Shown one piece after another: positions 1 to 64,000 of a DNA stretch of 64,000 nt. Below the pieces are notes generated by a model. It saw only the letters and a program-made list of their open reading frames with translations, was not told the origin of the DNA and ran no database searches. Source of the DNA: a virus (lineage: Duplodnaviria; Heunggongvirae; Uroviricota; Caudoviricetes); IMG/VR virus record IMGVR_UViG_3300020451_002055; one strand, 5' to 3'. Positions within the stretch are counted from its first letter, which is position 1; every line of letters begins with the position of its first letter. Made by a program: the position numbers and the translations under genes.

Positions 1-99
1 CGCGGAACTAAGAACATGATAGAGACCGCCAAAACTAAAGGCCTCAAAGTCTACGTTCACAAATACCGACAAGAATCTATATGGGATGACCTTTTCTAA
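1..99 (+). CDS. C-terminal fragment of a SLOG/DUF2493-like protein (partial)
   Basis: Frame 1 reads RGTKNMIETAKTKGLKVYVHKY...LF*, resembling the S/RGT..MI..A...G..V C-terminus of SLOG-family proteins. Confidence 0.5.
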   Translation, partial: RGTKNMIETAKTKGLKVYVHKYRQESIWDDLF

Positions 100-109
100 G
101 GAGTCAAAG

Positions 110-307
110 ATGCTATACAAATCATCAGATGCAGACAATAAACCAAACCTGACAGTATTGAGTCAACTCATGGAAGAACATGGGAGAAACTCAGAAGAGG
201 TTCAAGCGTTCTTGGATCTCTACGCCAACGATGAAGAATTCATGTCTCGGGCACGCCAACTGATATCTTCGAGACTAGCTGAAGAATGCGAAGGAGAGAA
301 CGAATGA
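110..307 (+). CDS. hypothetical protein
   Basis: ORF preceded by AAGGAG; stop overlaps next start (ATGA). Confidence 0.6.
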   Translation: MLYKSSDADNKPNLTVLSQLMEEHGRNSEEVQAFLDLYANDEEFMSRARQLISSRLAEECEGENE

Positions 308-1014
308 CGACGGTAATCGAGTTTTTGAATGAGGACAGAGCAAAAGCCTGCGCCCAAGAGATCATGACTGCTTTCGAAAAGCAGGGCAGCAGCGAGACGA
401 TCGAGGTAGACTTCAATCTTAGCAAGGGCAAGATGGTTGAGCCTCTTGATCAAGCAAACACCTGGTTCAAGTTTGACTGTCGAGATGCTGGCGGAGCCCT
501 TCAGGAGGTATTCGAGTTCCTTACTGAACTTTGGCGGGATGAATCGACCACCGAAGAGGATGCTGAGAGAGTAAGAGAGTTCGAAAGGCTGGTTGTTTCA
601 TTCATTGAATCCATGACCAATGCGGAAACACTGGGCACTATCCTGCGTCAATCAGTATTCAAGTCCGTTCCGGCTGAACTCTTGCCAATCAAGGAGTTTC
701 GTTTCCATCGAGTCGAGTTTGCAGGTGAAGATGAGCAAGGCTATCTTTTGAAGGTAGAAAAACTTGCCAAGGTTGATCCGGAAACGGGTCAATATATCGA
801 CACGCCGCAGACTGTAGCGAAGGAACTAATCCAGATACATACCGAGACAGGCAAAGACTTCAAGGACATCATTGAGGAAAAGCGACTCGCAGGAGATGCG
901 AGGTACGAGTTCGTCGCTGATGCTCGCCTGGAACGGTATGTAAGGGATGTCACGGTTACGTTGTCTGCGGATTACTCGTTCTGCGAGAATCCAGCCCATG
1001 AGTCAACAGCCTGA
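304..1014 (+). CDS. hypothetical protein
   Basis: Long acidic ORF, GGAGA upstream of ATG 304. Confidence 0.75.
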   Translation: MTTVIEFLNEDRAKACAQEIMTAFEKQGSSETIEVDFNLSKGKMVEPLDQANTWFKFDCRDAGGALQEVFEFLTELWRDESTTEEDAERVREFERLVVSFIESMTNAETLGTILRQSVFKSVPAELLPIKEFRFHRVEFAGEDEQGYLLKVEKLAKVDPETGQYIDTPQTVAKELIQIHTETGKDFKDIIEEKRLAGDARYEFVADARLERYVRDVTVTLSADYSFCENPAHESTA

Positions 1015-1543
1015 TCCGTCAACTCTCCGCCTAGTCATCTACCCGCATCCGGCTCTCGTAGAGATGTGTCAGCCGGTTGATGACCCGACAAGCCAATACA
1101 TTCAAGACTGCATCGCACGCATGAAGACCGTCCTGAAGTCTATGCCTAATGGTATTGGGCTAGCGGCATCTCAGGTCGGTCTTTTACTGCGCATCTACGT
1201 TGCCTATGACAAACTAGAGCCAGGAAATCCCGGCGACCTGGTCGCATACATCAATCCGGAGTTCGAGCCGCAATCGGTTTTGACTCCCGCGATCGAGAAT
1301 GAAGGATGCCTCAGCTTTCCGGGCATTACTGGCGATGTCATGCGCCCTCCGAGCGGTAAGCTCAGCTATATCAACGAGCAAGGCGAACAGGTGCAGGAAG
1401 ATGTCGAAGGCTTGAAGGCACGATGCGCTCAGCATGAGATCGACCATCTCAACGGGATTTCGCTTGTTCAGAGCATGACCGACGAGTCAAAGAAGAAGGC
1501 TCGCGCAGCAATTGATCGCCTTGGCAAAAGACGCCGCCGTTAG
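998..1543 (+). CDS. def: peptide deformylase
   Basis: Motifs GIGLAASQVG, EGCLS, QHEIDHLNG. Confidence 0.95.
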   Translation: MSQQPDPSTLRLVIYPHPALVEMCQPVDDPTSQYIQDCIARMKTVLKSMPNGIGLAASQVGLLLRIYVAYDKLEPGNPGDLVAYINPEFEPQSVLTPAIENEGCLSFPGITGDVMRPPSGKLSYINEQGEQVQEDVEGLKARCAQHEIDHLNGISLVQSMTDESKKKARAAIDRLGKRRRR

Positions 1544-1572
1544 TTGCAGGTGTCAATCAGATCGTATAGAGT
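1544..1572 (+). promoter_or_regulatory. sigma70-like promoter for envelope cassette
   Basis: TTGCAG-17 nt-TAGAGT. Confidence 0.5.
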
Positions 1573-1632
1573 GCTACGAACGAGTCTTGGGTGGCAAGGC
1601 TTGTTTCGACGGAACCCTTACGGAGAACCATC

Positions 1633-3468
1633 ATGTTGAGGCATCTGCTTCCGCTGATCGCCTGCATCGCAGCGATCTTGTCCCCGAACTCGGCGTTCGC
1701 CCAAGGCGAGCGCTTTGCCGACCTGGTTGGCAATGTGCAAGTCGGCGAGGTTCGCTCGACCGACAATCTGCAGGTTCCCTACATTCTGTGGGGAGGCGAC
1801 TACGCAACTTTCTACGCCAACGGCGGTCTTGAAACGAGCAACGGCACCATCTATGACCGGCTCGGTCTCGACATCAACCTCACTCCCGGCGATGACTTCG
1901 TTCAGCAGGTCCGCGATTACATGAGCGGTAAGTCGCCGTTCCTTCGCGGAACCTTCGGCATGGTTTCCATGGCGAGCGAAGTCATCAACAGCGACCCGAG
2001 GACCGAGGGCGTTGTCCTTTTTCAGATGACATGGAGCGCGGGCGACCATATCGTTGCCCGAGGCAACAAGGTTCGGACGCTCACTGACATCAAGGGTACG
2101 ACCGGCATCCTGCAACGAGGCGGTCCCCACGTTGGCCTTGTCGAGGACATGCTTCGCACCGCTCAGTTGACCTGGAATGACATCAATGTCATTTGGGTTG
2201 ATGATCTGACCGGCCCCAACGGTCCTGCTGAAAAGTTCCGCAATGATTCCAACATTGACTGGTGCGCCGTCATTACGCCCGACATGCTCGGTCTGACCGG
2301 CGGCTTCGAGTCAACCGGCAACGGCGTTGAGGGAACCGTCCGAGGCTCTCGGGTCATTCTCTCGACCGCGGAACTTTCTCGGGCCATCGCGGATGTCTAT
2401 GTCGTCCGCTCTGACTTCCTTCGAGACAACTACGAGTTCTGCGCCAACTTTGCCGCCGGATACCTCAAGGGCGTCGAAGAGGTCATCGAGCATCGCAAGG
2501 CATGGGAGAGCCGAGGCTCGCAGGAATACGAAGACCTGCTTCAAATGGCTCAGAACATCTACGGTGCCGACATTCTTCCGACCCTCGAAGAAGATGCTCA
2601 TGGACTGCTCATCGATTGCACCTTCGTCGGGCACCCTGGCAACGTTGCCTTCTTCACCGACCCGAACAACCAGACCGGCTTCGGCGAGTTCGTTGCCAAC
2701 CGCATCGGCATGTCTCGGGAACTCGGCATCATCGGCGATGGCCGTCTGCAACCCTCTTCTCTCGATTGGGAGTCGAACAAGTTTGTCGGCTACCTCGCCA
2801 AGACTGATATCGTCAGAACCGAACGCTTCAACCCGGAAGCAGTCCTCAGCGAAATCGAGGCTCTGAACTCCGGAGCCCTCGATAGTCGTACCCGTCTCTC
2901 TTTCGAGATCGGTTTCGCAGCCAATCAGGATCAGTTCACCGCTGCTCAGTACGCTACCGATTTCGATCGAGTCATCGAGAACGCTGGTCGCTTCGGTAAT
3001 GCCGCCATCATCATCCGAGGCCATAGCGACCCGACTCGCACGCTTCTCGAAGCTGTCCGAGCGGGAATCGACTCCGGCGTCATCGAGCGTCGAGGCGGCA
3101 GCGGCAACTACACCTACTACATCAATGGTCGTCAACTCGACCTGACTGATACTCAGAAGATTGCTGACCTTGTTACCTCCGGCGCACTCGATCGTTCGGC
3201 TCAGTACGATCCGAGACGCTACTACTCCGCTGCTCAGACGCTCAGCCGTCAGCGGGCGGAAGAGGTCAAGAACCAGATTCTTGCCTACGCGCGTTCGAAG
3301 GGCATCACTCTCGATGAGTCGCAGATTCAGCCGCAGGGCGTTGGTATCGTTGACCCGGTTGTTGCCAAGCCGAGCAACGCAGCCGAAGCCGCTCAGAACC
3401 GTCGCGTCGAGTTCCGTCTTGTCCGGGTTTCCGCCGAGACGATGAACGAGTCTGATTTCGACTTCTGA
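1633..3468 (+). CDS. secreted ABC substrate-binding (NMT1/SsuA-like PBP-II) protein fused to C-terminal OmpA-like domain
   Basis: Signal peptide; PBP-II features (TWSAGDHIV, IADVYVVRSDF); OmpA-like IRGHSD...LSRQRAEEVK...NRRVEF. Confidence 0.8.
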   Translation: MLRHLLPLIACIAAILSPNSAFAQGERFADLVGNVQVGEVRSTDNLQVPYILWGGDYATFYANGGLETSNGTIYDRLGLDINLTPGDDFVQQVRDYMSGKSPFLRGTFGMVSMASEVINSDPRTEGVVLFQMTWSAGDHIVARGNKVRTLTDIKGTTGILQRGGPHVGLVEDMLRTAQLTWNDINVIWVDDLTGPNGPAEKFRNDSNIDWCAVITPDMLGLTGGFESTGNGVEGTVRGSRVILSTAELSRAIADVYVVRSDFLRDNYEFCANFAAGYLKGVEEVIEHRKAWESRGSQEYEDLLQMAQNIYGADILPTLEEDAHGLLIDCTFVGHPGNVAFFTDPNNQTGFGEFVANRIGMSRELGIIGDGRLQPSSLDWESNKFVGYLAKTDIVRTERFNPEAVLSEIEALNSGALDSRTRLSFEIGFAANQDQFTAAQYATDFDRVIENAGRFGNAAIIIRGHSDPTRTLLEAVRAGIDSGVIERRGGSGNYTYYINGRQLDLTDTQKIADLVTSGALDRSAQYDPRRYYSAAQTLSRQRAEEVKNQILAYARSKGITLDESQIQPQGVGIVDPVVAKPSNAAEAAQNRRVEFRLVRVSAETMNESDFDF

Positions 3469-3496
3469 TCAACCTGAAACAAAGAAAGGAGAAGTC

Positions 3497-4405
3497 ATGA
3501 ACAGGCTCATTGCAATCGTTTTGACAGTCTGCTGCCTGTCGTTGCCCGCTTGGGCTCAGAACGACGAGGTATACCGGGACAATGTTGTCCTCCTCATCGA
3601 CGATTCGGGGTCCATGGATGATGGCATGCGATCATCAACGGGTCGCGAAAAGAAAATGGATGTCGCCAAGCGAGCAATCATCCAAGTTCTCGGCCAAGTC
3701 CCCGAAGGCACGAATGTCGGCATCGTCACTTTCCGCCGCAATGTCATCTACCCGCTTGGGCCGGTTGACATGAACAAGGTTCGTCAAGCCGTCAACTCGG
3801 TTCAGCCCGGAGGCGGAACGCCTCTCGGCGAATACATGAAGAGCGGCGCTGATATGTTGCTCAAGCAGCGGCAGAAGCAGTTCGGGTATGGCTCGTACAG
3901 GCTGCTCGTCGTAACTGACGGAGCCGCCAGCGATGAGCGGAAGATGAACAACTACGCTCCTGAGATCGTCGCCCGAGGCATCATCCTTGATACCATTGGC
4001 GTTGATATGAGTCAGAACCATTCGCTTGCTTCTGTCTCAAGCAGCTATCGCAAGGCAAACGACCCGGACTCTCTACAACGAGCGGTATCCGAAGTCTTTG
4101 CTGAGGTTGGGGGAACTGGTAAGGGCTCTGTCTCTCTCGATGAGGCGTTCAGAGAGTTGGAAAACTTCCCTGAACCGGCTGCCGTTGCCCTTGTCGGGGC
4201 TTTCCGCAGTACCGGCAACCACCCCATCGGAACCGAAGCTCCCAAGCCTCAGCAGTCCGCAAGAGGTTCGAGTTCTCAGTCTCCCGCGGGCGGAAATGCT
4301 CAGAGCAACGGCATTCCGGGCGTTGTCGTCGGCGTTGGAATCGGAGCCATCGTCCTTATCATCTTTGTCATGGTCATCATCGGCTCAGCCGGATCGAGGT
4401 ACTAA
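3497..4405 (+). CDS. vWA domain protein, signal peptide and C-terminal TM anchor
   Basis: MIDAS motif DDSGSM, GGTPL, VVTDG; hydrophobic C-terminus. Confidence 0.9.
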   Translation: MNRLIAIVLTVCCLSLPAWAQNDEVYRDNVVLLIDDSGSMDDGMRSSTGREKKMDVAKRAIIQVLGQVPEGTNVGIVTFRRNVIYPLGPVDMNKVRQAVNSVQPGGGTPLGEYMKSGADMLLKQRQKQFGYGSYRLLVVTDGAASDERKMNNYAPEIVARGIILDTIGVDMSQNHSLASVSSSYRKANDPDSLQRAVSEVFAEVGGTGKGSVSLDEAFRELENFPEPAAVALVGAFRSTGNHPIGTEAPKPQQSARGSSSQSPAGGNAQSNGIPGVVVGVGIGAIVLIIFVMVIIGSAGSRY

Positions 4406-4408
4406 GTC

Positions 4409-6016
4409 ATGGGCGGCAAGAAGCTGGTAATCATTGCCATCTGGCTTGTCGTCCTCCTAGCTGTTGGAGCGGTCCTCCGCTTCTTCGTCTTCCCGGCGCA
4501 GAAGCAGCAGCAGCTTGAGGCGACAAGCTCATCCAGTCAGTACGACTACGAGGTCGCTCTTGGCCTTGACGGGTTCTCTGGCTACGCAGTTCTTCGATCT
4601 GAGGAGTTTCAACGGAGACTTCGGCTCGATCGCATCCGCATTGAATACCGCGACGATGGAGCCGATTACTCCAAGCGAATCAAGGGTCTAGCCAACGGCG
4701 ATCTTGACCTGGCGGTGTTCACTCTCGATTCTCTAATCTCTTCGAGCATTGATTTGGGAGACCTGCCCGGCACAGTCATCCTTGTCATCGACGAGACAGC
4801 CGGAGCAGATGCCATTGTCGCCAAGACATCGCAAGTCCCCAACCTCCAAGCTCTCGATGACCCCGATGCTCGCATCATCGGAACCGGCAACTCCCCATCG
4901 GAGTTCTTGAGCCGAACGGTTCGAGCCAACTTTGACCTGCCCAATATGGGTCGCAACTGGTTCGAGGGCGTTGATGGCCCCGATGAGGTTATGAAGAAGC
5001 TTCGTTCGGGTAGTAGCGACCCAAGAGCCTACGCTCTTTGGGAGCCCTACGTCTCGCAAGCTCGCGAGATTCCGGGCGTCGAAGTCATCTTCGACTCATC
5101 CGCTGTTCAAGGCTACGTCATCGATGTCCTTGTTGCTCGACGAGGCTTCCTGACGGACAACTATGAGCAGGCTAGACGGGTCATTGAGGCTTACCTGAGC
5201 GCTTCTTACTCATATCGATCTGATCCAGACGGAATGGTCAACCTCGTCATGGAGGATGCTAAAGCTCTTGGCGAGCCTCTCCGCAAGCCTCAAGCCGAAG
5301 CCATCGTCGATGGTATTATCTGGCGGAACACGCTTGAAAACTTCGCTCACTTCGGGTTGCTTCAAAGACACGAATCGGGCGGCATTCCTCATATTGAGGA
5401 TGCAATCGTTGCCGTCAACGATGTTCTGATCCAAACCGGAGCCGTGCCGGACAATAACAAGGTTGTTGGGAGCGAGAACCTGCTTTACTTTGATCGGCTT
5501 GTCAGCGAACTCCAAAGCAGCCGATTCCATCCGGAAAAGACTCGTGCAAGTAGCGGAGCTACGCTCGGCGATGCTCTTTCGAGCTACGACCAGTCTCTTG
5601 AGGCGGTTCGATCGCAAAAAGAGCTTGAGCGTTTGACAGCGAGCGAATGGGATCAGCTTCGGGCAGTCGGGCAGATCAAGGCGGAACCGATTAGCTTCGG
5701 GCGCAATTCAACTCGTCTTTACCCGCAAGGTCAAAGAGACCTGAGGCAAATCTCTGATACTCTGCGGTCTTTCCCCAACTACTATCTCCAAGTCGTCGGG
5801 CACGTTGCCTTTTCGCCCGCACCCGACATGACTCAGGATGAAATCGAAGAGATCAGAAAAGCGAGTATGGATTTGGCTCAGACTCGCGCCGATGCGGTAA
5901 AGGAATACCTCATCTCAATCGGAGTCCATGAAAACCGCATCAGAGCGGTCGCGGCTCCGCCGACCCGGAACTCGAAGGGCTCAGTGTCCTTCCTTGTCGG
6001 ACAGAAGGCGTACTGA
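4409..6016 (+). CDS. membrane-anchored ABC substrate-binding protein with C-terminal OmpA-like domain
   Basis: N-terminal TM; DETAGADAIV, ALWEPYVS, IDVLVARR; OmpA-like VVGH...LAQTRADAVKEYL. Confidence 0.8.
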   Translation: MGGKKLVIIAIWLVVLLAVGAVLRFFVFPAQKQQQLEATSSSSQYDYEVALGLDGFSGYAVLRSEEFQRRLRLDRIRIEYRDDGADYSKRIKGLANGDLDLAVFTLDSLISSSIDLGDLPGTVILVIDETAGADAIVAKTSQVPNLQALDDPDARIIGTGNSPSEFLSRTVRANFDLPNMGRNWFEGVDGPDEVMKKLRSGSSDPRAYALWEPYVSQAREIPGVEVIFDSSAVQGYVIDVLVARRGFLTDNYEQARRVIEAYLSASYSYRSDPDGMVNLVMEDAKALGEPLRKPQAEAIVDGIIWRNTLENFAHFGLLQRHESGGIPHIEDAIVAVNDVLIQTGAVPDNNKVVGSENLLYFDRLVSELQSSRFHPEKTRASSGATLGDALSSYDQSLEAVRSQKELERLTASEWDQLRAVGQIKAEPISFGRNSTRLYPQGQRDLRQISDTLRSFPNYYLQVVGHVAFSPAPDMTQDEIEEIRKASMDLAQTRADAVKEYLISIGVHENRIRAVAAPPTRNSKGSVSFLVGQKAY

Positions 6017-6017
6017 C

Positions 6018-6782
6018 ATGAGATACTCTTACCGCAATCTCAAGAAACGGGTAGCGTTCGAGATCCTGACCGGATGGCTCGTTCTTGCCCCTCTCGCAAT
6101 CGGCCTGACCCTGTTGATCGGAACATGGGCGTTGAGTTTTGCGGCAAGCGGTCTCATGGCGGCTGTCGGAGGTCTGCTTACTCTTGTCTCGGGAGCAGTC
6201 TGGTTGACTCAGTTTTTCGGCAACAGAGAACCCGTTGAACAACGAGTCATTGCTAAGCTAAAAGCAGAAGAAGAGGCAGAGGATCGAGCTAGGCTCGATG
6301 AGCTTGATGCCCGATTGCAAGTCGATGGCGATCCTCGAACAGAGAATGCGCTGAGAGACCTGAGGCAGCTTCGCAGGACGATGCATAGCCTCGACTTGTC
6401 TGCCGATCTTATTGCGGCTGACTCGATCATCGAGGGTATTGACGAACTCTACGACGACTCGATCAAGGGTCTTGAAAAGTCTCTGGCATTGTCGAAGACA
6501 CTCAGAGGTCTATCAACAAGCGAGGCACGTTCGGCGATCGAATCTCAACGCGACAAAATCATCGGAGGCATTCAGCAGAGCATCGTCGAGATCGGAACGG
6601 TCATTGGCGACTTGCAGGTGTTGGCGGTTTCCGGCGATAATGATTCCCAATCGGAGCTTCGAGGGCGTCTCTCGGAGCAAATGGAAACCGTCAAGACAGT
6701 CCATCAGCGAATGCAGCGATGGCAGGCGGGCGACTTCTCAGAGATCGAGACAGATGATCTCAACCAGACAGTGGTGGCATAA
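6018..6782 (+). CDS. membrane protein (2 TM) with helical cytoplasmic domain
   Basis: Two hydrophobic segments then coiled-coil-like region; operonic. Confidence 0.75.
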   Translation: MRYSYRNLKKRVAFEILTGWLVLAPLAIGLTLLIGTWALSFAASGLMAAVGGLLTLVSGAVWLTQFFGNREPVEQRVIAKLKAEEEAEDRARLDELDARLQVDGDPRTENALRDLRQLRRTMHSLDLSADLIAADSIIEGIDELYDDSIKGLEKSLALSKTLRGLSTSEARSAIESQRDKIIGGIQQSIVEIGTVIGDLQVLAVSGDNDSQSELRGRLSEQMETVKTVHQRMQRWQAGDFSEIETDDLNQTVVA

Positions 6783-6802
6783 AAGCGAAGGAGGCTTAGG
6801 CC

Positions 6803-7642
6803 ATGTTTAAAGCACTCGGAAGACTACTCAGAACCATCGGTCACAAGATTTCGGGCGTCTTCGGTCGCAAGACCGAGAAGCTGATGAAAGATGCTGATAC
6901 GATGAAGGGCGCGTATCAGGATGTCATCGACGAGAAGAAGAGCCGCATCCAGCAGTACATGACTGCGGTCGGCGAAATGTCCGCTCAGAACGAGCGGCGA
7001 CTCTCGAAGATTACCCGCCTGAACGAAGAGGTCGTCCACCTCGAAAAGGTCATGGCGGGAGCCCTCGCCAAAGCCAAGAAGCATCAGGCGGACCTGACTT
7101 CGGCTGGCAAGACTCCGGAAGAGATCGCCCACGACGAGTTGATGATCAAGCTCAAAGGCGCATACGCAGACGCCAAGTCTACCTGCGATTCCAAGAAGGA
7201 GCAGATCGCTGGTCTCGAAGAAGAAATCCGCGAGAACAAGAAGCGGATCGGCTCGCACGAAGTCCAACTGCAGACCATGCAGCGCGAGATCCAGAAGCTC
7301 AAGGACGAGAAGAGCGAAGCCGTCGCCGATGTCAAGGCTGCGGAGTTCGAGCAGAGCATCGCCAACACCCTTTCGGGTATCAGCGAAGACAAGACCGACG
7401 AAACTCTCGAAATGCTCCGAGGCGTTCGTGACAACGCCAAGGGCAAGGCCGCGGTCGCCCGGTCGGTTGCCGGTAACGATGCCTCTGCTTTCGACAACGA
7501 ACTCGCCAGCTTCGGAGCCGATTCCGCTGGCGCAAGCGAGTTCGATGCTCTGCTCGCAGGCGACACGACCTCAACGACTGTTGAGACCGACGCTCCCGCC
7601 GAAGTCGAAATGGACCTCGGCGGCACCAAAACCGGCTCGTAA
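6803..7642 (+). CDS. PspA/IM30 (ESCRT-III-like) family coiled-coil protein
   Basis: N-terminal amphipathic MFKALGRLLRTIG helix, long coiled coil, acidic tail; GGAGG RBS. Confidence 0.7.
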   Translation: MFKALGRLLRTIGHKISGVFGRKTEKLMKDADTMKGAYQDVIDEKKSRIQQYMTAVGEMSAQNERRLSKITRLNEEVVHLEKVMAGALAKAKKHQADLTSAGKTPEEIAHDELMIKLKGAYADAKSTCDSKKEQIAGLEEEIRENKKRIGSHEVQLQTMQREIQKLKDEKSEAVADVKAAEFEQSIANTLSGISEDKTDETLEMLRGVRDNAKGKAAVARSVAGNDASAFDNELASFGADSAGASEFDALLAGDTTSTTVETDAPAEVEMDLGGTKTGS

Positions 7643-7704
7643 CAAGCCATCCGTACCCGTTCAGTCGATCCACCATCCATCTAACTCAAAAGGAGATTTC
7701 AAGG

Positions 7705-8769
7705 ATGATCCGGACACTCATTGGCATCGCAGCCCTCGCCATCAGCGGCAACGCCGTGGCAGCCGACCCTCCCGTCTTTACTCATGACTGGTCTGAGTAC
7801 CCGTCATGGTCCGTCTTCGGCGTTGCCGAAGAACTCGGCCTCATCAACAAGGATGAGGGAGAGATGGGGAGCATCGAGGAGAAGTACAACGTCGATATCG
7901 TTCTCCGCAGCAAGGACTACGATACCTGCATCACGCTCTTTACGAGCGGCAACTCCGACTCGACCTGTCTCACCAACATGGACTCCATGGCTCCGTCGCT
8001 CAGCATCCCGGCGACCATCGTCCTGCCGACCAGCAACAGCTACGGCGCGGATATGCTCATCGTCGATGACGACTCCGTGAAGACCATCGAAGACCTCAAG
8101 AACGTTCCCGTCCGGGGCCTCGAACTCAGCGTCTCGCAGTACCTCTTTGAGCGAGGCCTGCAAGTCAACGGCTTCGATCCCATCGACTTCGAGTTCCAGA
8201 ACATGGGGCCTGACGCGGCGGCAATGGCGTTGCAGCAGGACGACCCGGATGTCAATGCCATCGCCGTCTGGAACCCGTTTGCCTTGCAGACTCTCAACTC
8301 CCGAGAAGGCGTCCGCGTCCTGATCGACAGCCGCGCCATCGAGAACGAGATCATCGACTGCATCGTCGTCTCGAACAAGGCTCTCGAACGGGACGGCGGC
8401 GACCGGTACGTTCAGGCACTCATCGAAACCTTCTTCACGGTCGTCGATCGCATGAACGGTCAGGACCGTCAGGCTCGCGATGATACTCTCATCGCTCTCG
8501 GCGAACGGTTCAGCAACCTCGGCCTCCGCGACATGCGTCAGGTCGTTCGTCAGACCCGTTTCTACAACACGCCGCAGGAAGCCATTGCTCTCATGAGCGG
8601 CGAAGAAATCGTTGAGACCATGAACCTCGTTACCGACTTCGGCTACCGTCAGAGCATGGTTAGTCGCCGCCCGGTCATCGAGATCAACGGCGCAACGGTC
8701 ATCGGCGAAGGGGATGTTGATCTAAGCTTCGACCCCTCGCATCTGCAGACCTACATCGACAACAACTGA
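7705..8769 (+). CDS. ABC transporter substrate-binding protein (NitT/TauT family)
   Basis: Signal peptide; NSYGADMLI, AIAVWNPF, IIDCIVVS; AAGGAG RBS. Confidence 0.85.
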   Translation: MIRTLIGIAALAISGNAVAADPPVFTHDWSEYPSWSVFGVAEELGLINKDEGEMGSIEEKYNVDIVLRSKDYDTCITLFTSGNSDSTCLTNMDSMAPSLSIPATIVLPTSNSYGADMLIVDDDSVKTIEDLKNVPVRGLELSVSQYLFERGLQVNGFDPIDFEFQNMGPDAAAMALQQDDPDVNAIAVWNPFALQTLNSREGVRVLIDSRAIENEIIDCIVVSNKALERDGGDRYVQALIETFFTVVDRMNGQDRQARDDTLIALGERFSNLGLRDMRQVVRQTRFYNTPQEAIALMSGEEIVETMNLVTDFGYRQSMVSRRPVIEINGATVIGEGDVDLSFDPSHLQTYIDNN

Positions 8770-8781
8770 CCTGCTTTCCGT

Positions 8782-8804
8782 AGGGGCCTCCTTCGGGCCT
8801 CTAT
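8782..8804 (+). promoter_or_regulatory. intercistronic hairpin after SBP gene
   Basis: TAGGGGCC-loop-GGCCTCTA stem between SBP and permease. Confidence 0.4.
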
Positions 8805-8860
8805 GCCACCGGTTGGGCTCGCTCAGCGAGCGGGTCCAACCTTTTTACCCGGAGCCATCT

Positions 8861-9793
8861 ATGCGAATGATCAGACAACCCATCTCGAACCGGAGACGCT
8901 GGATTCTCGGCATCCTCTCCGTCATCATCCTCTTGGGAGGATATACCTGGCTTTCGCATCGCCAGCATGTCAAGAACCCCAAGGACGTTACGATTCCGTC
9001 TTGGAGTCAGCTTGCCGAAGGTTGGCAGAAGATCACTCGGATCAACCCGAGAATCATCGAGCAGCGAGAGCGATACGTTACCATCAAGGAACGTCGGTAC
9101 GATGTTCTTGAAGGCGAGACAGTCGAGCAAGCTCAAGCAAGATGGCAAGCTGAGGCAGAAGAGAAGTACGAGGGCGAGATTCCTCTGATCGCTGACTCTT
9201 ATGCGACGTTCAGACGGTTCCTGATCGCCCTTGCTGCAACGACAGTCATCTCGTTCGTCCTCGGAATCGGAATGGGAGGGTTCCGTAGCATCGATGCCCT
9301 CTTTACTCCGAGTTTGACATTCATCGGGAAGATTCCGCCTACGGCATCTCTTGCTGTCTTCTTCGCGATCCTCGGAACATCAGAGAATCTGTATACCGGA
9401 CTCATCATCTTCGGTACGCTTCCCATCCTTGCGACGAGCGTCATGCTTGTTGCTCAAGCGGTTCCCTCCGAGGAGATCAACAAGGCGTACACCATTGGGG
9501 CTTCTCATGCGGAGGTCATCTGGAACGTTATTGTTCGTCAGGTCTTTCCTAGCTTCCTCGACGCTGTTCGACTGACCATCGGTCCGATCATGGTCTATCT
9601 CATCGCCGCGGAAATGCTGGCGGCTGACGCCGGTATGGGATACCGCATCCGTCTCCAACTCAAGATCACAGAGATGGACGTTACTTACATCTACCTGGTC
9701 GTTCTTGCAGCCTTCGGCTTCGGAATGGACCTCGCCTTGCGGCTTACGCAGAGAATCTGTTGCCCATGGTTCAAGGAAGGAGCTAAGCCGTGA
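8861..9793 (+). CDS. ABC transporter permease (SsuC/TauC-like)
   Basis: Multiple TM segments; EAA-like AYTIGAS; LIAAEMLAADAGMGY. Confidence 0.9.
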   Translation: MRMIRQPISNRRRWILGILSVIILLGGYTWLSHRQHVKNPKDVTIPSWSQLAEGWQKITRINPRIIEQRERYVTIKERRYDVLEGETVEQAQARWQAEAEEKYEGEIPLIADSYATFRRFLIALAATTVISFVLGIGMGGFRSIDALFTPSLTFIGKIPPTASLAVFFAILGTSENLYTGLIIFGTLPILATSVMLVAQAVPSEEINKAYTIGASHAEVIWNVIVRQVFPSFLDAVRLTIGPIMVYLIAAEMLAADAGMGYRIRLQLKITEMDVTYIYLVVLAAFGFGMDLALRLTQRICCPWFKEGAKP

Positions 9794-10713
9794 GCGATAC
9801 GATCCTCGAAATCAAGTCAGTCTCCCATAACTTCGGCCCTACTCGGGTTCTTCATAACCTCGACCTTGAGATCAAGGCGGGCGAGATCGTTGGCGTTGTC
9901 GGACCTTCCGGCTGCGGCAAGTCAACGCTCCTCAGAGGCATTGTGGGGACGCATCCGCCCGCCCATGGAACGATCCGAGTCAAAGGCAGAGACGGCGAGA
10001 TGAAGGCCATCAGCAAGCCGAGCAGAGACATCGGCATCGTCTATCAGCATTACTCTCTGTTCCCCTTTCAGACAGCCCTCAAGAACGTCATGATGGGGCC
10101 GATGCTCGACGAGACGAGCATTTGGGGACGCTACCTTATGCCTTGGATTTGGCATGGCAAGAAGGGAGCCGTTCGTAGAGAGGCAGTTGAAATCCTTGAA
10201 CGCCTTGGGCTTGGCGAAGCTCTTCATCGCTACCCGCCTCAAATGTCTGGCGGCATGCAGCAGCGGACCGCGATCGCTCAGGCGATCATCATGAAACCTC
10301 GCATCCTTCTGCTTGACGAGCCCTTCGGCGCTCTTGATGAAGCAACCCGAGAACGACAGCAGAAAATGTTGCTTGAGTTCTCGATCGAGAACCGGAAGGC
10401 GAAAGCAGAGGGAAGAGAGCCGCCGTATACTGTTCTGATCGTGACGCATGAACTCAACGAGGCCATCTACGTTGGAGATCGAGTCATCGGTCTGAGCCAG
10501 TATTGGGACTGGCAAGCCGCCGGGCACCAACAATGCCCCGGAGCAACGATCGTCTACAACAAGCCTTGTCCGACGTTCGACCCGAACGATCCCAAGGATT
10601 ACGCAGATTTCGTTGACCAGAAAGACGAGATCATCGATACCGTTTTCGAACCTGATATTCGCAAGGTCCACGAGGATCTCGCGGAGATCGGGAAAGAAAG
10701 AGCCGCCGTCTAA
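9790..10713 (+). CDS. ABC transporter ATP-binding protein
   Basis: Walker A GPSGCGKS, signature MSGGMQQR, Walker B LLLDEPFGALD, H-loop VTH; GTG start. Confidence 0.95.
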   Translation: MSDTILEIKSVSHNFGPTRVLHNLDLEIKAGEIVGVVGPSGCGKSTLLRGIVGTHPPAHGTIRVKGRDGEMKAISKPSRDIGIVYQHYSLFPFQTALKNVMMGPMLDETSIWGRYLMPWIWHGKKGAVRREAVEILERLGLGEALHRYPPQMSGGMQQRTAIAQAIIMKPRILLLDEPFGALDEATRERQQKMLLEFSIENRKAKAEGREPPYTVLIVTHELNEAIYVGDRVIGLSQYWDWQAAGHQQCPGATIVYNKPCPTFDPNDPKDYADFVDQKDEIIDTVFEPDIRKVHEDLAEIGKERAAV

Positions 10714-10737
10714 CCACTTTTCAAGGAGATATCGCCA

Positions 10738-11280
10738 ATGTGCGGACGTTACACCCCCAAAGACGCAATCAATGCCATCTTCCATCACTTCGTTACCCTC
10801 GGCGGGTTGCCCGCTGTCGGCAGCGATGGAACCAAGTTCTACTTCGAGAAGGGAGCAGGTTGCGCTGTGACAGTTCTCGCAACTCCTGAGATGAGGAAGA
10901 TGCTCGCTCAGACCAATCATCATCTTTCTCCCGCGAGCAGCATGGATGAGCGGATCCCGCTTTGGGATCTCATCTCTGCTGCTGGTTGGGATCGGTTCAG
11001 GATCATGCAGTTCGTTCAGTCTCTTCAGGACGCTCATGATGCGGCTGCTGACGAATACGTTGCCTCCATTCGCAACGGCGACAACCAGGGCAGAGCCCAT
11101 GACATCTTCTGCGGGCGTCTGACCCGAGAACTCTCAAACATCAGCAGGTCGTTCGACATGCATGATCTTGCCCGCGACCTCAAGCTGCGGGACCGCCCGC
11201 AGCGTTACAGCCAACCCGATGAAGCCATCGAATCGGCTGCCCCTCAGTTCACCGAGACCGGAGACCTGATTACGGCCTGA
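10738..11280 (+). CDS. hypothetical protein
   Basis: AAGGAG RBS; last gene before terminator. Confidence 0.7.
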   Translation: MCGRYTPKDAINAIFHHFVTLGGLPAVGSDGTKFYFEKGAGCAVTVLATPEMRKMLAQTNHHLSPASSMDERIPLWDLISAAGWDRFRIMQFVQSLQDAHDAAADEYVASIRNGDNQGRAHDIFCGRLTRELSNISRSFDMHDLARDLKLRDRPQRYSQPDEAIESAAPQFTETGDLITA

Positions 11281-11303
11281 CAGCACCACTCTCTTTCTCC
11301 TCT

Positions 11304-11342
11304 AGCCCTCGTCAGGACTTTGCGTTTTGGCGAGGGTTTTCC
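11304..11342 (+). terminator. intrinsic terminator
   Basis: AGCCCTCGTCAGGAC/GTTTTGGCGAGGGTT stem followed by T-run. Confidence 0.65.
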
Positions 11343-11354
11343 TGTTATGGGGGC

Positions 11355-11383
11355 TTGCAATCTTCACCGAAAGTCCCCATAAT
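11355..11383 (+). promoter_or_regulatory. sigma70-like promoter
   Basis: TTGCAA-17 nt-CATAAT. Confidence 0.7.
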
Positions 11384-11465
11384 CAAATGTAGGCCATGGC
11401 GCTGACAGATGCGTGTTGTCGGCGATCGGATCGTTTTTTGGACACCAATCAGAAAGGATCGCGTC

Positions 11466-13418
11466 ATGCATCGAACGCTCATCATCGCTCTTGCAGCTTC
11501 TCTCATCTCTCCTGCTCTTGCTCAAGTGCAGCAGAGGCATGTTTCGGAAATCAAGGCGGAATCCCAGGATATCCGCGTTGTCCGAACTGTGCAGACAATC
11601 AACGGTATCGACATCTTCGGCTCGGAAGGCAAGCAGATCATCGAAGGCCAGCAGGTCGTTAGCGATCTGTCGCGGCAGGTCGTAGCTGTCGGTGCCGTTG
11701 CGCCTGCCCATAAGCAGGAGTTCGACGAGAACGGTTTCCGAGCATCAGGAGATTACGCGGGCGAGGATATCGTCTATCGTCAGTTCGTCTACTACAAGGA
11801 AAACGACAACCTTGTTCCGGCGATCCGGCTGCAACTGTTCGATGGAGCCTATACCCGAACGGTTGTCATCGAGCAGGACACTCATCGAGTTCTTCTCGAT
11901 CGCGACGAGACAAGTCATGCCCACTGCAACAGCGGCAACTGCGGGATGCAGTCGGACCATTTCTCGCTCCGCAAGTACCCGTTCTTCGAGATTCAGGAAG
12001 CTACTTTTCAGTTTTTCCCTGATGACAACCCGGCCCCGGCATCACCTCACCCCACCGGCATGCCTGATGGCTTTCAAGCTCCTTACCTGAATCATGAGTT
12101 CATTGACAATCGCCGATCTTTTGCTTCGCCGATGGGCTGGTTGACGCTTGACGGCCCTTTCGAGACGGTCGGCAACAACATCATCGCAGAAACCGAGGGC
12201 GGCAACGCTAATCAGTATGACGATGGTCCCGTTGCTGGGACAGGCATCGGCGACTCTCTCGTCCGCTTCTCGCCTTACTACCGTCTCGATTACGATTGGA
12301 ACTCTGCTGACTTCTTGACTCTGCAAGCGGCGGCTGTCAACTCGTTCGCGCATGGCAACCTTCTGCACGATTGGTACTATCGTTTCGGCTTCGATGAAGA
12401 GTCAGGTAACTTCCAAAACGATAACTTTGATCGCGGCGGCGTCGGGGGAGACCCGATGCTGATCGTGGCCTACTACCATCCTCTCTTCGCCAACAATGCT
12501 TTCTACTCGGGCACGGAAATCGATGGCACGCCGGGCGTCATCTATATGCTCCGCTTTGCTTCTACCCAGCAAGGCAACGACCGACACAGCGGTTTCGACT
12601 CTCGCCTTCTCGCCCATGAATATCAGCATGGCGTTACAAGGCGCTTGATCGGGTCTCTGTCTTTTGACCCGGCTCGGGCTCTCAACGAGGGGTGGAGCGA
12701 TTTTGCATCATTCATGTATACGCTGGAACCTTTCAATGATGTCCGAAACGCGACGGTCGCTATCGCGGACTGGTTGACCTATCAGTTCAACGGGCGACCC
12801 GCTTACGATGACAACTACTACTTCGGCATTCGTCATATGCCGATCACTTGGGATTTCGCCCGGAACCCCATGACATACGCCGACACGGATATCTACCAGT
12901 GGCACATTGAAGAGGGCACGCCTCGCTCGACGCTTCCTCTCTACGATTCGCCGCATACCTTTGGTCAGCTTTGGACTCTCGCTCTTTGGGACAACTTCGT
13001 TCTCTACAACGATATGTACCCCTTTGAGCGTTCGAAGATGCTCTCGATGCGCCTGACGCTTGAAGGGCAACGACTTACCCCTCCGGAGCCGACATTTGTT
13101 GAGGCTCGCGATGCCTACGTCGCGGCGGACAAGCACTTGTTCGATGGTCGGCATCGGGTTGCCATCTGGCGAGCATTTGCCCGCCGAGGTCTTGGGGTCG
13201 ATGCTGTTTCTCCTGATCGCCGGACGCTCGAAGGCGCTGTTGAAAGCTTCGACGAGCCGGATTGGGGCGACTTCAATCAGGACGGAATCAAGGATGCGCT
13301 GGATGTCAACCTGTTCATCAATGCCTTCGTTACAGAGAACCCGACCGCAGACCTCAACTGGGACGGCTTCTTTGACATGAGCGACATCAGCGAGTTCATC
13401 ACGCTTTACCTGGGCTGA
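11466..13418 (+). CDS. secreted M36 (fungalysin-like) metallopeptidase with C-terminal GC-type dockerin domain
   Basis: Signal peptide; HEYQH zinc motif, ALNEGWSDF, HxxGxxW; two EF-hand-like repeats DFNQDGIKDALD/DLNWDGFFDMSD. Confidence 0.85.
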   Translation: MHRTLIIALAASLISPALAQVQQRHVSEIKAESQDIRVVRTVQTINGIDIFGSEGKQIIEGQQVVSDLSRQVVAVGAVAPAHKQEFDENGFRASGDYAGEDIVYRQFVYYKENDNLVPAIRLQLFDGAYTRTVVIEQDTHRVLLDRDETSHAHCNSGNCGMQSDHFSLRKYPFFEIQEATFQFFPDDNPAPASPHPTGMPDGFQAPYLNHEFIDNRRSFASPMGWLTLDGPFETVGNNIIAETEGGNANQYDDGPVAGTGIGDSLVRFSPYYRLDYDWNSADFLTLQAAAVNSFAHGNLLHDWYYRFGFDEESGNFQNDNFDRGGVGGDPMLIVAYYHPLFANNAFYSGTEIDGTPGVIYMLRFASTQQGNDRHSGFDSRLLAHEYQHGVTRRLIGSLSFDPARALNEGWSDFASFMYTLEPFNDVRNATVAIADWLTYQFNGRPAYDDNYYFGIRHMPITWDFARNPMTYADTDIYQWHIEEGTPRSTLPLYDSPHTFGQLWTLALWDNFVLYNDMYPFERSKMLSMRLTLEGQRLTPPEPTFVEARDAYVAADKHLFDGRHRVAIWRAFARRGLGVDAVSPDRRTLEGAVESFDEPDWGDFNQDGIKDALDVNLFINAFVTENPTADLNWDGFFDMSDISEFITLYLG

Positions 13419-13423
13419 TCTTC

Positions 13424-13456
13424 AGCGGGCACGATCGATAGGTCGCGCCCGCTTTT
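13424..13456 (+). terminator. intrinsic terminator
   Basis: AGCGGGC...GCCCGCT stem + TTT. Confidence 0.65.
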
Positions 13457-13512
13457 CAATTTGGGCAAGCTAGATCATAGTGCCCGAGACCGAAATAGGC
13501 GTTGGGGTGTCT

Positions 13513-13541
13513 ATGCATAGCACCGAAAATTGAGCTATACT
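13513..13541 (+). promoter_or_regulatory. possible sigma70-like promoter
   Basis: ATGCAT-17 nt-TATACT just upstream of ATG 13552. Confidence 0.4.
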
Positions 13542-13551
13542 ACTGACAGTT

Positions 13552-14784
13552 ATGACCTCAGAGCAACCAATCCGAATCGCCTCGGAGTTCGCTCCCTACC
13601 CCTTTAGACTGCTGGCGCAGAATGCGCCGATGGTTTGGACGGATGGGGACGAGTTCAAGATCCGCCTTAAGCAGCAAGACATCAACATCTCTCTCGCAGA
13701 GCAGTTGTTGAACCATCAGGCTCCCGTTGTCTATGCGGATGACCTGCTTGCTATTGCAGAAGTGGAGGGCGATGTACGGGTCGATCTGCATGCCATCAAT
13801 GATATCCCCACAGCCATGCCAGCCTTCGACCGCATGTTTGTCGAGGTCAACATGCAGCCCTTCGTCAAGAGAAGCAAGAGAGCGTCTGACGACCTCCTCG
13901 CCCTCGCTGGCTACGTTGTCTGCGATCCCTTTCCCAAAGAGCAGGCAGATATCATCAGAGACCTTGTATTTGCCCATGCAACCACGGCTAGGGCCAGAAA
14001 CTCGATTGAATCGAAGGTTGATGAAGTCAGAGATCAGCTTTCGGGAGAGAATCAGGCGAAAGTCGATGGGATCTTGGAACGGCTAAAGACTGGCATCAGA
14101 ATCCCCAAGGCCATCTTTCGTACTGGTTTTATCTCCGAAGAATCTATCGAGATCATCAAGACAGCCAAGTTCGTTTCCATCTACCCGTACATTCTGGTCA
14201 AGGCTAAGGGCAAGGATCGTCGGAGCAATGTTCGAGGACAATGCATCGGTCCTGTTGGTCAGATTATCTACATGGTCGATCCGAATGCCGGTCTTGTTCG
14301 CCTTGAGAACGGCGAGCCTTGGCAGCTTTGGATGGATCCTGTCAAAACTGATGAGGAAACGTACCTCTACGAGGAATCTGCGGCTTTCTATGATGACTGC
14401 GCTCAGACCGCTGCGGCCTTGTCGATGCGAGTCATGGCCCTTCTCAACTGCTCAAACGTTCAGCTTGTCGATCAAGGCAAGACGACTGACGGCATCAACA
14501 AGAAGGATGTCAGGCAGCATCGTCTCCGTTCGCTGCAATACCATGAGCTTCGAGTTAAGGTCGGCAAGGAACTTCTGCCTGTCTATGGTCGAGGAGGCTT
14601 GACAGGAACAAAGGGCCTCGGAATCGTTCGCGGGCACTTCCGTGACTACAGCAAGGGTAAGGGTCTCTTTGGACGACTCAAGTATCCTGCTGTTTGGGTT
14701 CCGCCCCATGCGAGGGGCGATGCAATGAACGGCGTGATCATGAAGGACTACGCCCTTGTTCCGGGTGGTGACCAAAACGGATAA
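13552..14784 (+). CDS. hypothetical phage protein
   Basis: 410-aa ORF; C-terminal VRGHFRDY...GLFG...WVPPHARG motif seen in phage hypotheticals. Confidence 0.75.
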   Translation: MTSEQPIRIASEFAPYPFRLLAQNAPMVWTDGDEFKIRLKQQDINISLAEQLLNHQAPVVYADDLLAIAEVEGDVRVDLHAINDIPTAMPAFDRMFVEVNMQPFVKRSKRASDDLLALAGYVVCDPFPKEQADIIRDLVFAHATTARARNSIESKVDEVRDQLSGENQAKVDGILERLKTGIRIPKAIFRTGFISEESIEIIKTAKFVSIYPYILVKAKGKDRRSNVRGQCIGPVGQIIYMVDPNAGLVRLENGEPWQLWMDPVKTDEETYLYEESAAFYDDCAQTAAALSMRVMALLNCSNVQLVDQGKTTDGINKKDVRQHRLRSLQYHELRVKVGKELLPVYGRGGLTGTKGLGIVRGHFRDYSKGKGLFGRLKYPAVWVPPHARGDAMNGVIMKDYALVPGGDQNG

Positions 14785-14793
14785 GCTACCTCC

Positions 14794-14976
14794 ATGCCCG
14801 GACATGATGACAGGCTCGTTATTGTCGCAATCGTATCTCTGCTCATTGGCGTTTTTATACCAGTGATTCTGCCCGCTTTTTTGCAGGTCTATCTGATCTA
14901 CCTCATTTGGGCTATCTGCGGAGTCGCATTGATTTCGGTCATTTACCGCTACTTTGCTCAGAGGGGAAAGCGTTGA
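14794..14976 (+). CDS. small 2-TM membrane protein
   Basis: Two hydrophobic stretches and basic C-terminus. Confidence 0.55.
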   Translation: MPGHDDRLVIVAIVSLLIGVFIPVILPAFLQVYLIYLIWAICGVALISVIYRYFAQRGKR

Positions 14977-15671
14977 ATACGTTTCTGCCTTATGCCAGCA
15001 TCATCGCAAGTGCCAGGTCGTTGGATTGGAAGCGACTCGGTAAGCAGCGCCTTGAGACTCTTCAACTGCTAAACAGTCTTGTCCGAGAGAGGCGGGCAAT
15101 GGAGCTTGGCATCGACCTGACTGACTGGGCAGCCGTCAAGCTGACGGACTACCCCAAAGATGAACGTCCTGTCATCAAGGCTCGTCGCAAGCGGCTCCAA
15201 GAGAAGAAGAAGCTCATGCAGCTTCGAGGTTGGGTCGGTCATCCTGCCCGCGAAATTTGGCGAGGGCACGAAAAGGCTCTGGCCTACTACGGTCTGCTGA
15301 TCTGCCAAGAATGGGCCTCCCGAGGCTACGAGGAGGCTACTGCACCGAAAATCGCTGCTGTCGCCTCAGAGTTCGCTTGGACATCGTGGCCGGATTGGAT
15401 GGAGGATCCCGAGGTCCATCGCTACATGAGGCAGAGCCTCCGTTACAAGGAGGTCGTCGATAACGCCAATCTGGTCGCTCAGTCCAAGAGTCCAATTTGG
15501 TGGTATCGAAACCAGTGGCCGGACATCGAGCCGATCTATGGCTACATCTGGTCTGAGGACAACAAGAGAAAATGCTTGCAGGTGCCCGAAGAACAGGCTA
15601 TCCTCTCGATCGACTGGCTGGAAGAAGACGAAATCAGCAAGGCAACGAGAAAAATCCTCGCCGCTGCGTGA
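14973..15671 (+). CDS. pyrimidine-dimer DNA glycosylase/EndoV-like (MSMEG_6728 family) protein
   Basis: TTG start after GAGGGG; MNTFLPY...LDWKRLGKQRLE...HPA...W.G...L..YG...EW..RGY. Confidence 0.75.
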   Translation: MNTFLPYASIIASARSLDWKRLGKQRLETLQLLNSLVRERRAMELGIDLTDWAAVKLTDYPKDERPVIKARRKRLQEKKKLMQLRGWVGHPAREIWRGHEKALAYYGLLICQEWASRGYEEATAPKIAAVASEFAWTSWPDWMEDPEVHRYMRQSLRYKEVVDNANLVAQSKSPIWWYRNQWPDIEPIYGYIWSEDNKRKCLQVPEEQAILSIDWLEEDEISKATRKILAAA

Positions 15672-15742
15672 ATACTTGGAGCCTTTTTCAACTTTTTCCG
15701 AAGGATAGGGAGGACAAACGAGTCCTCATGGGTATAGTAGGC

Positions 15743-15933
15743 TTCCGGGCATGATTCCCGGCCAAAGGAACTGAACGAAATGACACGTTGGCAATCCTCA
15801 TTTAGAAGCTCGACCGGAATGCGTCATCAGACGGCATGCGGTTATGGTGCGAATAGTGCCAGAGGGCCTCAAGGATTGCCAGATCGGGTCTTGACGGGAT
15901 AACGTCAAAAGACCAGAAAACGGCGAACTCTGA
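15743..15933 (+). ncRNA. candidate structured RNA / attenuator leader
   Basis: Helices TGGCAATCCT/AGGATTGCCA (15789-15881), GGTCTTGACG/CGTCAA-AAGACC, CCGGG/CCCGG; no ORF. Confidence 0.45.
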
Positions 15934-15966
15934 GAGGCCCTTGCGAAAGCGAGGGCCTTTTTCATT
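15934..15966 (+). terminator. intrinsic terminator
   Basis: GAGGCCCTTGC-GAAA-GCGAGGGCCTT + TTTT. Confidence 0.85.
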
Positions 15967-16007
15967 TAGACATTCAGGTTGAGATTCATGATTGAGTCAA
16001 CGCCTGT

Positions 16008-16026
16008 GCCTCTTTGACAAGTGAAT
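16008..16026 (+). promoter_or_regulatory. boxA-like antitermination element
   Basis: GCCTCTTTGACAA, identical 13-mer upstream of tmRNA (49881-49893); resembles rrn boxA. Confidence 0.5.
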
Positions 16027-16089
16027 ACAGAAACGTTTTTTAGGCATGAGTTCCATCACCGCGGTACGGTATGCCCTGCCGCGGTTTAC

Positions 16090-16161
16090 GCTCGCTTGGT
16101 GCTAGTGGTAACACGCTTTCTTGGTACGAAAGAGTCGCCGGTTCGATTCCGGCAGTGAGCT
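16090..16161 (+). tRNA. trnT: tRNA-Thr(GGT)
   Basis: Cloverleaf; CTTTC-TT GGT AC-GAAAG. Confidence 0.9.
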
Positions 16162-16179
16162 TTTCAGGTATTTACATAT

Positions 16180-16251
16180 GGCCGTCTGCCCGAATGGTAA
16201 GGGCTCTGGTTGCAACCCAGATGTTTTCCGGTTCGATTCCGGAGGCGGTCT
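16180..16251 (+). tRNA. trnC: tRNA-Cys(GCA)
   Basis: TCTGG-TT GCA AC-CCAGA; U73. Confidence 0.9.
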
Positions 16252-16256
16252 TTCAT

Positions 16257-16330
16257 GAGAGTGAAGCTTAGCAGGTAAAGCGTCTGCCTTCCAAGCAGAA
16301 GTCTTGCGGGTTCGAATCCCGTCACTCTCT
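16257..16330 (+). tRNA. trnG: tRNA-Gly(TCC)
   Basis: TCTGC-CT TCC AA-GCAGA; U73. Confidence 0.9.
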
Positions 16331-16336
16331 TTCATT

Positions 16337-16407
16337 TGCCCGATGGTGTAGCGGCAGCACAGGAGTCTCTGACACTCTTAGCGGGGGTTCGAATCCCTCT
16401 CGGGCAG
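16337..16407 (+). tRNA. trnQ: tRNA-Gln(CTG)
   Basis: GGAGT-CT CTG AC-ACTCT. Confidence 0.9.
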
Positions 16408-16413
16408 TTTGAT

Positions 16414-16485
16414 AGGGCTATGGTGAAATGGATATCATAGGAGACTACGAATCTCTTGTTCCGGGTTCGAATCCTGGTAGCCCTG
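16414..16485 (+). tRNA. trnR: tRNA-Arg(ACG)
   Basis: GGAGA-CT ACG AA-TCTCT. Confidence 0.9.
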
Positions 16486-16550
16486 TTTGGTCTTGCAGTT
16501 ATTTTGCAATGCAACTGAGGCTATTCGCCTAAATAGTCGAATGGTTATAG

Positions 16551-17114
16551 ATGGAAGAATTATGGGTACAAGAAAGCGACGGAACTAGGCGTAAAGCCAA
16601 AAAGACTAAATGCTCTAACTGCGAACAGCGATTTCTTCAACGAGTATCTGGTAAGAAGAAGTTCTGTTCGATAAAATGTTCGAGCCAAAGCAGAGAAAAC
16701 CAAGTCGAAGTGCTTTGTTCTAACTGCGGCAATCGGTTCAATAAAAGACCGTCTGCGATGAATACGAAGCATGGATTACATTTCTGCTCAAGAGAATGCA
16801 AAAACCATGCTCAGAGTCTCAAAGGCGAATGCGAAGCTATAAGACCAGAGCATTATGGCAATGGTAAAACAAGACACGTTGCTCATCGAATAATCAAGCA
16901 GACAAAGGCTCCTTGCTGTTGCGGTTGCCAGGAAGACAGAAGATATCTACTCATAGTTCATCATATTGACGGGAATGCATCAAACAACGAGATTTCAAAC
17001 TTGGAAATAGTCTGCTCTAACTGTCATATGAAAAGGCATCTAAGGAGGACCGAAGATGGCTGGATATATGATCCGAAAGCATTGACTCCAAGAGATAAGT
17101 TAAAAAGTTTGTAG
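16551..17114 (+). CDS. HNH homing endonuclease with N-terminal Cys/Zn repeats
   Basis: CxxC repeats; VHHIDGNASNNEISNLEIVCSNCHMKRH. Confidence 0.9.
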   Translation: MEELWVQESDGTRRKAKKTKCSNCEQRFLQRVSGKKKFCSIKCSSQSRENQVEVLCSNCGNRFNKRPSAMNTKHGLHFCSRECKNHAQSLKGECEAIRPEHYGNGKTRHVAHRIIKQTKAPCCCGCQEDRRYLLIVHHIDGNASNNEISNLEIVCSNCHMKRHLRRTEDGWIYDPKALTPRDKLKSL

Positions 17115-17185
17115 GGGCTTTAGTGCTAGTGGGAACACATCTGGTTTGCAACCAGAAATCCGGGGTTCGATTCCCCGAAGCTCCA
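17114..17185 (+). tRNA. trnA: tRNA-Ala(TGC)
   Basis: TCTGG-TT TGC AA-CCAGA; G3.U70; G1 is last base of HNH stop codon. Confidence 0.9.
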
Positions 17186-17189
17186 TTTT

Positions 17190-17214
17190 GACGGTTCAAA
17201 TCCCGTCGTTTCCA
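17190..17214 (+). pseudogene. relic tRNA 3' fragment (T arm plus acceptor 3' strand)
   Basis: GACGG-TTCAAATC-CCGTC-GTTTCCA with no matching 5' half. Confidence 0.5.
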
Positions 17215-17219
17215 CTTTT

Positions 17220-17308
17220 GGGGGAGTTGGGCAGAGTGGTGAGCCCAAGGCGCTGTAAACGCCTCGCATAAAAGTAAGTCTTTGCAGGTTCGATTCCTGT
17301 CTCCCTCA
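17220..17308 (+). tRNA. trnY: tRNA-Tyr(GTA)
   Basis: AGGCG-CT GTA AA-CGCCT; long V region. Confidence 0.85.
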
Positions 17309-17312
17309 CTTT

Positions 17313-17385
17313 GCCGAAGGTATTTCAATATGGCAGAAGTCTCCCGCTTTAGGGAGGAATGCGGGTTCGAGTCCCGTCCTCGGCT
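17313..17385 (+). pseudogene. aberrant tRNA, anticodon undetermined
   Basis: Good D and T arms; extra base in acceptor 5' strand; CTCCC/GGGAG stem closes only a 6-nt loop GCTTTA. Confidence 0.6.
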
Positions 17386-17390
17386 TTCAT

Positions 17391-17464
17391 GGAACAATAG
17401 CTCAGTCTGGTAGAGCATCTGACTGAAGATCAGAGTGTCGTCGGTTCAAATCCGACTTGTTCCA
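17391..17464 (+). tRNA. trnF: tRNA-Phe(GAA)
   Basis: TCTGA-CT GAA GA-TCAGA. Confidence 0.95.
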
Positions 17465-17471
17465 CTTTCAT

Positions 17472-17562
17472 GCCCCTGTAGCTCAATTGGAAGAGCGGCG
17501 GGTTTCTATTCCGTTTAGACTATCGAAAGTCAAGGTTGGGGGTTCGAGTCCCTCCAGGGGTG
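17472..17562 (+). tRNA. trnR: tRNA-Arg(TCT) with long variable arm
   Basis: GCGGG-TT TCT AT-TCCGT; 23-nt V region with GACT/AGTC stem. Confidence 0.85.
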
Positions 17563-17569
17563 CTTAACG

Positions 17570-17601
17570 AAAAGCAACGCCAGCATTTCTGCTGACGCTG
17601 C
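17570..17601 (-). terminator. intrinsic terminator of minus-strand gene (likely bidirectional)
   Basis: Minus strand GCAGCGTCAGCA-GAAA-TGCTGGCGTTGC-TTTT. Confidence 0.75.
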
Positions 17602-17604
17602 GAG

Positions 17605-17628
17605 GAGAGAGAGAGAGAGAGAGAGAGA
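17605..17628. repeat. (GA)12 microsatellite
   Basis: Direct reading. Confidence 0.95.
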
Positions 17629-17636
17629 TGACGAAG

Positions 17637-18371
17637 TTACTCGCGGATGATACGGGTCAAGGTGGCATGATCCATCTTGCCCTGCGAGAAGAGGCCCATG
17701 GCAGCGATCCGATCGGCGTTATCGAAGACGCCGTTGCCGTCGATGTCGAAAGAGTCAACAACGCTCGCTCCGAAAGCGAAGCCGTAGTCGATCTCGCCCG
17801 CATCATTCTGAACGCCGGTAACGATGCCGACGCTGTTCGACATGCCGACATCGAGGTCCGTGTCGAGGACGATCAGGAAGAGGTCATCAACGCCCGTCTG
17901 ATCGAAGATGAAGAACTCGGTCGGATCCAACTGGATCTGACGAGTGTCCGTGCCGTTGAAGTAGCGGATGAAGACAGAAATGTCTTCAATGTCGGTGCCC
18001 GCCGGGATGAACATCTCGTACTGCATGTCAGTCCGAACATCGAACGACTTGTCGCCGTTCAACTCGTAGTTCAGACTGGCTCGGCCCAGGTCGATCGAGC
18101 GGTTATTGCCGACGCGACCGAGGCACCAGGTAAAGAAGTTGTTGGCAGCCTCGTAGCACGCCTGACGACGAGTCCCCTCAGGGTTGTTATCGTCGCAGTC
18201 AGCGAGAAGCTCCTGAAAGCAGTCCCAGCAGTTGCCCACAGTAGGGGGATTGGACATCTGGCAGCCAGCTTCGACGGAGTTCGCCGAAGACATGCCCGTA
18301 ACAGTAAAGGACTGACCGAGGACAGGGGAGGCCATTGCGCTGGCCACGATAAGGGGGAGAATCGACTTCAT
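17637..18371 (-). CDS. secreted Cys-rich protein with C-terminal dockerin/EF-hand-like repeat
   Basis: Signal peptide MKSILPLIVASAMASPVLG; CWDC...C...C...WC; DIDGNGVFDNAD; AAGGAG RBS. Confidence 0.7.
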   Translation of the reverse strand: MKSILPLIVASAMASPVLGQSFTVTGMSSANSVEAGCQMSNPPTVGNCWDCFQELLADCDDNNPEGTRRQACYEAANNFFTWCLGRVGNNRSIDLGRASLNYELNGDKSFDVRTDMQYEMFIPAGTDIEDISVFIRYFNGTDTRQIQLDPTEFFIFDQTGVDDLFLIVLDTDLDVGMSNSVGIVTGVQNDAGEIDYGFAFGASVVDSFDIDGNGVFDNADRIAAMGLFSQGKMDHATLTRIIRE

Positions 18372-18568
18372 CGCTTACGTCTCCTTGATGGTTCAGACAG
18401 CACCATTGCTGCCGTAATGTCAAGATAGCGAATCCAAGCGACTTTGCAAGCGGCAAGATGGATAATTTGGGTGAATCTGGCAAGATTGTAGGGTCTGTAG
18501 GGATCATTTCAGGATCATCGCCAATCAGTCATCTTTCAATGATGAATCATTCCCCTACTAAGGGGGTT

Positions 18569-18641
18569 GCGCCGATAGCTCAATTGGTAGAGCGGTGGAT
18601 TCCAAATCCATCAGGTGGGGGTTCGAATCCCTCTCGGCGTG
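18569..18641 (+). tRNA. trnW: tRNA-Trp(CCA)
   Basis: GTGGA-TT CCA AA-TCCAT; G73. Confidence 0.95.
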
Positions 18642-18651
18642 TTTACCAGAA

Positions 18652-18743
18652 GGATAGGAGGCAACTGACGGTTCGTTGCACCGCCCTGCTAAGGCGACGT
18701 GTCTTCTCTGAAGGCACCGAGGGTTCGAGCCCCTCCCTATCCG
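18652..18743 (+). tRNA. trnS: tRNA-Ser(GCT)
   Basis: CGCC-CT GCT AA-GGCG; long V arm; G73. Confidence 0.85.
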
Positions 18744-18840
18744 CTTGCCAATAGTGTCTCCCGAGCATGGTCGGAGCGTTGCCAATAAGAAATCGAGCAG
18801 TACGAAAAGCTGTTGTCGGAAACCGTAACCGACCAACACT

Positions 18841-18923
18841 GGAAGGCATCCGGCTGGATGAGGAGCTTCGTTGGAAGCGAGGTAAGTGTAAAAGCTTTGC
18901 GGGTTCGAGTCCCGCGCCTTCCG
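18841..18923 (+). tRNA. trnS: tRNA-Ser(GGA)
   Basis: CTTCG-TT GGA AG-CGAGG; V arm; G73. Confidence 0.85.
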
Positions 18924-18937
18924 CTTAGGAGAGAATC

Positions 18938-19183
18938 ATGAAGACCATCTTATTTGAAGCCTCTGATTGCGGCTACGAGCATGGATGGATCATGCAAATC
19001 TACGAGCTTGATGGCAAGCTCTATTTGTTTGAAGACTCATCTGATTGCGGTTATTACTACACAGAAACCAAAGGTATTTCGCAAGAGGATGCTCTTGAAC
19101 TAATGCTTGAGCATGCAGAATACGAGGACGAAGAGTACCTCGACAACTTTCATTCATGCGCTTGGATTTGCCGAGTTGCATGA
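18938..19183 (+). CDS. hypothetical acidic protein
   Basis: AGGAGAG RBS; internal repeat FEASDCGY/FEDSSDCGY. Confidence 0.7.
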   Translation: MKTILFEASDCGYEHGWIMQIYELDGKLYLFEDSSDCGYYYTETKGISQEDALELMLEHAEYEDEEYLDNFHSCAWICRVA

Positions 19184-19186
19184 TTT

Positions 19187-19214
19187 GGATGGGCCAACAT
19201 TGGCGTGTGAAGCT
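19187..19214 (+). pseudogene. displaced 5' half of tRNA-Ser(CGA)
   Basis: 21/28 identical to 19778-19805 with compensatory D-stem changes. Confidence 0.75.
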
Positions 19215-19271
19215 TCTTGAAGTTCTAGGATTTTCGAAAGGTATAGTCCTGCCATTGCCGAATAGGTAAGT

Positions 19272-19793
19272 ATGGCAAGAAAACCCAATACATCATGCGT
19301 TGAGTGCGGCAAGGATTTCTATTCAAGACCATCAGAGCTTGAACGAGGATGGGGCAAGTTCTGTAGCAAGAAATGTCAGTCCTTGCATAATGGATGGAAA
19401 GAACCAGCTAAATACCCTATGCAGAAGCAATGCGAAGCATGCGGAGAAGAGTTTACCATAAGCGACTACAGAAGCCGTAGAAAGAAGTATTGCGGAAGCA
19501 GTTGCGCGGCAAAGGTAAACAACAAGAAAAGGGCAGGTAAGAGGTACTCAAAACGCAAACAGACATTCAGACAAAAGCTTCTTGATGGATTCGGTCATCA
19601 ATGCATGATTGAAGACTGCGGGTATAACAAATTCGTCGATGCCCATCATATTATCGCGAGAAAAGACGGAGGATCGAACGATCCTGAGAATGGCATTCTC
19701 TTATGCCCTAATCATCACAAAGAAGCCGACAACGGCCTTTTGTCTCAAGAAGAACTAATGGAGCATCGTAAAAACATGGATGGGCGGAAATAG
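19272..19793 (+). CDS. HNH homing endonuclease
   Basis: CxxC repeats; DAHHIIARKDGGSNDPENGILLCPNHH. Confidence 0.9.
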   Translation: MARKPNTSCVECGKDFYSRPSELERGWGKFCSKKCQSLHNGWKEPAKYPMQKQCEACGEEFTISDYRSRRKKYCGSSCAAKVNNKKRAGKRYSKRKQTFRQKLLDGFGHQCMIEDCGYNKFVDAHHIIARKDGGSNDPENGILLCPNHHKEADNGLLSQEELMEHRKNMDGRK

Positions 19794-19862
19794 GTGTATC
19801 AAGCTGTTTCGAAAACAGTCATGGGTTCATAGCCCTTGCCGGTTCGACTCCGGCCCCATCCG
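19778..19862 (+). tRNA. trnS: tRNA-Ser(CGA)
   Basis: GCTGT-TT CGA AA-ACAGT; V arm; first 16 nt overlap HNH C-terminus. Confidence 0.85.
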
Positions 19863-19871
19863 CTTTCTTTC

Positions 19872-19944
19872 GCGCCTATGGTATAGTCGGTTATTACATC
19901 ACCTTGCCAAGGTGAAAACGCGGGTTCGAATCCCGCTAGGCGCT
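19872..19944 (+). tRNA. trnG: tRNA-Gly(GCC)
   Basis: TCACC-TT GCC AA-GGTGA. Confidence 0.95.
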
Positions 19945-20008
19945 TTCTCTTGTCTGGTTCTTCTTTCAATGTGAATCTGTATATTCGCGAAACTGAAAGG
20001 AGAATATC

Positions 20009-20284
20009 ATGATCAAGAGAGTTTTCGGAGTCGATTTCGATAGCAGCGGAGGTGCGTTGACCCTCTGCCCTGGAGCAATCGGCGAGAACGAGTCCGGATG
20101 GACCATCGTTGGAGAGATTCATGAAGACTACTACGAGTGGGTGAACTACTTCGAAGCTTCCCATCCCGACCTCGGTTGGGTAAAGGGAGACTTTGAGGAT
20201 GAGGTTACGGCTTCATCCAAGAAGGCGTTCGACCACTTCTGGAAGCATCATGAGCCTACCCAATGGGACTATCAGGACATCTAA
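20009..20284 (+). CDS. hypothetical protein
   Basis: AAGGAG RBS. Confidence 0.7.
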   Translation: MIKRVFGVDFDSSGGALTLCPGAIGENESGWTIVGEIHEDYYEWVNYFEASHPDLGWVKGDFEDEVTASSKKAFDHFWKHHEPTQWDYQDI

Positions 20285-20288
20285 TCTC

Positions 20289-20314
20289 AGAGCCCGTTTC
20301 GGCGGGCTCTATTT
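20289..20314 (+). terminator. terminator-like hairpin
   Basis: AGAGCCCG/CGGGCTCT + ATTT. Confidence 0.5.
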
Positions 20315-20386
20315 GGGGATGTAGCATAACGGTAGTGCCGCTGATTTTGAGTCAGCTAAGTGCAGGTTCGAATCCTGTCGTCCCTT
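20315..20386 (+). tRNA. trnQ: tRNA-Gln(TTG)
   Basis: GCTGA-TT TTG AG-TCAGC. Confidence 0.85.
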
Positions 20387-20403
20387 TTGTCGATGAGGCA
20401 TCC

Positions 20404-20697
20404 ATGACCGTCAAACTAGTCGATAAGAAACGCATGACAATGCGACAGATCGAAGACAAACACGGTCTCCCTTGTAGGGTGAGGATGCCTTTTACTCAAC
20501 CAGACCACAGAGGCGAGCCCCAAATAGCCGGTTATCTCGAACGAGACGTACTCCGGCGAAGCGAGCAAAGACCCGAATGGTACATCCAACGAGACCCGCA
20601 AAATCCAGACAAGGGCGAGTTTACAATGTGCTACGAGGAATCGATAGCTAAGAAGTATTACGCCGACCTGGAGTTTGTCAAGAACCTAGAGGAGTAA
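20404..20697 (+). CDS. hypothetical protein
   Basis: GAGG RBS. Confidence 0.6.
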   Translation: MTVKLVDKKRMTMRQIEDKHGLPCRVRMPFTQPDHRGEPQIAGYLERDVLRRSEQRPEWYIQRDPQNPDKGEFTMCYEESIAKKYYADLEFVKNLEE

Positions 20698-20700
20698 GCC

Positions 20701-21414
20701 ATGAGACAGCAGAGCAAGCGGCCTCTTGGCTGCAAATCTTACGGAAGGATACCTCATCTGCCCGGAAGCCGCCAAAGCCGAGACGACATCGGTCTTTCCG
20801 GCGGTCAAGCTCGCATACTCCTAGAGAAAGCGAGAGACGACAAAGACACGATCATCGTTCAGCAAAAGCTAGACGGGTCGAATGTTGGAATTGCCAAAGT
20901 TGATGGCGTCATCGTTCCGCTTGTAAGAGCGGGTTACAGAGCGGAGACCTCCCCTTGGGAACAGCATCATCATTTCGCAACTTGGACTCATCGCAACTAC
21001 GCATTGTTCGACTTCCTTGAAGAAGGCGAGAGGGTCTGCGGCGAATGGCTAGGTCAAGCCGTAGGTACGATCTACGATCTCCCTCATCTCCCCTTCGCTC
21101 CGTTTGATATCATGCGGAACGGTCACGATCGAGCGTTGTATGAAGAGCTTGTTGATCGCGTTGCCGATCGCCTTCCTTTGCCTCAGCTTGTTAGTAAAGG
21201 CCCGCCTCTTTCTATAGAGGCCGCTCTCGCAAGACTCGACGCTGATGCTCACGGAGCGAAGGAGGAGATCGAGGGAGCTATCTGGCGAGTCGAGCGCAAT
21301 GGAGAAGTTGATTTCATCGCGAAATATGTTCGACACTCCAAGACGGACGGAAAATATCTGCCCGAGATCAGTGGAAAGCCGTCCATCTGGCTTTGGCATC
21401 CCGATAACAAGTAA
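20701..21414 (+). CDS. ATP-dependent RNA ligase (Rnl2-like nucleotidyltransferase)
   Basis: Motif I QKLDGSN, III GEW, IIIa FDI, IV EGAIWR, V AKYV. Confidence 0.8.
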   Translation: MRQQSKRPLGCKSYGRIPHLPGSRQSRDDIGLSGGQARILLEKARDDKDTIIVQQKLDGSNVGIAKVDGVIVPLVRAGYRAETSPWEQHHHFATWTHRNYALFDFLEEGERVCGEWLGQAVGTIYDLPHLPFAPFDIMRNGHDRALYEELVDRVADRLPLPQLVSKGPPLSIEAALARLDADAHGAKEEIEGAIWRVERNGEVDFIAKYVRHSKTDGKYLPEISGKPSIWLWHPDNK

Positions 21415-21419
21415 GTATT

Positions 21420-21493
21420 GCAGATGTAGCTCAACGGAGAGAGCGCCGCCCTGCGAAGGCGGAGGTTGGAAGGTTCGAATCCTCCCATCTGCG
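21420..21493 (+). tRNA. trnR: tRNA-Arg(GCG)
   Basis: CCGCC-CT GCG AA-GGCGG. Confidence 0.9.
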
Positions 21494-21502
21494 TTTGGAG
21501 AA

Positions 21503-21934
21503 ATGATGGCAAAGCCTAAACAACGACTGCAGAGAGCGATAGACAAGGGGCCGGAATGGACTTGCGCTATTCGCCAAATCATGATGCCCAAGGATACCAA
21601 CATGTACGGCACGGTCTTTGGAGGTATCATCCTAAGCATGATTGACCAAGCCGCTCTTGTTGAGGCAAGACTGCATGGCATCCATAAATGGGTAACTGCA
21701 TCGTTGGACAGGGTTGACTTCAAGAGCCCTATACGAGTCGGCGATACCGTCAGCTTGTATACTCATACTTCTCGCGAAGGAACAAAGAGCGTTGAAGTAG
21801 AGGTTTGCGTAGAAGTTCATAGATACGATACGAATACGATCGAAGAAGTCACAACAGCAAAGATCACGATGGTTTCGATAGGGCCAGATGGTAAGCCCAT
21901 TCCGTTCTCGGAACCATCAAGCTTGGGGTCGTAG
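21503..21934 (+). CDS. acyl-CoA thioesterase (hotdog fold, YciA-like)
   Basis: MPKDTNMYGTVFGGIILSMIDQAA; VTASLDRVDFKSPIRVGD. Confidence 0.9.
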   Translation: MMAKPKQRLQRAIDKGPEWTCAIRQIMMPKDTNMYGTVFGGIILSMIDQAALVEARLHGIHKWVTASLDRVDFKSPIRVGDTVSLYTHTSREGTKSVEVEVCVEVHRYDTNTIEEVTTAKITMVSIGPDGKPIPFSEPSSLGS

Positions 21935-21997
21935 CTTAATTGGTAGAGCGTCTCGATGGCATTGAGAAGGTTAGGGGTTCGATTCCCCTCGATTCCA
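21925..21997 (+). tRNA. trnA: tRNA-Ala(GGC)
   Basis: TCTCG-AT GGC AT-TGAGA; overlaps thioesterase stop. Confidence 0.9.
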
Positions 21998-22048
21998 CTT
22001 TTCTCAGCAGGTGGGATGAGAGTTCGTTAGGATAGTTCGCAGACATAT

Positions 22049-22121
22049 GGGGCGGTAGCTCAGTTGGTAGAGCAATTGCTTTGCAAGCAATAGGTCCGGG
22101 GTTCGAATCCCCGTCGCTCCA
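22049..22121 (+). tRNA. trnA: tRNA-Ala(TGC), second copy
   Basis: ATTGC-TT TGC AA-GCAAT. Confidence 0.95.
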
Positions 22122-22145
22122 CTTACTCATTCAAAGGAGGTCAAG

Positions 22146-22472
22146 ATGACCGTCAGCTTCACTCAGTACGTTCGGGATCGCAAGAACAGGCGTCGAGGCG
22201 TCTTCCTCGTTGATCTCGATGGGGATCAGGTATCTCTCGGTTGGAGTCTTTGCTCCATTACCCGAGGCGACCACTTTGATCGAGACTTCGGCCTTCAGAT
22301 CGCCGAGGATCGGCGAGACAAGAGAGAGGCTCTTAGCTTCTCTCTGAACAACAGAACTGATCTTCTTGATGCTCGCCAAGAGGTTCCTCACAGCATGCGA
22401 CCGACCTTCGATCGGATCATCGATCGATGCGGCAGAATCGTTCGTAATCAAGAAGCAGAAGCCGTCGCTTGA
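22146..22472 (+). CDS. hypothetical protein
   Basis: AAGGAGG RBS. Confidence 0.75.
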   Translation: MTVSFTQYVRDRKNRRRGVFLVDLDGDQVSLGWSLCSITRGDHFDRDFGLQIAEDRRDKREALSFSLNNRTDLLDARQEVPHSMRPTFDRIIDRCGRIVRNQEAEAVA

Positions 22473-22479
22473 CGGTAGC

Positions 22480-22561
22480 GCGTCGTTGGCAGAGCGGCAA
22501 TTGCGACAGACTGTAAATCTGTTCCCATTCGGGTTCGGGGGTTCGAGTCCCTCACGGCGCA
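22480..22561 (+). tRNA. trnY: tRNA-Tyr(GTA), second copy
   Basis: ACAGA-CT GTA AA-TCTGT; V arm. Confidence 0.95.
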
Positions 22562-22565
22562 CTTA

Positions 22566-22735
22566 GACGATGAAGCAACGCGATGTTGAACATTAGGCTC
22601 AGCGGCTCGACCAGCATATAGGGTTTGGAAGTAGGGTATCTTTGGCAAAGATGTAAGGTCGTGCAACTCCCTACGCCGAAGTAGAGCAGATGTAGAAAGC
22701 CAAGGATCTTGCCGGTTGAAACCCGGCCATCGTCT
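22566..22735 (+). ncRNA. giant tRNA-like RNA A (170 nt)
   Basis: Acceptor GACGATG/CATCGTC+T, stacked T-like arm GCCGG-TTGAAAC-CCGGC, 138-nt structured interior. Confidence 0.65.
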
Positions 22736-22739
22736 TTAC

Positions 22740-22822
22740 GGGGCAGTAGCTCAAGCGTAAGCAAAAGGTAGAGCAGCGGATTGAAGTCCCGCGTGTTGCC
22801 AGTTCGAATCTGGTCTGTCCCA
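22740..22822 (+). tRNA. trnF: tRNA-Phe(GAA) with enlarged D loop
   Basis: GCGGA-TT GAA GT-CCCGC; 18-nt D loop containing GC-GTAA-GC. Confidence 0.75.
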
Positions 22823-22834
22823 TTCGGAGAACAA

Positions 22835-23059
22835 ATGTCAACCAACAAAGTCTGGATAGTCTATCATGGGTCCGAGTATGGAGATCGTGAAGATTGCAGC
22901 ATTTTCTATACTCCAACCGAAATATATGATAGCAAGTCTGCGGCTGATCAAAGAGCCAACGAGCTAAAGGCTCTTCAGAAGCAGAATGGCGGTCCTTTCT
23001 ATGTCGATATTCAGGAGATCGAGATGGGAAAGAAAGCTGATACAGACTACATGGACTGA
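22835..23059 (+). CDS. hypothetical protein
   Basis: GGAG RBS. Confidence 0.65.
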   Translation: MSTNKVWIVYHGSEYGDREDCSIFYTPTEIYDSKSAADQRANELKALQKQNGGPFYVDIQEIEMGKKADTDYMD

Positions 23060-23064
23060 AAATC

Positions 23065-23298
23065 ATGAACTACAAGCAAGTCATTCAAGACTATCAGAAC
23101 GGAACCATCGATCGACAGGAATGGCAAGTCTGTTTTGATAACGACGGCGGATACTGGAACTACATAGGCGATCCAATACCCGAAGCCGAAGAAGACCGTC
23201 TCAGGAAAGAGATGGAAACAAAGTACGGCGATACCGGAGGCTATGAAGACTTGGTTGATCTTGCCAAAGCAGCAGGAATTAACGCGGAGTGGGTCTAA
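23065..23298 (+). CDS. hypothetical protein
   Basis: Tightly packed ORF. Confidence 0.65.
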   Translation: MNYKQVIQDYQNGTIDRQEWQVCFDNDGGYWNYIGDPIPEAEEDRLRKEMETKYGDTGGYEDLVDLAKAAGINAEWV

Positions 23299-23733
23299 AT
23301 GATGTACGATAAGACATTTGACTATGTAACAGAAAATGAAGTTCATCTCAAGGCTCTCGGTATAGAGAGAGTATCGATGAGCGAGAATGAACCTATCCGC
23401 TGGGATTTGGTTACAGAAGTCAAGACGGGCGGGTCTTATAGACTTGGTTTTTCTACAAGTCAGTATGTTGTAGCGAAACATCCAAGCGGAATCGATCTTA
23501 CTTGGCGAGTTGAGCTTGAGCCTCGATCCGAGAACGGAACGGGCATACTAAAGCTCAACATTGATGCAATCAAAGAGATCATAGATAATGCTCCTGAGCA
23601 AGCCGCTGACAGCGTAAGACAATGGCTAAATGATGCTATTAGCGAAGTCAGTAAGCATATCGATGATCTTGAAAAAGGCTTGCAGGGATGCAAAGAAGTC
23701 AGGTCTCTATTTGAAGAGTCCTTGGCTCAATGA
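23299..23733 (+). CDS. hypothetical protein
   Basis: Abuts upstream stop; GGAG RBS. Confidence 0.7.
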   Translation: MMYDKTFDYVTENEVHLKALGIERVSMSENEPIRWDLVTEVKTGGSYRLGFSTSQYVVAKHPSGIDLTWRVELEPRSENGTGILKLNIDAIKEIIDNAPEQAADSVRQWLNDAISEVSKHIDDLEKGLQGCKEVRSLFEESLAQ

Positions 23734-23734
23734 T

Positions 23735-23815
23735 GGTGGCTATGGCAGACAGGTAATGCACCTGGTTGTGAACCAGGGCCGTAAGGCAATGCGAGTTCGA
23801 ATCTCGTTAGTCACC
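23735..23815 (+). tRNA. trnH: tRNA-His(GTG) with long variable arm
   Basis: G-1/C73; CCTGG-TT GTG AA-CCAGG; V region GCC-GTAA-GGC-AAT. Confidence 0.85.
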
Positions 23816-23820
23816 CTTTT

Positions 23821-24315
23821 ATGGAAGAAGCTGATAGATTTTGGTTAGCAGGTTTTCTTGAGGGAGAAGGGTCTTTCCTCAAAGGCCCTCCCTCAAGAAA
23901 AAGCAAAGTATGTATATCAGCGGTAAGCACTGACATCGATATCATCGAGAGAGTTGCTAATCTGCTTGAAACAAGCTATTATGATGCAAGAGATAAGAGA
24001 TGGGATGATAATCCTCACTGGAAAAAGCCCTATGTCGTAAACAAAAGTGGAAGAAGAGCGGTTGAACTTATGCAAGAGCTAAGACCGCTTATGGGGCAAA
24101 GAAGGCAGCGTCAAATAGATGAAGCAATCGAATGTTTCAATGAGCATGCTTGCGGTAGGGGTTTGACAGAGAAATATGTTCTTCAAATCATTGAAGAATA
24201 CCGTCAAGGCAATATATCTCAGGTAGCCTTGGCAGAAAAGCACTCTATGCGTCGAGAGACGATAAACAAGATAGTCAATGGCAAATCAAAACGCTGGGGC
24301 TACTTGGTAGAGTAA
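23821..24315 (+). CDS. LAGLIDADG-type homing endonuclease with C-terminal HTH
   Basis: WLAGFLEGEGSF; C-terminal ISQVALAEKHSMRRETINKIV. Confidence 0.85.
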   Translation: MEEADRFWLAGFLEGEGSFLKGPPSRKSKVCISAVSTDIDIIERVANLLETSYYDARDKRWDDNPHWKKPYVVNKSGRRAVELMQELRPLMGQRRQRQIDEAIECFNEHACGRGLTEKYVLQIIEEYRQGNISQVALAEKHSMRRETINKIVNGKSKRWGYLVE

Positions 24316-24318
24316 GAT

Positions 24319-24393
24319 GGTGTGCGTAGCTCAACTGGTTAGAGCATCGGGTTGTGATCCCGAAGGTTGCGAGTTCGAACCTCGTCGTACACC
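24319..24393 (+). tRNA. trnH: tRNA-His(GTG), canonical
   Basis: G-1/C73; TCGGG-TT GTG AT-CCCGA. Confidence 0.95.
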
Positions 24394-24399
24394 CTTTAT

Positions 24400-24542
24400 G
24401 GATGCGGAATCCTTTGTAAGGCGCTGTCTTGAGCAGGTGCCGCGATAAGGCGAGAATCCCCGGGCGGGCGAAACTCATTCAAAGGGCGGACTGGAACTTT
24501 GGAGCAGTCAAGGTTTCTTGGGTTCGAATCCCAACGCATCCG
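24400..24542 (+). ncRNA. giant tRNA-like RNA B (143 nt)
   Basis: Acceptor GGATGCG/CGCATCC+G, perfect T arm TTGGG-TTCGAAT-CCCAA, expanded interior. Confidence 0.7.
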
Positions 24543-24561
24543 TTTCTCAAGAACAGGACTC

Positions 24562-24828
24562 ATGATGAACAAAGAAGACAGACAGAAGCTCGCCGCAATG
24601 GAAAAAGAGATACTCGAACGCAAGTTCGGGCCTCTCGAAGAAGCGGAACCGATACCTCAGAACGTGAGAGATGCGTATGAGGAAGCAGAAGCGGCGATAC
24701 AGCGATATAGAGAGCTAGCACTGAAGGCTGCCGAGGGTCAACCCGATTATTGCGGTCGAGAAATCGACAGCATGACTTACTCGGCATCAAGCTATCTCGA
24801 AGAATCCCTCGGATACATCCGAGACTAA
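24562..24828 (+). CDS. hypothetical protein
   Basis: AGGA RBS. Confidence 0.6.
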   Translation: MMNKEDRQKLAAMEKEILERKFGPLEEAEPIPQNVRDAYEEAEAAIQRYRELALKAAEGQPDYCGREIDSMTYSASSYLEESLGYIRD

Positions 24829-24832
24829 CGTT

Positions 24833-24904
24833 TCCCCAGTAGCTCAGCGGCAGAGCGGGTGGCTGTTAACCACCGTGTCGTAGGTTCGAATCCTACCTGG
24901 GGAG
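24833..24904 (+). tRNA. trnN: tRNA-Asn(GTT)
   Basis: GGTGG-CT GTT AA-CCACC. Confidence 0.95.
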
Positions 24905-24907
24905 TTT

Positions 24908-25065
24908 GATTGCAGTTGATATCGTAACCCCAAAGCCATATGGGGACGTTGACGAAGGGGAGATTACTCCAAGGTCGGACTCAAGTCGGCTTAGTCATGC
25001 TTGAACTAAACGGCTCCGGCTAAAGTGACAGACGATGCGGGACCGGAAACCCGTGAACTGCAATC
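24908..25065 (+). ncRNA. structured RNA C (158 nt), possibly tRNA-like
   Basis: Perfect 10-bp terminal stem GATTGCAGTT/AACTGCAATC, 3' hairpin GCGGG/CCCGT, several internal hairpins. Confidence 0.6.
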
Positions 25066-25086
25066 CTTTGGCAGAAAGAAAGACCG

Positions 25087-25308
25087 ATGGAAAAACAATG
25101 TCGCCTAGCTATCAACGAGATCAATGCCGTACTCGACAAGTATGGGCTCGGCTTTGAAATATATGTCGATAGAGACGGTAAGACGAAAGCAGACATTTGG
25201 GCTGCAGAAGCCCTTTCGGAAGGCATAGGATTGACTATCGATACGATAGACCTGCAAGAGTTTGGCGGGAAGATAACGCTTCTTGGTCAAACCCTTCCGC
25301 CGAAGTAG
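25087..25308 (+). CDS. hypothetical protein
   Basis: ORF in dense cluster. Confidence 0.55.
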   Translation: MEKQCRLAINEINAVLDKYGLGFEIYVDRDGKTKADIWAAEALSEGIGLTIDTIDLQEFGGKITLLGQTLPPK

Positions 25309-25316
25309 AGGTAGCA

Positions 25317-25472
25317 ATGGTTAGGTACTCAGTAGAAGTCAGACTGCATGTTGATGTCGAAGCCGAGACCGAAGAGGAAGCCATCGAGAAGGCGACAGAT
25401 GTTGCTCTCGGAGGCGACGGCGGAGATGCTTCGGTATATGATACCGAGATCATGTATGAGCAGGAGATATGA
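25317..25472 (+). CDS. small acidic hypothetical protein
   Basis: GAGGT RBS; VxVEAExEEEAIEKA motif. Confidence 0.6.
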   Translation: MVRYSVEVRLHVDVEAETEEEAIEKATDVALGGDGGDASVYDTEIMYEQEI

Positions 25473-25475
25473 GTT

Positions 25476-25937
25476 TTGAACTATAGGTACTCAGTGGCAA
25501 TCGGCGACTGGTCAGATGACGGTCATGGCAAATGCGAGCATTTTCACTATGAAACCTCGCATGATATTGACGAGATACGAGAAGCCTACAAAAAGGCAGT
25601 AAAGGCTTCAGGAGTTGCTCTTGAAGATGGCTCAAAAGCTGATTTTGTTCTGTTCAGCGAATATGATGAGCATACAATGCCGGGGGCCGCCGTTGAAAGG
25701 CTAGAATCTATCGGCGTTGACTTTAGCGTCATCAGCGGAGATCCTGGAGAGGACGAGTTCTACGACGATGAAAAGTCTCTAAGACCAACATCTTCGGGTC
25801 TTGCGAATATGTTCATGGAAATGGTTAGGACTCAGATTGAAGAGTTCCAATACAAGAAGATTGAAAACCAGACTATTTCCATCAATGGATATTGGTCGAA
25901 GTTTAACGAGTCTATAGGCTACGGCCTATATAGTTGA
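25476..25937 (+). CDS. hypothetical phage protein
   Basis: TTG start after AGGAG; IGDWSDDGHGK motif. Confidence 0.7.
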   Translation: MNYRYSVAIGDWSDDGHGKCEHFHYETSHDIDEIREAYKKAVKASGVALEDGSKADFVLFSEYDEHTMPGAAVERLESIGVDFSVISGDPGEDEFYDDEKSLRPTSSGLANMFMEMVRTQIEEFQYKKIENQTISINGYWSKFNESIGYGLYS

Positions 25938-25938
25938 A

Positions 25939-26012
25939 TGGGTCATAGCTTAATTGGTTAAAGCATCCGCCTGATAAGCGGAAGAGTCCTGGTTCAAGTC
26001 CAGGTGGCCCAA
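25939..26012 (+). tRNA. trnI: tRNA-Ile(GAT)
   Basis: TCCGC-CT GAT AA-GCGGA. Confidence 0.95.
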
Positions 26013-26015
26013 TTT

Positions 26016-26175
26016 GGTAGGTAATGCTCTGAAGAAAGTCTTGGCTGTACATCCAAGATGAGCTTTCTCAAGAAATCAGGAAAGCAAGTATTCAGATTCA
26101 GCACATGCGACTACTGGGACGCGCGAAAATATTCCCGATAAGACCAAGGTATGTAGGTACTCCTTGGGCCTACCA
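26016..26175 (+). ncRNA. giant tRNA-like RNA D (160 nt)
   Basis: Acceptor-like GGTAGGT/GCCTACC+A with abutting CCAAGG/CCTTGG hairpin; long internal helices. Confidence 0.6.
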
Positions 26176-26179
26176 ACTT

Positions 26180-26253
26180 GCCGAAGTAGCTCAACTGGTC
26201 AGAGCGTTCGCCTCATAAGCGAAAGGTTGGGAGTTCGAGTCTCCCCTTCGGTA
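26180..26253 (+). tRNA. tRNA(CAT), elongator Met or Ile2
   Basis: TTCGC-CT CAT AA-GCGAA; lacks initiator features. Confidence 0.85.
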
Positions 26254-26254
26254 T

Positions 26255-26479
26255 TTGTCAGATAACTTCATCAAAATCAACGACGAGATAATATTGCAAC
26301 CCGGCGATGGCAAGAAGATGACCAAAACCGAGGAGCATATACGAAGCTTACCAGCTTATCAGCGGCAGCATCTATGGAAGTATGTCCTGATGGCTGAAAA
26401 GCTCCGAGATTACAGAGAGGCTCAAGATGACGCCAGACGAACGGAAAGCGGCGATAGAGAAAGCTCAGAAGGATGCTAG
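26255..26479 (+). CDS. hypothetical protein (start uncertain)
   Basis: ORF fills gap; overlaps next ORF. Confidence 0.4.
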   Translation: MSDNFIKINDEIILQPGDGKKMTKTEEHIRSLPAYQRQHLWKYVLMAEKLRDYREAQDDARRTESGDRESSEGC

Positions 26480-26759
26480 GGCTGCTCTGATCCTTGTCAA
26501 GGAACTGAAAGCTCATTGCGAGCATCGTATTCGCAGGTTCAATTCTTCAAGTTCGGCTCAATGCGATGTCTGCGGAACTCACTTCGGTTGGTTCTGCCCT
26601 AAATCGCCTGACAGCGTATGCCATTACGAGACCAACGAAGAGTCGATGATCGAGCTTATCGATGGCAACCTGTCGAAGCCCGGAGCCCATTGGAACGGGC
26701 AGAAGTATGAAACAGATGACTGTTGCGTGTTCTGCGGCGCTCCAGAAGAACGCAAGTAA
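26427..26759 (+). CDS. Cys-rich hypothetical protein
   Basis: CxH, CDVC, FCP..PD.VCHY, CVFCG motifs; GAGG RBS. Confidence 0.7.
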   Translation: MTPDERKAAIEKAQKDARAALILVKELKAHCEHRIRRFNSSSSAQCDVCGTHFGWFCPKSPDSVCHYETNEESMIELIDGNLSKPGAHWNGQKYETDDCCVFCGAPEERK

Positions 26760-26862
26760 CGAAACTGCTTTCGTATCGAGCTAAGTTGAAATTTGCGAAG
26801 GTCATAGCTGTCTTGTTCTGAATCTTGGGGGTTGCACGATCAACCCTTTTGAAAGGTTCAGA

Positions 26863-28149
26863 ATGAACAAGAAGATCGTAATCTCGACCCCAAGCGACAT
26901 AAAGAAAATCGATGGCTCTCAAACTGCTGACAAGGCCAAGATCGATGTTCCAAAGATCGATGAGAGGGTAGGGCAACTCGCGGATAGCTTGATAGCTACT
27001 GCTCCATGCGCTTCTTCAAACTGGTCAGAAGATAATCCTCATCATATGGGTTATGGCCTCAAGTCAGAAGGCGGCTGGATGAGGTTCATGCAAGGCCATA
27101 TCTGGCGTTGCGTCAATGAGCTTGGCTACAAGCGAGTCCTATTCCATCTTCCTTGCGGTAAGACTACAGGTCAATCACCATGGGCGGTTGAACAGCGCCG
27201 CTTGGAAGCTGAGTACGGCATCCCTTATAACGATTGGACGCACGAGCAGAAAGAGGCCTTCGAGAACCTGGGTCTTGAAAAGTGGCATATGAGCATTGAC
27301 CATGCTCATGATCTTGAGAGAACTGGCAATGAGTTCATCATGTACGGCTTCTATGAAGCTCTAGACTGGGTTCATGAACAAGCTCCCGACGTAGAGATTA
27401 TCTGCTACATCGGTTCTTACGATGGCGAAGACAAACGACGAATCGAGAACAACGAATACGGAGAAGTCTTTTACGATTGGTGGAGATCGATCAAGCCTCT
27501 CATTGATCGAGAATGGGTTTCTCTGGTCTTCGATGCCGCAGTAGGAAAAGAGCCTGACCATCCGAATGCAAGACTTGTCCAGCTTGCTCAAGACGCAAAG
27601 AAGCGGCAAGGCCGCTTTGTAGGAGTAGAGGCCCGCATACAGAAGGGTCGTCCTTGGCCGAATGATATGGGAATGACTTGCGTTGCTTGGGCAAAGACAT
27701 GGAGAAGGCAGGCCCATTCGGGTAATATACCTAGATCAGAACTTAATGTCTCTCCTATCATCGTATACGACGGACATGCAAGAAGTCAGGTAGAAAACGA
27801 CTACAACGGCGATTGGTTTGCTTACATGGCAGAGAACCTTATGGAAGATTGCCAATTGGCTCCATCTCCATTGGGAGGAGAGTTTGCAGAGCTAACTACA
27901 ACTCAAGTTGCTCAAAAGCTCTTGACATATCTTCCTGACGATAGCAATAACTCTGATGACTCAGAAGTTGCCGTAGAAATGACGGTTGTTGACGCCAGCG
28001 GTCAAGTGGAAGGACCGGTTGTTCCTAAAGCGGGCGTCATGATGCTGTGGACGCCTGTTACGGATTCGCCCGGTCTTGACGAAGAAACGAAGACAGAGAT
28101 CAGAAAACAGACGGCTTTAGCCATTTACAACGCTATAAGTAAGCGATAG
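26863..28149 (+). CDS. hypothetical protein, possible TIM-barrel/glycoside-hydrolase-like; paralog of 43562-44611
   Basis: 428-aa ORF; shared motifs with minus-strand paralog. Confidence 0.75.
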   Translation: MNKKIVISTPSDIKKIDGSQTADKAKIDVPKIDERVGQLADSLIATAPCASSNWSEDNPHHMGYGLKSEGGWMRFMQGHIWRCVNELGYKRVLFHLPCGKTTGQSPWAVEQRRLEAEYGIPYNDWTHEQKEAFENLGLEKWHMSIDHAHDLERTGNEFIMYGFYEALDWVHEQAPDVEIICYIGSYDGEDKRRIENNEYGEVFYDWWRSIKPLIDREWVSLVFDAAVGKEPDHPNARLVQLAQDAKKRQGRFVGVEARIQKGRPWPNDMGMTCVAWAKTWRRQAHSGNIPRSELNVSPIIVYDGHARSQVENDYNGDWFAYMAENLMEDCQLAPSPLGGEFAELTTTQVAQKLLTYLPDDSNNSDDSEVAVEMTVVDASGQVEGPVVPKAGVMMLWTPVTDSPGLDEETKTEIRKQTALAIYNAISKR

Positions 28150-28162
28150 GAAAGGAGGCGAT

Positions 28163-28612
28163 ATGAAGTGCGGAGCATTGTTGCGATATCAGCAGCAGAA
28201 GACGAAGGACGGACAGCCTAAGTTCAAGAAGAACGGCGAGCCTCGCATGCATCGTACTCATTGCGTCTCTCCTTACTCTCTGAAGCGTCATGGCGACGAA
28301 TTGCTAGACGGTCATCCGAAGAGCGAGTTTACTCGCTGCGACGGAGAGCTTCGAGTCAGCATCAGCAACCCGGACGGTTGTTGCTGCGGATACTCGCTAG
28401 CAGAGTTCGAGATCGAGTACGAATGCAAGGCATGCGGAAACACTTTCTTTCCGGAGTTGCCTCGCACAGAAAGCGATCTCGAAGAGTTCATGCAGTCGTT
28501 CGTTAGCGAGTTGTCTGAGGCAAAGCGCAAGAAGCGACTTGACGCAAAGGCTGAGTTTGAGTCGATGTCATTCGAGGAACGTCTCGAATACTTCAAATCA
28601 AAGAGCAAATAA
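28163..28612 (+). CDS. hypothetical Cys-containing protein
   Basis: AAGGAGG RBS. Confidence 0.75.
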   Translation: MKCGALLRYQQQKTKDGQPKFKKNGEPRMHRTHCVSPYSLKRHGDELLDGHPKSEFTRCDGELRVSISNPDGCCCGYSLAEFEIEYECKACGNTFFPELPRTESDLEEFMQSFVSELSEAKRKKRLDAKAEFESMSFEERLEYFKSKSK

Positions 28613-28638
28613 CCTAAAGGCGGCAAAAGCCGCCGAAC

Positions 28639-28710
28639 GGGTCCGAAGCATAGTAGGAGATGCACCTGGTTCTTACCCAGGAGAAGAGGGTTCGAATCCC
28701 TACGGACTCA
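28639..28710 (+). tRNA. trnK: tRNA-Lys(CTT)
   Basis: CCTGG-TT CTT AC-CCAGG. Confidence 0.85.
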
Positions 28711-28712
28711 TT

Positions 28713-29267
28713 ATGTTGCATGATTCATTTCATAAGCGCATCATTGTTCAATATCTTGAAAAAGAAGATTGGGCAGCAAATTTAGATAAAGAGGCAAGAG
28801 AAAAGCTTCGCAAGAGAAAACACTTAGGCGATAGCGAACTCTCATTTACGAAGGATATTGGAGGAACCAATATTCATGTTTGCGAGTTCAAGGTTTCTTA
28901 TCTCATACCGAATCATTATACTCTTGATGCATATGAGCTAGACTATAGCACTTGGCAAGAAGAGTATGAGGTTCTTGATATCGAAATGACAGATGAAGAG
29001 GCCCTGACTGCTGATTCAATATTCGTTATCAAAGAGCTTTATGACACGATGGATATGACTTTCGGCTGGTCACTTGACCATGTAAACATCTGGCAATCAA
29101 AGGCTTTCACTAGTCGAGAACTGGCTCAAAAGGAAGCAGAAAAGATCGAGTTCCGTTCCCATGGGAAATGGTACGAAAGGAAGATTGTTCATTCTGCCGA
29201 GATATGCAGGGTTCCTTTCAGCATCAACGTTCCGTACCATTGCTACTGGGAAGAAATGGCCGAATAG
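28713..29267 (+). CDS. hypothetical protein
   Basis: ORF immediately after tRNA-Lys. Confidence 0.65.
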   Translation: MLHDSFHKRIIVQYLEKEDWAANLDKEAREKLRKRKHLGDSELSFTKDIGGTNIHVCEFKVSYLIPNHYTLDAYELDYSTWQEEYEVLDIEMTDEEALTADSIFVIKELYDTMDMTFGWSLDHVNIWQSKAFTSRELAQKEAEKIEFRSHGKWYERKIVHSAEICRVPFSINVPYHCYWEEMAE

Positions 29268-29334
29268 AATACTGATGGGCTATGGACAGGTGGCTGTGCT
29301 TGTGATACAATGCCATGCCATCAGGAGCAAAGCA

Positions 29335-30078
29335 ATGAATCGCTCAAAGAATCAAGCGTTTACTCTGGTCGAGACCCTAGCCGTTATTGGAGTGATTGCG
29401 ATTATCATCGCCATTGTCCTGCCGTCTCTCTCGGCTTCTCGGACAATGGCAGGGCTAAACGTTCATCGCTCAAATATGCGGGATTGCTTGAACTCGATTG
29501 CTATTTATTCGCAGTCATACCGAGATCGCTTCCCATTTATGGGAGTTCCGGGTCAGCCCGAACGAGGAGTTGCTGAGTTCAATGACCTGATTTCGCCGGA
29601 TGAGGGGCTTTCATACAATGCGGGTTATTTTTCTGCAAACTCATTTCATTGGCCTACTGTCCTAAAGAGAGCAGGTTTTGATATCGAGTTCGTATCCGAA
29701 CCTGATGATGAACACAGACAGCGGTTGCAAGAAAGGTATGGAAATTCAGAGATTCTCGGTTCAGCCTATCAGCTATCTCATACTCTTGTAGCTGCTCCTG
29801 CCTATTGGCAAAATACAGCCAATCAGGATCCTTCCTATTTCCGCCCCATGAATACAAGCAGAATTCGCTACCCGAGTAAGAAGGGTACTATGCTTGCTCT
29901 CCGTCTTGGAGTGTTTGAGGATGGAGAAAACGACTGGGTAGTCGTTGGCTTTGGAGACAACTCTGTAAGCAAAAGAAGATTCATAGCTGACAATGGACTG
30001 GAACATCGTCCATATTATTCATGCTTGCCCTTTGCCGTTATTACGACAGTTAACGGTATCGAAGGTCAAGATTACTAA
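29335..30078 (+). CDS. prepilin-type N-terminal cleavage/methylation domain protein (Planctomycete-type)
   Basis: AFTLVETLAVIGVIAIIIAIVLPSLSASR; F+1/E+5 spacing; AGGAG RBS. Confidence 0.85.
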   Translation: MNRSKNQAFTLVETLAVIGVIAIIIAIVLPSLSASRTMAGLNVHRSNMRDCLNSIAIYSQSYRDRFPFMGVPGQPERGVAEFNDLISPDEGLSYNAGYFSANSFHWPTVLKRAGFDIEFVSEPDDEHRQRLQERYGNSEILGSAYQLSHTLVAAPAYWQNTANQDPSYFRPMNTSRIRYPSKKGTMLALRLGVFEDGENDWVVVGFGDNSVSKRRFIADNGLEHRPYYSCLPFAVITTVNGIEGQDY

Positions 30079-30084
30079 ACTCAT

Positions 30085-30156
30085 GACTCCGTAGCTCAGA
30101 GGCAGAGCGGCTGGTTGTTAACCAGCGGGTCGGGATGTCGGAATTCCCCGGAGTCG
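30085..30156 (+). tRNA. trnN: tRNA-Asn(GTT), atypical T loop
   Basis: GCTGG-TT GTT AA-CCAGC; T arm reads GGGAT-GTCGGAA-TTCCC. Confidence 0.75.
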
Positions 30157-30176
30157 TTTCAATTAAGGAGATCGCC

Positions 30177-30587
30177 ATGAGCAGTCTTTCAGCAATCGGA
30201 ACGGTTGCCGTCAGTTCTGGCGATCAAAAGCCCGGATGGTACTATCTGTCTGTTGACGACGATTTTTCTCGCTACTACGCATGGTTCTGTCGGATGACCG
30301 GCGGCTGGGACTTGCCGCTCAACGGCTGTCACATCACTTTCATCGCGGGCGAGAAAGAAGGCGATCTCATCGATCCTTCTCGCGTTCCATTGCTCGGACA
30401 AGAGGTGGAGTTCTATTACGATCCCATCATTATGACCGAAGGTAGATCGTTCTGGATCAACGTGGAATGTCCTGTTCTCGATGAGCTTCGAAGCTCGCTG
30501 GGTCTTCCCTGCAAGTGGAGAGGCTACCATGTTACTCTAGGGAACCTCAAGAACAGGAACCCTAGGAGAACGCAATGGGCAATCTGA
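30177..30587 (+). CDS. 2H phosphoesterase family protein
   Basis: Two HxT motifs (CHITF, YHVTL) about 65 aa apart; AAGGAG RBS. Confidence 0.75.
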   Translation: MSSLSAIGTVAVSSGDQKPGWYYLSVDDDFSRYYAWFCRMTGGWDLPLNGCHITFIAGEKEGDLIDPSRVPLLGQEVEFYYDPIIMTEGRSFWINVECPVLDELRSSLGLPCKWRGYHVTLGNLKNRNPRRTQWAI

Positions 30588-30847
30588 AGACTCTTGCTCT
30601 GATCGGCGGCGGCTTGGCAGTTGGTTTCGGTCTTTTCATCCGCAAGCTCAACAGAGATATCGAAGAAGCCGATCGTCGGTTGGGCGAAGCTCTTGACAAT
30701 CTGCATAGCGCAGAGCGAGAGATGCAAGACCTCATCAACAACGGCGACTTTACTGCCGAAGAGATCAATGAAGAGATCGAGAAAAGGCGAAGGGATGGAG
30801 AACCCGAGCACCTGGGCGCTGATCTGTTCGATGATGATATAGATTGA
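30575..30847 (+). CDS. small membrane-anchored protein
   Basis: N-terminal TM and acidic coiled coil; AGGAG RBS. Confidence 0.65.
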   Translation: MGNLKTLALIGGGLAVGFGLFIRKLNRDIEEADRRLGEALDNLHSAEREMQDLINNGDFTAEEINEEIEKRRRDGEPEHLGADLFDDDID

Positions 30848-30850
30848 TGC

Positions 30851-31282
30851 ATGGATCGGGTTGAGCTTTACACCGATGGGTCATGCGAGCCCTCCTCCGG
30901 CATCGGAGGATGGGCTTTTATCCTTCGGTTTCCTGAGATCGGGCACGAAGTCAAAGCTGCCGGTCGAGCAGAAGAGACAACGAACAATCGAATGGAGATG
31001 ACTGCGGTCATCGAAGGCCTCAAGCGTCTCAACAAACGCTGCGAGGTCGTTGTCTATGCAGACAGCAAGTATGTCCTTGACGGACTTAGAAGTTGGCTTC
31101 CTGCATGGAAGAAGAACGGATGGAAGAAGTCTGACAAGAAGCCCGTGAAGAACAAAGATCTATGGGTTGTCTTGGACGAACTGAAGAAGGCCCATAAGCT
31201 GCGTTACAACTGGGTCAAGGGTCATAACGACCACGAAGAGAATGAGCAAGTCGATCAGATGGCTTGCAACATACGGCGGTAG
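30851..31282 (+). CDS. rnhA: ribonuclease HI
   Basis: YTDGSC, TTNNRMEMTA, YADSKYV, WVKGH..NEQVDQMA. Confidence 0.95.
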   Translation: MDRVELYTDGSCEPSSGIGGWAFILRFPEIGHEVKAAGRAEETTNNRMEMTAVIEGLKRLNKRCEVVVYADSKYVLDGLRSWLPAWKKNGWKKSDKKPVKNKDLWVVLDELKKAHKLRYNWVKGHNDHEENEQVDQMACNIRR

Positions 31283-31359
31283 CTCAATTGGTAGAGCGTC
31301 TGACGACTGGAAAGTCTTTCCACATCAGAAGGTTGGCAGTTCGAATCCGTCCCGCCGTG
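31273..31359 (+). tRNA. tRNA with 14-nt hairpin insertion in the anticodon loop (identity unclear, Trp-like acceptor)
   Basis: ACGGCGG/CCGCCGT+G, canonical D arm, TCTGA/TCAGA stem enclosing 21 nt. Confidence 0.7.
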
Positions 31360-31361
31360 TT

Positions 31362-31616
31362 ATGTGCCAAAAATGCCAAGATCTTGTAGATGAGCTTCTT
31401 CCTGATATATCAAAGGAAGACTTAGGCCGTTTTCTCTGGAGCGCGACAGCTTTTCCTATGGCTGGTTGCGATATCCTACAGAAGCAGATCAGAGAAATGG
31501 TCGAACGCAGCGGCGGAGACGTTGACAAAGCGATTGCTTTAGCTCATGAAGACATGGATAGAGAGTTCGAAGCATACAAAAAGCGAGAGGCCGCTGGCGA
31601 GTTCGATGAGGACTAA
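31362..31616 (+). CDS. hypothetical protein
   Basis: ORF between tRNAs. Confidence 0.6.
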   Translation: MCQKCQDLVDELLPDISKEDLGRFLWSATAFPMAGCDILQKQIREMVERSGGDVDKAIALAHEDMDREFEAYKKREAAGEFDED

Positions 31617-31643
31617 GGCCTCTGAATTCAAAGCAGAACTTAT

Positions 31644-31716
31644 GCGGGCGTAGCTCAATTGGAAGAGCAAAGGCCTTCGAAGCCTGAGGTTGGGGGTTCG
31701 AATCCCTCCGCCCGTG
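31644..31716 (+). tRNA. trnR: tRNA-Arg(TCG)
   Basis: AAGGC-CT TCG AA-GCCTG; A20. Confidence 0.9.
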
Positions 31717-31727
31717 TTTTAGTATTT

Positions 31728-31799
31728 GCTGGCGTAGTCTAACTGGTAAGGCGCTTTCCTCGTAAGAAAGAGTAGCGGGTTCGAGTCCTGCCGTCAGCT
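31728..31799 (+). tRNA. trnT: tRNA-Thr(CGT)
   Basis: CTTTC-CT CGT AA-GAAAG. Confidence 0.95.
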
Positions 31800-31805
31800 T
31801 TTCAT

Positions 31806-31878
31806 GCCGGAGTAGCTCAATTGGTAGAGCAGCGTACTTGTAATACGCAGGTTAGGAGTTCGAGTCTCCTCTTCGGCT
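31806..31878 (+). tRNA. trnT: tRNA-Thr(TGT)
   Basis: GCGTA-CT TGT AA-TACGC. Confidence 0.95.
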
Positions 31879-31921
31879 TTTATTCCATGCAAGTGAACCT
31901 TGTTTCTGTTAGCATACATTC

Positions 31922-32335
31922 ATGAGCGATTACGAAACAAAGTCAGGCATCAGAGTCGAGATCAAGTCCCTCAAAGGTAAGAGTAGGCCCGAGGCCTATG
32001 CTTACTTCCAGTCCATTCTCGGAGACGCTGAAGACGTTGACGAGTTCGATGGAAAGGTTGAGTGGTTTGAATATTCAGGCAAGTTCCGACCCGGTGATGA
32101 GTACACCTACGGCGAAACCGACGATGATCGCTGGTTCGTTGACATGGTGGCCTCTGAAGGCAAAGAAATCGACGGAGAGGGCGACCTGTATTTGAGCTTC
32201 GAAAAGCTCAATAGCATGGTCGATGAGTTGATTGAGAAGTTTGGCATCGAACGAGAAGATGTCATGGTCTTCTCTTACACTTGGTATAACGGGGTCGATG
32301 AGCCTCGATATGTTGACCCTCCCAAACAGCGATAG
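31922..32335 (+). CDS. hypothetical acidic protein
   Basis: ORF; possible promoter ATGCAA-17-TAGCAT at 31887-31915. Confidence 0.7.
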   Translation: MSDYETKSGIRVEIKSLKGKSRPEAYAYFQSILGDAEDVDEFDGKVEWFEYSGKFRPGDEYTYGETDDDRWFVDMVASEGKEIDGEGDLYLSFEKLNSMVDELIEKFGIEREDVMVFSYTWYNGVDEPRYVDPPKQR

Positions 32336-32344
32336 GCATGTTCT

Positions 32345-33172
32345 ATGAAAGCGTCCAGATTAGCAATCTGCATTTCAGGCACGCTTCGGTCTTTTCGCCA
32401 AACTCATGAATCGTTGAAGGCTCATGTTATTGAGCCTTTTGACGGTCGTGTAGACATATTTTTGCAGGCGAACATCCATCCGGATAGTTATCAAACATGG
32501 CATGATTCTGACCAATCAGACTCTACTTGGACTGACTATTCAGAAGCCCTGAAAGCATACAGACCTAAACGCACTCAGGCAACCGAGTATAGCCAAGAAG
32601 AGATCGATACCATCCATGACCGGCTTCATGAAGAGCTTGCTATTCCCAAAAGCGTAGACAGTATAGGCTGTTCCGGTTATCTGGCTTTCAAGGGCATCAG
32701 AGAATGCTTTGAAATGGCAAAAGAGCATGGGCCATATGACATCTATGTAAGATGTCGTTTTGACTCTTTCTTTCATGCTCCGGTAGATTTTGGCGTTTAC
32801 GAAGAATACTTGCCCACGCATGTAATGCTTCCTTATCCCAGAAATAGAAAACCTGGAGAGAATCCTACGTTCTTCAATGATTACAAAGACAACAAACTCA
32901 AATACGATCCGTTTGCTTTCATGAATGATCAGTTTGCTTATGGAAGCGAAGCTGGTATGGACTACTATTCCAGCCTATCAGAAGAGATGCTCCGATATTG
33001 CAGCCCTTTGCGCGGGCACGCTGCATGTTATTTCAGGATGGATGAAATACTGAATTATCACCTGTTGAGGCCAGGTGCGCCGTTTCGCCCCATCATTGAT
33101 GAAGAGGTTTACATGAATCTGATGAGGCAAGACGGTCTTGAAGACTTCTACCTGGGCAGGCACTTGCCATGA
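32345..33172 (+). CDS. putative glycosyltransferase-like protein, paralog 1
   Basis: LAICISGTLRS; YDIYVRCRFD; NDQFAYG. Confidence 0.65.
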   Translation: MKASRLAICISGTLRSFRQTHESLKAHVIEPFDGRVDIFLQANIHPDSYQTWHDSDQSDSTWTDYSEALKAYRPKRTQATEYSQEEIDTIHDRLHEELAIPKSVDSIGCSGYLAFKGIRECFEMAKEHGPYDIYVRCRFDSFFHAPVDFGVYEEYLPTHVMLPYPRNRKPGENPTFFNDYKDNKLKYDPFAFMNDQFAYGSEAGMDYYSSLSEEMLRYCSPLRGHAACYFRMDEILNYHLLRPGAPFRPIIDEEVYMNLMRQDGLEDFYLGRHLP

Positions 33173-33357
33173 AGAGAAGCGAAATCGCTGAATGGCTTGT
33201 TGATAGAGTGGAGAAGCTTGAATCTTTTCCAAGCTACGACGAGGCAATGGTTATTGTTCGAGAGATGGAACAGCTTGAAGAATGCTGGTACGGGTGGCTT
33301 GTTGAGCGGAAGCGAGTGGAGTTGGTTGCCAAGGTCTACCGCATGCTCAACGAGTGA
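33169..33357 (+). CDS. hypothetical protein
   Basis: ATGA overlap. Confidence 0.55.
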   Translation: MKRSEIAEWLVDRVEKLESFPSYDEAMVIVREMEQLEECWYGWLVERKRVELVAKVYRMLNE

Positions 33358-33380
33358 AATCAAGAACCAGTAGAATGACT

Positions 33381-33608
33381 GTCGTTGTATCTTTCGACCC
33401 ATCGCTCTATCCGTCACTCAACGATACGGACGAGAGGAAAGTCGGGACTGCACTTCGCGAATGAGGGAGGCCTAAACAGCCGTTTGGACCGCAGAGGCAG
33501 CAACTCAAACAGACCGGAGAGTGGGCGAAGCTCGTTGATGGTCGGGTAGAGGCCAATAGAGAAATGATGGGATAGAACAGGATCCCGCTTACGGATTGAT
33601 ACGACAAC
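33381..33608 (+). ncRNA. rnpB: RNase P RNA, minimal form (about 228 nt)
   Basis: CR-I GAGGAAAGTCGGG, CR-V AACAGGATCCCGCTTA, CR-IV TAGAGAAATG, P1 GTTGTATC/GATACGAC, P2 CCCATC/GATGGG, P5 CTGC/GCAG-CAA, L15 GGGTA. Confidence 0.9.
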
Positions 33609-33679
33609 GCGAGATTGATGTAACGGTAACATGGCTGCCTTCCAAGCAGTTCTTACCGGTTCGAATCCGGTATCTCGCA
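33609..33679 (+). tRNA. trnG: tRNA-Gly(TCC), second copy
   Basis: GCTGC-CT TCC AA-GCAGT. Confidence 0.9.
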
Positions 33680-33722
33680 TTTAGGCGAAAGCAAACAGGC
33701 TGCATTCTTTCAAGAGGCACAC

Positions 33723-34613
33723 ATGAGATACTACCCCAACAAAGATTGCCCTTGGGACTACGAGGAAGTTAATCGCATGCAACCAGAGGACTGGATGCTC
33801 GATCTTCTCAAGCTCAATCCAAGCTACTGCTCTTGGGGTCCGCATGAAGATTACATGTGGAATGATAAAGAGCATAGCTGGGCGAGCAGGCTTCTCTATG
33901 ATTCTTGGGATGACTTCAATATTGCTCTCGATGATCTGAATGAGGTAGTCAACTTCTACTTCGAAATCGGCAGAGAATCTGAGAAGTGCTATCTTTGCAA
34001 TGGGAGTGGCATTCATCCCGACGCTCAATGGGTAAGCGAGTCGTTCTATGAGCATTGCTCTCCGTTCATCTCAAGACCTCCGGATTACAGCCTTGTTCCG
34101 GACTACTTGAAGAACCTCTTCCCTGATGATCCGAGTCCGAAGGCTCTCGATTACGGTTCGTTTCCTTCTGATGAGATTCTCGACAGGTATCATCCTGATT
34201 TCCGCGAGTTCTGCGAGAAGATGAGAGATGGCAGGGGCTATTGGGGCGATGATGACCTGGACGCTCTTGATCTAGAGTCTCTTGAAGAGGCAGGCCGTCC
34301 TTACGACCCCAATGACAAATTCGGGATGGATGCGATCAACCGCAGCATCGTCTCTCGGTCTCGATGCGAAAGGTGGGGCATTCCTCACGAGTGCCCTGAA
34401 TGCGATGGGCATGGATACATCTATCAGGATGAGGCTGCCCATGTCGGTCTAGTCCTTTGGCTTCTGCACCCTCGAAAGGGAGCATCAAGAGGCGTTCATA
34501 TCAAACGGGTTGAGCAGGCTCAGCTACCCGAGGTCTATCAGTTCCTCAGAGAAGCAAGAGAGCGAAATGCCAATCGGTTTGGCAGGATTCCCGACGATGT
34601 GGACAAAGCCTAG
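33723..34613 (+). CDS. hypothetical protein with two CxxCxGxG zinc motifs
   Basis: CYLCNGSG and CPECDGHG; GAGG RBS. Confidence 0.75.
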   Translation: MRYYPNKDCPWDYEEVNRMQPEDWMLDLLKLNPSYCSWGPHEDYMWNDKEHSWASRLLYDSWDDFNIALDDLNEVVNFYFEIGRESEKCYLCNGSGIHPDAQWVSESFYEHCSPFISRPPDYSLVPDYLKNLFPDDPSPKALDYGSFPSDEILDRYHPDFREFCEKMRDGRGYWGDDDLDALDLESLEEAGRPYDPNDKFGMDAINRSIVSRSRCERWGIPHECPECDGHGYIYQDEAAHVGLVLWLLHPRKGASRGVHIKRVEQAQLPEVYQFLREARERNANRFGRIPDDVDKA

Positions 34614-35073
34614 ATTCTGGTATCACATATCAGAAAAGAACCTCGGCTACAAAGCATACTTCGAGCCTCGCGAGATCGAATGTCTCGGCGAACCATCTCG
34701 ACCAAGGATATGCGTATCCCCAACGGTTGCTCATTGTCTTTCCGCTATCTGCGCCCACGATAAAGTCTATGTATACCGGACATACCGCAAGATGTCGGCT
34801 AGATATCCCTATGGCATCTGCGACTCATACATAACGAAAGAGAGATGGCTGTTTGGAGAGACATGCTTCCTACGACAGCTAACCATCAAATATGACGATC
34901 TAGGATTGCATGAGTTCAGTTGCGCGAGAGGAGATCCATTCGAGCTTGGAAGGCAAGAAGACGAGTATACAGACATCTGCATATCGCTGATGCAGAGCGG
35001 ATTGATAGAGGAGTATCCTCATATCGACTTCGTAGCTCCGAAAATGCTGCGAGAACTTAGGGCGATGGTGTAA
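34597..35073 (+). CDS. hypothetical protein, possible ADP-ribosyltransferase-like fold
   Basis: WYHIS...RICVSPT...CLSAI...VYVY pattern. Confidence 0.55.
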   Translation: MWTKPRFWYHISEKNLGYKAYFEPREIECLGEPSRPRICVSPTVAHCLSAICAHDKVYVYRTYRKMSARYPYGICDSYITKERWLFGETCFLRQLTIKYDDLGLHEFSCARGDPFELGRQEDEYTDICISLMQSGLIEEYPHIDFVAPKMLRELRAMV

Positions 35074-35130
35074 TTGGCAACACAGCAGATTTTGATTCTG
35101 CCATTCTGGGTTCGAGTCCCAGTCGCCTTG
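35059..35130 (+). tRNA. trnQ: tRNA-Gln(TTG), second copy
   Basis: GCAGA-TT TTG AT-TCTGC; overlaps upstream stop. Confidence 0.9.
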
Positions 35131-35171
35131 TTTTAGAGGGACGGTCGTGTTTTTCTTTGTAACACGATCAT

Positions 35172-36002
35172 ATGTTCCCAAACGAAACTTCCAAAATGGC
35201 CTTGTGCATTTCGGGCACGTTTCGTACCGCCTGGGAATGCCATAAGTCTCATTTCAAAAACATCGTCAATGCCTTTCCTGGTCAAGTGGATATCTACTTG
35301 CAGTCTTATATATCAGATGAGGCTTATCAAGTTTGGTGGGCAAAAGAGCGCAAAGACTCGACATGGAATATGGCCTCCGATATCATCGATCTTTACAAAC
35401 CTAAAGCTGTTTGCTTTGAGGAAATGGAACCGCTACAGAGGCGGCTCAATCAAGAGTATCATGTTGACCTAGGTATCCCGTATTGGATGCACAATAACTA
35501 CGCTCAACTACAAATGCAGTATCTAGGAATCAAGACATGCTATGAACTCGCAAGTAAGCAAGATAACTACGATGCCTTCTTCCGTTGCAGATATGACTCT
35601 TGGTACTTTGAGCCGGTTGACTTTAGCGAGAACTGGCAGTTCAAAGATGAGCATATCATGATTTCTCGCGGAGAAGTTGGCTCTCGCTCTGGCAAAGGCG
35701 GATTTTTCAGTTCCTACGATAAATACAGAACTAAAATGAATCCCTTTTACAAGATCAATGATCAGTCTTGGTGGGCAGGAGCAAAGCCTTATGCATACCT
35801 TGCTAGTCTGGTTGATTATGTAAAAGCATATTGCGATCCCGAAACAGGTAAAACGGAACTTTCTCCAGAAGGGCTCTACTGGCGTCATATGATCTCGGGA
35901 GATAGCGAGTATACGCCTGTGATCGAAGAGTCCATTTGGCAACGTATCATTCGAGATGAAGATATACCTCACTTAACCTTCTTCGAAAATGATGCAGAAT
36001 AA
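35172..36002 (+). CDS. putative glycosyltransferase-like protein, paralog 2
   Basis: MALCISGTFRT; YDAFFRCRYD; NDQSW; SPEG. Confidence 0.65.
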   Translation: MFPNETSKMALCISGTFRTAWECHKSHFKNIVNAFPGQVDIYLQSYISDEAYQVWWAKERKDSTWNMASDIIDLYKPKAVCFEEMEPLQRRLNQEYHVDLGIPYWMHNNYAQLQMQYLGIKTCYELASKQDNYDAFFRCRYDSWYFEPVDFSENWQFKDEHIMISRGEVGSRSGKGGFFSSYDKYRTKMNPFYKINDQSWWAGAKPYAYLASLVDYVKAYCDPETGKTELSPEGLYWRHMISGDSEYTPVIEESIWQRIIRDEDIPHLTFFENDAE

Positions 36003-36060
36003 AGGTTCTGCGTCTCCTTGGCAGTAAAACTGATGGTGACATCTATCCAAGGAGTTTTCT

Positions 36061-36444
36061 ATGAAATACGCAGCTATTTTGGTCGTTTTGGCAGCATTGA
36101 TCGTCGGCGGCTGTTCTGATTCATCTAATAGCGACTCTTCTCAGCCAATCGTCAACTCTGTTGAGGTTGATAACCCATATGTGGACATCAACAAGTCAGG
36201 ACATCAGACTTTCATTATGAAGTTTGTTGACCCTCAGTTTAGGGGTATGCACCCAAACATAACCACTAAGTCATTCCGCTTCTTTGAAAAGGCGGATGGA
36301 GTTGAGGTTCTTTACTTTTGGGAAGACCATGAGTATTATGTAACGAAAGCAGGAGAGGAAACGGAGACCCGCCGCAACAAGGCTGGTCGCTGGACCACGT
36401 TTGTCGATAACAAGACCTTGCGGGAAATCGTTCCGCAGAACTAA
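36061..36444 (+). CDS. lipoprotein
   Basis: Lipobox-like IVGGC after hydrophobic signal. Confidence 0.75.
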   Translation: MKYAAILVVLAALIVGGCSDSSNSDSSQPIVNSVEVDNPYVDINKSGHQTFIMKFVDPQFRGMHPNITTKSFRFFEKADGVEVLYFWEDHEYYVTKAGEETETRRNKAGRWTTFVDNKTLREIVPQN

Positions 36445-36454
36445 GGAGTAAGAA

Positions 36455-37103
36455 ATGAAGATCGATCAGCAAGCAAAGGGCGTAAGACTTCTCATGGGCG
36501 AGGAGGCCAGAATCCGGAGGCGGGTTCATCAACGTTTGCGTTGAAGAATCAGAGAGCAGCGGATTCGAAGAAATCCTGCTGCCCCTTGTCGAGCCGTCCA
36601 GGATTTACGAGGACAAGGCCGGAAAAGAGATCCTCGGTCAGATGTATACTTTCGAGGACAGAGGCGGCAGAGAGCTTTGCTTGAGACCGGAAGGAACGGC
36701 AACCGTTCAGCTTGTCGCTCAGAAGCTATGCGGCAAGAAGGATGTCAAGCTCTGGTACGAAACTAGATGCTGGCGATACGAAAGACCGCAAGCCGGTCGC
36801 TATCGAGAGTTCACTCAGTTCGGAGTCGAATGGCTCAACCCAAGAAACGAGGAGCAGGCACGCTCAGAACTTGAGTCTCTTGCTCGCAGGATTGCAGATC
36901 GCTTGGGAATCGATTACGAATGGAGTTCCGCTGTCAGTCGAGGACTTTCGTATTACACGGAAGACGGCTTCGAAATGGGCGTTCCCTCTTTAGGGGCTCA
37001 GAAACAGGTGCTAGGCGGCGGGAAGTATGCTGAAGGCATCGGGTTTGCTGTTGGAGTAGACCGGCTGGCCTTGGCATGTGAGCAGTTGGACTCATCTATC
37101 TGA
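36455..37103 (+). CDS. hisS: histidyl-tRNA synthetase, catalytic domain only, split by +1 frameshift near 36524-36529 (about 215 aa)
   Basis: AAGGAG RBS at ATG 36455 (AKGVRLL); +1 frame continues GFEEILLP, LRPEGTA, RYERPQAGRYREFTQFGVE, RGLSYYT, GGGKY, GFAVGVDRL; no anticodon-binding domain. Confidence 0.85.
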
Positions 37104-37121
37104 GATATCCGATAAGCTGAT

Positions 37122-37322
37122 ATGACCAACGATTTAGCTAAGAAGCTGATTTCGGACGAAGAACTACTACCGCACTTGCCGCATCCTATTTCTTTGGCTG
37201 GCAAGAACCTAACTAGGGAGAATCTAGATGCTCTTGCTAATCTCATCCGTATTGACTTGGCTAAAAAGAAGTTGGCTGAAGCTTTGGGGAATCAACCAAA
37301 AGAAGGAGAGCCAGATGAATGA
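37122..37322 (+). CDS. hypothetical protein
   Basis: ORF. Confidence 0.55.
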   Translation: MTNDLAKKLISDEELLPHLPHPISLAGKNLTRENLDALANLIRIDLAKKKLAEALGNQPKEGEPDE

Positions 37323-37584
37323 AGAAGGCCATGGCGGTTCAGGTTTTTTCGGCGCATTAGGAAAAGACTCTTGCGGCCACGGTTGCGGCTGCTCTTCGGC
37401 TCAGCCCGGCAGTTTCGAGCTTTACCGAGATGCAAGCGACGAATACCGCTGGCGTTTGAAGGCCCGCAACGGCAGGGTCATTGCAACATCTGGCGAGGGC
37501 TATGTCAACAAGGCGGACGCCGAGCATGGCATGAACCTCGTCAAGAATGCATCGAGCGTTACTGAAGTCAAAGATTTGACCTGA
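37315..37584 (+). CDS. YegP/DUF1508 family protein
   Basis: FELYRDASDEYRWRLKARNGRVIATSGEGY. Confidence 0.85.
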   Translation: MNEEGHGGSGFFGALGKDSCGHGCGCSSAQPGSFELYRDASDEYRWRLKARNGRVIATSGEGYVNKADAEHGMNLVKNASSVTEVKDLT

Positions 37585-37593
37585 AGCTAGAGC

Positions 37594-37782
37594 ATGAAAC
37601 AAGACGCAGAAACGAATCTGAAGCTGCTGACTACCGAGCATAGGCTGCTAACTATGCGAAGAAGCACGCTAAAGAAGCAGTTACAAGCAATGCTTGATGA
37701 AATGGGCGAGATCAAAAGAAGGCGAAATCAGATCGATGATGAAATATGGGAGATCAAGCATGGGAAAGCTTCTCCCAAATAA
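37594..37782 (+). CDS. small coiled-coil protein
   Basis: Heptad pattern. Confidence 0.55.
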   Translation: MKQDAETNLKLLTTEHRLLTMRRSTLKKQLQAMLDEMGEIKRRRNQIDDEIWEIKHGKASPK

Positions 37783-37785
37783 CAT

Positions 37786-37868
37786 GGAAGGCATCCGGCT
37801 GGATGAGGAGACGACCTTGAAAGTCGTTGGGTGTAAAAGCCTTGTGGGTTCGAGTCCCACGCCTTCCG
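37786..37868 (+). tRNA. trnS: tRNA-Ser(TGA)
   Basis: ACGAC-CT TGA AA-GTCGT; body near-identical to 18841-18923. Confidence 0.9.
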
Positions 37869-37874
37869 CTTTTT

Positions 37875-38498
37875 ATGGAAGAGCCAGAAGCTCTACATAT
37901 ATTGCATGCTAATGAGGCATTTGCAAAACTGGATGCGGCCATTGCTATCAATGCGGATGCCTTTGAAAATGGTCACACTAGAGCGAACGCTCTATTAAAA
38001 CGCATTCCAGTAGACAAGCCATTCATAGGCGTTGAGCTTGGAACCTACAGAGCAGAACTGGCTGAACTTCTGCTCAAGCATCGTCCTCTTCTAGAACTGT
38101 ATATGATAGATACTTGGCGTATCGATGTATCTCTTGGCGGAAATGACCCTACGCCTCTTTTGTCAGAAGAACATTACGCTGAGATATTCATGGATGCGGC
38201 AAGAAGAATCGCTCCCTACCTTGATAGAGCGCATATCATCAAGACAACAACGAATCAAGCGGTCAACCTCTTCGGCGAAGGGTTCTTTGACTTCGCTTTC
38301 ATAGATGCAGACCACGCTTACCACGCTGTCTTTGATGATATTAGACTTTGGCTTCCCAAGATACAGTCAAGCGGATTCATTTCTGGCCACGACTATTGGT
38401 CATGGTCCGGAACCCGTTCAGCAGTCAAGTTCTTCTTTGAGGGGCATATTGAGACAGACGCAGGAGATACCTGGTTTGTAGATTTGAGCAAGCGGTGA
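37875..38498 (+). CDS. class I SAM-dependent methyltransferase (Methyltransf_24-like)
   Basis: GVELGTYRAE, YMIDTW, FDFAFIDADH, GFISGHDY. Confidence 0.85.
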   Translation: MEEPEALHILHANEAFAKLDAAIAINADAFENGHTRANALLKRIPVDKPFIGVELGTYRAELAELLLKHRPLLELYMIDTWRIDVSLGGNDPTPLLSEEHYAEIFMDAARRIAPYLDRAHIIKTTTNQAVNLFGEGFFDFAFIDADHAYHAVFDDIRLWLPKIQSSGFISGHDYWSWSGTRSAVKFFFEGHIETDAGDTWFVDLSKR

Positions 38499-38567
38499 TG
38501 GATTAGTCTAGATTCGGCCAAGTAGATAGTTCCTATTCTGGACTTTGACGATAATACCTTGAGCTTT

Positions 38568-38656
38568 GGAGAGTAATCCCAGACGGCGACGGGCACCGCT
38601 TGGAAAGCGGTTGGATCAGGTAACCCCTGGTTGCGGTTCGACCCCGCTGCTCTCCG
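38568..38656 (+). tRNA. trnS: tRNA-Ser(GGA), second copy
   Basis: ACCGC-TT GGA AA-GCGGT; V arm; G73. Confidence 0.9.
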
Positions 38657-38662
38657 TTCCTT

Positions 38663-39400
38663 ATGAACGATCCCAAGATAGCAATTTGCCTTTCTGGTCT
38701 TCTTAGATCGTTCAGAACCACATATCCAAGTTTCAAAAAGAATCTCATAGGCGATCTGCCTTGCGATATCTATATGCATCTCTGGTTAGATGGAGATAGC
38801 AAAGAAGATATCGATGAAGCTATCAACCTGTATTCGCCTTACAAAGTCAAGATAGAGGCAAACAGGACGCATGACTTTGAAGAAGAGTATCAAAGCCTTG
38901 TTGACAAGTATGACCTGGATACTGATTCTACGATAACATGGCCTCCTAGCTTGCTGATTGTTCATTATGGGACTTCAGCTTGTTTTTCTCAGGTCAGTTT
39001 TAGAAAGTATGATCTCATTGTACGAGCGAGATATGATACCGAGTTTGTATCAAGAGTGCCCCTAGAGGGGTATTCAAGGATATCTCACGAGTTTGCTATT
39101 TTCCCTCCTGCTGAGAACTGCGATAAGCCTTTTGACAAGGAGATGAGAGAACTAGCGAAGGTCAGTCGTTTTTACTTGCTCAATGATCAGTTTGCAGTTG
39201 GTACTCCTCTGATGATGCAAAGGTATTTCAGCCTCTATGAGAGCATAGATGACTATCTATCCAAAATGCACCTAGACGTAGGTATCTTCTATCATCCAGA
39301 AGGTCTTCTCAAGTTTCACATGAATGAGGCTCAAGGGTCTTTTGGGGAGATCATTATAGACGAGCGAATCAAAATGAGACTTCTGCGTGAACATCTATAG
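38663..39400 (+). CDS. putative glycosyltransferase-like protein, paralog 3
   Basis: IAICLSGLLRS; YDLIVRARYD; NDQFAVG; HPEGLL. Confidence 0.65.
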   Translation: MNDPKIAICLSGLLRSFRTTYPSFKKNLIGDLPCDIYMHLWLDGDSKEDIDEAINLYSPYKVKIEANRTHDFEEEYQSLVDKYDLDTDSTITWPPSLLIVHYGTSACFSQVSFRKYDLIVRARYDTEFVSRVPLEGYSRISHEFAIFPPAENCDKPFDKEMRELAKVSRFYLLNDQFAVGTPLMMQRYFSLYESIDDYLSKMHLDVGIFYHPEGLLKFHMNEAQGSFGEIIIDERIKMRLLREHL

Positions 39401-39459
39401 CGATGCTTTGTCGCCTATCGAAAGACAGTGAGCGACATGCATTTGAGAAAGGTAAGCCA

Positions 39460-39684
39460 ATGGAAGTAGCTTTGACTCTCCTAATACAAACCAATATCAC
39501 AGCGGAAGACGAAGAAGCCTACGAGGATCGGCGCGACGAACTCATCCGAACGCTCGAAGAAAAGGGCTTTGCGGTCAACATTGAAAATGAGTCAAGCGAT
39601 GACTTCGAGGATGAAGAGTATTACATCGATCGATTTGACGACGATGATGAAGACGACGATGAAGATGACGACGATGAATGGTGA
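39460..39684 (+). CDS. small protein with Asp/Glu-rich tail
   Basis: AAGGT RBS; poly-D/E C-terminus. Confidence 0.55.
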   Translation: MEVALTLLIQTNITAEDEEAYEDRRDELIRTLEEKGFAVNIENESSDDFEDEEYYIDRFDDDDEDDDEDDDDEW

Positions 39685-39698
39685 TCTTTATCTCTTAT

Positions 39699-39865
39699 GC
39701 TCGGGATAGCTCATAGAGGAAGAGCGGTATGTCTCGCCTGCGGAAAGCAGGCTCACTGCGTCAGGCTGTTAGGTCGGCGGCACTGTTGAAACAGTCGATC
39801 GGGTCCGGAACCGACTTCGGTTTCTCTTTGCTTAGCTTGAGTGGGTTCGAATCCCGCCCCGGGCT
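39699..39865 (+). ncRNA. giant tRNA-like RNA E (167 nt)
   Basis: Acceptor GCTCGGG/CCCGGGC+T, D arm GCTC/GAGC, T arm GTGGG-TTCGAAT-CCCGC; about 115-nt multi-hairpin insert replaces anticodon/variable arms. Confidence 0.8.
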
Positions 39866-39866
39866 T

Positions 39867-42800
39867 TTACGGATTGATCTTGAACCGAAACTCAAGCAGC
39901 TTGCCTGAGATGATCGAGTTCTTATCAAACACTTTGGCTTTGAGAGTAATAATCTCTCCGCCAGAGAAAGAGGCATCAAGCTCAATAGGTCCGCGATAAA
40001 GGGATGACTTCTTAGTTGGAGCATCCCCATTTATCGTGTACCTGATTTCGCTGAAACTCTGAGTCCTATCCAGAAGAAAGCTGAGAGCTATCACCGCTCT
40101 TCTCTCAAAGGAAGGGACAAAAGAGTTTCTCTGTACATTGCCTTGATTCTGAACAGAAAAGCTCTGGTTGTTGATGGTGAAGAATAGGGGCGAGTTACGG
40201 ATCCTTCCTGCCCTTGAACTAATAGGTCTATTTGGAGTGACTGTTGCCTCAATCTCTCTAAATGATACCTCATTCGGCTCGGTATACGGAAGCTCGATTG
40301 TGTAAGACGTTGTAGCCGACTGTCCTACAGCAGGAAGAGTAATCGGAACTTTAGCGAATGTCAATCGCTCATGATCTGTATAGAACTCTCTGAACGGATT
40401 GGCTTGCAGAGTTCCTCGTATGAATATCCCATCGCCAAACCCGTTTATGGTTGATCTTGGATTTTCAATACTGCGAACCATAGCAGTTCTTGAAGAGGAG
40501 CCAATCATATTTGATCCAGATACCATCGGTACAGACTCGTAGAGTTCAATGATAGAGTCTCCCGAGTTTCTTGTGACTTGATTCTGAATACGGATACTTT
40601 TCAGTCCGAATGTCATTGTCTTGACAATCGATACATCTCCATCTTCAAAGTTGTCATCGCCGTACATCGTATATGAAATGACGACCTTGTTGCCATCAAT
40701 CTGATAGGTTCTACCTGATGGACGAGCCCATCTCCTCTCGTCTCCGCTTGTAATACCTACGATCTGATGAGTCAAGAAAGGAGCTACGTTGCGGCCCGTA
40801 ATGAAAGGCCTTCCTGCATCCCTGCTATACAACAGAGATATACCGCTTCCGCCGATCTCAGCGGCATCTACTCCTCTCCGGGGCTTGTCTGGACTGGTCT
40901 CAATCATCGGATACGGTTCATCGAGCCAATCGCCGCCGGTCGTTTCGAAGGGCTCTCTTGCTCGCTCGTGCTGTTCTTGGGCCTTTCTCCAATAAAACTC
41001 GCCCGGAAAGAATGTTGGCAAAGATGCATAGTAGGCAGGAGTGTCAATACGAATATAGTCCTCTCCCTCTCTGACCTTGACTACATTATGAGAGGTCTCT
41101 TCTGCGGGAAGGACGTAAGAGTTCGGGTTTGATATGTTCTCGTCCGCTTCAAGCCACATGTCGTAGATTTGAAACTTCCAGCCGCCATGTATTTCGAACA
41201 ACGTAGGGTTATCCGTGTCGTTGCTAATCTCTGTATTCATTAGTTCAGCATATTCAGCAAGAGCGCTGGCTGCTTCGCCTGCCGATTTGAATCTGCCTCT
41301 TAGCAAATTCCACTTGGCAACGATAGGAGAAATGTTGCCTAGCTTGCTAACCGCTCCTCCATACTGTTCTTGTAGCGAGCCAAGGTTCGTTCTTGAGTCG
41401 CTGTCATAGGCGTATATCCCCTTGTTGATATCCTTTGTTGGAGCTACAAAGTATTGCCACCACTTGTAGTTCTTCTCGATGGAATCAACAAGGAAATCCC
41501 AATCAGGATCGCCGTCTGCCATCATCCATGCAGATGCCATCTCGAAGTTCTGAATGCCGCAATATGAGCCGTCATAGCTGACAGCTTCAGGAAGAGGAGT
41601 GTTCTCGTTTGTTGAGCCGATATCATCTCTTCTCATGATTTGCTTGGCTTCATCTACGCAGACTTGCTTGAGATTGTTGTTGCCGTACTTCAACTGCCAT
41701 ATCAAAGGAGCTACAACAAAGATAGGAAGGATGCCGCAATCCTGATTTCGGGTAGAAGTAAAGATATCCGCTATGGTAGCATCAAGCTGATCTAGGATAT
41801 TGTATGCAAGAGCATCCGTATCTCCTGCCTCAATGTTGTCTATCTGATTGTTGAAGAAGACGCCTGCTGCCAGTTCTCCCGATCCTGCAAGACCAGAGTT
41901 TCCAAGCCTTGATGTAATACTGAAAGCTGATCCTCTGAGCCTATAGCCATGAACGCACCTAGCATCAGCAATAGTGCTGATTCGGGCTCTCTTTTTGAGG
42001 TCGCTGTCGTTATAGTACGGATTGGAAGAATCATTCCATGCCGAGAGAAAAGCAAAGAAGCCGCCTCTGTTGATATGCTGAGCGCCGTAAGGCAGCATGC
42101 CGGTGCCCGTTGAACCTATCTCGTCATGGACATGGCCGCAGCGATGGGCAGAGGTGGTAAAGTTCTGCTGATTCAATGCAGTATGAACAGTTCTAAAACA
42201 GTTGGCATACTTGTCGATATGGTAGTATCTGCGAGGATTCGCTGCCCATTCAGTCGCAGCATCAGGCCAAGTCTTCTTTGAATCCTCATAGTCCGTACTA
42301 CTCATAGTCGCGATAATCTCAACGATTCGACTATGACCAAGCTCGTCTCCCTTACCCCAAAATCGTATCGAGCCCGGTTTCGTCGTGCCTGATTGAATAG
42401 CGTTCGCTGCAGCAAGACTGTTGCAAACAACGAAAGGTAGTCGCTCGAAGCGAAGAGTCCAGCTTCCTGAAGTTGTCAGCGTCCATACGTCATCGGATCC
42501 GAATGTGGGATTGTCGGCTCTTTCGACAGTTCCGTCTGTTGGATGCTCGGTGTCATCAATGGGCGTATCATCAGATTGAGCTATTGTGACATCGCCGGTA
42601 AATAGAAAGCCATAGTCCGGAGCCTCGGCAGGCACGAAGATATAGCCTGGAGAAAAATCTATGCAGTCCTCGTTGAGTATACCTCCTGCATACTGAATAC
42701 CATACTGATCTATGGAGAAGTCCGCAAGGATATCCCAAGTTGACCCATCAGTCCCCTTGATGACAACTCGATAAATACCTGTCTTAGTAGGCAAGTCTAT

Positions 42801-43058
42801 CGTATGACGAATGACTGAAGAGGTTACAGGCTCATCGCCCATGATCTGATATCTGTCTAGATACCGGGGGTTAATAGAGTAGTATATGGTATCGCCGTCA
42901 GGATCAATTACTCGAACAATCGATGCCGTCTGAGACAAGGGCTCATCAATTGCAATCTGCTGAGTAGTTTCAGATGTCTTATTGAAATAGAAGTTTTGAA
43001 CGCCGAGAGGGTTGCCGATAGCGTCCCCAAGAGTGAGTTCTTTCTGGCTGACGAGCAT
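39867..43058 (-). CDS. large hypothetical protein (1063 aa) with C-terminal chitobiase/hexosaminidase-C (FN3-like) domain; possibly virion-associated or carbohydrate-active
   Basis: IRYTINGDAPTKKSSLYRGPIEL...TLKAKVFD; AGGA RBS. Confidence 0.75.
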   Translation of the reverse strand: MLVSQKELTLGDAIGNPLGVQNFYFNKTSETTQQIAIDEPLSQTASIVRVIDPDGDTIYYSINPRYLDRYQIMGDEPVTSSVIRHTIDLPTKTGIYRVVIKGTDGSTWDILADFSIDQYGIQYAGGILNEDCIDFSPGYIFVPAEAPDYGFLFTGDVTIAQSDDTPIDDTEHPTDGTVERADNPTFGSDDVWTLTTSGSWTLRFERLPFVVCNSLAAANAIQSGTTKPGSIRFWGKGDELGHSRIVEIIATMSSTDYEDSKKTWPDAATEWAANPRRYYHIDKYANCFRTVHTALNQQNFTTSAHRCGHVHDEIGSTGTGMLPYGAQHINRGGFFAFLSAWNDSSNPYYNDSDLKKRARISTIADARCVHGYRLRGSAFSITSRLGNSGLAGSGELAAGVFFNNQIDNIEAGDTDALAYNILDQLDATIADIFTSTRNQDCGILPIFVVAPLIWQLKYGNNNLKQVCVDEAKQIMRRDDIGSTNENTPLPEAVSYDGSYCGIQNFEMASAWMMADGDPDWDFLVDSIEKNYKWWQYFVAPTKDINKGIYAYDSDSRTNLGSLQEQYGGAVSKLGNISPIVAKWNLLRGRFKSAGEAASALAEYAELMNTEISNDTDNPTLFEIHGGWKFQIYDMWLEADENISNPNSYVLPAEETSHNVVKVREGEDYIRIDTPAYYASLPTFFPGEFYWRKAQEQHERAREPFETTGGDWLDEPYPMIETSPDKPRRGVDAAEIGGSGISLLYSRDAGRPFITGRNVAPFLTHQIVGITSGDERRWARPSGRTYQIDGNKVVISYTMYGDDNFEDGDVSIVKTMTFGLKSIRIQNQVTRNSGDSIIELYESVPMVSGSNMIGSSSRTAMVRSIENPRSTINGFGDGIFIRGTLQANPFREFYTDHERLTFAKVPITLPAVGQSATTSYTIELPYTEPNEVSFREIEATVTPNRPISSRAGRIRNSPLFFTINNQSFSVQNQGNVQRNSFVPSFERRAVIALSFLLDRTQSFSEIRYTINGDAPTKKSSLYRGPIELDASFSGGEIITLKAKVFDKNSIISGKLLEFRFKINP

Positions 43059-43081
43059 ATTTTGTTCCTATGTGGTTACAG

Positions 43082-51882: not shown

Positions 51883-52398
51883 ATGCCTATCGATATTGAA
51901 GAGTTCTACGATCCCATCCGCTCCTATGGCGAATGTTTCTTTGGCCTCAGCAGGCTTGAAAATTCGATCAATGAATACCCGATAACTCTCGATGCTGATT
52001 TTCAGCGAGGCCATGTCTGGACTGAGGAACATCAGATCAACTTTATGTCCTACCTGCTTTCTGGCGGCGCTGTTCCGCCCTGCTACGCCAATATCGGTCC
52101 GAACGGGACTTGGCGAGTTGGAGAAATGGTTGATGGCAAGCAAAGAGTAACCGCATGTATTAGATGGCGAAACGGAGAAATACCCGCCATCATCAACGAT
52201 AAAGAGATTCGATGGAACGATCTCAATGAGCGAGCCCAGCGAATGTGTTCGAGCCAGATCGGTCTTCGTATCGCCATGCTGCATACTGATCGCAAAGGCG
52301 CTCTAGAAGTCTACATCAAGATCAACTCGGGCGGCGTTGTTCATACGAAGGAAGAAATTGATCGGGTTCGTCGTCTTCTTGAGCAGGAATCAGAATAA
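51883..52398 (+). CDS. DUF262 (GmrS/ParB-like) domain protein, standalone
   Basis: FQRGHVW, VDGKQRVT, YIKINSGG. Confidence 0.85.
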   Translation: MPIDIEEFYDPIRSYGECFFGLSRLENSINEYPITLDADFQRGHVWTEEHQINFMSYLLSGGAVPPCYANIGPNGTWRVGEMVDGKQRVTACIRWRNGEIPAIINDKEIRWNDLNERAQRMCSSQIGLRIAMLHTDRKGALEVYIKINSGGVVHTKEEIDRVRRLLEQESE

Positions 52399-52610
52399 TG
52401 CTTTTGAGCGAAGTCAACTGGGATTATGTAGACAAGGTGTCTGATGTTGATCAGGCAGACTCAAGCATTGTCGTGCATTACATCGACGGCGGTCATATCA
52501 AAGTCCTCGTACCTATGTCTCTGATGAAAGCGATGATTGCTCGCGGAGAGCAGAACTACATCGATCAAGATATCGAGCGTTCCGAGTGGGATCCAAACCG
52601 ACCGGACTAG
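52398..52610 (+). CDS. hypothetical protein
   Basis: TAATG overlap; AGGA RBS. Confidence 0.6.
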   Translation: MLLSEVNWDYVDKVSDVDQADSSIVVHYIDGGHIKVLVPMSLMKAMIARGEQNYIDQDIERSEWDPNRPD

Positions 52611-52642
52611 TAAGTGCATTTTGAAGAGGATATCATAGGCTC

Positions 52643-53053
52643 ATGTCGGATTCGATGCCAGAACTATCAAAGAGCCATCCGCTCCATGAGGATTTTGATT
52701 TCCTCGCTTTCGTGAGAAAGAACGAGAAAGACATTCTCAATCTGCGCAGCGACTCCAAGCGGCTGACAGAGGATACCGCTGAAGCGGCAATCATCGTCTG
52801 CTCCGCGATTTGTTCAGACATGACATCGGTTTCCGCTGGCGACTTACCTTTGCCAAGGCCAAGCGTTGAACCGTACCTCAACCGCTTCGTGGTATTCGTA
52901 GAGAACATGGAGCGATACCTACATTGTCTTTACTTGGAAGACATGGGATACATGAGACGTACTGACGAGGGTTTCGAGCCGACCGACAAGGCGGATGATC
53001 TCGTCAATAAAGCAACTCAGAGGACCGAAGATGGCTCTACCGAAACTGCCTAA
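52643..53053 (+). CDS. hypothetical protein
   Basis: GAGGA RBS. Confidence 0.65.
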   Translation: MSDSMPELSKSHPLHEDFDFLAFVRKNEKDILNLRSDSKRLTEDTAEAAIIVCSAICSDMTSVSAGDLPLPRPSVEPYLNRFVVFVENMERYLHCLYLEDMGYMRRTDEGFEPTDKADDLVNKATQRTEDGSTETA

Positions 53054-54632
53054 AGGACAATACCCGAGCGGACATACCGCCGATGATTTCGAGTGCTTCG
53101 GTCCTCCGGCTACCAAGGATGGGGACTTCAGCGATGCAATGATTGCTGATCTTGGTTGCTTCAAGCAGGATGGAACCGATACCAACAAGTATTACCATGG
53201 GGCGGTCGTCAAGTCGAAAAAGACGGGCGACTACTACGCCTACTTCCAATGGGGCCGAACCGGGTCTGGCGGCGGCGATATTCAGTTCTATGGTCCGGGC
53301 AGCAAAGAGGCGGCTCATAAGGCCTTTGCTTCTCAGGTTAGCAAAAAGAACGATAAGAGAGGCGAATGGGTTACGATTGCCGGGCACGAAGTCTTGAGGG
53401 CAAAGCCGGGCAAGGATTGTTACCTCGTTAGACCTGCTGCTAAGCGAGTTGTAGGGCTGCCTGACGCGACGAAGATCGTCCATGATGACAGCATCGCCAA
53501 GAAGAAGACGACCAAGAAAAAGACCCGCAAGAAAAAGGCGTCCGCCTCTTTTGACCCGCAGACGATTGCTCTGATGCGGGATATGAATACCGGAACCATC
53601 TCGTATGCTAAAAAGAGCATAGAGGGCGGTCACATACCGACTCAAGAAGCAATCGACAAGGTTCGAGACCTTCTCAGCGAGGCACAGTCAAGAGTAGGCA
53701 AGATCGGAACAGATGATGTTTCGGTTCAGTCTCAGGACCGAGACCTGAGAGAGCTTACGAGCATGGTCTACAGCATGGTTCCGAAGGTCAAGAGATTCGG
53801 AGCCCCTGAGAACGAGTGGATTCTGACTTCGGGTAACATTCAACAATGGCGATTCGATTGCGATGCCTTCGAGAATGCTTTGCACGCTATTGATCTCGGC
53901 GATGAGGTTGAAACCAATCCATTCGAAGGCCATGACATCGAAATGAAGTATATGCCCGAGGACACCCTCGAAGGTCACTTCATCAAAGAATGGATGCCCA
54001 AAGCGAGCGCGAATCGGCACAGGCATGTCGGCGATATGCGCATCCATAACATGTGGGCTTTCCGTCATGTCAAGAACTACAGTCGGTTCGCTGAATCTCT
54101 CAAGGACATTAAGGCTGGCAGATCGCCAGAAAGAGCCGCTTTTCAACCTGCATCAAGGGATGATCTCAGCGCGACAGAGGCAAAGACTTACAAGTCTTCA
54201 AATGTTGCCATGCTATTCCATGGAACTCGTTCGGTCAATGTTCCAGGTATCATCAGGGAAGGGCTAAGACTCCCCAAACAGCTTGTTGGTGTTGTCATTA
54301 CCGGAGCCATGTTCGGACCGGGCATCTATTGGGCTGACGACTGGCGGAAGTCAGACGGGTACACTTCTCGACCCGGGACATATTACTCCAACGGCGACGG
54401 GGGAGTCAAGGGACGTAAGGCATTCATGTTCATTGCCGATGTTGCTCTCGGTAAGCCGCATTTGGCTCCAGGTCCAAGAGGCTATACGGCTCCTCCTTCT
54501 GGTCATCACAGCGTTTTTGGCAAAGCGGGATACAGCCGCGTTGTGAACAACGAATGGATCGTTTATAAGGCTCCGCAAATCAACCTGCGTTACCTGGTCG
54601 AATATGACACCGTTAGAGGATCGAGGTACTAA
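53031..54632 (+). CDS. poly(ADP-ribose) polymerase-like protein: WGR + helical regulatory + ART domains
   Basis: FQWGRTG; LFHGT, GAMFGPGIYWAD..RKS.GY, FIADVALG, NNEWIVY (H-Y-E triad). Confidence 0.9.
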   Translation: MALPKLPKGQYPSGHTADDFECFGPPATKDGDFSDAMIADLGCFKQDGTDTNKYYHGAVVKSKKTGDYYAYFQWGRTGSGGGDIQFYGPGSKEAAHKAFASQVSKKNDKRGEWVTIAGHEVLRAKPGKDCYLVRPAAKRVVGLPDATKIVHDDSIAKKKTTKKKTRKKKASASFDPQTIALMRDMNTGTISYAKKSIEGGHIPTQEAIDKVRDLLSEAQSRVGKIGTDDVSVQSQDRDLRELTSMVYSMVPKVKRFGAPENEWILTSGNIQQWRFDCDAFENALHAIDLGDEVETNPFEGHDIEMKYMPEDTLEGHFIKEWMPKASANRHRHVGDMRIHNMWAFRHVKNYSRFAESLKDIKAGRSPERAAFQPASRDDLSATEAKTYKSSNVAMLFHGTRSVNVPGIIREGLRLPKQLVGVVITGAMFGPGIYWADDWRKSDGYTSRPGTYYSNGDGGVKGRKAFMFIADVALGKPHLAPGPRGYTAPPSGHHSVFGKAGYSRVVNNEWIVYKAPQINLRYLVEYDTVRGSRY

Positions 54633-56179
54633 TGCATATCGAAAACGTAAGAATGGGATTCGCTACGAACTCTAGCAGTTCGCACTCGATCGTCTTTGGC
54701 CTTGAGGGGCAAGAGGATGTCTTTCCGGAGTATGGGGAAGATGAATTCGGTTGGGATAACTTTATTCTCGCGAGTAAAGACGCCAAAGCAAAGTATCTGG
54801 CAGTCGCTCTTTACTCTGCGATTGAACAGAAGATCGGCTCAGACATGGCTTCTGCAGTCATCAAGGATTGGTGCAAGGTTTCCATATCTGCTGATGCATA
54901 TATAGATCATCAGAGCATGATGGGGCTTCCTGCTGATCGCATGAGACTCGGCGGATGGAACCATGACGGAGACTACACCATCTCTCGCGAGTTCTTTGAT
55001 GAACTCTATCGCTACTACATGAGAAAAGACCTGGTTATTGTTGGAGGCAACGATAACTCTTATGAGTCGAAGCCGCTGCCGAACGAAGAGCATCATGCTC
55101 ATGTCGTTGGAGAAGAGATCAACGATAACTGGGTCTGCCGCAAGGATGGCGACTGGTGGACTTTGATGAATCGGACTTCGGGCACTAAAATCAGGCTGTC
55201 TTTCAAGGACAAGCCTAAACCCGAAAAGTATGAAGCAAGCACGACGCCCGAGCTTGTTGACATCAAGATCACAGACTTCTGCCCCTTCGGTTGTTCTTAC
55301 TGCTATCAGGACTCGACCAAAGAAGGAAAGCATGGCGACTGGAATCAGATCAAAACCTATGTCGAAGCCTTTGGAGAGCAGGGTCTTTTTGAACTGGCGA
55401 TCGGTGGAGGCGAGCCAACAATGTACCCGCAGTTTGCTGAGCTTCTCAAGCTCTGCAGACAGCATGGCATCATCGCCAACTTCACAACCAGAAGCCTGCA
55501 TTGGTTCAAGGACAGGGAACTGGTCGATCTTGTCAATGACAGCGTTGGTCGGTTTGCTTACAGCGTTGAAAGCGCAGAAGAGATGTTCCGTATCGCCACG
55601 CTTCTCAAAGAAGCAGGCGTTCGCATGAGCGGCGATTCTCCTTGGTATCGATCTTGGGATCGTTCTTCGTCAAGGCTGTCGTTTCAGTATGTCATGGGAA
55701 CTGCAGGCGAGATTCAGTTCAGAGATGTCATTAATGCAGCCCGAATTCTGCAATGCGACCTGACTTTGCTCGGCTTCAAAGAAGTCGGTCGAGGCAGCGG
55801 GTATTCCAGGAAAGACTATGGATACTGGCTCGACATTGTTCGAGATAACCGCTATTCGATGGGTTCTCGCATCGGGATTGACACCTCTCTCGCCCAAGAG
55901 TTTGAAGAGCAGCTTCTCGAAGACGAGCGCCTCAAGACTCTTATGACTACGCAAGAAGGCGTCTTCTCTATGTATGTTGATGCTGTTGCGAACAAAGTCG
56001 GGCCTAGTTCCTACTGCGAAGACAAGGACTATGTTCCTATTGATTTCGAATCGCATACGGAAACGAGAGATTGGAACGATCGGGTTTACATCAAGACGAG
56101 CGAAATCGATATGCAAATGAGACAAGCCTTTAGGGGCTTCAAAAGAAAGGCAGCATCATGCAAGAAGGTCGCAAAGTAG
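54632..56179 (+). CDS. radical SAM protein with N-terminal GFATNSSSSHS domain
   Basis: CPFGCSYC; IGGGEPT; NFTT. Confidence 0.85.
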   Translation: MHIENVRMGFATNSSSSHSIVFGLEGQEDVFPEYGEDEFGWDNFILASKDAKAKYLAVALYSAIEQKIGSDMASAVIKDWCKVSISADAYIDHQSMMGLPADRMRLGGWNHDGDYTISREFFDELYRYYMRKDLVIVGGNDNSYESKPLPNEEHHAHVVGEEINDNWVCRKDGDWWTLMNRTSGTKIRLSFKDKPKPEKYEASTTPELVDIKITDFCPFGCSYCYQDSTKEGKHGDWNQIKTYVEAFGEQGLFELAIGGGEPTMYPQFAELLKLCRQHGIIANFTTRSLHWFKDRELVDLVNDSVGRFAYSVESAEEMFRIATLLKEAGVRMSGDSPWYRSWDRSSSRLSFQYVMGTAGEIQFRDVINAARILQCDLTLLGFKEVGRGSGYSRKDYGYWLDIVRDNRYSMGSRIGIDTSLAQEFEEQLLEDERLKTLMTTQEGVFSMYVDAVANKVGPSSYCEDKDYVPIDFESHTETRDWNDRVYIKTSEIDMQMRQAFRGFKRKAASCKKVAK

Positions 56180-56496
56180 AAGATATCATCAACAACAACG
56201 ACAACTCGATTCAGCGCCGAGTGAATCTCATGGGCCAAGAACTGGCGAACGTGGGAATCTCCGATGTCTCTGTCGAAGTGACGATCAAAGTCAAGGGTTC
56301 AGACTCAGGCGGATCGTTTGAAAAAGTGCGAACTGGCAAGTTTGCTAAGTTCGTGAAAGGCAAGGGGCCGGGCAAAGTCGGAGGAACCGACGATAACGCC
56401 AAGCCAGCCGACCAGCCAACGACTAAGACGGTCCAAAGAGCGAGCGTTTTTTCATCGGCTCCAGACGGTTCTGGGCTCGATGCAGACGGGAGTTAA
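56158..56496 (+). CDS. hypothetical protein
   Basis: AAGG RBS; low complexity. Confidence 0.5.
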   Translation: MQEGRKVEDIINNNDNSIQRRVNLMGQELANVGISDVSVEVTIKVKGSDSGGSFEKVRTGKFAKFVKGKGPGKVGGTDDNAKPADQPTTKTVQRASVFSSAPDGSGLDADGS

Positions 56497-56565
56497 TTGT
56501 TGCGACTTGACGGAATGCTTCATAACCATTATGAATCGCCTTTGTCTCATGCCTCTAAATCGGCA

Positions 56566-56838
56566 ATGAACGAAGGAAATACAAAGACAGCAATCACTCT
56601 AGCTCTGTTTGAAACTATGAGAGATTCGCTGCCTACTGATAATGAAGAGGCAATCAGGGAAGCGGAAAAGCTTGCTGATGCTCTCCTTGCATCTTACGAT
56701 CAGAACGTCCGCAAAAATCACGACTCGATAGACGAACTCATGGGCAGACCATGCGGAAGCATGGGCGGGCAATTCCCTGCCTACGTCAACCAGCTTCCAA
56801 TGCCCGTCGAAGCCATCATGAGAAGGATCAAGAAATGA
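56566..56838 (+). CDS. hypothetical protein (start uncertain)
   Basis: ORF; stop overlaps next start. Confidence 0.5.
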   Translation: MNEGNTKTAITLALFETMRDSLPTDNEEAIREAEKLADALLASYDQNVRKNHDSIDELMGRPCGSMGGQFPAYVNQLPMPVEAIMRRIKK

Positions 56839-59024
56839 CCGTGCAAACATTCTCCCTCAACGAAATTCTTGGACTTGGCAACCTAAGAACCATTGCATAC
56901 GACAGCAATGGCGAACCATGCGACAGCTACAATAACCATGGCGCGGCAAACATCGCCGCAGACCTCGGTCTCGATCCTAAGCGTTGGGAGATTTTCGATT
57001 GTCGGCTCATTTCAAACCCAAGCAGAAGTATCGGGTATGGATTCGGAGGCGTTAACAGACAGCAGCAGATCAGAGACGAACTCAAAAAGCAGATGAAGGA
57101 CGCGCCTCGTCTGTTGACAACTAAGAGAGCTAACAACTACCCTAGCGATAGCCAGGGCAAAGTAAAGCTCTCTACGGCCAAGGTTGTTCATATTGAGTTC
57201 CGACAAGTTGTTCAAAGAGATAACTACTACAACCACTACTATAGCCGGAGTCAGATTGATCCTTTTACCTGCTATGCAATCATTGAACTGAACGGGAATC
57301 AGGTCGCTATCCGGGGTAGCTTCGAGTTCTTTGAGGAAGCGTTCGGAGCCAAGATTCATGAGGGTCTTGAAATCGAATGCGGCGATTACAAAGGCCCGAT
57401 GCTAACCTCTGGTATCAAAACTATCATTGACGCTATGAGGGGCAACGTTTATCGCGGCGATGATTATTACAGATCAAAAGGCGGCGACTTCGATTATGAC
57501 TCCCAAGGCGTTATGGAAGTCTGCGGTCTTCTTGGCGTTCAGAATAGCGACGATGCTGTGGCGATTGTCATTAAGAGCCTCCTGTCAGAAGGCATCGAGC
57601 CTCAGAAGCTCAAACCAACAGGTTGCGTCAAGATCTACAAAACGCTTGAATCTCTTGGAGAAGAACTTCTTCGCGAGCATCCGATCGAAGGCATGTGCTT
57701 CCGAAGCATCATGTATTCTACGAAGCGAACGATCAACAGCGTCAAGATTTCTTCGCTCGTCAACGATGTCTTCAAAGATGTCGATTCGGTTGAGTCCCTC
57801 AAAGAGGCTATGCAACCATTTGTTGAAAAACGCAAAGAAACTGGTCGCTGGAATTGGTTTGAGGACTGTATCTCCAACTATGATGCTTACAAAGACAAGC
57901 GTCGAGCAGTCCTCGCCAAGCAAACCGACCGAGCTTTCTCGAAGCTCATGGAAGAGTACGATTCTCTCGAACTCGATGAGAAGAAGCATCCGAAGCTGAC
58001 CGCCGCTATCAAGGCTGGCGACATTCCGGTTTCAACATTCTTCCGCAAGACCGAGCAATACTTCCTGTTGAACGACAACTGGGAGCTTTGGGAGAAGATG
58101 CTCAAGCTTGACTATGAGACGACTGTCAGGCTTGCCCAAGAGGTCTCTCGCAGAACAACGTATGAGAAGGACTTGATGTCCTACTTCTACTTCATCCTTT
58201 ACGATCTGCCTTCGTACCTCAAAAAGCATACCGGAGAGAAGTGGACATGCTCGCCCAAGCTCATCGAGAGCGAGAGCGAACTGAATCCGCCTGTTGAGGA
58301 TGACAGCGGCGTTGCAAGAACGCGCTCCGCTCTAACTCCGAGCGTTGACAACAAAGAGCGGCATGTCGTTGTCCCTTACGCTTCGCTTGCGATTCCGGGT
58401 CGCCAAACGACATACTGCTACAGCCATTCGTACCATGTTCTCCGCAAGGGTCTCATGTTCAACGGTAACGTCTGCATGGCAGATACCGAGAACAAGCTCA
58501 ACGGCAGAGACGATTACGGTCTGATGTTCTATACGCTGACCGGATCGATGCAGGGCAGAGGCTATCCGACGTTCCTCATCATCTTCGAGCGTCATACTTC
58601 GGGCGATACGACTGTCCATTTCCATAGGACTCACCCTTCTCGCTCGAAAGACGGAGACTACAATCCGATCCATAACTGGATCAAGGTCTGTTACAACTGG
58701 ATGGCCGGTAACGTTCGAGCAGAAAAGATCAAGGCTCAGCAAGGAGATTTGTTCTTCGTTGAAGTCGAAGATGATAGCAAGATCGAGTTCAGCCGCAAGG
58801 TTACGGATTACGATAAGCATCGCTTCGAGCGATCTGTTCCGTTCGCGGAATATGAGAAGAAGGCGAAAGCCAATATCCTTGGATATGTTCAGCTTGAGAA
58901 GAATATGTTCTTGACTCATAGCGAGCATGACGACGAAAGAATCCCGGCGGGCACGTTCGAGATCAGGCAATGCCGTTCTTGGGAAGCTAATCCCAAGGGA
59001 GTTTGGACGCTCAATATCGACTAA
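56835..59024 (+). CDS. large hypothetical protein with C-terminal QGD...H.EH...G.F.IRQ domain
   Basis: AQQGDLFF...LTHSEH...IPAGTFEIRQ motif. Confidence 0.75.
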   Translation: MTVQTFSLNEILGLGNLRTIAYDSNGEPCDSYNNHGAANIAADLGLDPKRWEIFDCRLISNPSRSIGYGFGGVNRQQQIRDELKKQMKDAPRLLTTKRANNYPSDSQGKVKLSTAKVVHIEFRQVVQRDNYYNHYYSRSQIDPFTCYAIIELNGNQVAIRGSFEFFEEAFGAKIHEGLEIECGDYKGPMLTSGIKTIIDAMRGNVYRGDDYYRSKGGDFDYDSQGVMEVCGLLGVQNSDDAVAIVIKSLLSEGIEPQKLKPTGCVKIYKTLESLGEELLREHPIEGMCFRSIMYSTKRTINSVKISSLVNDVFKDVDSVESLKEAMQPFVEKRKETGRWNWFEDCISNYDAYKDKRRAVLAKQTDRAFSKLMEEYDSLELDEKKHPKLTAAIKAGDIPVSTFFRKTEQYFLLNDNWELWEKMLKLDYETTVRLAQEVSRRTTYEKDLMSYFYFILYDLPSYLKKHTGEKWTCSPKLIESESELNPPVEDDSGVARTRSALTPSVDNKERHVVVPYASLAIPGRQTTYCYSHSYHVLRKGLMFNGNVCMADTENKLNGRDDYGLMFYTLTGSMQGRGYPTFLIIFERHTSGDTTVHFHRTHPSRSKDGDYNPIHNWIKVCYNWMAGNVRAEKIKAQQGDLFFVEVEDDSKIEFSRKVTDYDKHRFERSVPFAEYEKKAKANILGYVQLEKNMFLTHSEHDDERIPAGTFEIRQCRSWEANPKGVWTLNID

Positions 59025-59066
59025 GCTTGTCTGATAGTGAAGTAACTATACGTTATCATTAGACGT

Positions 59067-59837
59067 ATGGATTACTTCATAGCTGACCCTCATTTCGGAC
59101 ACGCCAACATCATCAAATACTGTTCTCGTCCTTTTGACTCTGTTCAACAGATGGATGAGACGATTCTGGCGAATATCAACAAGGTCGTAACTCGATCTGA
59201 CCGTCTCATTTGCTTAGGCGACTTCTCTTTCAAGGAGAAGTCGTCCTATTATTTGAACCGACTGATTTGCAAGAACGTCTGGTTGATCAAAGGCAACCAC
59301 GACTACAGGCCGAGTCCGAGAGACGGCTTTACGCAAGTCCTCGACTACCTCGAAGAAAAGTACGACATCGGAGAGAAGCAGAAGAAGCGAGTCTGTATGT
59401 TCCATTATCCGATCTTGGAATGGAACCAATGGCATCGTCAGTCTTGGCATCTCTACGGTCATGTTCATGGGCAACGGAGCGGCCCTCGCGGAACGCATCC
59501 AACTCAGTACCGCCTCGATGTCGGCGTTGACTGTCATGACTTCAAGCCTCTGACCATCCATGAGATTTCTTGGTTGATGGGTTCGGTCAAATGGGAAGAC
59601 CCGTTCGAGAAATGGGAGAAGGATGGCAAGCTCTGGAAGGGCAAGCGAGACGAGGCTCCGCCAGAGAACATTCGGGTTGCTCTTGCTGAACTCATGCGAG
59701 AAGATTACGTTGACCAGTGGTGGAACAAGCCCAACGAGGGATTTGGCGGCAGGTCAGCGAGAGATGTCTACCTTGAGGGTCAGGAAAGTCTCATCTGGGA
59801 CATGATCCAGCGCGTCCGGACCGGCGAGCCCATCTGA
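59067..59837 (+). CDS. calcineurin-like metallophosphoesterase fused to C-terminal Xre/MbcA/ParS antitoxin-like (DUF2384) domain
   Basis: DPHFGH, GDFS, GNHD, HLYGHVH; C-terminus QWWNKPNEGFGGRSARD..LEG. Confidence 0.8.
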   Translation: MDYFIADPHFGHANIIKYCSRPFDSVQQMDETILANINKVVTRSDRLICLGDFSFKEKSSYYLNRLICKNVWLIKGNHDYRPSPRDGFTQVLDYLEEKYDIGEKQKKRVCMFHYPILEWNQWHRQSWHLYGHVHGQRSGPRGTHPTQYRLDVGVDCHDFKPLTIHEISWLMGSVKWEDPFEKWEKDGKLWKGKRDEAPPENIRVALAELMREDYVDQWWNKPNEGFGGRSARDVYLEGQESLIWDMIQRVRTGEPI

Positions 59838-59840
59838 CGC

Positions 59841-59869
59841 TTGCACCGAAAGCGTTGATCGCCTACTGT
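59841..59869 (+). promoter_or_regulatory. sigma70-like promoter
   Basis: TTGCAC-17 nt-TACTGT. Confidence 0.55.
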
Positions 59870-59887
59870 ATGTCAAAGGAGTGCGCC

Positions 59888-60334
59888 ATGGACGATCTAG
59901 AACGATTCATTGATGAGGCTGATAGGATTTCCTCTGCCAGCATGACGCTAGATACGAAGTCCATGAAGGAGAACGGCGAGACATTGCGCTCTGAAGACTT
60001 CAGCGTTGAGAGATTCGATGGCATGGTGCAATCGCTTCGGGTTCGGAGCAATGCAGAAACTTTCACTTACACCCTCTCCAAGCTGGATTTCAAAGGGAAG
60101 CCCGTTGATGGCGAGATCAAAATGATCGCCACAGAGGATGGGATTCAATTCGAAGGCCTTGAGCAATGGCTGCCTCAGGTTTACGCGATCATGCGACCTG
60201 AAATGGCTCATGAAGCGGGAGCGGCGGCAGAGGAACATCTTTGCACCAAACGAGACGAGATCGAAGCAATGGTCAAGCGAATGTTCTGGCGTCACACGGC
60301 CAGTTTCATGCTTGAAGATGCGGAGCTTGAGTAA
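59888..60334 (+). CDS. hypothetical protein
   Basis: AAGGAG RBS. Confidence 0.7.
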   Translation: MDDLERFIDEADRISSASMTLDTKSMKENGETLRSEDFSVERFDGMVQSLRVRSNAETFTYTLSKLDFKGKPVDGEIKMIATEDGIQFEGLEQWLPQVYAIMRPEMAHEAGAAAEEHLCTKRDEIEAMVKRMFWRHTASFMLEDAELE

Positions 60335-60639
60335 TGGACCCTCTTGTTCAAATCTACGGCCAAGGCGATTGCCATGACGAGGCTTTCATCTGCGGATCAG
60401 AAGCAGGTCTCCGCGCTCTCGGCGAGGCGTTGATCGCCGCAGCCGATTCAGGACAGTCCAAGGTTGAAGCTTTCGTCAGCGATGGCGAGGGTTACGACAT
60501 TCATGTGCTACGGAGAAACTACCAGCAGATGCTCGGAGTTTGGTTTCCGTATCACGATCTACCCGAAGGTATGAGCCGGAATCCGGACGGCAAACTAACC
60601 CATCCGGCTCACCTTATTGACCGCGAGGAAGAATCATGA
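60334..60639 (+). CDS. hypothetical phage protein
   Basis: TAATG overlap; HDEAFICGSEAGLRAL motif. Confidence 0.7.
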   Translation: MDPLVQIYGQGDCHDEAFICGSEAGLRALGEALIAAADSGQSKVEAFVSDGEGYDIHVLRRNYQQMLGVWFPYHDLPEGMSRNPDGKLTHPAHLIDREEES

Positions 60640-61298
60640 TCTCTACCCGATTTGGCGACCGACCTCTCTGCGTTATCAGCGATGGCCTCGGCGGACGCGA
60701 CGACGCTTCAAGGATTTACCTGCCGCCTCGGAACAAGGAAGACAAGTACGGCGAGCATGCAGGCGACATCGAGAAGGAGCATGATGGCAGCGGATGGGTT
60801 GTCCGCAGTCTGGCTCTTCACGACTACGATCAGTCGTCGATCAGCCGCCTCAAGTTCAAGGGAAAGAAGGCTTGCGGCGAGTTTGTGGCCGAGACCTACA
60901 AGCAGATCAAGGCTGCTCGTGATGCTTCTCCGGTACCTGAGGATATTCGAATCTTCATTGAAGCGGTCGGGCGGGATCTTGCAGACGAAGACCGGGCACT
61001 CCGAGGAGCTTTGCTCAACCATGTTTCTAAGTGCCGCTGGATTACCGATCTCGCAAAGAAGCATGGAATCGGCTCGCTCTACTTGCGGGTGGAGGACGAT
61101 GCTGCGAAGATGGTGCAGCGAATCATGAACTGGAAGAGGGAGGGGGATGACATTCCCTTCTTCTCCGAGGCGATTCTTTACGAGTTGATCGGTAAAGAGG
61201 ATGCGCGGTCGCTCCTCGCCCTAATCAACGACATGACTATGGAGATCGACCCGATTGAAGCGGTCGATCCCCGAAGAGAAGAGGTTGCAGAGGCATGA
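60636..61298 (+). CDS. hypothetical protein
   Basis: ATGA overlap; GAGG RBS. Confidence 0.7.
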   Translation: MISTRFGDRPLCVISDGLGGRDDASRIYLPPRNKEDKYGEHAGDIEKEHDGSGWVVRSLALHDYDQSSISRLKFKGKKACGEFVAETYKQIKAARDASPVPEDIRIFIEAVGRDLADEDRALRGALLNHVSKCRWITDLAKKHGIGSLYLRVEDDAAKMVQRIMNWKREGDDIPFFSEAILYELIGKEDARSLLALINDMTMEIDPIEAVDPRREEVAEA

Positions 61299-61864
61299 AT
61301 AAGGTTCTGGTCTTCATCGGTTCCCCTTACTCGAAGCCGTCTGTCTCTCGCAACGTCAATCGCGCTGCGATGGAATATGACTGGCTATGGCAGAACCTTG
61401 GAGATCGGGTCATCCCTGTCTCAATGGTCGTGTCGTCTTCGTTTCAGGATACCATCTGTCCGCGAGAATACGATGCTTGGCTTGACCTTTGCATCGACAT
61501 GATGAAGAAGTGCGACATCTACTGCGCGCTCCCGGGCGAGTCGAGCGGCATGGAGAAGGAGATGGCTATCTGCAAGTCGATGGGTATCCCCATCGTCAAA
61601 AGCCGCTCGGAACTCGAAAAGTACCTCGAAGCCCATCCTGAGCTTCTTGACAGCGACATCGCCCGAATCCGTCGCGAGGTCGGCGAGCAGCTTTACGAAG
61701 CCCGTCGCCGAGGCGTTGACCTTGCTCGGGTTGGAGTCGGCGAAGCCAAGAGGCTCGTCGGGACCGCCTTGGGCGAGGGAGCGAGGTTCTTGGGCAAACA
61801 TGCTATGGACTTTGCAACGGGCGGAGGCCGCAAAGACAGGCCGACAGACGACGACCGGAGGTAA
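61295..61864 (+). CDS. DUF4406/nucleoside 2-deoxyribosyltransferase-like protein
   Basis: VFIGSPYS; WLDLCIDMMKKCD...LPGESSGMEKE...GIPIV. Confidence 0.7.
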   Translation: MNKVLVFIGSPYSKPSVSRNVNRAAMEYDWLWQNLGDRVIPVSMVVSSSFQDTICPREYDAWLDLCIDMMKKCDIYCALPGESSGMEKEMAICKSMGIPIVKSRSELEKYLEAHPELLDSDIARIRREVGEQLYEARRRGVDLARVGVGEAKRLVGTALGEGARFLGKHAMDFATGGGRKDRPTDDDRR

Positions 61865-61865
61865 C

Positions 61866-62183
61866 ATGCCAAGAGAAGACAAGGGCAAAGAGCTATACGA
61901 GCAGATCACTGAACAGGTACGACGGCGTGTTCGCGAAGCTGTCTTGGAGATTCTGCACGCCAACTCTGGCGGCATGAAGATGACCGCCCTTGTCGCGGAA
62001 CTCGTTGCCAGGTTCCATAGCGATACCGACATGGACATTTCAGACCTGATTACAAGCGGATGTCTCGATGTCATCTTGGAGCATTCCGCTTGCATCAAGG
62101 TTCACGAGTACGATTGGGACATGGAGAGCAGCAACGGAACAGGAAGGATTCGTAGCAAGCAGTTTGTTTGCACGAAGTTCTAA
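61866..62183 (+). CDS. hypothetical protein
   Basis: GGAGGT RBS. Confidence 0.65.
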   Translation: MPREDKGKELYEQITEQVRRRVREAVLEILHANSGGMKMTALVAELVARFHSDTDMDISDLITSGCLDVILEHSACIKVHEYDWDMESSNGTGRIRSKQFVCTKF

Positions 62184-62185
62184 TC

Positions 62186-63073
62186 ATGAGACGAACAGGC
62201 GGATCATCTAAACCTGATTGGGTCGGCATCGACGGCCAAGTCGTCGGTATTCAGCTTGGCGCAGATTTCTGCGCGGAGCATGAGTTCGGCATCAAGGACA
62301 TGAAGCGGTCGCTTGGGATCATGGACCGAGATGAGGCAAAGAAGAAGAAAGTTTTCGGGTTGCCTCGTTATCGAATTGGGGAAGTAAACCCGGATCATTT
62401 TCTCTTTGTCGAAACAAAAACGACTCACGAAGCAATTCTGATCTACAACCCGACTATTCTCGGGTCTAGCTGGAATTCAAACTACGCAGAAAAGCTTCGG
62501 GCACTGAATGTCAAGCAACTTGCTGACAAGCATGATATCCATTTCTTCAAGCCTTGGCGAGACGACGAAGAGCCTCAGACGCTTGCAACTGCATGGGACG
62601 GAAGTTCGTTCGGTATCCATGTCAAGGGCGAACAGCCGCACGCATGGCTCAAGGAACTGCATCAGGCGTTCCTCAATGGCGATGCGGTCATCTACCTCGG
62701 GCAGCCTCCCATTCCTGCGTTCTCCAACTCTTCATTGAACCTGATGATTGCTTCGAGGATCCCGCAAGAAGGCCTCGACACTATGGAGCAAGCTGATCGG
62801 GAACAATGGGAACTTGAGCGAGACGCAGAAAAGACAGGTATCGCAAAGAAGCTTGAAAAAGCAGGTCTCAGATACTACTCGCTCAAGCCCAGCCGAGGCG
62901 TTTTGGAGGATCGAGTCTCTCATGGCAAGACTCCTCCAACCAAGTATGACCTGATGTTTTGGCTCAACCCAAGAGAGCAAGACATTCACAACCACGGCTG
63001 GTTTACGGTCGAGGAACTGGAACAATGGATCGAAGGCAAAGGGCCGGTCCCTAAAAAGGAGACTACATCATGA
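62186..63073 (+). CDS. hypothetical protein
   Basis: 295-aa ORF. Confidence 0.7.
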   Translation: MRRTGGSSKPDWVGIDGQVVGIQLGADFCAEHEFGIKDMKRSLGIMDRDEAKKKKVFGLPRYRIGEVNPDHFLFVETKTTHEAILIYNPTILGSSWNSNYAEKLRALNVKQLADKHDIHFFKPWRDDEEPQTLATAWDGSSFGIHVKGEQPHAWLKELHQAFLNGDAVIYLGQPPIPAFSNSSLNLMIASRIPQEGLDTMEQADREQWELERDAEKTGIAKKLEKAGLRYYSLKPSRGVLEDRVSHGKTPPTKYDLMFWLNPREQDIHNHGWFTVEELEQWIEGKGPVPKKETTS

Positions 63074-63753
63074 TGTTCAGAGAATTCGAATCTACGGCCC
63101 ATCAGTTTCCTACGGAACTGCGTTTTCCTGAGTTCTCTGGTACTCGTATCATGATGATGCCGTTTGTCATCGGAGGAACGCTGCTCAGGCTCGCTCCTCA
63201 GTATCAAGACATGCTCGAAAAACTCAGCGAGCATATCGATGAGTTTACAGGTCAGACCGGATACCTGACGATCGATGAGAGCATTGTCTATGCTGGCAAG
63301 ACGTTGAGGCGTCCTGGTCTTCATGTAGATGGGGTCTACAACGGTTCCGCTGGCAGTTGGGGCGGCGGCGGAGGTTCATGGGGAGGCGGAGGCAAGAAGA
63401 ACCCGAACGATGGCAATGGCATGCTGCTTGCGTCGAGTACTCCCCACTGTCGATTCTACACTGGTATTTTCTCTGGCGAGATCGGAGACGACGGAGAATG
63501 CGACAGTATTGATGTATCTGACGCAAGAGTCTCTACCATCGAGCCAAACAGACCCTACTGGTGCAACCCTCTTTGCGTTCATGAATCGCTACCTGTTCTG
63601 ATTGATACGCCGAGACAGTTCATCAGAATCTCTCTACCGTCAACCGCTCCATGGTTCAAGGGTTACACAGAAAACCCGGATGGAGTTCCTCCTACTGGTC
63701 CTGTGCTTCCGGAAAGAACGAAATACATGGAGTCTTCTGCTCATAGCGGATAA
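63070..63753 (+). CDS. 2OG-Fe(II) oxygenase-like protein
   Basis: RRPGLHVDG (HxD), VHES, RQFIR; AAGGAG RBS. Confidence 0.7.
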   Translation: MMFREFESTAHQFPTELRFPEFSGTRIMMMPFVIGGTLLRLAPQYQDMLEKLSEHIDEFTGQTGYLTIDESIVYAGKTLRRPGLHVDGVYNGSAGSWGGGGGSWGGGGKKNPNDGNGMLLASSTPHCRFYTGIFSGEIGDDGECDSIDVSDARVSTIEPNRPYWCNPLCVHESLPVLIDTPRQFIRISLPSTAPWFKGYTENPDGVPPTGPVLPERTKYMESSAHSG

Positions 63754-63758
63754 TCAAA

Positions 63759-63832
63759 GTCCCGGTAGCTCAATTGGTAGAGCCGAGGATTCTAAATCCT
63801 TGAGAGTACGGGTTCGAGTCCCGTCCGGGGCA
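63759..63832 (+). tRNA. amber suppressor tRNA(CTA), second
   Basis: GAGGA-TT CTA AA-TCCTT; acceptor GTCCCGG/CCGGGGC, A73. Confidence 0.9.
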
Positions 63833-63834
63833 TT

Positions 63835-64000
63835 ATGACAAAACTGACAGATACCCGAAAAAACGCGCTCATTGCTCTTGGTCAACGAGAGGCAGAAGTC
63901 GGGCAGCTTCCCGGCTCCGGTCCTTCAAAGGGAGACAAATGCCTCTACATTTTCCCCGGTCGCTTCAGCCCGCAGATCGAATGGTGCCGCAAGGAAGGTC
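63835..64000 (+). CDS. hypothetical protein (runs off window)
   Basis: Open frame from ATG 63835 to window end. Confidence 0.5.
   Translation, partial: MTKLTDTRKNALIALGQREAEVGQLPGSGPSKGDKCLYIFPGRFSPQIEWCRKEG

Follow-up and report, generated by a model that had tools for sequence, protein, structure and literature searches.

RNase P RNA counts as a ribozyme universal to cells, and its bacterial type has been considered to need the specificity domain (S domain), whose CR-II/CR-III region reads the tRNA elbow, for efficient function in vivo. The GGU of L15 pairs with the 3' CCA of the tRNA, and the regions of bacterial RNase P that contact the protein RnpA are the J18/2-equivalent, J2/4, P2-P3 and P15. 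Several organellar P RNAs are inactive without dedicated proteins. Archaeal type T RNAs (Thermoproteaceae; RF02357) lack most of the S domain and are reported to be active (PMC7191817, PMC3579882). Likewise, the E. coli catalytic domain alone (C domain; the engineered Eco CP RPR) is active with and without C5, needs a P6-like pairing and can dispense with P18, and isolated C domains cleave less efficiently than full-length P RNA (PMC5839562). For plastid forms such a dependence on dedicated proteins is described (PMC4264200). Among viruses the nearest precedent is an RNase P-like RNA of camelpox virus, which bears a loose structural likeness only and did not process pre-tRNA in vitro (PMC3001073). 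A literature search, thin on subscription journals, found no description of a phage- or virus-encoded RNase P RNA and no paper supporting the phage reports of reduced P RNAs that a first-pass annotation of the DNA studied here had asserted; RNase P is not mentioned in the DLP6 genome paper or the huge-phage paper.

We examined a 64,000-nt stretch of DNA of a large marine phage (IMGVR_UViG_3300020451_002055; hereafter the window), one strand of which carries a short gene beside a tRNA-Gly. Compared with E. coli M1 RNA (rnpB; RF00010), the encoded RNA has the same catalytic elements in the same order (P1-P6, P15-P17, CR-I, CR-IV and CR-V), and the bulged U in P4, the J5/15 GCAA and the L15 GGU are also common to both. 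In contrast to M1 RNA, the reduced form, which we call mini-P, measures ~225 nt, lacks P9-P14 (CR-II/CR-III) and P18, and is phage-encoded beside a tRNA. Type T and mini-P RNAs are both natural, with the catalytic domain kept and most of the specificity domain missing. Type T RNAs, however, have an archaeal-type catalytic domain and archaeal Rpp proteins, are the cell's only P RNA and have a P2 of 3 bp (PMC3579882) against 6 bp in the window, and their reduction is independent of that of mini-P. Eco CP RPR is likewise a catalytic domain without an S domain, and its behaviour fits what the phage RNAs keep (a long P6, 5-9 bp) and drop (P18, S domain); it is a laboratory construct of lowered efficiency, whereas the phage RNA keeps a conserved P7 and hairpin stub and is under natural selection. 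Mitochondrial and plastid rnpB RNAs are also shrunken, type-A-derived and found next to tRNA genes in small genomes, but they are AT-rich and, unlike mini-P, often lack some catalytic-domain helices too. The camelpox and phage RNAs are both virus-encoded with a likeness to P RNA, which in the phage RNA amounts to clear sequence-and-structure homology with the core intact.

The first-pass annotation had proposed the RNaseP_bact_a covariance model as a check on its reading. Run as a permissive cmscan, RF00010 matched positions 33386-33607 (+) end to end (model positions 1-367) with 56.5 bits and an E-value of 1e-16, and the bacterial type A model was the best match within its clan for the RNA at 33381-33608. 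All the catalytic-domain landmarks it had listed within about 228 nt (P1-P5, P15-P17, CR-I, CR-IV, CR-V and the L15 GGU) were recovered by cmscan and helix mapping (Table 1). The comparisons confirm 33381-33608 as the gene of a reduced type-A RNase P RNA without most of the specificity domain and P18. The candidate stable RNA would be ~222-228 nt long, against ~350-400 nt for bacterial type A P RNA, and the 3' end of P1 can be drawn to 33602 or 33605. At the Rfam gathering thresholds the non-coding RNAs of the window are 31 tRNAs and a tmRNA (ARAGORN finds 36 tRNAs), and RNase P is absent from this output (gathering score 100 bits); since 56.5 bits falls below that score, the locus is missed by standard pipelines. 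Single-sequence folding of the RNA was uninformative (z -0.65 against shuffles) and did not recover the RNase P fold, which contains two pseudoknots.

We define the mini-P group by model R1, with a CR-I-to-CR-V core of ~150-190 nt in which P7 and a single hairpin replace the S domain. The window RNA has a core of 158 nt and an insert of 38 nt after the P6 strand. R1 scores 137 bits over 33434-33591, a value that is partly by construction since the window belongs to the R1 training set, and this is the sole R1 match in the window, which thus holds a single copy. The J5/15 GCAA of the RNA corresponds to the E. coli A248 position.

Table 1. Elements of the mini RNase P RNA and the adjoining tRNA in the window, and mini-P loci of Planctomycetes genomes
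Feature	Position	Strand	Pairing, sequence or source
Mini RNase P RNA gene, maximal extent	33381-33608	+	paired body 33384-33605
P1 5' strand	33384-33396	+	pairs with 33592-33605, except for a U-U mismatch and a bulged U
P2 5' strand CCCAUC	33398-33403	+	pairs with GAUGGG 33566-33571; 6 bp
P3 hairpin, extended form with internal loop	33405-33434	+	cmscan alignment
CR-I: J3/4 GAGGAA and P4 5' strand with bulged U	33434-33446	+	pairs with CCCGCUU 33584-33590
P5 5' strand CUGC	33448-33451	+	pairs with GCAG 33497-33500
P6 5' strand CUUCGC	33453-33458	+	pseudoknot with L17 GCGAAG 33525-33530; 6 bp
Specificity-domain remnant	33462-33493	+	P7-like stem UGAGG/CCGCA, 'GA', P8-like hairpin 33469-33481, 7-nt linker GUUUGGA
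P5 3' strand and J5/15 GCAA	33497-33503	+	sequence, helix mapping
P15-P16-P17 arm	33504-33552	+	L15 3' side GGGUA at 33544-33548
J15/2 replacing J18/2, with CR-IV, ..AGAGAAAU..	33553-33565	+	P18 absent (cmscan alignment)
J2/4 and P4 3' strand (CR-V)	33572-33591	+	cmscan alignment, covariation
3' tail AAC, equal to the 5' leader (-3 to -1) of tRNA-Gly	33606-33608	+	sequence
tRNA-Gly(UCC)	33609-33679	+	Rfam tRNA 64.1 bits, ARAGORN; CCA not encoded; TTT next
Mini-P as only detected P RNA	G005:C5:196561-196784; G006:C18:157905-158125; G017:C102:5774-6007		also G008, G048, G049, G050

The cmscan alignment delimits what was lost. About 140 S-domain positions of the model are reduced to ~42 nt in the window, and P9-P14 are missing together with CR-II/CR-III. 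Of the 23 nt of P18 a single one is left, and the optional P19 stretch is missing, in agreement with the claim that both are absent. Furthermore, the earlier estimate of ~45 nt between the two P5 strands proved exact: helix coordinates give 45 nt, consisting of the P6 strand and then a P7 stem with one hairpin. Across 42 relatives the insert after the P6 strand measures 33-52 nt, and most share one layout, a 5-bp stem NGUGG/CCACN, 'GA', a variable hairpin and a ~7-nt linker GNUUGNA, which the window insert fits except for one A-G mismatch in P7. We read the insert as P7 plus a P8-like hairpin because of its position and the UAAC loop of one relative (L004). Drawn in one fixed register, P7 was 59% paired; the stem slips by one position between members, and per-sequence folding resolved it. 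From the missing CR-II/CR-III it follows that the RNA would recognize its substrates independently of the elbow. The first-pass annotation saw in this reduction an adaptation to giant or non-canonical tRNA-like RNAs of the window's genome, an idea that found no support: the same architecture is shared by ~40 other distinct loci whose tRNA arrays are ordinary, by a Stenotrophomonas phage in culture and by genomes of bacteria, and is therefore a family trait.

Other reduced P RNA designs were seen in viral and metagenome contigs (L008/L015, L012, L018, L027, L067, L069, L106; L006/L037/L075; L016/L024). One has a different mini S domain, AAGCCGAAACUUAAAAAGCAAUGG, one has almost no insert and a P19-like hairpin, and one keeps part of the S domain with P15-P17 seemingly missing. 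They look like several independent reductions.

Relatives were collected by pattern scans anchored on CR-I and CR-V, which detected reduced P RNAs on 18 IMG/VR contigs and 91 metagenome stretches, with 80 unique cores among them, ~40 of the window's type. In a plain MAFFT alignment of 42 window-type sequences, RNAalifold alone recovers P1, P2, P5, P15, P16 and P17, with double compensatory changes in 27 of 31 pairs, and in P1 each pair carries 20-25 such changes. In L094 and L096, the window's closest relatives, both strands of P1 are swapped for a different, still complementary sequence. Paired cells in the alignment reach 99.7% for P4, 99.4% for P5 (four pair types at two positions), 95% for P15, 94% for P2 (several pair types per position), 94% for P16 and 92% for P17, with compensatory changes in P15, P16 and P17. 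The length of P3 varies among relatives, and in L002, L003 and L005 it shrinks to CUC-UNCG-GAG mini-hairpins.

The two pseudoknotted helices, P4 and P6, are left unscored by the Rfam model and so give independent evidence. A P4 pair that the search pattern left free is Watson-Crick in 75 of the 80 unique cores (C:G 34, A:U 25, G:C 16). Paired cells of P6 amount to 81.5% in the alignment, against 25-67% for shifted controls; examined without an alignment, at least 5 contiguous pairs form in 39 of 42 sequences (mean 6.8, against 4.4 for shuffled loops), by many unrelated sequences. Because the main patterns forced the presence of CR-I and CR-V, a second search used peripheral motifs alone. Its loose pattern returned mostly chance matches, with ~12 of 46 unique sites real; these members differ in P4 sequence, the helix covarying, and all keep GAGGAA, the bulged U and ACAGAA. 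The J5/15 GCAA, which lies outside the search patterns, is invariant at G, A and A and nearly so at C in the 42 relatives, and the L15 GGU, also outside the patterns, is kept in all members. AG..AAUG of CR-IV is conserved across the family, and the deletions have the same clean boundaries throughout. Together the data show compensatory changes in every helix across ~40 diverged relatives: the fold is under selection.

Several matches were set apart from the family. Five apparent reduced forms (L022, L077, L121, L127 and L130) proved to be Planctomycetes P RNAs of full length, with an internal GGAAAGUC that fitted the pattern, and eight loci (L026, L050, L087, L099, L110, L114, L123 and L124) were set aside for masked N runs. 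Very AT-rich sequences that resemble reduced P RNAs, from metagenomes of soil and plant-associated origin (the L020 group of 13 loci, L019, L030, L034, L040, L051 and L056, and further L057, L060, L073, L078, L080, L098 and L104) look organellar (mitochondrial rnpB-like), not phage-like. On a 105-kb viral contig, a GOLLD RNA with a tRNA inside lies ~2 kb downstream of the mini-P (L002:5662-6168; 151.6 bits, gathering score 150).

The RNA stands directly 5' of tRNA-Gly, as had been noted, but not at the adjacent base as the first reading had it: the spacer from P1 to tRNA +1 is 3-6 nt, a tail of AAC or GACAAC depending on where P1 ends. In all 42 loci the tRNAs close by share the strand of the P RNA, and in 12 of these a tRNA starts 11-22 nt after GCUUA (17 nt in the window), against the 3' strand of P1. 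The identity of the abutting downstream tRNA varies (Gly, Met, Thr, Lys, Leu, Ala or Gln; it is tRNA-Met in L094 and L096), and several loci have a further tRNA adjoining the P RNA at its 5' end. By this layout the RNA behaves as an additional unit of the tRNA array and would be released by tRNA processing. Judged by geometry, cis-cleavage across the 3-nt tether seems unlikely. Viral contigs contained no relative of the downstream ORF (33723-34613), conservation of a neighbouring protein gene was not seen, and no match to a sigma-70-like promoter or intrinsic terminator adjoins the gene.

None of the 36 tRNA genes of the window (16090-63832) encodes the 3' CCA, and TT follows directly after 35 of the 36. 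The spacers inside the arrays often read (T)TTCAT, with U as the -1 base. These features suggest that the window tRNAs would undergo RNase Z-type 3' processing and CCA addition. In tRNA-Gly, position -1 is C. In some phage T4 precursors, 3' maturation and CCA addition precede 5' cleavage. A GGU kept among CCA-less tRNA genes would point either to the same order here or to another role for the GGU. Two window tRNAs with the anticodon CUA (51482-51556 and 63759-63832; tRNA-Pyl according to ARAGORN) are of the amber-suppressor type, and TAG may be reassigned or read through in the window's phage.

The mini RNase P RNA is transcribed. Metatranscriptome contigs from two different studies, 99-100% identical to the window, fall wholly inside it: X3 (203 nt) spans 33400-33602 with one difference, and X5 (175 nt in all) matches 33434-33605 with none. 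The flanking ORFs and the tRNA are uncovered in both runs. A random fragment of the same size would fall wholly inside the 228-nt gene with a chance of ~5%, so two such contigs point to a stable small RNA. They are assembled contigs of depth 3-4 that do not define strand or true ends and do not reach the 5' strand of P1; their ends at 33602 and 33605 coincide with the two possible ends of P1, which is a weak hint. In a DNA run from what is probably the source sample, coverage extends over the entire 901 nt; the RNA run X21, also of this probable origin, showed no coverage of the stretch.

We searched for the protein partner with a profile of five bacterial RnpA proteins and one phage RnpA. None of the 797 stop-to-stop ORFs of the window encodes it (best E-values at noise level, 0.3-0.6, against 1e-60 to 1e-75 for the positive controls), as the first-pass annotation had stated. 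The window is 13% of a genome of ~487 kb, and this absence does not extend to the whole of it, because two related phages of 630-640 kb encode RnpA. LR756502 (642 kb) carries a mini-P at 614650-614804, which is the window RNA's nearest relative in GenBank and has the CUAAACA hairpin loop in common with it, and RnpA at 525186-525488 (L207:1498-1800; PF00825, 52 bits, RNR motif). LR745206 (635 kb) carries a full-length mini-P at 502106-502266 (105 bits with R1, which was not trained on LR745206) and RnpA at 76462-76740 (L208), 52% identical to that of LR756502. Both RF00010 and RF00373 miss the LR745206 RNA; RF00010 also misses that of LR756502 over the whole record, where RF00373 gives 32 bits. 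Among 50,697 phage records searched by tblastn, these two uncultured phages are the only ones with RnpA genes, and both carry mini-P, which fits mini-P as an RnpA-binding subunit.

RnpA was not found in two complete mini-P phage genomes. One is the L001 contig (183,648 bp, CheckV 100%), which has terminal repeats, and the other is that of the cultured Stenotrophomonas phage vB_SmaS-DLP_6. The latter carries an unannotated RNase P-like RNA of ~249 nt (KU682439.2 105774-106022; L143:403-651; 54.7 bits) with a variant P4 (GAGGAAGUUC / GGCUAC) and extra hairpins after P15, and an annotated tRNA-Arg(CCG) begins 3 nt downstream of it. BLAST of the window RNA against GenBank phages returned tRNA-Gly matches only at 1e-5 and, at E up to 10, mostly chance matches within capsid and tail genes.

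Mini-P RNAs are present in bacterial genomes as well. The cultured isolate Achromobacter anxifer LMG 26857 has one (G004:C5:14076-14299; L128; 82.7 bits) in an 8-kb stretch with 32 tRNAs, and a canonical rnpB elsewhere (202 bits, contig C15). A search with the whole Achromobacter tRNA island gave tRNA matches only. In a census of 41 Gemmataceae genomes, canonical P RNA was found in 36 (200-284 bits) and mini-P in three, those three without a canonical form; outside the census, four more Planctomycetes MAGs have mini-P and no canonical P RNA, and one has both. Thus canonical P RNA is absent from 7 of 8 Planctomycetes genomes with mini-P and present in 36 of 38 Gemmataceae without it, a split for which Fisher's p is 5e-6, or 9e-4 with the census genomes only. 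The argument relates to MAGs of unknown completeness, to the part of the first-look candidates that was scored and to a sister subtype whose insert measures 49 nt. Two of these genomes have the mini-P on contigs of 198 and 367 kb with ordinary cellular genes around it, including planctomycete PSCyt2/PSD1. The rnpA gene is present in five of five genomes tested, namely four of the eight Planctomycetes and Achromobacter; among the seven mini-only genomes, the three tested (G005, G006 and G008) have it. Mini-P may have displaced rnpB in these seven genomes. One Gemmataceae MAG (G007), which has canonical and mini-P RNAs, also shows two extra RNase P-like matches ~250 nt apart (C117:60008-60371 and 60619-61042; 90 and 66 bits).

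From the homology, the selected fold, the presence in RNA libraries and the gene layout we infer catalysis, a protein partner and an order of processing. Mini-P would be co-transcribed with the tRNA-Gly that directly follows, and the 3' end of the ribozyme would be freed when RNase P, either the host enzyme or mini-P made earlier, cuts at tRNA +1. The ribozyme would most likely bind RnpA, that of the host unless the remaining 87% of the genome encodes one. The pair would then remove the 5' leaders from the phage's tRNAs (at least 36), tmRNA and tRNA-like RNAs, holding the substrate by its acceptor stem, -1 base and 3' end (J5/15, L15 GGU) with no measuring of the elbow. We consider it probable that the RNA is such a working catalytic subunit, using RnpA to process phage tRNAs and adding leader-removal capacity for the tRNA arrays. 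This reading draws on the RF00010 homology, the covariation, the kept catalytic and substrate residues, the RNA contigs, the link to phage RnpA, the Planctomycetes distribution and the precedents of the E. coli C domain (PMC5839562) and of type T RNAs (PMC7191817, PMC3579882). Counted against it are the score under the Rfam gathering threshold, the A-G mismatch in the window's P7 stem, the C at -1 of tRNA-Gly, a GGU kept among CCA-less tRNA genes, the missing promoter or terminator match nearby, RNA evidence that consists of contigs of depth 3-4, complete mini-P phages without RnpA, a Planctomycetes argument based on MAGs and a sister subtype and not on the exact window RNA, and the lower efficiency of isolated C domains (PMC5839562).

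The missing elbow-reading CR-II/CR-III and the complete mini-P phage genomes in which RnpA was not found would also suit an active ribozyme of changed specificity or partner, acting alone or with an unrecognised phage protein, whose main targets are, instead of ordinary tRNAs, non-canonical RNAs (giant tRNA-like RNAs, tmRNA, mRNA-tRNA junctions). We regard this, which is the reading of the first-pass annotation, as unlikely, since the same architecture lies within ordinary tRNA arrays in ~40 other loci, no P RNA other than mini-P was found in some bacteria with a normal tRNA set to process, the RnpA-contacting regions of the catalytic domain are kept in the window RNA, a conserved neighbouring protein gene is wanting, and nothing specific to the window's genome speaks in its favour. 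Less likely again is that the RNA acts without catalysis, as a decoy or regulator: by binding host RnpA or pre-tRNA it would divert the tRNA processing of the host or shut it down. Such a role would agree with an RNA that kept its protein-binding half and lost the domain that raises affinity for substrate, and the poxvirus RNase P-like RNA is inactive in vitro (PMC3001073). A decoy, however, would not need the conserved J5/15 A, L15 GGU, P4 bulged U, GAGGAA and ACAGAA, the last three of which persist even in members found without using those motifs; moreover, two phages carry their own RnpA as well as mini-P, some bacteria appear to depend on the mini form alone, and RNase P activity is a need of any phage that has 36 tRNA genes. 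Very improbable is the view that a captured host rnpB is decaying here into a relic with no present function. The large deletions relative to the bacterial consensus and the score below the gathering threshold would suit a relic, but the compensatory changes across the family contradict it, as do deletion boundaries that are clean and identical family-wide and the recovery of the RNA from RNA libraries.

Beyond the working catalytic subunit that we favour for the window, a wider picture is possible though rather doubtful, in which mini-Ps are mobile catalytic subunits that require RnpA alone, with no domain for reading the elbow, travel with phage tRNA arrays and displaced canonical rnpB in some Planctomycetes, the window copy being active, released by RNase P from its own transcript with the tRNA and, through relaxed recognition, able to mature non-canonical tRNA-like RNAs.

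New here are the RNA-library evidence for the window copy, the joint occurrence of RnpA and mini-P in two huge phages, the copy that annotation had missed in a cultured phage and the complementary distribution in Planctomycetes. The mini-P family is widespread and missed by standard annotation: its genes all fall below the Rfam gathering threshold and are unannotated, including that of the cultured DLP_6, which offers a laboratory system. A virus is seen here with its own copy of a ribozyme viewed as universally cellular. A natural, conserved and transcribed P RNA without a specificity domain is a counterpart to decades of engineered mini-P RNAs. If the Planctomycetes pattern holds, the mini-P architecture would be sufficient for life with a normal tRNA set. 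Whether the S domain is dispensable in vivo becomes directly testable with a form that many tRNA-rich phages carry, two of them with a phage RnpA, and that appears to be the sole P RNA of some free-living Planctomycetes.

Follow-up and report, generated by a model that had tools for sequence, protein, structure and literature searches.

A candidate histidine-sensing +1 programmed frameshift in a predicted mini histidyl-tRNA synthetase gene of a huge marine phage

The window, the whole 64,000 nt stretch of DNA that was analysed, is part of a huge marine phage. At positions 36455 to 37103 it carries a gene resembling histidyl-tRNA synthetase (HisRS) that changes reading frame after 24 codons. 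Is this break an error or a sign of decay, or is it a programmed +1 frameshift, and, if programmed, does the shift respond to the supply of His-tRNA(His)? A sequence-only reading had proposed such a response, placing the HisRS N-terminus in a frame that stops at TGA 36542, the remainder in a +1 frame with no start of its own, and the junction at GGAGG-CGG-GTT-CAT-C, with a shifted product of about 215 aa. The sequence agrees with this anatomy, the coordinates of the junction are exact, and skipping one base yields a product of 215 aa. The features of the gene are as follows.

36443..36448, + strand: ribosome-binding site AAGGAG, 6 nt ahead of the start codon (read from the sequence)
36455..36526, + strand: frame-0 segment, codons 1-24, MKIDQQAKGVRLL...RIRRRV, the HisRS N-terminus through the P-site codon
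36516..36520, + strand: internal SD-like GGAGG, followed by the 3 nt spacer CGG (36521-23) and then the P-site codon
36524..36530, + strand: shift heptamer GTT-CAT-C (P-site Val codon GTT, 36524-26; A-site His codon CAT, 36527-29; C, 36530)
36542..36544, + strand: frame-0 stop TGA, where non-shifting ribosomes would finish a 29-aa peptide
36528..37103, + strand: +1-frame segment, codons 25-215 and stop, with the motif 1 strand, motif 2, HisA-like RGLSYY and motif 3 (class II HisRS core)

Frame 0 runs from ATG 36455 for 29 codons (...ARIRRRVHQRLR) to the TGA at 36542-36544. The +1 frame is open from 36486, just past a TAA at 36483-85, to the TGA at 37101-37103; its earliest ATG, GTG or TTG is the ATG at 36642, which encodes Met63 of the joined protein, and the frame thus lacks a usable start. 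After a slip on the heptamer, the +1-frame codon at 36528 is ATC (Ile); the joined protein was translated with CGGG read as R. A single copy of the 14 nt pattern GGAGG-N3-STT-CAY is present in the window where 0.17 would be expected, and at least one copy turned up in 17 of 100 shuffles. The count alone is thus not significant in a single window, and what gives the motif weight is that it sits at the frame break and is conserved in homologs.

The two segments together make sense as one protein. The frame-0 segment aligns without gaps to residues 8-30 of Thermus thermophilus HisRS, and the joined 215-aa product aligns gap-free over the junction to residues 8-138 of the same enzyme, and also to residues 229-319 (PDB HisRS, E 8e-32). 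The +1 segment matches PF13393 (2e-21) and TIGR00442 hisS (5e-46; 157.4 bits, under the equivalog cut-off of 286.75); its match to HisZ (TIGR00443) is weaker, at 78 bits against a cut-off of 271.65, and does not place the protein in that family. Class II motifs 1, 2 and 3 and the HisRS-specific RGLxYY are present (WRYERPQAGRYREFTQFG, RGLSYY, GGGKY...GFAVGVDRL). In its colinear N-terminal segment, motifs 1-3 and RGLxYY histidine-binding motif, the phage protein resembles the class IIa HisS enzymes of Escherichia coli (1KMM/2EL9) and T. thermophilus (1ADJ/4RDX), but it is about half their size and has no histidine. The architecture is not that of full-length HisS, as only residues 8-138 and 229-319 of the 421-423-residue enzyme are matched; missing are the insertion domain of about 90 aa, the 11-residue motif 3 loop and the whole anticodon-binding domain. 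An AlphaFold model of the joined product has a pLDDT of 78.8, and its best fold matches are E. coli HisRS structures (TM 0.82-0.85). In the model the junction (residue 24) lies within one continuous helix (residues 16-34), with block-mean pLDDT values of 71, 92 and 96 over residues 11-40, and the downstream ORF by itself would lose half of the motif 1 helix. The gene product is therefore predicted, from alignment and model, to be a 215-aa, histidine-free mini-HisRS reduced to the class II catalytic core. At this small size it is a putative enzyme, with aminoacylation as its presumed activity.

The simplest explanation of the break would be a sequencing or assembly error that put an extra G into the GGG run (36522-24), a caveat raised in the sequence-only reading and prompted by the short homopolymer at the junction. 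Contigs of three runs (X1, X2 and X3) cover 36455-36619 with no inserted or missing letters, and all keep the GGG run. X1 may be the source of the window's sequence, X2 is another sample of the study that produced X1, and X3 is a sludge metagenome from a separate study with 2 substitutions; depths were about 5 to 17. These are consensus contigs and not raw reads, and the contig of a further run, X5, begins at 36521, with the upstream frame outside its span. The caveat fails against these independent assemblies from two studies, and the same break is present in relatives that have no G run at all (e.g., L003 and L021); the probability of an error is negligible. Transcriptional slippage was ruled out, as there is no homopolymer common to the relatives at the site.

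Relatives of the gene were sought by tblastn of GenBank phages and by scans of IMG/VR, metagenomes and species genomes, the scans giving 220 loci (the frame classes of L018, L121, L134, L063, L105, L133 and L136 were assigned by hand). A megablast search of positions 35000-39000 against GenBank phages gave no match. Both types of gene are found among GenBank phages by tblastn: uninterrupted genes of 210-211 aa in two huge phages (LR745206 and LR756502), and a split gene in phage Phosso of Sinorhizobium (PV764938), which is in culture, where the junction reads GAGGT-TGT-CTT-CAT-C. In all, the +1 break was found in 40 loci from GenBank, IMG/VR, metagenomes and one MAG, representing 36 distinct proteins with identities down to about 45%. 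At the break, the frame-0 P-site codon is CTT in 26 and GTT in 10 of the 36, and 28 have CAT and 8 have CAC in the A site. In the closest relatives, L062-L065 (69-76% identity to the window), the site is without exception GGAGG-NNN-[C/G]TT-CAT-C. The two frames of L016 share no more than 5 nt, and this short overlap leaves GTT-CAC as the place of the shift. Thus, the frame break and the SD-NNN-NNN-CAY arrangement, whose retention had been suggested as a check on the proposal, are kept in many homologs, including all four of the closest, though not in every one.

Selection acts on the two segments in different frames. Among relatives, pN/pS of the upstream segment is 0.48 in frame 0, against 0.89 and 1.42 in the other frames, and that of the downstream segment is 0.19 in the +1 frame, against 1.57 and 2.31, values for which related sequences were taken as independent and pS among the frameshifted genes is near saturation (0.67-0.79). 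The lowest ratio thus falls in frame 0 upstream and in the +1 frame downstream, which indicates that both segments are translated and selected. This bears on the other caveat of the sequence-only reading, that of a decaying pseudogene with a one-base insertion. One extra base would account for a single sequence taken in isolation, but not for purifying selection on each segment in its own frame, nor for an identical break with the same codons in 36 diverged proteins. Other disrupted copies are also rare, with only one (L061) among 58 IMG/VR loci, and decay is very improbable. The L061 copy (1380-1830) has an internal deletion between motif 1 and motif 2 and is probably a true pseudogene. Since the break, the slip codons and the SD element are kept in relatives, and no indel appears across assemblies, the frameshift is taken to be programmed, and both error and decay are set aside. 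There is good support for a conserved programmed +1 frameshift, which is very likely.

The SD element was scored as the pairing of the 11 nt ending 2 nt before the P-site codon with a generic 16S rRNA tail. The window's GGAGG forms an anti-SD duplex of -9.5 kcal/mol, which places it within the top 1% for the gene. Pairing of -6 kcal/mol or stronger was present in 14 of the 17 frameshifted loci scored first, compared with 10% of positions within genes. Within the window's clade, the median is -9.5 kcal/mol for frameshifted genes and -1.8 kcal/mol for the same column of 61 loci classed as uninterrupted, a set that includes two loci (L121 and L134) later found to be frameshifted. The difference has a Mann-Whitney p of 6e-12, which overstates the significance because the sequences are related and were treated as independent. 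An Arg-Arg dipeptide at this place is written CGG-AGG in the frameshifted genes and mostly with AGA, CGC or other non-SD Arg codons in the uninterrupted ones. A clear SD is lacking in three of the 36 distinct sequences (L021, L035/L037 and L105). The same SD contrast has been reported between prfB genes with and without a frameshift (PMC12421855).

The break is not fixed at one place in the gene. It lies 6 residues past the GxEA motif in the window's clade, 10 residues past it in L105 and 14 residues past it in the Phosso clade, and in L059 it is at codon 71, within the conserved VCL-IPE motif. There are at least four codon positions, each a [C/G]TT-CAY at a Leu/Val-Ile/Thr dipeptide, and on a tree of 51 proteins the frameshifted label requires 3-5 changes. 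The chance of meeting the hexamer at a random break is about 2%, a rough estimate from about 0.001 per codon pair and about 20 codon pairs per overlap. Uninterrupted mini-HisRS genes with 54-63% identity are also present on bacterial genome contigs (L142-L174), on chromosomes or megaplasmids of Undibacterium, Massilia, Hahella, Pleionea, Cellvibrionaceae and Pseudomonas, and in this set only L173, a Nitrospiraceae MAG contig, is frameshifted. Since many homologs, including all of the bacterial chromosomal ones, do without it, the frameshift is not essential to the family.

Could the two frames be read as separate genes? Initiation or re-initiation at ATC 36528 would then use GGAGG as its ribosome-binding site, giving a 29-aa peptide and a separate 191-aa protein. 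The 7 nt between SD and ATC are the optimum for initiation, and in 12 of the 36 relatives the frame-0 stop directly follows the His codon. On the other hand, in 8 of the 36 the corresponding +1 codon is not a start codon but ACT or ACG, the junction falls in the middle of a helix in the model, and splitting L059 at codon 71 would cut the core in two. The invariant frame-0 [C/G]TT and CAY would be left unexplained, making a split gene a highly unlikely arrangement.

The identity of the A-site codon points to histidine. No His residue occurs in 35 of the 36 joined products, so the CAY of the slip site is the only His codon met on the productive path. The residue after the P-site column is Leu in 52 of 59 uninterrupted homologs, and Ile or Thr in the frameshifted genes, the residues that a CAY codon in frame 0 demands. 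The phage also encodes histidine tRNAs of its own.

24320-24394, + strand: tRNA-His(GUG) with an encoded G-1 opposite C73 (ARAGORN, Rfam), the likely substrate of the enzyme
23736-23816: second tRNA-His(GUG) (ARAGORN, Rfam)

In phage Phosso, a tRNA-His(GUG) gene (L003 1109-1183) lies about 220 nt upstream of the frameshifted mini-HisRS, and the tRNA-His genes of the window are 12 kb away from theirs. Together, the invariant His codon and the histidine-free product fit sensing of His-tRNA(His), by which the gene may be regulated.

A mechanism can be proposed on this basis. A ribosome would initiate at 36455, read 24 codons and pause with tRNA-Val on GUU (36524-26) in the P site and the His codon CAU (36527-29) in the A site, while GGAGG, 3 nt upstream, would pair with the tail of the 16S rRNA in the manner of the prfB site. 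With a prompt arrival of His-tRNA(His), translation would go on in frame 0 and end at UGA four codons later. If it arrived slowly, either the P-site tRNA would slip by one base to UUC, or the +1 codon AUC would be decoded directly, and the full enzyme would be made. A shortage of charged tRNA-His would in this way raise the level of HisRS, a negative feedback in which the phage provides its own tRNA-His. We infer both the exact slip mechanism and its dependence on the level of His-tRNA(His). One weakness pointed out in the sequence-only reading stands: re-pairing from GUU to UUC at the window's GUU-C slip site leaves a first-position mismatch, and 26 of the 36 relatives use the better-pairing CUU-C.

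The main rival is a shift that is programmed but constitutive, with a fixed low yield or as the repair of an old indel, and with no response to His-tRNA(His). The His codon would then be a by-product of the formation of the site or of the pairing needs of the slip site. The conservation evidence fits this equally well, and as every site lies at a Leu/Val-Ile/Thr dipeptide, one C inserted between [C/G]TT and AYN is enough to make CAY; the invariance of the His codon could partly reflect such an origin. Against it are the presence of CAY in 36 of 36 proteins at no fewer than four positions, the replacement of the usual Leu by Ile or Thr, which allows CAY, the histidine-free products, and an architecture that matches the one known autoregulatory +1 site. 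A constitutive shift is rather unlikely, although clearly less so than the other rivals. The likeliest reading, and a reasonably good bet, is that the shift gauges how much His-tRNA(His) is available and thereby autoregulates the enzyme; as a whole, the locus is probably best explained by a programmed +1 shift at the His codon with feedback on the mini-HisRS.

A different route into the +1 frame would be a special phage tRNA with an enlarged anticodon loop that reads GUUC or CUUC as a four-base codon. The window is rich in tRNA genes (36, together with a tmRNA at 49896-50246), and some are odd. However, no GAAC or GAAG anticodon and no tRNA-Val or tRNA-Leu is found among the tRNAs of the window, the 8 nt anticodon loop TTTTTGGG of a tRNA reported elsewhere in this genome is unsuited to the slip site, and such a tRNA would require neither the SD nor the His codon. 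This route is accordingly given very little credence. A tRNA-like gene at 31272-31360 (Rfam tRNA, 54 bits) has an anticodon stem enclosing a 21 nt loop, perhaps with an intron or insertion, and a second odd tRNA call lies at 17313-17385; as four-base readers of the slip site, neither fits. Two further tRNAs, at 51482-51556 and 63759-63832, carry the anticodon CUA (amber suppressors, called 'Pyl' by ARAGORN).

SD-stimulated +1 shifting at a slow A site, as in prfB, and frameshifting at hungry codons are both established. A release-factor gene in the window (45513-46269; PCRF and RF-1 domains, GGQ present, N-terminal domain missing) has a 22-codon leader that ends in the canonical prfB signal AGGAG-CGT-CTT-TGA-C at 45568-45582, with its body in the +1 frame. 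This is the site with which the mini-HisRS junction had originally been compared, and it was found as described. Its presence in a phage gene means that the host ribosomes can be expected to respond to such signals. The mini-HisRS site resembles that of bacterial release factor 2 (prfB; AGGGGG-N3-CUU-UGA-C) in having a short frame-0 leader with a +1 shift into the main ORF, and an SD-like block placed exactly 3 nt ahead of the P-site codon, which is of the NUU type in both (CUU in most relatives). Decoding of the A-site codon depends in each case on the product of the gene itself, and in-frame homologs of both have lost the SD and slip elements (PMC12421855). The two differ at the A site, which is a sense His codon in the mini-HisRS (CAT in the window; CAT or CAC in all 36) and UGA followed by C in prfB. 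The molecule sensed would be an aminoacyl-tRNA and not a release factor, and the gene is that of an aminoacyl-tRNA synthetase. In addition, the window has GUU in place of CUU, and the mini-HisRS site arose at several positions in the gene.

Hungry-codon frameshifting is a second point of comparison. The bacterial cases described by Gallant are reportedly artificial reporters or errors. At the yeast Ty1 site CUU-AGG-C, too, peptidyl-tRNA on CUU slips by +1 while the A site, occupied by a sense codon, awaits a scarce aminoacyl-tRNA (PMC5009743), but this site is eukaryotic, has no SD stimulator, depends on a constitutively rare tRNA-Arg and has no synthetase feedback. A third comparison is with known control by charging. 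With T-box riboswitches, the thrS operator, pheST and leader attenuation of the his operon, expression rises when the cognate charged tRNA is scarce, which is the same logic as that proposed for the mini-HisRS. Those systems act via RNA structure on transcription termination or translation initiation, whereas the mini-HisRS would act in elongation, by a change of frame. No his-leader-like run of His codons was found in the window.

The literature searched, including a 2016 recoding review, gave no paper on a frameshift in any aminoacyl-tRNA synthetase gene, and no paper on phage Phosso. On balance, the family is somewhat better viewed than not as holding a natural, elongation-level aminoacyl-tRNA sensor, an SD-stimulated +1 shift at the cognate sense codon that evolved repeatedly at different positions in one huge-phage gene family. 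If so, it would be a second natural autoregulatory +1 frameshift of the prfB type, with a sense codon as the sensor, it would represent a new mode of aminoacyl-tRNA synthetase regulation, and hungry-codon frameshifting would acquire a clear role in physiology. Huge phages may in this way adapt their own translation components (tRNA-His and mini-HisRS) to demand. As Phosso is cultured and carries the same device, the idea is directly testable, and the cassette, being short and portable, could be put to use as a charged tRNA-His reporter.

The mini-HisRS gene is flanked downstream by a gene for a DUF1508 protein (37228-37584) and upstream by one (36061-36444) whose product looks like a small lipoprotein and has no Pfam match. 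A promoter and terminator scan near the gene gave nothing beyond chance. The sludge-metagenome relative in run X3 matches the window up to the mini-HisRS start codon and is fully divergent upstream, with the boundary at 36454/36455, and because the similarity ends at the start codon, this suggests that the gene moves as a cassette.

Follow-up and report, generated by a model that had tools for sequence, protein, structure and literature searches.

Phages T4 and T5 both encode small stable RNAs within their tRNA clusters. At the end of the T4 cluster lie rnaC (species 1, 139 nt) and rnaD (species 2, 119 nt), whose roles are given as unknown in a review of T4 (PMC3014915) and for which Rfam holds no family, while the T5 record AY543070 annotates RNA1 (144 nt) and RNA2 (125 nt), each as a “tRNA-like stable RNA with unknown functions”. 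Mimicry of part of a tRNA has also been reported from bacteria, where the Y RNA-like YrlA (RF02553) is described as a non-coding RNA that imitates the D/T elbow (PMC4201824).

Here we analyse a 167-nt tRNA-shaped RNA, which we refer to as RNA E, encoded in a 64-kb stretch of phage DNA (the window, by which we mean the whole of that stretch). An earlier note on this DNA had presented RNA E as the clearest of five such RNAs (A to E), which were considered to form a family within a previously undescribed class, and our analysis supports that interpretation in part. The claim of an undescribed class cannot be maintained, given that T4 rnaC and T5 RNA1 and RNA2 fold with the same frame within phage tRNA clusters; our literature search returned no paper on RNA E or on giant tRNA-framed RNAs of huge phages.

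Structure of RNA E

The acceptor, D arm and T arm of RNA E had been described as near-canonical, and a re-reading of the sequence bears this out (Table 1). The D stem is unchanged in all four phages in which we find the RNA, the D loop retains A14 and G18G19, and both the D loop AUAGAGGAA and the T loop UUCGAAU are kept in every homolog, together with the nucleotides that form the elbow (G18G19; U54, U55, C56 and A58). The linker before the D stem is 3 nt long in RNA E, as against the canonical 2-nt UA in two of the homologs (L001 and L019, introduced below). Between the D and T arms lies an interior of about 115 nt, in which a 3-bp stem, the only pairing at the anticodon-stem position, opens into a junction of about 105 nt that replaces the anticodon arm; an anticodon arm of 5 bp and 7 nt (with U33 and a purine at 37) was not found in RNA E.

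Table 1 Positions of RNA E, its parts and the other features discussed (window coordinates unless another contig is named)
Feature	Position	Strand	Remarks
Upstream acidic ORF, 93 aa	39403-39684	+	ends 14 nt before RNA E
RNA E, 167 nt	39699-39865	+	tRNA-shaped
Acceptor, 5' strand, GCUCGGG	39699-39705	+	pairs with 39858-39864; 7 bp, one U-G
Linker AUA, D arm GCUC / AUAGAGGAA / GAGC, and G26	39706-39726	+	
3-bp stem, GUA with UGC	39727-39729 with 39829-39831	+	at anticodon-stem position
Hairpin Pa, GCCUGC-GGAAA-GCAGGC	39736-39752	+	structure kept, sequence variable
Hairpin Pb, GCGUC-A-GGCU-GUUA-GGUC-GGC-G-GC	39758-39781	+	bulged A and G, GUUA loop
Variable joiner	39782-39794	+	local hairpin ACUGU-UGAA-ACAGU in window lineage only
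Hairpin Pc, UCGA-UCGG-GUCCGGAA-CCGA-CU-UCGG	39795-39820	+	8-nt loop with palindrome UCCGGA
Single strand UUAGCUUGA, 9 nt	39832-39840	+	at variable-region position
T arm, GUGGG-UUCGAAU-CCCGC	39841-39857	+	canonical T loop; abuts 3' acceptor strand
Acceptor, 3' strand, CCCGGGC, with discriminator U73 (39865) and UUU trailer	39858-39868	+	CCA not encoded
Giant RNA A, 170 nt	22566-22735	+	7-bp terminal helix and GCCGG-UUGAAAC-CCGGC hairpin; U73, UU trailer
Giant RNA B, 143 nt	24400-24542	+	7-bp acceptor, canonical T arm, no D arm
Structured RNA C, 158 nt	24908-25065	+	10-bp terminal helix and GCGGG-ACCGGAAA-CCCGU hairpin
Giant RNA D, 160 nt	26016-26175	+	terminal helix and CCAAGG/CCUUGG hairpin; between tRNA-Ile and tRNA-Met
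RNase P class A-like RNA	33386-33607		56.5 bits (gathering threshold 100)
RNase P class A-like RNA, L001	13972-14191	-	52.7 bits (gathering threshold 100)
tmRNA	49896-50249		
CUA suppressor tRNAs	51482-51556; 63759-63832		
tRNA-framed RNA, L019, 174 nt	10904-11077	-	beside fibre-like gene
Structured RNA, L018 (sludge relative), 137 nt	1116-1252		in RNA C slot, after tRNA-Asn; unrelated to RNA C

We scanned the window, and shuffled versions of it, with a strict pattern consisting of a T loop UUCRANN on a 5-bp stem and an abutting 7-bp terminal helix, 100-220 nt apart. Shuffled windows yielded 0.06 matches each, and none in 300 shuffles once a D arm with GG was also required. Within the real window the pattern recovers RNA E (with its D arm), RNA B, and two artefacts that bridge neighbouring tRNAs, and RNA E is the only one to pass the full test including the D arm with GG.

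The earlier note had allowed that these RNAs might prove to be members of known Rfam families. No family was matched by RNA E, either in the whole window at gathering thresholds, over 15000-41000 at E<=1 or for RNA E alone at E<=10, nor was one found for it at the homologous loci at E<=0.1. The tRNA model RF00005 likewise gave no match to RNA E at E<=1 (gathering threshold 29 bits), and ARAGORN in standard mode missed it. Gene callers place an ORF of 58-59 aa over RNA E in two public assemblies (L002 and L011); this ORF is almost certainly spurious, and we reject a coding reading of RNA E because the 59-aa ORF of the window (39729-39908, plus strand) is closed in all three frames in L001.

Homologs, conservation and covariation

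Homologs of RNA E occupy the same syntenic site in three further huge-phage contigs, the DNA of which was retrieved by way of the neighbouring proteins: a sludge relative (L011), in which the acidic ORF has 84% amino acid identity, a JGI contig (L001), in which both neighbouring proteins have 52-53% (the acidic ORF 52%), and a 467-kb scaffold from another metagenome (L019), in which the fibre-like protein has 46%. In four out of four loci a tRNA-framed RNA of 165-175 nt occupies the interval from the stop of an upstream ORF to that of a convergent Fn3_assoc/CHB_HEX_C gene, which in the window is a 1063-aa gene (Fn3_assoc) that stops at 39867 and abuts RNA E. The upstream ORF encodes the same small acidic protein in the three close loci (the window, L011 and L001), and the order of acidic ORF, RNA E and end of the convergent Fn3_assoc gene found in the window is repeated in both L011 and L001. 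The RNA of L019 has the frame and the GUUA hairpin in common with RNA E, the remainder of its insert being different. The 1063-aa protein is also present on contigs from Tara Oceans, which reach 486,961 nt in length. The public runs that contain the stretch are marine and include no RNA run, and a relative about 88% identical is present in one sludge run. Just beyond the fibre-like gene (at about 43562-46300 in the window, and in L002, L011 and L019) lie genes for Thg1 (tRNA-His guanylyltransferase) and for a short RF-1-like protein.

Further homologs of RNA E were not recovered by sequence-pattern scans of IMG/VR (using Pc with the linker, the Pb block, the linker with the T arm, and the Pc block) or of JGI metagenomes and GTDB genomes. 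Candidates from such scans (L006-L010 and L016) were rejected as chance matches in coding DNA that lack tRNA features. IMG/VR gave no relative of the 1063-aa protein, a search for shorter fragments was likewise negative, no RNA resembling E was present beside the gene for P0005 (L012-L014), P0014 (L020-L022), P0015 (L023) or P0016 (bacterial genomes), and blastn of 38600-41000 against 50,697 phage records returned no match.

RNA E is more conserved than its coding flanks: it is 92% identical to its homolog in L011 and 76% to that in L001, while the flanking coding DNA reaches 79-88% and 63-66%, respectively. This bears on a non-conserved tRNA pseudogene, an outcome that the earlier note had set against its own reading, and the comparison speaks against such a pseudogene. 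Covariation was counted by hand, because there are only four homologs and the insert of L019 shares little beyond the GUUA hairpin; the sequences of the window, L011 and L001 were cut into structural segments. MAFFT misaligns the acceptor and Pa columns of L001. The homolog in L011 has a mismatch A1xC72 in the acceptor and a C-A mismatch in Pc. Across 41 pairs in these three sequences we count 2 mismatches in 123 cells and at least six double compensatory changes, located at acceptor pair 6, one pair of the 3-bp stem, three pairs of Pa, one of the Pb upper stem and one of the Pc lower stem. L019 adds further double changes at acceptor pairs 3-5, T-stem pairs 2-3 and the Pb upper stem.

The frame itself carries part of this signal. 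In the acceptor of L001, pair 6 changes from G-C to U-A and pair 3 from U-G to C-G, and L019 differs compensatorily at pairs 3, 4 and 5. T-stem pair 2 is U-G, U-A or G-U among the three close homologs, and the T stem of L019 reads GGAGG/CCUUC. The 3-bp stem reads GUA/UGC in L011, as in the window, and GCU/AGC in L001, with two covarying pairs; it is unrecognisable in L019.

Within the insert, hairpin Pa keeps its structure through three double changes in L001 and a 3-nt deletion in L011, and its loop differs in all three close homologs. The upper stem of Pb covaries (GGCU/GGUC, GACU/GGUC and GAUC/GAUC, with AACC/GGUU in L019), while no change is seen among the three close homologs in its GUUA loop, bulged A, bulged G or lower stem; L019 keeps the GUUA loop and bulged A, and has A for the bulged G. 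The loop of Pc, GUCCGGAA, is likewise invariant in the close homologs, as are the Pc upper stem and CU bulge. In the Pc lower stem, L001 shows a single double compensatory change and L011 a single mismatch; the Pc motif is missing in L019. The single-stranded UUAGCUUGA is identical in the window, L011 and L001 despite the differing joiners beside it, and is not conserved in L019. The Pa loop and the joiners thus vary freely, while GUUA, GUCCGGAA, UUAGCUUGA and the bulges are identical in the three close homologs. Such a pattern is typical of RNAs in which helices serve as scaffolding and loops as contact surfaces, and may have the same meaning here.

These comparisons also discriminate among four interior helices that had been read from the window sequence. 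Covariation upholds one, GCCUGC/GCAGGC (Pa). The hairpin ACUGU/ACAGU is specific to one lineage: it has one mismatch in L011 and is absent in L001, and in L019 (weakly in L001) the joiner that contains it pairs instead with the 5' joiner. The remaining two, AGGCUG/UAGCUU and GUCGG/CCGAC, are present in the window sequence, yet homolog substitutions favour local hairpins, and we consider these long-range pairings disfavoured because the joint change in L001 of GGCU to GAUC and GGUC to GAUC keeps the local hairpin and would break both.

Genomic context and processing

The array that ends with RNA E is 24 kb long and contains 34 of the tRNA genes called by ARAGORN. Also encoded in the window are a tmRNA, an RNase P-like RNA of 222 nt and another two suppressor tRNAs. 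CCA is encoded by none of the tRNA genes (16090-63832), and TT follows 35 of the 36, against a background frequency for TT of 0.058. The same N73-TT trailer is common to RNAs A, B, C and E, and is missing from RNA D. This suggests a uniform tRNA 3'-end processing signal in the window.

The RNase P-like RNA (about 220 nt) spans the whole model, lies directly before tRNA-Gly and is conserved in L001, and for these reasons looks like a minimal RNase P RNA encoded by the phage. Given the shared trailer, the lack of an encoded CCA and this RNase P RNA, RNA E in turn looks like a substrate of tRNA 5' and 3' processing. No promoter-like site was found directly upstream of RNA E, and its position 14 nt downstream of the acidic ORF suggests that it is probably released from the transcript of that ORF. 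The metatranscriptome from the same sample as one of the runs that contain the stretch shares next to none of its sequence words, and its contigs match only generic tRNA parts and the GAC/GAT repeat of the acidic ORF, which argues neither for nor against expression. Seen against the tRNAs around it, RNA E seems to be the most extreme case in a genome whose tRNAs generally tolerate inserts.

The array holds other unusual tRNA genes. A gene resembling tRNA-Phe(GAA), at 22740-22822, was missed by both ARAGORN and Rfam; it has an 18-nt D loop, a 7-bp acceptor, a canonical T arm, an anticodon loop UUGAAGU, an A31xC39 mismatch and an A73-UU trailer. Otherwise normal tRNAs at 17472-17563, 23736-23816 and 31272-31360 are expanded, the expansions being a 23-nt variable arm in Arg(UCU), a 13-nt variable arm in His and one 21-nt anticodon loop. 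A GACU...AGUC hairpin that recurs in two odd tRNAs is not enriched over shuffles.

RNAs A to D

The motif behind RNAs A to D is looser than that of RNA E (any 7-bp terminal helix with an adjacent hairpin of 5 bp and 7 nt) and is common by chance, with about 15 occurrences per strand in shuffles. The hairpin loop of RNA A, UUGAAAC, is T-loop-like, and RNAs C and D have only a generic hairpin. RNAs A to D are still notable, because all four have a terminal helix that bridges a gap free of ORFs next to a tRNA gene and because A, B and C carry the N73-TT trailer. Single-sequence folding is uninformative for these RNAs: z-scores against shuffles are -1.4 for RNA E, -1.1 to -2.4 for A to D (-2.35 for C) and -0.03 for the RNA of L019, and the minimum-energy fold of RNA E, which is no better than those of shuffles, loses the T arm.

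As the earlier note had held, the interiors of A to E are unrelated in sequence, with nothing in common beyond the T loop. Blastn against the phage collection found no homolog of RNA A or RNA D, and only matches at the level of the T arm for RNA B. In the sludge relative, RNA B is precisely absent, with 8 nt in place of 24398-24552; the slot of RNA C is occupied by an unrelated RNA with an interrupted terminal helix of about 24 bp and a T-arm-like hairpin UCAGGG-UUCGAGU-CCUUGA (z = -5.2 against shuffles); and the slot of RNA D, between tRNA-Ile and tRNA-Met, holds a PDDEXK_5 ORF (PD-(D/E)XK) in L018. A contig of the sludge relative links 22333 to 22739, flanks between which RNA A lies in the window. 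With no shared sequence, and with B absent, C replaced and D's slot taken by an ORF in the nearest relative, the five RNAs do not form a homologous family, and share a design instead. This turnover in the sludge relative argues that positions in the array are conserved as slots for structured RNAs or mobile genes, the occupants of which change. RNA E is the only one of the five for which long-term selection can be demonstrated.

Possible explanations for RNA E

We consider it most likely, with moderate confidence, that RNA E is a stable RNA on a tRNA frame that is neither spliced nor used in decoding, and that the invariant surfaces of its insert bind a partner. RNA E would be transcribed on the tail of the upstream acidic-protein message, cut at G1 by RNase P and after U73 by the tRNA 3'-end pathway, and then receive CCA. 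It would fold into the usual acceptor/T stack and D/T-loop elbow, with the 3-bp stem leading into the junction of Pa, Pb (GUUA loop) and Pc (GUCCGGAA loop), followed by UUAGCUUGA. The tRNA frame may supply processing, stability and access to tRNA-binding factors, and the insert surfaces may bind a protein, another RNA, or a second copy of RNA E via the palindromic UCCGGA loop. The frame, its conservation, its covariation and the lack of a consistent anticodon are observed, and the processing route, the stability and any function in trans are inferred. A frame for processing and stability around a functional insert, as the earlier note had proposed, appears to be the best-supported explanation, given the compensatory changes in the frame and in two insert hairpins, the three invariant unpaired motifs, and the lack of any consistent anticodon or intron.

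A wider version of this explanation, which we regard as speculative and unlikely, is that RNA E and the other giant RNAs of the array are widespread effector RNAs of huge phages, for which the tRNA frame is an entry ticket to the host tRNA machinery and the insert acts in trans. The UCCGGA loop could then form kissing dimers, and through the resulting assembly a host factor specific for tRNA bodies could be titrated or misdirected; candidates would be a defence nuclease, a toxin that modifies CCA ends or a stress sensor. Were this true, the fast swapping of A to D between close relatives would be the signature of an arms race.

It is quite unlikely that RNA E is mainly a punctuation and 3'-end element acting in cis, which would give the upstream mRNA a tRNA-like processing signal and stable cap and separate two convergent genes as a barrier, with no role in trans for the excised RNA. 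Its position, 14 nt after the acidic ORF and, in each of the four phages, directly at the convergent gene's stop, would suit such a role, as would the location of A to D in gaps between tRNAs and ORFs, and a role of this kind is ascribed to the tRNA-like t-elements of plant mitochondria (PMC1920247). However, the acceptor/T half would be enough for processing, which leaves the invariant GUUA, GUCCGGAA and UUAGCUUGA and the covarying Pa, Pb and Pc unexplained, and ordinary tRNAs already perform this job elsewhere in the array.

A very unlikely alternative is that RNA E is a tRNA gene with an intron of 80-90 nt, removed by self-splicing or by an endonuclease and an RNA ligase to give a decoding tRNA. 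ARAGORN in intron mode does return a tRNA for every homolog, and it finds no Glu, Asp, Leu, Val or Pro tRNAs in the window. Yet the tRNAs it returns differ in both anticodon and insertion point, being Glu(UUC) in the window and L011 (introns of 88 and 85 nt, at 34/35), Gln(UUG) in L001 (82 nt, at 31/32) and Gly(CCC) in L019 (81 nt, at 37/38), and their stems contain U-U mismatches. A real tRNA would retain its anticodon loop, whereas the supposed anticodon-loop region is among the most variable parts of RNA E and the putative intron carries the invariant motifs; no consistent anticodon or intron can be extracted from the homologs. Inspection of the junctions showed no bulge-helix-bulge motif. 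The earlier report of no hammerhead, twister or HDV core holds, and extends to group I and II introns, pistol and hatchet: the intron and ribozyme families of Rfam 15 gave no match at E<=1 over 15000-41000, or at E<=10 on RNA E alone. To our knowledge, moreover, the insert of about 105 nt is shorter than the known group I cores. In practice, RNA E is given a false 59-aa ORF by gene callers, and tRNA finders overlook it unless they are run in intron mode, when they wrongly label it tRNA-Glu.

We consider it highly improbable that RNA E is charged through its acceptor identity (G1-C72, C2-G71 and U73), whether to act as a non-ribosomal aminoacyl donor or to decode via the Pc loop, in which G-U-CCG-G-AA would be an anticodon loop of 8 nt. 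In favour of this, RNA E has an intact acceptor end and elbow, U is the second nucleotide of the Pc loop and purines follow its CCG, and the genome line is rich in parts for translation (tmRNA, suppressor tRNAs, and Thg1, RF-1-like and HisRS-like genes). The tRNA-Sec model also aligns Pc weakly as an anticodon arm (15.8 bits, E = 0.96), but this Rfam match is not significant, the sludge homolog carries the A1xC72 mismatch and L019 is without the Pc motif. Furthermore, since Pc lies behind the 3-bp stem and a multi-helix junction, its distance from the acceptor end would not match that in a tRNA.

That RNA E is a decaying tRNA pseudogene with a junk insertion is barely credible: its 3-nt linker, the A1xC72 mismatch of one homolog and an unremarkable fold z-score would fit, but such decay is already contradicted by conservation exceeding that of the flanking genes, by compensatory changes across helices, by unpaired motifs that do not vary between phages with as little as 52% identity in the neighbouring proteins, and by the persistence of the frame in L019, whose neighbouring protein has 46% identity.

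Comparison with known systems

For a non-decoding, tRNA-framed RNA of this kind, the homologs already indicate which parts are under selection. If such RNAs are decoys, carriers or assemblies, a recurrent feature of huge-phage genomes would be explained, and they would represent a natural use of the tRNA-scaffold trick that biotechnologists employ for recombinant RNAs.

With canonical tRNA (RF00005), RNA E has in common the acceptor, D arm, T arm, discriminator, elbow nucleotides, gene placement and 3' trailer, and it differs in having a junction of about 105 nt where a tRNA has its anticodon arm. It resembles tmRNA (SsrA), which is also encoded by the phage in the window, in that the two halves of a tRNA-like end domain are separated by a large structured insert. 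However, tmRNA has no D stem, and it possesses pseudoknots, a reading frame for its tag and the alanine identity pair G3-U70, whereas in RNA E the D arm is complete, the pair is U3-G70 or C3-G70, and no frame is open in all homologs; both ARAGORN and Rfam call a tmRNA only at 49896-50249, and neither does so on RNA E. In YrlA the tRNA mimic is internal and the ends form the Ro-binding stem, in contrast to RNA E, the ends of which form an acceptor; RF02553 gave no match on RNA E and only weak matches over ordinary tRNAs elsewhere.

The closest resemblance is to the stable RNAs of T4 and T5. T5 RNA1 and RNA2 lie inside the phage tRNA region and, like RNA E, are predicted to have an acceptor helix (7-8 bp), a D-arm-like hairpin, an enlarged interior and a canonical T arm abutting the 3' strand (GCAGG-UUCGAAU-CCUGU in RNA2). 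They differ from RNA E in being shorter and in belonging to a lineage with a 122-kb genome, and their stability has been reported experimentally, whereas RNA E is known from sequence. T4 rnaC similarly places a canonical T arm (CCGGG-UUCGAAU-CCCGG) beside a terminal helix and has a large structured interior, but its terminal helix is imperfect (two U-U) and it has no D arm with GG, while the predicted fold of T4 rnaD is without tRNA features. Local blastn of the RNA E insert against the T4 and T5 loci found nothing beyond the T loop, and as RNA E has no sequence homology to the T4 or T5 RNAs, the kind that they represent is defined by design and not by descent.

RNA E is found at the edge of a phage tRNA array, falls within the size range of about 120-170 nt, and has a terminal helix abutting a canonical T arm and an enlarged interior, as in the T4 and T5 type. 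On these features we assign it to the known kind represented by T4 rnaC and T5 RNA1 and RNA2, in which it constitutes a new family with its own conserved insert and a complete D arm. RNA E thus provides a clean new case of this design, combining a complete tRNA body with a compact insert and few invariant surfaces, in a genome that appears to carry its own RNase P RNA.
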